A DNA stretch of 25,114 nucleotides from an uncultured Verrucomicrobiales bacterium (GCA_966251085.1 CBINJX010000001.1:1-25114), one strand, 5' to 3'. Counted from the first letter of the stretch, positions 1 to 25,114 are shown. Numbers and translations: made by a program. Notes: generated by a model from the letters alone, not told the origin.

Positions 1-216
1 GTTCTTCTCTCCGTCTCCATCAGTGGCACCGGCTTTGCCCGTGCGAAGACAAAATCCTACCCGCTCAAGACCTGTCTGGTCACTGACAATGACTTGGATT
101 CAATGGGCGACAAGCAGGGGTTTGTTCACCAAGGCCAGAAAATCATGGTCTGCTGCGAACCATGCATCGGAAAGTTCAAGAAGAACCCGGCAAAGTACCT
201 TGCTAAGCTGAAGTAG
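1..216 (+). CDS. Small YHS/TRASH-like Cys metal-binding protein, 5'-partial (runs off the window start)
   Basis: Frame 1 is open from base 1 to TAG 214-216 and is not in the ORF track: VLLSVSISGTGFARAKTKSYPLKTCLVTDNDLDSMGDKQGFVHQGQKIMVCCEPCIGKFKKNPAKYLAKLK*. The YPLxxC...CCxxC..F.K.P.KY pattern is typical of YHS/TRASH domains, and the N-terminal part looks like the end of a signal peptide. Confidence 0.75.
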   Translation, partial: VLLSVSISGTGFARAKTKSYPLKTCLVTDNDLDSMGDKQGFVHQGQKIMVCCEPCIGKFKKNPAKYLAKLK

Positions 217-255
217 GCGCAACATTCGGCCGCGGCCGTGTTCTCCTGATCAACA

Positions 256-283
256 GCGCCGCCGCTCTCCAAAGCGGCGGCGC
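256..283. terminator. GC-rich hairpin between convergent genes, probable terminator
   Basis: Perfect 11-bp stem GCGCCGCCGCT / AGCGGCGGCGC with a 6-nt loop, between the stop at 216 (+) and the stop at 380 (-). On the minus strand it is followed by pyrimidine/U-containing sequence. Confidence 0.55.
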
Positions 284-379
284 AAAGGAAGATGATTTCG
301 GATCAGTGCTGAACGGAGCCTTCCGTCGAAATGAGAGCCTTGTGGGTGTGGCTCCTGGCACCGTCAGAGAGTTCCTCTA

Positions 380-1528
380 TCAAAGCGACGGGTTGTCCTC
401 TGCGCACCCGGTGTTCGATCCGGCCGAGAAAAACTCTGGAAAGTTGAGGCGTGCCACGCCGATGCGACTGTCTGCCATCCCATAGTAAACATCAAAGCGA
501 CTCGGTAATCCCAAGTCATCACGCCGGTCGATTCCTGTCGGAAAGACGACGTTGTTCACAGCGCCCGCACGCTCTTCGGGCAGCTCCGGCGCCAAGACTG
601 GCTCAGGTGACCGATAACGGGTGAGGTGAGGTCGGATCTCGTCCAAAACGAGCAGCCCTGCGGAATATCGCAGTTTGCGGGTCGGAACGCCCTCATCGGA
701 AGCCGGGCACACCCCATGATAGAGGACTAACCATCCGTCCGGACTGAGGATCGGCGGAGTGCCACCCCCGATCTTCAACTGCTCCCAATCCGCAGTTGGA
801 CACACGAGCCGTCGATGCGAATTGAAGTGGCAGAGGTGCCGATGTTTCTCGCAGAAGCCGCCGGTCAAACGGTGATACGAAATCCAGATACTCTCCCGGA
901 GAAGATCGATTTCACAAGGAAAGTGGCGTGGAGCCACTTCATGCGGGTGGGTGCCCGGAAAGAGCGGACGATGAATGATTGCCACTGCGAGTTGGCCATC
1001 TGGAGCAAGGATGGAGACAGGAAACGGCAAGGCATCCTTGTTATCTACATCAGTAAAATCCACCCCATCATACGGCTCAAAGATCGCGAGCCCCAATCGT
1101 TCCCAATGAAACAAATCTGTGGAAACCGCTAACGCGATGCGGGGTCCACGTGGAGAGAACGCAGTGTATGTCATCACGTACTCCTGCAGCGGCTCAACGA
1201 AGGTAATTCGCGGATCCTCGCAGCCTCCGCCTCCACCTGATCGCTGTTCGTAATCGGCTTCCGGCTCCAACACCACTCCCAAGCGTTCGACTCCTATTGG
1301 GTCTCCTTCCTCATTGAAGCGCACTCGCGCGATGCCAATCCTCGAATTATTGCCCCGTGCCACCATCCGAGGAAAAAGGTACAATTCCTCATCACGCCCA
1401 CGCACGGCAGCGGGGTTCAATACACCCTCCGCCTCCAGCGGATTGCCCGGCTGCGGTTTCATCACGACACCGAGGCGCTGCAAGTGGAAAAGGTCACTCG
1501 CGTGTGCTTGCTCTCTCGTCCGTTTCAT
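380..1528 (-). CDS. GH130 / DUF377 family glycoside phosphorylase or hydrolase (beta-propeller)
   Basis: Motifs GVLNPAA, GCEDPRIT, NKDA..FP, HRP, KIGGGTPP, GWLVLYHGV, NVVFPTG and YYGMAD are characteristic of GH130. Start placed at ATG 1528 (MKRTRE); the 1651 ORF start adds a non-homologous extension. No signal peptide. Confidence 0.85.
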   Translation of the reverse strand: MKRTREQAHASDLFHLQRLGVVMKPQPGNPLEAEGVLNPAAVRGRDEELYLFPRMVARGNNSRIGIARVRFNEEGDPIGVERLGVVLEPEADYEQRSGGGGGCEDPRITFVEPLQEYVMTYTAFSPRGPRIALAVSTDLFHWERLGLAIFEPYDGVDFTDVDNKDALPFPVSILAPDGQLAVAIIHRPLFPGTHPHEVAPRHFPCEIDLLRESIWISYHRLTGGFCEKHRHLCHFNSHRRLVCPTADWEQLKIGGGTPPILSPDGWLVLYHGVCPASDEGVPTRKLRYSAGLLVLDEIRPHLTRYRSPEPVLAPELPEERAGAVNNVVFPTGIDRRDDLGLPSRFDVYYGMADSRIGVARLNFPEFFSAGSNTGCAEDNPSL

Positions 1529-1813
1529 GACGGGAACGGGAAGTTTGTTTGATGGACCTGATAATGGTCCATTACGTATCGGCCCCGAGCGACTCGGCGA
1601 CTCCACGACGGGGTGATACCGGGTCCGTTGAGCGGGCTTTAGCTCCTTCACAACTTTCTCGTGAGCTATCGACTATCTCACCGCAAGCGGAGGTGGCCGG
1701 TAGTCCACACCCATACCTCGCCCGTTTTTCAGTTGAGGCTTAATGGAGCGCTTAGCCCGTCTTTGCTCGATCCGGCTAACGTTACAATTGAGACCCAGCG
1801 CCCTATCCGCACG

Positions 1814-1844
1814 CTGCCCGTCGGGGATTTTGCCCGACGGGCAG
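1814..1844. terminator. Strong hairpin downstream of the TonB-dependent receptor
   Basis: Perfect 12-bp stem CTGCCCGTCGGG / CCCGACGGGCAG with a 7-nt loop, 40 nt after the receptor stop. The T-run lies on the + side, so the U-tract on the minus-strand mRNA is weak. Confidence 0.5.
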
Positions 1845-1884
1845 TGTTTTCAAAGGCAACGATAATGCCGCTTACGCGGAGTAC

Positions 1885-4044
1885 TCAGAACTCCGCACGC
1901 ACACCAAACAGCACGCCGCGGCCGGGCAGCGGAGCGATGTCTTTGAGGAAAGAGGTATGGAGACGTGCTTCCTCGTCCAGGAGGTTGGTCCCACGCACGT
2001 AAAATTCTGTCTCCACTCCACCTACGGGCACCTTGTAGGAAACGCCAGCGTTGAGCAGAAAGAACGAATCAGTTGGCAACTCAAACTCCGCGGTACGGTT
2101 TTGGCGCGCAGAATATTGCCCCTCCACTCGCGCAAGGAAACGCTCATTGAACGCATACACCAGCTCCGCTCCCGCACGAAACGGGGTGATGCGGGGCAAC
2201 GAACGCCCGGTAGAATCGTCTTCAGCCCACACGTAGTCGGCCCGCACTGTGAAATCGAGCCGATGGGTTTGTCCAGACATCGCCGGCGCGGCGACAGTCT
2301 TCGCGTCTTTGCTCAGGCCCTCAGTCGTCGCAAGTTCCGCTTCGACAGGTTCGATCAGGTGAAACGTCAACTCCACTTCTCCACCGAAAAAGTTCGCGTC
2401 CGTAGCCCGATAAACGAACACCGGCAGCGCCTCCTCTTCGCCCTCGTCCTCCTCTGCTAACGTGCCAGTGGGCGTAAGCGAAATGAAGTCTTTGAAGTGA
2501 TAGTAGAAGACGCTTGCCGCTCCGGTTACACGCCCAAGGCGTTTGCGCACGGTTAGATCGAGCGCAAAGGACTCCTCCAGCCCCAGATCTTCGTTGCCAA
2601 TCTCAAACGCGCCCGTAGCGGCATGCGGTCCATCCGCGAAGAGTTCCACATACGTCGGTGGACGCTGCGTATAGGATGCTGTGAGCGCCACGGCCCACTC
2701 CGAAGTAGGTGTATAGACCAACCCCACCGATCCGCTGAAGGCGTCAAACTCCCGGTTCTGCCCCAGGAAGTTTTCGGAGGTGTCCGAGTCGTTGGACTGC
2801 CTGTCGTACCGCCCGCCAAACTGCACACGCCACTGCTCTGAAACAGTAAGCTCTTCAAACACGAAGATCGAGTTTATGCGTGTGTCTACCTGCGGCAGAA
2901 ACGCCTCCGCCCCAAGTGCCGAGAAATCGATGCTCTGCGACTGGAAGCCGATGGCGCCCTCAAATGGCCCGAGCTTCTCATGCAGGAACTCAATGCGTCC
3001 GTCGTAGCTTTGCTGATCGAAAACGGTGCCAACTTCGCGCCCTTCAAACTCTGTGTGCTCGTAGTCTGTCACTCCGAGTTTGAAGCGGATTTCCTTAATC
3101 CCGCCCATGCCCGCGCGCCAGCCTCCACGCACATCGAATCGCCGCTGGTGCAGATCGATGGTCACATCGGGTTCAGCCACAGTTCCGTAGCGTGAATTGT
3201 AGCCCGAGTAGGCCACCCCCAAGTAGCCGCTGTCCCAAACGTAGCTCGCACCGATCGCACCGCCTTCGGAGCGGGTGAAAGAATTGGGCACGGTATCACG
3301 TGGCTCTTCTGATTCCGGTCGCGGATCACGCTCCCGTAAGCGCTGCGAACGGGCATAACCAGGAATATGGTAATCCTGCGTTTCGCGCTTAAATCCATCG
3401 AGGTGAAACTGAATCGGGCCCAAACCAAACTCCAACAAACCTGCGCCCGCGCGCTCTTCGTCTACGCTGCCGATGCGCCCATCGAATCGTCCGCGCAACG
3501 GCAAGCCAAAAAGCCCTTCCGGCACGCGCTCCTCGGGGATCCGGTTCTCGATGACATTCACGACCCCACCAACCGTATTCGGTCCGTAGAGCAGCGTAGC
3601 CGGCCCGCGGACGACCTCGATGGTGTCGACCGAAAGCGGGTCGATCGTTACCGCGTGATCCGGCGAAACGTTGGCCACATCTTGTGTCGCAGTGCCATTC
3701 TGTAGCACACGCACACGATCGTCCGAGAGACCGCGGATCACCGGACGGCTTGCGCCTGGTGCGAAGGATGTGGACGAGACACCTGGTTCTCGGTTGAGCG
3801 TCTCTCCTATGGTCGGCTCCAAACGGAAGCGCAAACGATCTCCAGTGAGGACTGACGCGGGTTGAGCCTGCTCAAAGAGGGTGCCTCCGAGCGGTGACGC
3901 AGTTACGACAACCTCCTCTAACAGCGTCACATTGGAGGCCGGGTCTGCAGCTTCAGGGCTGTTAAAGGCATCTTGGGCCGGTGCTAGGGGCAAAAGGAGG
4001 ATAGATGAGATGGAAACGAAAAGTATAACGCGAGCGGGTTGCAT
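1885..4044 (-). CDS. TonB-dependent outer-membrane receptor, ZnuD-like metal-uptake subfamily
   Basis: 719 aa. Signal peptide, TonB box EEVVVTA, plug motifs TIGETL...PGV..SF.PGASRPVIRG and PDHAV.IDPL...IEVVRGPATLLYG, C-terminal Phe (VRAEF). The SRP.IRG/PDHAV plug is typical of ZnuD-like receptors. The substrate is not proven. Confidence 0.9.
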   Translation of the reverse strand: MQPARVILFVSISSILLLPLAPAQDAFNSPEAADPASNVTLLEEVVVTASPLGGTLFEQAQPASVLTGDRLRFRLEPTIGETLNREPGVSSTSFAPGASRPVIRGLSDDRVRVLQNGTATQDVANVSPDHAVTIDPLSVDTIEVVRGPATLLYGPNTVGGVVNVIENRIPEERVPEGLFGLPLRGRFDGRIGSVDEERAGAGLLEFGLGPIQFHLDGFKRETQDYHIPGYARSQRLRERDPRPESEEPRDTVPNSFTRSEGGAIGASYVWDSGYLGVAYSGYNSRYGTVAEPDVTIDLHQRRFDVRGGWRAGMGGIKEIRFKLGVTDYEHTEFEGREVGTVFDQQSYDGRIEFLHEKLGPFEGAIGFQSQSIDFSALGAEAFLPQVDTRINSIFVFEELTVSEQWRVQFGGRYDRQSNDSDTSENFLGQNREFDAFSGSVGLVYTPTSEWAVALTASYTQRPPTYVELFADGPHAATGAFEIGNEDLGLEESFALDLTVRKRLGRVTGAASVFYYHFKDFISLTPTGTLAEEDEGEEEALPVFVYRATDANFFGGEVELTFHLIEPVEAELATTEGLSKDAKTVAAPAMSGQTHRLDFTVRADYVWAEDDSTGRSLPRITPFRAGAELVYAFNERFLARVEGQYSARQNRTAEFELPTDSFFLLNAGVSYKVPVGGVETEFYVRGTNLLDEEARLHTSFLKDIAPLPGRGVLFGVRAEF

Positions 4045-4169
4045 TTATGCTGGATGGTGGCAATGCGAATGAACACACATGGCGCCATGACGACGGCGCA
4101 CGTGAGGACGGGCCTGCATGTGGTCCTTGAGCAAAAGGTGGTGGTATGGGGACGAGAGCCTGGGAACAC

Positions 4170-4517
4170 TCAGGCGCACCGAGGCGGTGCGTGCTCAAGA
4201 ATTGCGCGCGAGCAAAATGAGACAACGACGATGGGAAGCTCGCGCCAGTCCTGCTCCGGACAATCGAACACCGCCGCCTTTACCGTAAACACTGCCACCG
4301 GCGTGCATTGGCACGCACCGGACAGAAAAAGAGTTACGGCGCACTGATGACCCGCATCCCCTTCTCCCTCGTGATGTTCACCGTGCTCAGCACTCGGATG
4401 CACCTGTTCGTGCAACGCTGGAGCTACCGCCAACGTGAGCACCCACAAGAGGTGTAACCCGAGCACAACACCGACTGCCGCTCTCAAGGAGCTGTGAAGC
4501 AGGCGGTTCCAAGTCAT
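4170..4517 (-). CDS. His-rich DUF2946-like upstream ORF (CruR-like leader protein) ending in EHAPP
   Basis: MTWNRLLHSSLRAAVGVVLGLHLLWVLTLAVAPALHEQVHPSAEHGEHHEGEGDAGHQCAVTLFLSGACQC...AILEHAPPRCA*. One N-terminal hydrophobic helix, a His/Cys cluster and a terminal xAPP motif, 125 nt upstream of a TonB receptor on the same strand. Alternative starts at 4583 and 4640. Confidence 0.75.
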   Translation of the reverse strand: MTWNRLLHSSLRAAVGVVLGLHLLWVLTLAVAPALHEQVHPSAEHGEHHEGEGDAGHQCAVTLFLSGACQCTPVAVFTVKAAVFDCPEQDWRELPIVVVSFCSRAILEHAPPRCA

Positions 4518-4557
4518 TAAGCCACTTATCAACAAGCCCACGGAGATGGCGAGTCTT

Positions 4558-4576
4558 TTTGCAACCCAGTTGCGAA
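4558..4576. promoter_or_regulatory. Candidate Fur/Zur-family operator
   Basis: TTTGCAAC-CCA-GTTGCGAA, an inverted repeat with 7 of 8 matches per arm, 41-59 nt upstream of ATG 4517. Assignment to a Fur-family regulator is inference from its format and position. Confidence 0.4.
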
Positions 4577-4763
4577 ACCGCATCACCGTGGACAGGTCGA
4601 GCTGCGCAACTGGAGCGAGCCCATTGTTATACGAATGCATGGCCGCGGCATTACACGTGCGCGCAGCAGCATAGAATACCTGCTTGCTCTACGGTAGCAG
4701 GGCAAGCCACACCTCGATGTGAGGAGTTCTTCCAACGGCAGTTCCAATCGAAACCGCCAGCAG

Positions 4764-4814
4764 CGTCTCATATATGAGACGTAACTTGAGACAACGTTTC
4801 ATATACGATACGTT
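4764..4814 (+). promoter_or_regulatory. Promoter and paired palindromic operators of the HipBA-like operon
   Basis: Perfect 18-bp palindrome CGTCTCATATATGAGACG (4764-4781) and a copy with 3 mismatches, CGTTTCATATACGATACG (4795-4812). These flank or overlap TTGAGA (4786-4791)-17 bp-TACGTT (4809-4814). Confidence 0.7.
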
Positions 4815-4819
4815 AGTTT

Positions 4820-5134
4820 GTGCCAGAGAATACCTCGATACCCTTGGCTGCCGCTCGTGCGCTTCGCAAACTGGGCCGAGATCTTGCGCTTGCCCGACGA
4901 AAACGGGGTATTTCTACTGAGGATATGGCCTCGCGTCTCTTTGTCAGCCGAGCCACCCTTTGGCGCATGGAACGCGGAGACCCGACGGTAGCTGTCGGGA
5001 CGCTTGCGACCGCCGCTTTCATCCTTCAGTTGCATGAGCGCCTTGCAGATCTGGCTGCCCCGGCGACAGATGCTCTAGCTCTCAGCCTCGATGAACGCCG
5101 CTTACCAAAACGCATCCGCCGCTCGCGACCATGA
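4820..5134 (+). CDS. XRE-family HTH protein, HipB-like antitoxin
   Basis: LGRDLALARRKRGISTEDMASRLFVSRATLWRMERGDPTV is a Cro/C1 HTH. GTG start. The stop overlaps the hipA-like start (ATGA at 5131-5134). Confidence 0.85.
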   Translation: MPENTSIPLAAARALRKLGRDLALARRKRGISTEDMASRLFVSRATLWRMERGDPTVAVGTLATAAFILQLHERLADLAAPATDALALSLDERRLPKRIRRSRP

Positions 5135-5675
5135 CCGTCGAGGTTCACATCGATTGGGCCGGAGAAACTCATCTCGTCGGCCGAATCTACACCGCTCAAC
5201 ATAGCCCAGCGGTTTCGTTTGAGTATGCGCCTGAGTGGCTCCTCCGAACGGACGCCTTTGCAATTGATCCCACATCCCTTCCACTGCGCCCCGGCCCTCA
5301 CCATAGCCCGACGCTTTTCGGTGCGATGCAGGACTGTGGTCCCGACCGTTGGGGACGGATGCTGATTGGGCGGGCAGTTCGCAAGCAAGTGATCGATCGA
5401 AGGCCATACCAGGATTTGGACTACGTCTTGGCCTTGGATGATTCCTCCCGCATCGGTGCGCTTCGTTTTCGTTCGGATGCGAACGGGCCATTTCTCGCTA
5501 CCAGCGACGGAAAGATCCGCCAGTCGTTCAACTCACCGCTCTGCTCAATGCAGCAGACGCCGTTCATGGCGAGACTGAAAGTGCCAAAGACCTCCGGTAT
5601 CTCCTCGGGCAAGGCTCACCACTCGGTGGAGCCCGACCAAAGTCCGCAATCGCCCTTCCCGATGGGAGACTCGGC
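5131..5675 (+). pseudogene. hipA: HipA-family kinase toxin, frameshifted and truncated
   Basis: The N-terminal part has VGRIY, SFEYAPEWL, D.GPDRWGR and DDSSRIGALRFR. After K-I (5512-5517) one base is missing. The homologous text resumes in another frame at 5520 (PVVQLTALLNAADAVHGETESAKDLRYLLGQGSPLGGARPKSAIALPDGRL), including the HipA P-loop LGGARPK. Homology stops near 5675 and the catalytic C-terminal half is absent. Confidence 0.85.
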
Positions 5676-5989
5676 AAGCAGCTTCGCATTAAGGCCTCCA
5701 CGCTTGATGCCTACTCCACGGCTTTCGATCACCCTCTTATTGGAGGAAACCGAACATCTCCTGTAGCTGAAGGTGACCGTGCCGCTGCCCCGGCGGGATC
5801 AAACGCGATCCGGGAGCCGGCAACTCCTTTTTCAAAGATGGGAAGAGCCGCGTGTCGAAGTCTCCATTCGGGAAGTCCATCCTAGCGGCAGGTACCGACA
5901 TCGAGCCCGAGTGGGCCAACAACCGGAGGAGAGTTGGACCATGCTTGGAAAAATACGAGTAGATTTAGATGTACTTAATCAACGGAGCA

Positions 5990-6024
5990 AAATCCAAACA
6001 CGTTCTTGGGCAGTGATTGGATTT
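5990..6024. promoter_or_regulatory. Inverted repeat upstream of abiEi, probable autoregulatory operator
   Basis: AAATCCAAACAC (5990-6001) / GTGATTGGATTT (6013-6024), 11 of 12 matches with an 11-bp spacer, 30 nt before ATG 6054. AbiEi proteins are known to repress their own promoter through inverted repeats. Confidence 0.55.
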
Positions 6025-6053
6025 CTGCGAGAAGATCAAGCGTGGGCTTACCT

Positions 6054-6785
6054 ATGCCGCGAAACCTACTCAAAACAGTCCACACCGAAATTCCGCGCGG
6101 GGCGCCCTTTGCCATCCAGACGCTGTATTCTCTGGGGGTTTCATCAGTATTGGCGTCCCAGTACGTGAAGGCAGGTTGGCTGGAGCGCCTCTCACGAGGA
6201 ACGTTCATGTTTCCGAATGATCGGCTTGAGCGAGATGACTGCCTTCGGTTCCTCGCTACGCGGATCCCCGGATTACACGCGGGAGGGAAAACAGCCCTCG
6301 CATGCCGTGGAGTGCGTCACAATATCTCCCCACGGGAGCGCATAATTCTGTGGGGAACAGACCGCGCAGTGCTGCCTGAATGGTTCAAAAAACGGTTCCC
6401 ATCACGCTATTTGGCCAAGAGCCTTTTCTCCTCGTATCTGCCTGCCGGGTTTGGACTCCAGCCATTACCTGAGTCGCCGGACGGGCCGCTTGTCTCTGTG
6501 CCGGAGCGAGCCCTTTTAGAAATGCTGGAAGAGGTTGGCGTGAAACAAGGCGTTGAAGAGGCCCACAACATCATGGAAGGCGTGCGCTCAGTGCGCGGCG
6601 AAGTATTGGAGACACTGTTGAAAAATTGCCTCAGGATAAAAGTCGTCCTTTTGTGTGTGCAATGGGCTGAGGAACTGCGTTTGGAGTGGCATTCTCTGGC
6701 GAGGAGAGCGGTAAAGGACAAACTCGGGCAGCGCCGCTGGGTTTCTCGACTCAAGGATGGCTCCACATTAATTCTGAATCCCTGA
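6054..6785 (+). CDS. abiEi: Type IV toxin-antitoxin antitoxin, AbiEi family
   Basis: PRGAPF...L..LGVS..LASQYVKAGWLERLSRG.F, LHAGGKTALA.RG..HNI and PLVSVPERALLEML.EVG match AbiEi_3-type antitoxins. Start ATG 6054. Confidence 0.85.
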   Translation: MPRNLLKTVHTEIPRGAPFAIQTLYSLGVSSVLASQYVKAGWLERLSRGTFMFPNDRLERDDCLRFLATRIPGLHAGGKTALACRGVRHNISPRERIILWGTDRAVLPEWFKKRFPSRYLAKSLFSSYLPAGFGLQPLPESPDGPLVSVPERALLEMLEEVGVKQGVEEAHNIMEGVRSVRGEVLETLLKNCLRIKVVLLCVQWAEELRLEWHSLARRAVKDKLGQRRWVSRLKDGSTLILNP

Positions 6786-6907
6786 TCGACGCTTCCTACG
6801 TTGAGACTATGCGGTTACTGGTGGAAACAGCACCGGCCGTTTCCAATCGAGGTGATGCGTCGACGCCGGTACTGCTCACGAGAACCAGATGGGAGAGGAT
6901 GCTGTAA
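6782..6907 (+). pseudogene. abiEii: 5' remnant of the AbiEii nucleotidyltransferase toxin
   Basis: Overlaps the abiEi stop (CTGA 6782-6785). It reads (L)IDASYVETMRLLVETAPAV, like AbiEii N-termini (..Y.DTVRLLL..AP.VF), then diverges near 6845 before the expected FALKGGTA motif and stops at 6907. Confidence 0.6.
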
Positions 6908-7096
6908 ACACAGCGCCGCCTACGTAGCTCATCGGAATGGTGAGATCAGGATCTCCCAAAAAGAGCACAAGCCCAATCCCTCTCGAAGTGGTGGGCTGGC
7001 AGCGTGTGATCCGCAATGCCAAGATCGAGGAGATGCAGCTCAATACGTGGCTACGCAGATACTCCACGTTCCTTGGTTCGCCCCCCCCGACAAGCT

Positions 7097-7135
7097 CCCC
7101 TTGACCTTGGACCTTAGTCCAATGTGTAGGGTGCC
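7097..7135 (+). promoter_or_regulatory. MerR-family promoter/operator 1
   Basis: -35 TTGACC (7101-7106), 20-bp spacer, -10-like TAGGGT (7127-7132). The dyad CCTTGGA-N6-TCCAATG overlaps the spacer. An elongated spacer containing a dyad is the MerR-family hallmark. Confidence 0.8.
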
Positions 7136-7138
7136 AGC

Positions 7139-7495
7139 ATGAAAACTTCGTTATCGAAGATATACCTGTTCACAGGGTTAGCGGGCCTAGTGATTGGAGC
7201 TTCCCTCTACTTTAGCAGTAGCGCACAACGCTCTTCGACTGACAGGCCAACTGCAAGTTCCGCGACGGAATCAGTCGTAATCCCAGTGAAAGGGATGTCC
7301 TGCATGGCTTGCGCTGCGAAGACAAAGCAGGCGCTGCGGTCTACTTCGGGAGTGGCTGAGGTTGAGGTGAATCTCGATCCCGGCAGCGTGGCTGTGAAAT
7401 ACGACGGATCATTGGTCACGCCTCAGAGATTGGCAGACGTGATCAATAGGATCGGCTATCAGGCCGGAGTGCCTGCACTGGGCTCCGCACAATGA
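7139..7495 (+). CDS. Heavy-metal-associated (HMA) domain protein with N-terminal signal/anchor (MerP/CopZ-like)
   Basis: N-terminal hydrophobic segment (YLFTGLAGLVIGASLYF), then VKGMSCMACA..T..AL...GV..V.V.L...V.YD...TP..L...I...GY, a GMxCxxC HMA fold. Confidence 0.85.
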   Translation: MKTSLSKIYLFTGLAGLVIGASLYFSSSAQRSSTDRPTASSATESVVIPVKGMSCMACAAKTKQALRSTSGVAEVEVNLDPGSVAVKYDGSLVTPQRLADVINRIGYQAGVPALGSAQ

Positions 7496-8181
7496 TGCGG
7501 CTCGAACAGTTCCTTGAGCAAACTGCCGCCGGGCTACCCCATGGATCGGTGTGGATGCTCGCGATCGCGGTGATTGGCGGTGTGCTGGCCAGTGCGGTCT
7601 GTCCATGCACACTGCCGGTTGGACTCGGCGTTGCGGGCATGGCCGCGGCTTCAGAGGGGCAATCGCGCCGGGCGGGTCTGGGCATCGCCCTGAGTTTCTT
7701 CGCGGGTATTGTCGTCAATCTGACAATTCTCGGTGCGCTTGCAGGCCGGCTCGGCGCGGTGCTTAGCGAATCTTTCGGCCGGTTCTGGACCGCTGCGATG
7801 GCGCTTCTTGCGATTACCGCAGCAGTGATCGCATTTCTCGGGCCGCGGCTGAAAGCTGATCAACTTGCGGCTTTGCGGCGACCTGGAGTGGTTGGCGCAT
7901 TCAGTTACGGCTTCGTGTTCAGCCTCGGGACCTCCGTCGCACCTCTACTGGTGCTGATGACCTTTGCCGCAGCTCAGGCAAGTCCGCTTTACGGCACTAT
8001 GCTGGCGCTCGCCTTCGGCATCGGACGAGGATTGCCTTTTCTGCTGGTCGGGGTTTTCGCGGGCACACTGATGCGCTTTGTTCATTTGGGCGCATGGCGC
8101 CGCACCGTGCAGATCGCGAGCGGGTGCATCCTGCTGCTGCTGAGTCTCTATTTCCTGAGAGCACTGGCTGCCTTCATCTGA
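7492..8181 (+). CDS. CcdA/DsbD-beta-fold membrane protein with a CPC motif
   Basis: About six TM segments, ASAVCPCTLP (CcdA-like SPCxLP) and F.IGRGLPFLL. The start overlaps the upstream stop (ATGA). The second conserved PC motif is replaced by GTSVAP. Confidence 0.75.
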   Translation: MMRLEQFLEQTAAGLPHGSVWMLAIAVIGGVLASAVCPCTLPVGLGVAGMAAASEGQSRRAGLGIALSFFAGIVVNLTILGALAGRLGAVLSESFGRFWTAAMALLAITAAVIAFLGPRLKADQLAALRRPGVVGAFSYGFVFSLGTSVAPLLVLMTFAAAQASPLYGTMLALAFGIGRGLPFLLVGVFAGTLMRFVHLGAWRRTVQIASGCILLLLSLYFLRALAAFI

Positions 8182-8191
8182 TTTGCATCCG

Positions 8192-8230
8192 CCCCTTGAC
8201 CTTGGAGTTAAGTCCAAGGCGTAGCGTGCC
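8192..8230 (+). promoter_or_regulatory. MerR-family promoter/operator 2
   Basis: -35 TTGACC (8196-8201), 20-bp spacer, TAGCGT (8222-8227), perfect dyad CCTTGGA-GTTAAG-TCCAAGG. Identical to promoter 1 at 33 of 39 positions. Confidence 0.8.
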
Positions 8231-8259
8231 TACAACGAAACACCGAAAGTATCACGACG

Positions 8260-10653
8260 ATGGCTACTGAAACCGTTCAAATGAAAGTCTCCGGGCTGAT
8301 GTGCTCGTTCTGCACGATGAGTGTGGAGAAGGCACTCAAGCGTCACCAAGGGGTCAAAAGCGTCATGGTCAATCTCGTTCACGGCATCGTGCTCGTGGAA
8401 GCAGACACCAAGCAGATCAGCCGTGACGAGCTGGCGGGTGCGGTCGAGAGCCTGGGGTATGATGTCTCGGCAACCGAGGCGCAGCAATACACCACAGACG
8501 AAGGTCTCTTTAAGCTGATCAAAACCCGCGGACGCATCGGCATGGCACTCGCGATCCTCGATCTCGCAGTAGATCCGCTCAACCTTTTCGCACTGCCAGC
8601 GCAGGTGCGCGGCTGGTTCAGCTTTGCCGTTGCCGCGTTCATCCTTTTCTGGGTCGGCTATCCGATCCTGCGCAAGACGCTCATGGCGCTACGGAACCGC
8701 GTCATCAATGCCAACGTGCTGCTGTCCGCCGGCGCGTGGGGTTCCTTCATCGTCGGGACTTTATCGCTCTTTGACCCACGGTGGCCGAATTTCCTGCCTG
8801 TCGCGGGCTGGCTGATGGCGCTGCATCTCTTCTTTGGGTTTTTCAAACTCGATACCCGGAAGAAGGCGTCTGAAGCCGTTCGTAAGTTGCTCGCACTTCA
8901 ACCTTCACGAGCACGCGTATTACGAGGGGATGAGCCAGTCGAAGTTCTCACGAGCGATGTTGTCAAAGGCGAAGTCGTCATCGTGCGACCTGGCGAACGC
9001 ATCCCGCTCGATGGTGAGGTGATCGATGGTGCCGCAAGCGTTGACGAGTCGAGCTTCACTGGCGAATCGGTGCCGGACACAAAGTCCACCGGCTCTAACG
9101 TAATCGGTGGCACGCTCAACCTAGATGGCGAACTCAAAGTGCGCGTGACCAAAGTCGGGGAAGAGAGTTTCCTGACTCAAATCGTCAGGCTGATGACCCG
9201 GATCGCCGAGCGAAAACCACCGGTGGAGCTACTGGCAGACCGACTAATGAACTTCTATGGACCGGTCGTTTTCATCGTCGCCGCGATCGCCTTCGCCGGC
9301 TGGCTGATTTTCACCGGTAACGCGCTCGCCGCTACGCTCGTGTTACTGACCACAATCATTATGGGTTACCCGTGCGCACTTGGCATCACTACGCCGATGT
9401 TGGCAGCGATTGCAGGAGGCAAGGGCATTGCCATCGGTCTCCTCGTCAAAGCGAGCGAAGTTTTCCATGAGCTTTCGACGGTCGACACCGTGGTCCTCGA
9501 TAAGACTGGCACGCTCACCTATGGACGTCCGACTGTCACTGATGTGGAACCCTTCGGTGTTTCTCGTGCTGAGCTACTTGCCATTGCAGGGGCAGTCGAA
9601 GGCCCCTCCGAGCACCCGCTCGGGCAAGCCATTGGATTCTTTGCACAGCGTGAAGGCGCCCCGAAGAAAGCGGCTACGAACTTCCGGGCGGTGCCCGGCA
9701 AGGGCGTTTCCGCGGTGCTGAATGACGTTGAAGTGATCGCCGGCAAGCCTTCGTTCATCGAAGAGCGCGGGATCCGGTTTTCAGAGGAAGTGAGCGCAAG
9801 AATCGAGGCACTCGGTGCGCAGGGGAAAACAGTCGTTATCGTTGCGCGGAACGGTCAGCCTATCGGTGCTCTCGCGCTCCAGGACACGCCACGCCGCGGC
9901 GCCGACGGATTGATGGAGAAGCTGCGCGGTCACAACATCAAGACCGTAATGCTCACAGGGGATGCCCGCCGTGTAGCCGAAGCCATTGGCTCCCAACTCG
10001 GCGTCGATGAAGTCCGCGCCGAACTGCTGCCCGACCAGAAGGTGCGCGCGATCGAGGATCTGCAGCACGCAGGGCGCAAAGTCGCCATGGTTGGTGACGG
10101 GATCAACGATGCCCCTGCCCTTGCGCAATCCAACGTCGGAATTGCCATTGGCGCAGGCACCGATGTTGCGATCGAATCCGCAGGTGTCATCCTCGTCGGC
10201 GACCGCATTGACGATGTGTTCAGCGCGATCCTCTTGGGCCGCGCCAGCTACCGCACAATGACCGGCAACGTCATCGTTGCTGTGCTCTTCAACATCGCCG
10301 GAATGATCCTTGCCGCTATTGGATTCATCACTCCCGTGCTCGCCATCGGGTTTATGGTGCTGAGCATCTTCGCCATTCTGCTCAACACGCTACGCATCCG
10401 CTCCATCAACTTGCAGCGCGAAGAACTGACGGAGGGAAGTCCCCTCGCGGAGGCCGATTTTTTTGTCCCGAACATGGTTTGCGAGGGCTGCGCTGAGAAG
10501 ATCACCTCGGTGCTCAACTCCGTGCCGGGCGTCCGGCAGGTCACACCGAAAGTTCCGCAGAAGCACATCTACGTGCGATACGAGCCCGCGAAAGTACAGG
10601 AACAGCAACTGCAAGCCGCGATGAACAAGGCTGGCTTTACTGCCGTGGCCTAA
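8260..10653 (+). CDS. Heavy-metal-translocating P1B-type ATPase with a YPC motif and N- and C-terminal HMA domains
   Basis: 797 aa. N-terminal GLMCSFC, A-domain TGES, membrane motif YPCALG, DKTGT phosphorylation site, SEHPL, MLTGD, GDGINDAP and C-terminal NMVCEGC HMA. Confidence 0.92.
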   Translation: MATETVQMKVSGLMCSFCTMSVEKALKRHQGVKSVMVNLVHGIVLVEADTKQISRDELAGAVESLGYDVSATEAQQYTTDEGLFKLIKTRGRIGMALAILDLAVDPLNLFALPAQVRGWFSFAVAAFILFWVGYPILRKTLMALRNRVINANVLLSAGAWGSFIVGTLSLFDPRWPNFLPVAGWLMALHLFFGFFKLDTRKKASEAVRKLLALQPSRARVLRGDEPVEVLTSDVVKGEVVIVRPGERIPLDGEVIDGAASVDESSFTGESVPDTKSTGSNVIGGTLNLDGELKVRVTKVGEESFLTQIVRLMTRIAERKPPVELLADRLMNFYGPVVFIVAAIAFAGWLIFTGNALAATLVLLTTIIMGYPCALGITTPMLAAIAGGKGIAIGLLVKASEVFHELSTVDTVVLDKTGTLTYGRPTVTDVEPFGVSRAELLAIAGAVEGPSEHPLGQAIGFFAQREGAPKKAATNFRAVPGKGVSAVLNDVEVIAGKPSFIEERGIRFSEEVSARIEALGAQGKTVVIVARNGQPIGALALQDTPRRGADGLMEKLRGHNIKTVMLTGDARRVAEAIGSQLGVDEVRAELLPDQKVRAIEDLQHAGRKVAMVGDGINDAPALAQSNVGIAIGAGTDVAIESAGVILVGDRIDDVFSAILLGRASYRTMTGNVIVAVLFNIAGMILAAIGFITPVLAIGFMVLSIFAILLNTLRIRSINLQREELTEGSPLAEADFFVPNMVCEGCAEKITSVLNSVPGVRQVTPKVPQKHIYVRYEPAKVQEQQLQAAMNKAGFTAVA

Positions 10654-10730
10654 CTTCTACAGCCGCACTATGATCTGCGATTCCGGAAAGACTTGTGCGG
10701 TCATGCGCCGTAATACGCTACTCCACTAAA

Positions 10731-11195
10731 ATGAGCGCAGATTCAGACCAACAGCTCCTTATTGGTCACCTCGCCAAGCTCGCTGGGGTCAAAACCGATA
10801 CGATTCGATTCTACGAACGAAGCGGGCTGCTGCCAAAGCCAGAGCGCAAGGTGAGTGGTTACCGTGTTTATGACGAGTCTGCGGTGAAGCGCGTCCGCTT
10901 CATCAAAAAGGCGCAGGCACTCGGGTTCTCCCTCGACGAGATCCGCCGCATCCTGAGCCTTAGCGGGCAGGGTGCGGAGACGTGCCGGTGTGTTATCTCG
11001 ATGGCTGAAGCCACACTCGCAGAAACCGAGGCAAAGCTTAAGGAGATGCAGAGGTTTGCTGACGCTCTGAGCGAAAATTTGGCTCGCTGGCGCAAAATGT
11101 CGGGCAGAGGTAGACGCGTAGCCGATGAATTCTGCCGACTTATTGAGTCAGGTTCAGATCAGACGACTCCTTCCGAACCAGGCCGCTCCTCGTGA
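10731..11195 (+). CDS. MerR-family heavy-metal-responsive transcriptional regulator
   Basis: IGHLAKLAGVKTDTIRFYERSGLLPKPER..SGYR.Y...V.R..FI..AQ.LGFSL.EI is a MerR HTH. Cys residues at 85, 87 and 135. Start ATG 10731. Confidence 0.92.
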   Translation: MSADSDQQLLIGHLAKLAGVKTDTIRFYERSGLLPKPERKVSGYRVYDESAVKRVRFIKKAQALGFSLDEIRRILSLSGQGAETCRCVISMAEATLAETEAKLKEMQRFADALSENLARWRKMSGRGRRVADEFCRLIESGSDQTTPSEPGRSS

Positions 11196-11410
11196 CCACA
11201 TAACTTGGCCCTCTCGTGCAGCTACGAGCAGGATCTCACGAGTACCTAGCGGTCCCGTGCCATCGAAGGTAACCGGCGCACCGCTCGGCATCGATTTCGA
11301 TGCGGAACTGGAGAAAACTGAACCAAGCCTGTTCAATCTCGATGATACAGACCAACTCAGCCAGTTAACCTACTCGCGCAGCAAAACGGAGGCATTGTAG
11401 GTGCGGTATA

Positions 11411-11441
11411 AAAGGCCGGGGATCAATTCCTACCGGCCTTT
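11411..11441 (-). terminator. Intrinsic terminator after the arsR-DUF6428-arsC operon
   Basis: Stem AAAGGCCGG / CCGGCCTTT. On the minus strand it is followed by TTTTAT, about 55 nt after the arsC stop. Confidence 0.65.
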
Positions 11442-11497
11442 GCGAAGTTGATCAGGTGACCGGCAGCACGCGGACCGGCCACACGCGGAGGATAATA

Positions 11498-11938
11498 TCA
11501 GGACGAACGCAACGCCTGCCGGTATCCCGCCGCGTAGGCATCGAAGACGCGCCTGATCTCATCGCGCACTCGGCGAAAGACGGCAAGTTGCTCTTCCTCG
11601 CTGCCAGTAGCATGTGCGGGGTCATCAAAACCCCAGTGGTAGCGGTTCACCTGACCGGGGAACATGGGGCATGCCTGATCAGCATTGCCGCAGACAGTAA
11701 CCACCGTATTTACCTGCTCATCGAGAAACTCGCTGAGGTGCTTGGAGCGGTGCCCCGAGATGTCGATCCCGATCTCCTGCATCACCTTGATCGCAAGCGG
11801 ATGGACGTAACCCGCCGGTTTCGAGCCGGCACTCGCCACATCAAGGATATCACCGGCCGCGGCCCGCAAGATACCTTCGGCGAGATGGGATCGGCACGAA
11901 TTGCCGGTGCAGAGAATGAGAATCAATGGTTTCGTCAT
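11498..11938 (-). CDS. arsC: Arsenate reductase, thioredoxin-coupled LMW-PTP family
   Basis: P-loop CTGNSCRS, distal redox pair [10 protein letters not shown] and DDP motif, in an ars gene context. Confidence 0.9.
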
Positions 11939-11950
11939 GGCCTCGGCGAG

Positions 11951-12412
11951 TCAGCAGCAGCCTCCACCAGGGCAGCAGCTATCCCCGTTGTTCCCAGTAG
12001 CGGGAATGCAGACGTCCTTAGCCAAGCAGTCTGTCTTTTTCTCCGTGAGCTGGAAGGAAAGCACCCCGTTTGCAGCTTGTGCCGAGACAATCGGAAACTG
12101 GGAGAGATTGCAGTCCTCGTACTCCACTTCGACATCGAGATCATCCCCGTTGAGGAGAGGCTCCGCTTTGGTCAGGATCGATGCCAGAGTCCCGGGAAGC
12201 AGACGGTGATCGGTATCATCCGCCACCCATGCCTGGAGCGTGCATGCAGCCACATGCCGGATCGTTCCTCCGCAGTCGATGAATCGTCTGTCAGTGCGGC
12301 CGACCTCAGTGATGTGAGCGTGCGCCTCGATCCTACCGCCGTCCTCTAGGACAAAGCAGAGTTCGTGTTCTGGATGTTGCTCAAGGTTTCGTTTGAATTC
12401 GGATAATTTCAT
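11951..12412 (-). CDS. DUF6428-like protein with Cys-rich C-terminus (ars-associated, function unknown)
   Basis: MKLSEF...L.F....G..I.AH.HITEVG......DCGG..R......Q.W...D..HRL....L..I......L...DL.VEVEY is the pattern I recognise as DUF6428. The tail is CLAKDVC...SCCPGGGCC. Start ATG 12412. Confidence 0.75.
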   Translation of the reverse strand: MKLSEFKRNLEQHPEHELCFVLEDGGRIEAHAHITEVGRTDRRFIDCGGTIRHVAACTLQAWVADDTDHRLLPGTLASILTKAEPLLNGDDLDVEVEYEDCNLSQFPIVSAQAANGVLSFQLTEKKTDCLAKDVCIPATGNNGDSCCPGGGCC

Positions 12413-12523
12413 GTAGTTCGGAGTGAAGAGATGCATGGAGACGAGGGAGAAATTGGAGCGCCATCTGGCGACGGACGCTGTTTGGAAGAAGTTAAAAACC
12501 CGTCTTCTGAATTGCAGAGCCGG

Positions 12524-12958
12524 CTACCGGTTCGGCTTTACTGCCTTGCGATGCGTTGCCGAGGACTTCACCGGCCGTTCGGGGCAGCAGGATGTCGCTT
12601 GCTCGGCGCCAGCGGAAAGATCCGCAAGCCACCCCACCTTTGGCACAAGAGCCTGCAATCGGAGCAGGTCCGCCTTAAAAATGGGATGCGTTTGCACACA
12701 GTCCTGCAGGCACTTGAGATTTGCTTCCAGTTCTGCTGCGGGTTGCTGCGGCAGCGAGTAGATCATCCAGTTCTGGTGACGCTGGGCGTGAACGATGCCC
12801 TTCTCCTTCATGTAGGCGAGATGCTTCGAGATCTTCACCTGAGGTTCATCCAGTAATTCCTGAAGATGACACACGCAAAGAGGCCCGCGCCGCAGCAGGT
12901 TAATGATGCGGAGGCGGGTTTCGTCGCAGAAGCACTGATAAATTTGGATCAGGTCCAC
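12524..12958 (-). CDS. arsR: ArsR/SmtB-family repressor
   Basis: DETRLRIINLL..GPLCVCHL...L...Q..ISKHLAY.K..G.V...R...W..YSL, with the alpha3 LCVC metal motif. The start is probably GTG 12958 (MDLIQIYQC). Confidence 0.9.
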   Translation of the reverse strand: MDLIQIYQCFCDETRLRIINLLRRGPLCVCHLQELLDEPQVKISKHLAYMKEKGIVHAQRHQNWMIYSLPQQPAAELEANLKCLQDCVQTHPIFKADLLRLQALVPKVGWLADLSAGAEQATSCCPERPVKSSATHRKAVKPNR

Positions 12959-12964
12959 GGCTTG

Positions 12965-12993
12965 ACTATGCACTCGCGGGTATATACCGTCAA
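12965..12993 (-). promoter_or_regulatory. Candidate sigma70 promoter of arsR
   Basis: Minus strand: TTGACG (12993-12988), 17 bp, CATAGT (12970-12965), then 6 nt to GTG 12958. The palindrome GGTATATACC overlaps the spacer. Confidence 0.5.
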
Positions 12994-13071
12994 CAGCATA
13001 TAGATCGACCATCCTTCAATGGTCCCGCATTTACCAACCTTGGGATCCAATACGATGAAGACTAGCCCTCA

Positions 13072-13350
13072 ATGCCTGAGGCTCTGCACTTCGACCCAAC
13101 CCGCCCGTGCTGTGCAACACTGGCCGCGGTCGATCTTTTCCCCGATCTGCTGAACCTCAAAACGAACCAGATTAACCGTGGCCGTGTTGCCTCTGTAATT
13201 GTGGAATCCTCCGGTCTGGGGGTGCGGCATAGCGAAGTAGTCGTGGACGAACAAGCGTGGGACGCGTGCGTAAAGGCTCCGCACTTCCGTGCCTGTTACG
13301 ATCTGAGCATGGCCAAACTCGCACTCCAGGGGGCTCTCGGGCCGAGGTAG
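13072..13350 (+). CDS. Small hypothetical protein with CC and two further Cys, first gene of the acr3 operon
   Basis: 92 aa: [27 protein letters not shown]...[44 protein letters not shown] start, host-like codon choice, divergent from arsR, ending 32 nt before acr3. No family recognised. Confidence 0.6.
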
Positions 13351-13382
13351 TTCGCTCTCCTTCTTTTTCACTTACTCCGTTT

Positions 13383-14480
13383 ATGAACGCACCCGCCACA
13401 AACGCATCTGTCGCGCGAAGGATGTCCTTCCTGGACCGTTATCTCACGGTCTGGATCTTCGCCGCGATGGCAATCGGTATCGCCATCGGCCACTTCATCA
13501 TCACCGATCCTGAGGCCTTCTTCGCTCCAATGACCATCGGCACCACCAATCTTCCGATCGCGATTGGTCTCATCCTCATGATGTATCCGCCGCTTGCGAA
13601 GGTGAAGTATTCACAGATCCACAAGGTTTTCTCCAATACGCGGATCCTGGGCCTCTCCTTGCTGCAGAACTGGATTATCGGACCGGTGCTCATGTTCCTG
13701 CTGGCGGTGACACTCCTGAGGGATCATCCCGACTACACGGTCGGCCTTATTCTCGTGGGGATTGCCCGCTGTATTGCGATGGTGCTCGTGTGGAATGACC
13801 TGGCAGATGGCAGTCGTGAGTATGCCGCCGGACTCGTGGCGCTTAACAGCATCGCGCAGATTCTCTTTTACAGCGCCTTCGCGTGGCTCTTTATCACGGT
13901 GCTCCCGCCTTACTTCGGTCTAGAGGGCAAGCTCGTGGAGGTCTCGATGACCGACATTTTCTGGAGCGTGATGATCTATCTCGGAATCCCGTTTGCCGCG
14001 GGCCTGCTCAGCCGGGTGATTCTCGTGCCGTTGAAAGGCGAGGCATGGTACGAGCAGAAGTTCATCCCCCGGGTCTCGCCAATCACGCTCGTTGCGTTGC
14101 TTTTCACCATTATCGCGATGTTCACCTTCAAGGGACACGCCATCGTCGAACTGCCGCTGGATGTAGTGCGGATCGCCATCCCGCTCGTGATCTACTTCGT
14201 GTTCATGTTCCTGGTGAGCTTCTTCATGGCCAAGCGATTGGGGGCGGATTACCCGCGCTCCACGTCGCTCGCCTTCACCTCGGCCGGGAACAACTTTGAA
14301 TTGGCCATCGCTGTGGCAATCGCCGTCTTCGGCATAAAATCAGGCGCAGCTTTCGCCGCAGTCGTCGGACCGCTCATTGAAGTGCCGGCCCTGATCGGTC
14401 TTGTCCACGTCGCCCTGCGATTCCGCCGCGGCTTTACCCAGTCCAGTGTCGGAAACGAGAAATTGACGCCCGTTTCATGA
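13383..14480 (+). CDS. acr3: Acr3-family arsenite efflux transporter
   Basis: [52 protein letters not shown] and [27 protein letters not shown]. Start ATG 13383. Confidence 0.95.
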
Positions 14481-15042
14481 ACGTGCCAACGGACATGCTG
14501 ACCGAAGAGCTGCGCACCCGCCTGTTCGCCTTCATTTTTTCGCGGGTGCGCAGTCATGAAGTCGCTGAGGATCTGACGCAGGAAACGCTCGTGCGCGCGG
14601 CACGCAGCCTCGGAGAAACGGACATTGAAAACGTCGAGGGTTGGCTCTTCCGTGTGGCTCGGAATGCTGTCACCGATCATTTTCGCGACAGCAAAGCTCA
14701 GGTCGAGTGGCAGGAACACGAGCACGGTGAAGCAACCCACGAGGACGCGCTGACGAAGGAGGAAGCGGCGTTGCGCAACAACTCGCGCTTTATTTGCGGG
14801 GAGTAGTGGACGGGCTACCCGAGCCATACCGCGAGGCACTGCTGCTTACGGAGTATCAAGGCCTCACCCAGAAGGAACTTGCTGAGAGGCTCGACATCAC
14901 CCTTTCCTGCGCAAAATCCCGCGTGCAGCGGGCTCGTGCCGAGGTAAGGCGCACGATCGATCACTGCTGTCGTGTAGCCACAGATGCTTACGGGCAGATC
15001 ACCGACATGGAACCACGCCATCGGCCAGCTTGCGATTGCTGA
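14477..15042 (+). pseudogene. sigZ: SigZ-like ECF sigma factor split by a 1-nt frameshift (pseudogene or sequencing error)
   Basis: The region-2 half (L.AFI.SRV...VAEDLTQET......WLFRVARNAV.DHFR) runs from 14477. The region-4 half (LPEPYREALLLTEYQGLTQKELAERL.I.LS.AKSRVQRAR....TIDHCC) lies in another frame. Adding one base at about 14777 joins them as ALR-x-QLALYLRGVVDGLPE. The C-terminus is HCC...ACDC. Confidence 0.8.
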
Positions 15043-15101
15043 AGAAATCCTGCCTCCTTTTCTGCGGTGCCACGTCTTTGCAGATGAAACCAAAACTTCA
15101 C

Positions 15102-15905
15102 ATGCAAACGACTAATCCTATCCAAGAAGACCGGGTCCGTCAGCAGGTTCGCGAGCGTTACGGGGACATTGCCCGGACTGGAACCATTGGCTGCTGCGCT
15201 CCCTCCTGTTGCGCGCCCGCAATCAGCCCCACCGTACCTGAAACACTCGGCTACCAACCCGATGATGTCGCTTCCGTTCCTGAGGGAGCAGAGATGGGAC
15301 TTGGCTGTGATAATCCGACAGCCATCGCTTCCATTCTGCCTGGAGAAACCATCGTCGATCTGGGAAGCGGCGGCGGGTTTGACTGCTTCCTCGCTGCTCG
15401 GCAGACCGGACCTACAGGAACCGTGATCGGTGTCGACATGACACCGGACATGATCAGCAAGGCCCGCGCAAATGCCGCGAAATCGGAGTCTCGGAACGTC
15501 GAGTTTCGCCTTGGCGAAATCGAGAATCTGCCGGTGGCGGACAATACCGCTGACCTCGTGATCTCAAACTGCGTGGTGAATCTTTCGCCGAACAAACCGC
15601 GTGTCTTCAATGAGGTCTTCCGGGTGCTGAAACCTGACGGACGCGTCGCCATCTCGGACATTGTGGCAACAGCTCCGCTCCCTGAGGACCTCAGGAATGA
15701 CTTCATTGCCTACACCGGCTGCGTTGCAGGTGCGTCCACTGTGGCAGACCTGAAGATGTGGCTTACTGAACAGGGCTTCGTTGAAATCGCAGTCACGATT
15801 AACGAAGAGAGCCGGAAGTTCATCGACGGATGGGCGCCGGGGAAGAACGCGGGCCGCTATGTGGCATCGGCGACAATTGAAGCGCGCAAGCCGGCAATTC
15901 CATGA
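15102..15905 (+). CDS. arsM: Arsenite S-adenosylmethionine methyltransferase
   Basis: VRERYG.IA...CC..CC, GLGC.NP, SAM motif VDLGSGGGFDC, GVDMT.DM, ISNCVVNLSP and GCVAGA. Alternative start ATG 15084. Confidence 0.92.
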   Translation: MQTTNPIQEDRVRQQVRERYGDIARTGTIGCCAPSCCAPAISPTVPETLGYQPDDVASVPEGAEMGLGCDNPTAIASILPGETIVDLGSGGGFDCFLAARQTGPTGTVIGVDMTPDMISKARANAAKSESRNVEFRLGEIENLPVADNTADLVISNCVVNLSPNKPRVFNEVFRVLKPDGRVAISDIVATAPLPEDLRNDFIAYTGCVAGASTVADLKMWLTEQGFVEIAVTINEESRKFIDGWAPGKNAGRYVASATIEARKPAIP

Positions 15906-15980
15906 TTCCGTCGATGCTGGCCTGAGCAGTCACTGAAACTCAGCAACCTCCAAAGCGATAAAGCCCAATCACGCGTCTCC

Positions 15981-16445
15981 ATGAAAAAGAAGGTACTTTT
16001 CATCTGTGTCCACAACTCCGCCCGCAGTCAGATGGCCGAGGCATGGCTCAACCACCTTTGTGGTGATGTCTTTGAAGCGGAGAGCGCAGGGCTTGAACCC
16101 GGCACTTTGAACCCTCTCGTGGTCGAGGCAATGGCGCAGGTGGGTATCGATATTTCAGGGAAGGCGACTCGCAGCGTCTTTGACGCTTATCGCTCTGGAA
16201 CCTTCTACAGCTTCATCGTCAGGGTTTGTGATCGGGCAGCCGAAGAGGGTTGCCCGATCTTCCCGGGTGTGAACCAGCCGCTGGACTGGAGTTTCCCTGA
16301 TCCGGCAGAGGCCACAGGCACTTACGAGGAGCGGTTGGAGCAGGTGTGTGCAATCCGTGATGCTATCCGCGGACGGATCGCGGAATGGTGTGAGGAGATG
16401 TGCGGACTGGAATCGGTCGGCGGTTCCGAAGCCCTTTCTGTTTAA
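15981..16445 (+). CDS. arsC: Second LMW-PTP-family arsenate reductase
   Basis: CVHNSARSQMAE P-loop, VCDRAAEEGCPIFPG redox pair, WSFPDP. Confidence 0.88.
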   Translation: MKKKVLFICVHNSARSQMAEAWLNHLCGDVFEAESAGLEPGTLNPLVVEAMAQVGIDISGKATRSVFDAYRSGTFYSFIVRVCDRAAEEGCPIFPGVNQPLDWSFPDPAEATGTYEERLEQVCAIRDAIRGRIAEWCEEMCGLESVGGSEALSV

Positions 16446-16458
16446 TCCGCAGACTGGT

Positions 16459-17322
16459 GTGCTCTTGATCCTCTCGGCGGCCTTCGTCCTTCTTCATTAT
16501 GGTCTGAGAGCACCGCATCTCAAATTGAAGCGGCAGATGGAGGATCACCAAACGGGCAGTCTATCCGAAATCACTCCAAGCGGCGCTGCGGAAATGCGCG
16601 AGATCGCCCAAGTCTTCAATGGCTTGGTGCGAAGGGTAGCCTCGCAACGGGAGTCCCAACTGCGCTTCCTTGCGAGCGTCGCACATGATCTCCGAACACC
16701 GCTCAATGCAATCAAACTCTCGGCTTCATACCTGAGTGCTGCCAAACTCGGCGATGACGAGCGTTCCACGATCGAGGCAATCGAGCGTCAGGTCACACAA
16801 CTCGATCGGCAAGTCGGTGATCTCCTGGACACGACTCGTGTAGAATCCGGAGAACTAGAACCCAGGCCCCGAAGCGAGGATCTCCGCGAAATTGCGGAAA
16901 ACTCGGCACAGGTTTTCCGTGGCAGTTCGTTGCGACACACCATTCGACTCACCGTTCCGGATCACCCGATCATTTGTGAGTGCGACGCCACCCGGATTGG
17001 GCAGATAATCAACAACCTGATCAGCAACGGACTCAAATACTCCCCTTCTGGAGGAAATGTTTCGTTGGACGTCTCATGCGAACCTGGCTGGGCGATAGTC
17101 AAGGTCGTGGAGCAAGGAATCGGAATCGCACCAAAAGATCTGCGACACATCTTCGAGCCGTTTCGCCGAACCTCGGCAACACGGGAATCGATCCCGGGTG
17201 TGGGCCTTGGACTCTCTGTTTCTAGAAGAATCGCAGAGGCGCACAAAGGTTCCATCGAGGTTTCCAGCATCCGAGGTGCTGGTTCGACGTCTTCTCTTCG
17301 GCTGCCGCTACAGCTCACTTAA
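16459..17322 (+). pseudogene. Sensor histidine kinase lacking its N-terminal sensor (TM-HAMP-HisKA-HATPase remnant)
   Basis: One TM segment, a HAMP-like E..E.A..FN, H-box VAHDLRTPL, N-box NNLISNGLKYS, IFEPF and G2 GVGLGL. No sensor domain and no response regulator nearby. The G1 box reads EQGIG instead of DxGxG, and GSTS replaces GSTF. Confidence 0.7.
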
Positions 17323-18181
17323 CCTGACGTGGCCGAGACGGACCGTACGGCAGAGGCCCGTGTTCACGGCTGCCGATAACTCGTGCGCCTCAATAGCGCC
17401 CATCACACATGGCGGGCCTGTGGCTTGGCGCCAGTGTGTGTGCGCTGACAAAACTTCGTAATTCCACCTCCAAGATCTCGTCCAGTGGAGCGACGAATCG
17501 CCTCGCACGTTTCCTCCCAAGTCCCGGAGGGAAACGAACTCCGACTCGGCGGCGGAAATTTCGGCCTGACCGGCTGCAACTTAAAATGCCTAGGACGCGC
17601 AATTCCCTCTCCTGAGGTTCGTTCAGCTCCGGTTGGCTCACTCATACTGTTTAACGCATACGGTCCTTTGTTGCCATTTGCACCTTTTCTCCGCTGCTCA
17701 TCGCTCAAGCTTCTCCCGGCCCGTAGCAATAACGTCTAGTTTGGAACGCAACGGCACCTTCACTGGCCGCGGCCCGTCAGCACGATTGGGCGCACAACAT
17801 CGGGAGCTTCATGCGGTGCAAGCTACAATGCGAAGGGCGTCCAAACTCATCCAATTTTGGGGTTCAGGCAGCTTATGGTCTCTCCACTCGCAGTTCGCAG
17901 CCGTTCCGGAGCGAGATGGCTGAAGCCGAGTTCCGTTGGAACTCGAATGGGAGGTCGAAGTGATTGCAAAGGAGGTCAATGAAACCGCCACATCAAAGCC
18001 CAGGCGGCGTGATGGTTCACGCTAGAACTTTTCTTACGATTGCTCCTGCCAAATCGAGAGATGTCGTTAATTGACTACGAGGGCCTCAGCGGATCAGCGC
18101 CAAACCGGAACATACTCCGGCGCGTGAATCCGCGAGGTTGATCCTCAATCGCGGGATACCCGAACGCGATCAGCGACCAGA

Positions 18182-18823
18182 ATGAACTCAGATGTTATAA
18201 CGATCTACACACCCTGCACAATCAACGCCACGTCGAACTGCGGTCTGTACAAGTGCAGGCTTGAGAAACCTCGTCCAGAGGACTCCTACGAGAGCCTCTC
18301 CGACATGTTGCAGCAGTGCGACGGGCATCCGCTACCGCTCGACGAAGCTCTTGAAGATCAGGATTTCGTTGATGCAGGCATCGAAAACATTCGCGGATTG
18401 ATCTACGATGAACCGACGCACCTGTTTGCTTGCCTCGACCGTGACGGCATCACGTACTTCGGAGTACAGGAATACCAAGTGTCTGGAGACTTCTTCGACC
18501 TCAAGATCTCCTATGGAAACTGTGAAGCGCAGCAAGAAGTTTTGAACGATGTCATCGACGATCTTGCAGCCACGATATGTGAGGACGAGAACATCCGATT
18601 TCACGATGACACCTCTAGCCGGGAAGACATCGAGTCAAAATTGTACGACACGGTTGCGCCCGAGATTGGCGGCGCGTGGCCTAACGACGATCGAGAACCG
18701 GCGACTCCTGAGGCAGTAAGCGAGGCGTTTCGGACTGCAGCAATCAACTACTACAATGGGCGCAGGGAGGCTGTACTGGATGCCATCGGAGCCTACGAGA
18801 TTGAGGAAGGCGCGGTTGAATAG
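18182..18823 (+). CDS. Highly acidic hypothetical protein
   Basis: 213 aa, ATG start, natural-looking composition. Hand count of 47 D/E against 14 K/R. No family recognised with confidence. Confidence 0.75.
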   Translation: MNSDVITIYTPCTINATSNCGLYKCRLEKPRPEDSYESLSDMLQQCDGHPLPLDEALEDQDFVDAGIENIRGLIYDEPTHLFACLDRDGITYFGVQEYQVSGDFFDLKISYGNCEAQQEVLNDVIDDLAATICEDENIRFHDDTSSREDIESKLYDTVAPEIGGAWPNDDREPATPEAVSEAFRTAAINYYNGRREAVLDAIGAYEIEEGAVE

Positions 18824-19273
18824 CTGGGTAGTCCTCGCTTCAGAAGTGCGCGAGCACGGTGTCGCATACTGGGGAGGGTGGCGGGGCTTCGGGTTACTGA
18901 AAACTCACTGGACGGCTGGTATGGGGCTCGGCGCTGCCAAAGCTTTTGGCGGTCCGATTCATTCGCCCTTGGCTGCAGAATGGTAACACGCCGCCCTCAC
19001 CTCGCCGCAAACGCTCCGCCGCAAAGTAGATTCTCCGTGGCCGCGGCGGGCGGTACGCACTGGAGCCATGCACGCGGAGGGCAGTGACCGCGATCGAGCA
19101 TCGGGAAATGCGCCCCCCCTTCCAGGCCTCAAGCAAATTGGTGCCTGAATCCCGCGACTGGCGAGAACCCGTTCACGTGCCTTGCTTTGATAAGCAGGGC
19201 GAGTCGGCGAATCTCCTCTTGGCAGGAGTGCCAAGAGTCCGCAATTCGCACCTACAAACCAATCGAAGTGCCC

Positions 19274-20326
19274 ATGAAACTGAAACTCACCTCCATCTCC
19301 AAGGGATTCTACTGTTATGATTACCGAACCGATCCTTCTCTCCTTCCCTGGTGCCCGGAACGTCCGCTAGAATCTGAACCAGGCTTTTCCTTTATCAGGG
19401 GAAATGCCCTTGATTCGATCATATTCACGATTCCAGAGATCGACGCCCGCTTCTTCCGTCCGGAGATCTCACGCAGCACTCCGTTCTATGCGTCCATTCC
19501 GAAGGGCTCGCATCTCCCGCGGGCATCTGCGAATTGCAGGAGCAGTATACCACTTACAGCAGAGTTCCTGCCGCTCATTACGAAGCCGCTTTATCGTGGT
19601 TCATACTCGCTCGAAGGGTCCGGCCGGGTTCGTTACTGCCCTCCCACATCTTTGCCCAAGGAGGCGTATGCATCGATTGGATACCATGTTGCCTCACCGA
19701 ATGAACGCTTCTTCGTCAGAGAGCGGATAATTCCGATCGCGGCATCCAACGACGAAATGTTTGATCTGGTTCCGGCTGGAGTGCTGCTCCCGATCCAGTA
19801 TTTTGAGGAGGCGGCAGCGCTCGGTCTAGAGGTCCTTTCAGCAACCGCATTAACGAGTGACGGGCTGATCGCAGATCGTCTTACCCTCCTAGATCCCGTT
19901 CTCGCAGGCTGTTACCTTCCTTGGTTGAGGGAGTTTCCTCGTTGGAGCCGCATTACTTTTCTTGATTGCATGGAAGAGTCGTTCCCATCCGCAGCGATGG
20001 AAGCTATTCCGTTAACGATGGTCTCGCGGCTCGATCTTACGGAGGACCATTACTTCATTTTGGGCGGTGACCTGATTCTTACAACGTCTCAACTCGCCTA
20101 CCGCGAGGGTGCTGAACCGATTGAATCAAGGAGGGAGTATCTCACGTATTTCGCCGAACCCTGGCACGCCGTACAGCTCGCGGTGGCTGAAGCAATTGCA
20201 GATTATGGGGACAATCGAGACAAAGCGCTGTACCAAACGGCCGGTCTTGCACTCGAAGCATCTGACATCGGGCTTGAGACGCTCGTCTCTCCGTTGGCCA
20301 CCGGTGATGACGCTTTCCCGTTTTAG
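19274..20326 (+). CDS. Hypothetical protein, about 350 aa
   Basis: Long open frame. The start is likely ATG 19274 (MKLKLTSISKGFYCYDY). No recognisable motif, signal peptide or TM helix. Confidence 0.7.
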   Translation: MKLKLTSISKGFYCYDYRTDPSLLPWCPERPLESEPGFSFIRGNALDSIIFTIPEIDARFFRPEISRSTPFYASIPKGSHLPRASANCRSSIPLTAEFLPLITKPLYRGSYSLEGSGRVRYCPPTSLPKEAYASIGYHVASPNERFFVRERIIPIAASNDEMFDLVPAGVLLPIQYFEEAAALGLEVLSATALTSDGLIADRLTLLDPVLAGCYLPWLREFPRWSRITFLDCMEESFPSAAMEAIPLTMVSRLDLTEDHYFILGGDLILTTSQLAYREGAEPIESRREYLTYFAEPWHAVQLAVAEAIADYGDNRDKALYQTAGLALEASDIGLETLVSPLATGDDAFPF

Positions 20327-20454
20327 CAGGCTGCTGAAGGGCAACGCAGCTGGAGCACGCGTACGATTTTCGAGCACCGTGGTTTCCCATCGTTCCTGCA
20401 CTTCTCAGGAAAAGGGATTGCCTCACCTATGGCGCGGTCATACATCCCCACTCA

Positions 20455-20823
20455 ATGTGGAAGCTCAGAGTTACAACGATCTGTTTGAGTATTGTCCTGG
20501 GTCTTTCAGGCTGCGGATCAAGTCCTGATGGAACCGCTGACAGGTTCATGTCACTTCTGAAGGAGGGGAAGCACCTGTCGGTTCAAGAGATGCTCTCGAA
20601 AGACATGAGAAGCATGGCAACGATGCTTGGCGGCGTTTCAAACGAGACCCTGAATTCCTATTATCGGTCCGGCGCGCTAGCTTCGTACCAGATGGAGCTG
20701 CTGGAGAAAACTGACCTTTCAGTTCGGTACAAAGTTGTCGCGACCACGAAGGATGGACAGAGGCATAGCGACTTCATCGCCCTCGTTAAAGAGGAGGGTG
20801 AATGGAGAGTAGCTCGGTTCTAA
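20455..20823 (+). CDS. Small lipoprotein, DUF4878/NTF2-like
   Basis: Signal peptide with lipobox LSG|C, then SP..TA.RF...L..G, and a C-terminal LVKE.GEWRV strand typical of NTF2-like DUF4878 proteins. Confidence 0.7.
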   Translation: MWKLRVTTICLSIVLGLSGCGSSPDGTADRFMSLLKEGKHLSVQEMLSKDMRSMATMLGGVSNETLNSYYRSGALASYQMELLEKTDLSVRYKVVATTKDGQRHSDFIALVKEEGEWRVARF

Positions 20824-20928
20824 GGTGGATACATCTCTGGGCTCCGCCCAGGACCTCCGCGACAAGTAAGACCAGCTGCTCGAACTTAATTCTTGCTGGA
20901 CCAACGGTCTCCGAAGCTGACGATCGAT

Positions 20929-21636
20929 TTACAGATCCGGAGCAGACTCTAGACGTGCTTTTACTGATCGCCAGCCGCTGAAGATCTGATCGAGTTCGCG
21001 AAGAAACTCCGGACCGTGATGCGGATGCCTCAGATGACACACCTCGTGAGCAATAACATAGTCGATGCAGACCGAAGGCGCACGGATCAGAGCCGGATTG
21101 AGTGCTATCCGCCCGTCGCGGCTGGCGCTGCCCCAGCGTTTCGGCATCGACCGTAAAACCATACGGGGAAGAGGAAGCCGATACTGTGCGCACCAGTCAT
21201 GCCAGCGTCTGATTCTCTTGGTGAATTGTTCTTCTGCTCGTCTCCGCATCCATGCGGACAGTAGGCGCTCCACTTCTTTCTCTGTGCCGCTTGGAGCAGT
21301 GATGTAAAAAAATCCCCCGCGCAATCGGACACTCGATTCCTCCCCCTTGATCACTTTCAACCGGTATTGCCGTCCCATGTAACGGTGCGTTGCACCGCTC
21401 ACATATCGTCGTGGCTGGCGGGCAGCGTTCATTTCAGCAAAGGCACGCTGCTGCTTTTGTATCCATGCGATGCGCTTCGCCACCTTGGCTTGGATCTCGT
21501 GAATTGCAGCGCGTGCAGGCGCTACCAGTTCAATCGAGCCATCTGGGTGGACACTGATCGCGAGCGTCTTTCGCTTCGTTCGTTTGAGCCGAGCTGGTCC
21601 AGCAATGGTCTCGATGGCCTCGAAGTCAGACATCAT
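20929..21636 (-). CDS. YgjP/DUF45 (M48/SprT-like) HExxH metallo-protein associated with type I R-M loci
   Basis: R.KRKTL.I.V...G...L.AP, Y.SG..H.Y.GR.Y.L, M.KRWGS....G.I.LN..L..AP..CIDYV..HE.CHL.H..HG.EF...L....W...K.RLE. The start overlaps the hsdR stop. Confidence 0.88.
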   Translation of the reverse strand: MMSDFEAIETIAGPARLKRTKRKTLAISVHPDGSIELVAPARAAIHEIQAKVAKRIAWIQKQQRAFAEMNAARQPRRYVSGATHRYMGRQYRLKVIKGEESSVRLRGGFFYITAPSGTEKEVERLLSAWMRRRAEEQFTKRIRRWHDWCAQYRLPLPRMVLRSMPKRWGSASRDGRIALNPALIRAPSVCIDYVIAHEVCHLRHPHHGPEFLRELDQIFSGWRSVKARLESAPDL

Positions 21637-24600
21637 TCGTTCTACTCCGGGCGATGCGGAGCGAGGTCTCAATGATCGCATCCATCTCGGGGAGGGACAG
21701 CTGGATCCCTTTGGAGCCTTGAAGACCGAACAGGAAATCATCGATGTCATTTCGCATTCGGTTCTGCGCGTCCGTGTTCTCGCGCCAGCGCACCACAGCA
21801 TGGCGGCGGATGATGTCTTCGATCTCACAGGCCGCGTCTCCGAGTAGCCCCTCCAATTCGTCATCATGCACTATTGAGGCAGGCGTTTCCTGGACTACCG
21901 CCGTAGCCCCTACCCTGGCAGAGTGATCCCCGATTTGCTCCTTTAGTGCGCCGAAGAATGCGCGTGCGAGATCACGCTCCTTTAACACCGCCGGTCCATC
22001 ACTACTTTTGCCATCTCGGACCGCCTGCATGATCTCGGTCACCTTAGCGAGGTATTGCGCGTCGCTAAGCCGCTGTGCCTTGTATTCCGCGATGGCCTGT
22101 TCCAGCAGCACCGAGAACTTTCGATAGAAGAACGGGTCTTCCTCCATCTTTTCGGTGATCGTCCTCTTCGTGCGATTCGCAATGATGTCAGCCTTGGCTC
22201 TAGCGGATCGCGCTTTGTCGACCTCCTTCTCGAAAGCCTCCCGTTCAAAGATGTTCACCGGCTCCACGACCTGGATCACCTCATCGGCTTGGACGTAAGT
22301 CGCGAGCATTTTTTGAATCTGCCCCTCGTATTCCCGATAATCGACTTCCTCCGCGTATCGAATTTTCACTGAAGCACGCAGCTTCTGGAAAAACACGGCG
22401 TCCCGTTTATAGCGGTCAGCCATTGCCGCTGGCGTGGCGTTCACCCACCGTATGCTCGATAACGCGATCTTCAGCACCCGGCTGAACTTGGAGAGCTTCG
22501 CGTAGAACTCCTCCCTTCTCTCAGGATTCTCTAGTGCCAGCTCGTAAGCCTCCTCATCTTTCTTGTTCTTCACTCCACGGAACATGGCCCACAGGGAGTC
22601 ATGTAGGCTCGGCAGACGTTTCAGTTCCTCTGCTACGTCCGTCAGTGTCCCTTCCAAGTCCTCCTGGTCGAACTTCCCTTCCAGCGTGCTGTAAAGCTCC
22701 AGCGCCTCATGAAGTTGTGTGACCACTCCGTAGTAGTCGATGATGTAGCCGAAGTCCTTGCCGGGATGTAGCCGGTTTACGCGGGCAATGGCCTGTAGAA
22801 GTGTGTGCTCCTTCAGACTGCGAGCGATGTAGAGCACGACGTTGCGTGGTGCATCAAAGCCGGTGAGCAGCTTATCCACGACGATGATGATCTCGGGTGT
22901 GTCGCCCTTCTTGAAGGCGTTAATGATCTGCCGGTTGTATTCCTTCTCCGATCCATACTTCTCCATCATCGCCTTCCAAAACCGGATCACCGACTCGTCC
23001 GCCGAAGCAGTATCGTCGCCCTCTCTCTCATCCGGGGCCGAAATCACGACCTCGGATGTCACTTTGCCAAACTGATCCAAAAAGCGTTTAAGAGCGAGAG
23101 CCTCCTTCTTTCCGGGGGCGGTCAGCTGTCCCTTGAAGCCGGTGCCCTTCCACTGTTTGGAAAAATGCTGCGAGACATCCCACGCGATGAGGTAAAGGCG
23201 GCTCTCCAGCCGGTTCAACTCATCCCGTGACGCGAACTTGCGCTTCAAATCGGCCTTTTGCTCGGGCGTCAATCCGTCGCACATCGCGTCGAACATCGCG
23301 TCAACGGCCTTCTTGTTTACGTCCTGCATGACGTGACGGCCCTCATAGAGCAGAGGCACCACAGCCTCATCAGCCACTGCATCCCGAATCGTGTAAGCGG
23401 GTTCGATGAAGCCGCCAAACTTCTGCGCCGTGTTCTTCTCCTTTTTCATCAACGGCGTGCCCGTGAAGCCGATGAAGCACGCCTTGGGAAGGGCTTTCAT
23501 CATGCGGATGTTCGCCTCGCCGTATTGACTCCGATGACTTTCGTCCACAAGCACGAAGATATTGTTATCCTCGTTCTTGAAGCCCTCCGATGCGTTCGCA
23601 GCCGCTCGGAATTTGTCTAGCACGGTCGTGATCACCGCGGCTCGATCGTCTGCCAGGAGTTCTTGCAGGTGCCTGCCCGTTTTGGCCATCTGCGGGTCCT
23701 TCCCGCATTGATGGAAGGTCTTCCATATCTGCTCATCGAGATCGATCCGGTCGGTGACGATTACGATGCGCGGATTTTTGATCGATTCATCGAGCGCGAG
23801 AGCCTTGCCGAGGAGGACCATCGCCAACGACTTGCCCGATCCCTGCGTCTGCCAGATCACGCCACCCTTGCGGCGCCCCTCCATATCCCGCTGACGCACC
23901 CGCTCCAACGTTCGGCGAATCGCAAAGTATTGCTGGTAGCGTGCAACCTTCTTGACCGCTCCGCCCTCGTCGTAGAGCACGAACTGTCGTGCGATCTCGA
24001 TCAGCCTTTCTGGGCGGCAGAGCGACCATAGCAACCGGTCCTGCCCTGTTGGCTCTCTGTCCTGCGCAAACAACTCCTCAAATGAGGCCTTTGCATACGC
24101 AAATACGCCTTTGAAAAGCTTCTCATGCTCCTCCCGGCGCACGGGGCTATTGATCGCTGCCCGGACCTCAGCATCTCGCTCCGGCATCTCCCGCCATTTT
24201 GCCCAGAACTTCAGCGGCGTGCCCGTTGTACCGTAGCTTCCATCGTTCTTATTCAGTGCAAGCACCAGCTGGCTGAAGACGAACAGATGAGGGATTTCGT
24301 CGGCTTGCCAGTTCCGCGTGTGCTGTTTGATCGCGGCTTCCAGAGAATTCTTTTCGTCCGGCCGTTTGCATTCAATCACCACAAAGGGAATGCCGTTAAC
24401 GAAGCAGACGATGTCTGGTCTGCGCGTCTCCCGGCTTCCACTGCGCTCCACTTCAAATTCCGCCGCCACATGGAAGGTGTTGTTTCGCGGATTCGCCCAA
24501 TCGATGTAGCGCAAGGTGAATCCCTTCGTCTCGCCGTCGATTGTCTCGTTGAGGCTCTTCCCAAGGGTCAGCAGGTCGTACAGCTTCTCGCTAGTTCGCA

Positions 24601-24868
24601 CCAGTCCATCAAAGGGCACGCCACGCAGCGAGGCGACCCCCGCAGCAATATTCTCGTCTGAGAATGAGAATTCACGGCCTTTGAAGGAGATGCGGTTCAG
24701 CCGTTTGAGCTGCGTCGTCAGCACTCCTTCCAGAAGCGCGTGATTCAGCTTGCCCCTTCGCTCTACCGCTACTTCCTCAGGGCTGAGGAAGGCGTAGCCG
24801 AGCTGCTGCAACAGCCGAAGCGCAGGAATCTGGCTGATATGCGACTCCAGGAAAGAAAGTGGCGACAT
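21626..24868 (-). CDS. hsdR: Type I restriction-modification endonuclease subunit R
   Basis: 1080 aa. Nuclease motif PDIV.FVNGIP.VVIECK, ARYQQYFA, Walker A TQGSGKS, VTDRIDLD.Q, DESHRSQYG, FIGFTGTP, IVVDKLLTGFDAP and LLQAIARVNR. Appears intact. Confidence 0.95.
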   Translation of the reverse strand: MSPLSFLESHISQIPALRLLQQLGYAFLSPEEVAVERRGKLNHALLEGVLTTQLKRLNRISFKGREFSFSDENIAAGVASLRGVPFDGLVRTSEKLYDLLTLGKSLNETIDGETKGFTLRYIDWANPRNNTFHVAAEFEVERSGSRETRRPDIVCFVNGIPFVVIECKRPDEKNSLEAAIKQHTRNWQADEIPHLFVFSQLVLALNKNDGSYGTTGTPLKFWAKWREMPERDAEVRAAINSPVRREEHEKLFKGVFAYAKASFEELFAQDREPTGQDRLLWSLCRPERLIEIARQFVLYDEGGAVKKVARYQQYFAIRRTLERVRQRDMEGRRKGGVIWQTQGSGKSLAMVLLGKALALDESIKNPRIVIVTDRIDLDEQIWKTFHQCGKDPQMAKTGRHLQELLADDRAAVITTVLDKFRAAANASEGFKNEDNNIFVLVDESHRSQYGEANIRMMKALPKACFIGFTGTPLMKKEKNTAQKFGGFIEPAYTIRDAVADEAVVPLLYEGRHVMQDVNKKAVDAMFDAMCDGLTPEQKADLKRKFASRDELNRLESRLYLIAWDVSQHFSKQWKGTGFKGQLTAPGKKEALALKRFLDQFGKVTSEVVISAPDEREGDDTASADESVIRFWKAMMEKYGSEKEYNRQIINAFKKGDTPEIIIVVDKLLTGFDAPRNVVLYIARSLKEHTLLQAIARVNRLHPGKDFGYIIDYYGVVTQLHEALELYSTLEGKFDQEDLEGTLTDVAEELKRLPSLHDSLWAMFRGVKNKKDEEAYELALENPERREEFYAKLSKFSRVLKIALSSIRWVNATPAAMADRYKRDAVFFQKLRASVKIRYAEEVDYREYEGQIQKMLATYVQADEVIQVVEPVNIFEREAFEKEVDKARSARAKADIIANRTKRTITEKMEEDPFFYRKFSVLLEQAIAEYKAQRLSDAQYLAKVTEIMQAVRDGKSSDGPAVLKERDLARAFFGALKEQIGDHSARVGATAVVQETPASIVHDDELEGLLGDAACEIEDIIRRHAVVRWRENTDAQNRMRNDIDDFLFGLQGSKGIQLSLPEMDAIIETSLRIARSRTNDV

Positions 24869-24873
24869 GGCAA

Positions 24874-25114
24874 CTAAGTCGGCTGAGGAACGTCAAACGC
24901 CAGTATCGTGACTACCAGATGACGCGCTGTATCGTTTGGATGCCTCACAATGAATCGAAAGCCAGTTGATCGCTCGTATTTGTCCGTGCGCACATACTGC
25001 GGGTGTGCTTTCACTACATCCGGTATCTGACCAAGGACTGCGGAAAAATCGCGATTGCGATTGAAGAGGAGAATCGCAGCCTTCGTGTCTCGCCAAGTCA
25101 TGTAACCGAGGAGT
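24874..25114 (-). CDS. 3' end of a conserved hypothetical protein with a probable PD-(D/E)XK nuclease-like domain; 5' part outside the window
   Basis: The frame is open to the window edge: ...LLGYMTWRDTKAAILLFNRNRDFSAVL..I...V..HP.Y........FRFIVRHPND..R...VT.LAFDVP*. I recognise the LL.Y.TWRDTK....F.RN..F motif as following a D..ECK nuclease motif in a conserved family. It ends 5 nt before hsdR. Confidence 0.65.
   Translation of the reverse strand, partial: LLGYMTWRDTKAAILLFNRNRDFSAVLGQIPDVVKAHPQYVRTDKYERSTGFRFIVRHPNDTARHLVVTILAFDVPQPT

Follow-up and report, generated by a model that had tools for sequence, protein, structure and literature searches.

A probable mobile four-gene metal-resistance module that pairs a YPC-type P1B ATPase with a CcdA-fold membrane protein

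A 25,114-nucleotide stretch of DNA from an uncultured Verrucomicrobiales bacterium, referred to here in its entirety as the window, carries a genuine and widespread four-gene unit that is best read as a mobile metal-resistance module. The unit encodes an HMA protein, a CcdA-fold membrane protein, a P1B ATPase with YPC in place of CPC and a MerR-family activator, and its gene content, promoter architecture, conservation, internal partnership and the fold of its membrane protein are established below. We think it likely that this is a self-contained, horizontally mobile resistance module in which the YPC pump and the HMA-CcdA pair work together under MerR control, and a metal specificity of its own is plausible. 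The original prediction described four co-oriented genes under two matching MerR promoters, YPC/FN/MxxSI ligands in the ATPase, CPC without a partner Cys in the CcdA-fold protein and a MerR that lacks the middle Cys, and we could locate each of these features in the window.

Genes, promoters and sensor of the unit

All parts of the unit lie on the plus strand, and the families of the four open reading frames were assigned by Pfam and NCBIfam matches. The first element is a MerR-type promoter/operator, P1 (7101..7132), with a -35 hexamer TTGACC, a 20-bp spacer, the dyad TTGGAC-CTTA-GTCCAA and a -10 hexamer TAGGGT. The next is the gene for an exported or membrane-anchored HMA protein of 118 aa (7139..7495; PF00403, E=5e-13), which has a hydrophobic segment at its N-terminus and the motif GMSCMAC (CMAC at residue 55). 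Its stop codon is overlapped by the ATG of a gene for a CcdA-fold (DsbD_TM) membrane protein of 229 aa (7492..8181; PF02683, E=6e-13). A second promoter/operator, P2 (8196..8227; -35 TTGACC, 20-bp spacer, dyad CCTTGGA-GTTAAG-TCCAAGG, -10 TAGCGT), precedes the gene for a 797-aa P1B ATPase of YPC subfamily clade A (8260..10653). The last gene (10731..11195) encodes a MerR-family metal-sensing activator, recognized by Pfam and NCBIfam profiles, of 154 aa from its ATG or 166 aa from an alternative GTG start at 10695.

P1 and P2 share the pattern TTGACCTTGGA(C/G)-N4-GTCCAA followed by TAGGGT or TAGCGT, with a 20-bp spacer, which matches twice in the window against 0.00 matches expected from 100 shuffles. 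MerR-activated promoters have 19-20 bp between their hexamers with a dyad inside, and both sequences have this layout. P1 is predicted to drive the HMA and CcdA-like genes, and P2 the ATPase gene and probably merR. Operators of the window type are always found in two to three copies per unit among relatives, and dual MerR promoters recur there.

The window MerR contains only three Cys (C85, C87 and C135; TCRCV...EFCRLIES), all of which are invariant or nearly so among 120 homologs. Its closest solved structure is the Hg MerR of Tn501 (5CRL; 8.5e-22), CueR being a far weaker match, and in the alignment its Cys85 corresponds to Cys82 of Tn501 MerR, with an Ala at the position of Cys117. Hg(II) sensors of the MerR type have Cys82, Cys117 and Cys126. 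On the Hg(II) MerR model TIGR02051 it scores 112.1 bits against a cut-off of 150.85, compared with 105 bits on the ZntR model; on the CueR model TIGR02044 it reaches 85.5 bits against 147.4, with Cys rather than Ser where the dimerisation helix begins and a single loop Cys in place of the two expected of CueR; and it falls under the cut-offs of the ZntR and CadR/PbrR models. Sensors of related units show at least four other MerR Cys patterns, a near-canonical Hg-type MerR among them, and Bacteroidota relatives have CsoR-like repressors as regulators. The sensor is thus not a fixed partner of the unit.

A deep clade of YPC pumps and its candidate metals

The ATPase is a P1B heavy-metal pump (523.5 bits on TIGR01525, for which 346.25 is the cut-off) with intact catalytic motifs (TGES 267, DKTGT 414, SEHP 450, containing HP, and GDGIND 612) and HMA domains at both ends (N-terminal CSFC, C-terminal CEGC). 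Its membrane motifs read G-Y370-P-C372-ALG in TM4, N670x6-F678-N679 in TM5 and P692x6-M699xxS702-I703 in TM6. In the Argüello classification, Cu(I) pumps of group P1B-1 are defined by CPC in TM4, YN in TM5 and MxxSS in TM6. The window ATPase and all homologs read have YPC, FN and MxxSI instead, and the score on the CopA equivalog NF007952 is 423 bits against 1316, although the protein does exceed the Cu-subfamily model TIGR01511 (417.7 bits against 397). Zn/Cd/Pb pumps of group P1B-2 (ZntA/CadA) combine a TM4 CPC with a TM5 Lys and a TM6 DxG; the window pump has a Cu-like TM5/TM6 scaffold and lies far under the cut-offs of ZntA models. ZntR/ZntA, CadR/CadA and PbrR/PbrA resemble the unit in that a MerR sensor with a helix-start Cys controls a P1B pump from a promoter with a 20-bp spacer, but the window pump lacks their TM5 Lys and TM6 DxG.

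The unusual residues are not private mutations. YPC is present in 120/120 ATPase homologs among the matches listed (71-99% identical to the window ATPase), as is the C-terminal CxxC, and 117/120 of them have the N-terminal CxxC. These homologs come from Verrucomicrobia, Acidobacteria, Armatimonadetes, Planctomycetes, Myxococcota and Gammaproteobacteria. Furthermore, a CPC-type CcdA protein is encoded on 415 metagenome stretches, and in the 80 that we fetched the downstream pump was YPC in all 44 cases with a readable TM4. In a phylogenetic tree all 22 YPC sequences grouped together (support 100/96) and had the CPC/CPH pumps as their sister group, with a Zn-type pump from the same metagenome-assembled genome (MAG) placed in the outgroup. 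The YPC pumps found beside CPC-CcdA genes split into two clades that are only 33-40% alike.

P1B-1 Cu(I)/Ag(I) ATPases (A. fulgidus CopA, L. pneumophila CopA and ATP7A/B) are alike in architecture, catalytic motifs and N-terminal HMA, and have the TM5 Nx6-(Y/F)N and TM6 Px6MxxS scaffold in common with the YPC pumps. They differ in their ligand set, which is CPC/YN/SS as opposed to YPC, FN and SI or SV, and YPC pumps have in addition a C-terminal HMA domain, a near-constant CcdA-fold partner and three-Cys MerR types rather than CueR. Export of Cu, Ag or Au by a CopA/CueR-like variant, whose ligands would tune affinity or rate and whose HMA-CcdA cassette would be a periplasmic Cu(I) acceptor, is the rival explanation that survives best, and we regard it as rather unlikely. 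The scaffold, the TIGR01511 score and the sister relationship to CPC/CPH pumps speak for it, as do the best solved relatives (A. fulgidus CopA, 2e-125; also ATP7B and LpCopA), all Cu(I) pumps. So do neighbouring genes, since a Cus-like RND system adjoins the unit in 4 of 26 loci and Csp, cupredoxin and CsoR-like genes in several, and so does an unconfirmed remark that the Cu-resistance CopA of S. solfataricus has YPC (PMC4541151). However, of the six ordinary P1B pumps in the MAG three are canonical Cu(I) pumps (CPC/YN/MxxSS), the others being two of Zn type and one SPC. In addition, the sensor has Cys where sensors of +1 ions have Ser, all three of its Cys are invariant, and its match to CueR is much poorer than those to MerR, PbrR or CadR. 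Moreover, a synthetic metagenomic pump described as having YPC and HMA domains at both ends did not rescue E. coli delta-copA; it raised Cu accumulation and lowered Cu resistance (PMC11082258).

Also at odds with a copper variant, many units have Hg-type MerRs and operators and lie inside mer clusters. Genes for merA, merT or merF occur within 6-9 kb of the unit in 6/10 assembly contexts and in ~5/26 non-redundant metagenome loci, counts that were taken over YPC-unit loci alone, without matched ordinary CopA loci as a control. Many units are headed by a MerR that scores 147-150 bits on TIGR02051 (cut-off 150.85), above the MerRs of the adjacent merTPA operons (98-104 bits). Operators in relatives headed by Hg-type MerR read TTGACTCCGTAC-N4-GTACGG, the half-sites of which match the E. 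coli merT promoter TTGACTCCGTACATAACTACGG. On a Manganitrophus plasmid a MerR named by PGAP as Hg(II)-responsive, divergent from merA, directly heads the YPC pump gene, and in Adhaeribacter swui MerTP lies just upstream of the unit. For the window's own subtype the link to mercury is weaker. In the nearest loci that also contain a mer operon (L019 and L030), this operon is served by a separate MerR and by another operator, CCTTATA...TATAAGG, and the modest TIGR02051 score of the window MerR and the mer gene searches of the MAG described next also count against mercury.

The earlier remark that there is no merA holds for the genome studied here, while relatives often adjoin merA, merT or merF. 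The window has no merA and no merT, merC or merF, and in profile searches of the MAG (88% complete) the best match to the MerA model reached 330 bits against 454 and MerT had no match. Like the unit, the mer operons of Tn21 and Tn501 combine a MerR activator on a promoter of long spacing with an exported HMA protein and with a small membrane protein whose TM1 carries a Cys pair. They differ in that the window unit is centred on an ATP-driven pump, its membrane protein adopts the CcdA fold and shares no homology with MerT, and its MerR has no counterpart of Cys117 and comes with an operator of its own. A recent survey of mer genes mentions no ATPase, CcdA or efflux (PMC8261052). In the window and on two Bacteroidota plasmids ars genes adjoin the unit, a setting that suggests arsenic or else a general metal island.

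We tentatively name Hg(II) as the most likely substrate, though short of an even chance. Cu(I), Ag(I) or Au(I) would come next, as a doubtful second choice, and other thiophilic ions (Cd, Pb, Zn, As, Sb) would be third and less probable still.

The CcdA-fold partner and the HMA-CcdA cassette

The CcdA-like protein belongs to the CcdA/DsbD_TM family (PF02683, 49 bits against 27.1), and the only clear PDB match of its AF2 model (pLDDT 82.5) is CcdA 5VKV (prob 1.00, TM 0.53-0.54). Its C37-P-C39 motif lies in TM1 at the helix break, and GTSVAP occupies the break in TM4. All 120 of the 120 CcdA-like homologs have the CPC and lack a Cys in TM4. CcdA, DsbD-beta and ScsB are alike in the DsbD_TM match, the six-helix fold and the breaks in TM1 and TM4, but electron carriers of this group divide their redox Cys pair between TM1 and TM4 (canonical relatives combine a TM1 PC with a TM4 Cys), whereas the window protein has its CPC inside TM1 and no constant thioredoxin partner. 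Sister CcdA clades, found beside YPC pumps in L011 and L118, have CPF, with the non-canonical C37 as the only Cys kept, and a further variant has CPFC inside TM4.

In 74 distinct loci the CcdA-like gene is preceded by an equivalent HMA gene, whose product has a lipobox or an anchor at its N-terminus, with stop and start mostly overlapping. The window HMA protein scores 37.6 bits on the MerP equivalog TIGR02052, against 92.55, and at L011 the HMA gene is replaced by a MerF-like one. Across related loci the recurrent order is MerR-HMA-CcdA-ATPase, or the window order with merR last, and small thioredoxin-like genes adjoin the unit in L029, L017, L118 and L125. The unit is sporadic in reference genomes, located in resistance islands, and is found on plasmids of the cultured and non-pathogenic Bacteroidota Adhaeribacter swui KCTC 52873 and Hymenobacter sp. 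DG01. A gene-neighbourhood comparison bore out that the unit is conserved elsewhere, with relatives in many phyla. The original prediction had further read the parallel deviations of sensor, pump and accessory protein as a co-evolved system. The deviant residues are indeed family-wide and invariant, with no sign of decay, but strict co-evolution did not stand, because similarity of the cassette is 65% across the two deep pump clades and 67% inside them while the pumps are only 38% alike, and because the cassette also occurs without a pump, as MerR-HMA-CcdA (L058, L084, L089 and L002). The HMA-CcdA cassette is therefore modular, paired with two deep pump clades and at times alone.

The CcdA fold raises the alternative that the protein is a transmembrane reductant conduit of the CcdA/ScsB kind, which would keep the HMA CxxC reduced to trap metal. 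CxC motifs can be redox-active, as in the CPC of Mia40. Thioredoxin- or glutaredoxin-like genes adjoin the cassette or the pump in the four loci listed above, and L020 has a fusion of one to merR. We nonetheless consider a conduit unlikely: the canonical TM4 Cys is missing throughout the homologs, most units have no thioredoxin gene, and the CPF clades have a single membrane Cys, which rules out a dithiol/disulfide cycle as the conserved function. As these single-Cys forms still pair with YPC pumps, metal handling would fit the partner better than electron carriage. Least probable of all is that the HMA and CcdA-fold proteins form a MerP/MerT-like inward uptake arm, with the ATPase separate and merely under the same regulator; a periplasmic HMA protein and a TM1 Cys pair do mimic MerP and MerT, and the cassette's own promoter (P1), its pumpless occurrences, its exchange between pump clades and the MerF-like replacement fit such an arm, but with neither merA nor merT found in the MAG induced metal uptake would be harmful, and the YPC pump that follows the cassette in nearly all loci with enough sequence argues for joint function.

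Proposed mechanism and significance

In the preferred reading, that of a self-contained export module, metal would bind a three-Cys site in MerR, formed by a Cys pair where the dimerisation helix begins and a third Cys in the C-terminal loop, and the activator, bound to two near-identical operators in over-long promoters with 20-bp spacers, would then switch on both P1 and P2. P2 would yield a P1B ATPase flanked by cytoplasmic HMA domains, which belongs to an old and separate subfamily with the Cu(I) pumps as its sister group. Its putative ion site retains Asn, Met, Ser and a single Cys, the other Cys (CPC to YPC) and the TM5 Tyr (YN to FN) having been replaced. This pump would most likely export a soft, thiol-loving cation from the cytoplasm, the outward direction being one that we infer. 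P1 would yield the translationally coupled exported HMA protein and the CcdA-fold protein, whose CPC sits at the mid-membrane helix break, and the pair may act on the outer face of the membrane as acceptor or relay for the pump's output rather than as an electron carrier. A bolder possibility, to which we give little credence, is that the YPC pump and the CcdA-fold protein make up one two-subunit transporter for dedicated ATP-driven Hg(II) efflux. Here the pump would have given up one CPC Cys, C37 of the partner would receive or co-bind the ion, and metal would exit by thiol exchange and be handed to the HMA protein outside, a form of resistance that stands apart from the mer paradigm and its reliance on reduction. 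A weakness of the preferred export reading, if the metal is mercury, is that futile cycling might arise when a pump sends Hg outward next to a thiol carrier that works passively.

We found no paper that describes the family of YPC pumps with CcdA-fold partners, and the experimental data that we found on YPC pumps consist only of the failed Cu rescue and the remark cited above. P1B subgroups are sorted by their membrane ligands, and a deep, widespread YPC clade with a near-constant CcdA-fold partner fits none of those described. Because the unit occurs on plasmids of cultured Bacteroidota, it is directly testable. If the metal is mercury, efflux would be added to a resistance paradigm of uptake and reduction, and the way in which mercury-resistance potential is read from metagenomes would change. 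If the CcdA-fold partner is a metal carrier, a redox fold would have been re-used for metal transfer.

Anatomy and conservation of the YPC pump unit

The unit comprises four co-oriented genes on the forward strand of the window. The first (7139–7495) encodes an HMA protein that bears a CMAC motif and a hydrophobic anchor at its N terminus, and its stop is overlapped by the start of the second (7492–8181), which encodes a DsbD_TM/CcdA-like protein with C37-P-C39 in TM1 and GTSVAP at the position of the TM4 cysteine of canonical CcdA. These are followed by a P1B ATPase (8260–10653), with intact catalytic motifs, HMA domains at both ends (CSFC and CEGC) and the membrane motifs GY370PC372ALG, Nx6F678N and Px6MxxS702I, and by a MerR-family regulator (10731–11195) containing only three cysteines (residues 85, 87 and 135). 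Two MerR-type promoters on the same strand (7101–7132 and 8196–8227) share the pattern TTGACCTTGGA(C/G)N4GTCCAA within a spacer of 20 bp, after which comes TAGGGT or TAGCGT; two matches to this pattern occur in the window where none would be expected. The original prediction therefore described the genes, promoters and unusual ligands correctly in each detail that could be checked.

The unusual residues are family traits. YPC is present in all 120 ATPase homologs listed (71–99% identical, from at least six phyla), as is the C-terminal CxxC, with the N-terminal CxxC in 117 of them. Likewise, CPC is found in 120/120 listed CcdA-like homologs, none of which has a cysteine in TM4, and each of the three MerR cysteines is fully or almost fully conserved across 120 listed homologs (motifs TC(R/Q)CV and (E/D)FCxLIE). 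Conservation among the listed homologs of all three proteins rules out random decay or private mutations as the source of these residues, in agreement with the original prediction.

The gene neighbourhood is also conserved elsewhere, with homologs in many phyla. A profile scan of metagenome contigs identified 415 stretches encoding a CPC-containing CcdA-like protein, 80 of which were fetched for neighbour reading, and in all 44 loci readable through TM4 a P1B ATPase with YPC was encoded downstream. On the basis of this gene order, the YPC pump and the CcdA-fold protein are partners. The pumps at such loci split into two clades: clade A, which includes the window's pump (71–82% identical, with MxxSI and a C-terminal HMA domain), and clade B (only 33–40% identical, with MAASVT in TM6 and FNx4P in TM5). 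In a maximum-likelihood tree with one Zn-type and one SPC pump from the same MAG as outgroup, all 22 YPC sequences formed one clade (support 100/96) whose sister group was the CPC/CPH copper-type pumps. We know of no YPC subgroup in P1B ATPase classification, from reviews or otherwise. Nor did we find a literature description of the YPC pump/CcdA family beyond two mentions: a synthetic metagenomic pump, CopAL6, has YPC and belongs to the family by the paper's description alone (PMC11082258), and S. solfataricus CopA is remarked to use YPC (PMC4541151).

The source MAG encodes another six P1B ATPases that score above the family cut-off (contigs C25, C816, C67, C843, C836 and C689; loci L111–L116), comprising three CPC/YN/MxxSS pumps, two Zn-type pumps and one SPC/HEGST pump, for a total of seven heavy-metal pumps. 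On a Ca. Manganitrophus plasmid (L117, CP114554.1), a YPC pump at 7483–9872 is split by a frameshift near 9114 and lacks annotation as a single gene.

The CcdA-fold partner and modularity of the cassette

The AlphaFold model of the CcdA-fold protein was confident when built from a diverse alignment (pLDDT 82.5), which we used in place of a shallow alignment that gave a pLDDT of 41.6 with AF2. In the predicted model TM1 breaks exactly at CPC (37–39) and TM4 at 146–148, and the sole clear PDB match was the CcdA NMR structure 5VKV (prob 1.00, TM 0.53). Among 50%-identity representatives, canonical relatives carry (S/N)PC in TM1 and a cysteine in TM4; the window's lineage carries CPC, or CPF in sister clades, and has no TM4 cysteine. 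The CPF forms retain only a single, non-canonical cysteine and still adjoin YPC pumps of both clades (L011 and L118), which argues that a dithiol/disulfide shuttle cannot be the conserved function of this protein. An intramembrane metal-binding or relay role would fit better, with a redox role possible at some loci because thioredoxin-like genes adjoin those units.

At 74 distinct loci the CcdA-like gene has upstream of it an HMA gene whose product bears an N-terminal anchor or lipobox, and the stop and start mostly overlap. The commonest gene order is MerR-HMA-CcdA-ATPase; merR comes last in the window, in its closest relative (Verrucomicrobia bacterium 61-8, L019) and in L028. MerR-HMA-CcdA or HMA-CcdA occurs without a nearby pump at three metagenome loci and in one Clostridia MAG, and the cassette is missing beside a few YPC pumps (L025). 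At L017, whose pump (79% identical) is the nearest neighbour of the window's pump in the tree, a different DsbD_TM partner (9675–10376) has no TM1 cysteine and carries CPFC in TM4, with two small thioredoxin-like genes bordering the unit.

Identity between CcdA-like proteins of clade A and clade B loci averages 65% (up to 87%) as compared with 67% within a clade, whereas the pumps are only 38% identical across the two clades. Thus, of the four-part co-evolved system originally predicted, the CcdA-YPC partnership recurs wherever the downstream gene was readable through TM4, but strict co-evolution of all four parts is ruled out, since the CcdA-like proteins are as alike between pump clades as within them. 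The parts of the unit instead appear modular, and the modularity of the cassette in relatives fits with the separate promoter that serves it in the window.

Regulators and the candidate metal

An alignment to Tn501 MerR (5CRL) places Cys85 of the window's regulator on Cys82 and an alanine on Cys117, confirming that the middle cysteine is absent. This MerR type (CxC plus one loop cysteine) goes with a distinct operator, of which every unit holds two or three copies; in a variant found in L019 and L029 the third cysteine is shifted into the loop, which suggests that a three-thiolate site is the feature retained. The sensor is not, however, the fixed co-evolved part that had been proposed, as several MerR types head related units elsewhere and CsoR-like repressors serve as regulators on Bacteroidota plasmids. 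Clade B units often have a MerR without the helix-start cysteine (CAC-x6-CP). At L087, L091, L093, L098, L099, L102, L104 and L107, most with clade B pumps, the CcdA-like gene is preceded at a distance of ~800 bp by a gene for a MerR that lacks the helix-start cysteine and carries C-A-C-x6-8-CPILEAL in the loop; its predicted metal site differs from that of the window's sensor. The canonical C-H-C copper fingerprint is missing from the CsoR-family "metal-sensing repressors" encoded ahead of YPC pumps (L125:6139–6531, L126:6570–6935 and L011:4670–4972): the two from Bacteroidota contain CPGDC, and that of L011 has two cysteines and no histidine.

Of the candidate metals for the unit, Hg(II) is the most probable, at somewhat below even odds. 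Many relatives have near-canonical Hg-type MerRs, with a helix-start cysteine followed by C-x8-CP in the loop, that score 138–150 bits on TIGR02051 (Hg-MerR; cut-off 150.85) versus 98–104 for neighbouring merTPA MerRs, and one is ~51% identical to an E. coli plasmid MerR. The promoters of these units (TTGACTCCGTAC-N4-GTACGG) share their -35 and half-sites with that of E. coli merT (TTGACTCCGTACATAACTACGG, plasmid record). Moreover, although the original prediction of no merA holds for the source MAG, where neither merA nor merT was found (a point against mercury), it does not extend to relatives: merA, merT or merF lies within 6–9 kb in 6/10 assembly contexts and ~5/26 non-redundant metagenome loci. 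The mer genes are directly contiguous with the unit in several loci (L020, L027, L029 and L097), MerTP is encoded just upstream of it in Adhaeribacter swui, and on the Manganitrophus plasmid merA is divergent from a PGAP-named Hg(II) MerR heading the frameshifted pump. Against mercury, Cus-like RND, Csp and ars genes turn up in the neighbourhood roughly as often as mer genes do, in counts drawn from loci of the YPC unit alone. Where loci nearest the window's subtype hold a mer operon, it is served by a separate MerR and an operator of another kind, and the window's MerR lies equally far from the MerR and ZntR models. A survey of mer genes (PMC8261052) mentions no ATPase, CcdA or efflux, and we found nothing relevant in the literature on a mer operon with CcdA and an ATPase or on mercury with P1B and MerR.

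Copper, silver or gold is a somewhat unlikely alternative: the nearest relatives are Cu(I) pumps, but three canonical Cu(I) pumps are already encoded in the MAG, along with two of Zn type and one of SPC type, and CopAL6, described as having YPC and HMA domains at both ends, did not rescue E. coli delta-copA and increased Cu accumulation (PMC11082258), both of which favour Hg(II). Other thiophilic ions are unlikely, and anything else would be rather improbable.

Genomic context and spread of the unit

The unit forms part of an island, with broken toxin-antitoxin genes on one side and an ars cluster on the other. Just upstream, 5131–6785 holds an AbiEi antitoxin gene and the N-terminal fragment of a HipA, which fits the edge of a mobile island. 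Directly after merR, the arsenic cluster (11498–16445) encodes an LMW-PTP ArsC, DUF6428 and ArsR on the reverse strand and ACR3, an ArsM-like methyltransferase and a second ArsC on the forward strand. ArsR/DUF6428/ACR3 clusters also follow YPC units on Hymenobacter and Adhaeribacter plasmids; a YPC and ars island recently shared between phyla is ruled out, as the ars genes are only 41–66% identical.

Two genes that recur downstream at other loci are absent from the window: a small Fer2_4 (2Fe-2S-like) protein directly downstream of clade A pumps (L023:8401–8769, L032, L075, L083, L104 and L119:5789–6169), and an MFS transporter, 56–63% identical between loci (L025, L032, L037, L039, L061, L083, L090, L097 and L125). 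Both Bacteroidota plasmids also carry a gene for a GDCCVxC-domain (seleno)protein close to the YPC unit (L126:6208–6414 and L125:16197–16394), that of A. swui directly between merTP and the CsoR-like repressor.

Searching genome contigs with the CcdA-like protein returned only two loci, and no close copy of its gene beyond the two already known was found in 60 relatives, 400 same-phylum genomes or 300 genomes from the phylum of L001, a Polyangiaceae MAG, which shows that the distribution of the unit is patchy. Yet homologs at 70–85% identity occur in many phyla, and also on plasmids of cultured Bacteroidota. Taken with the rarity of close copies among relatives, this pattern of sequence similarity indicates horizontal spread of the unit.
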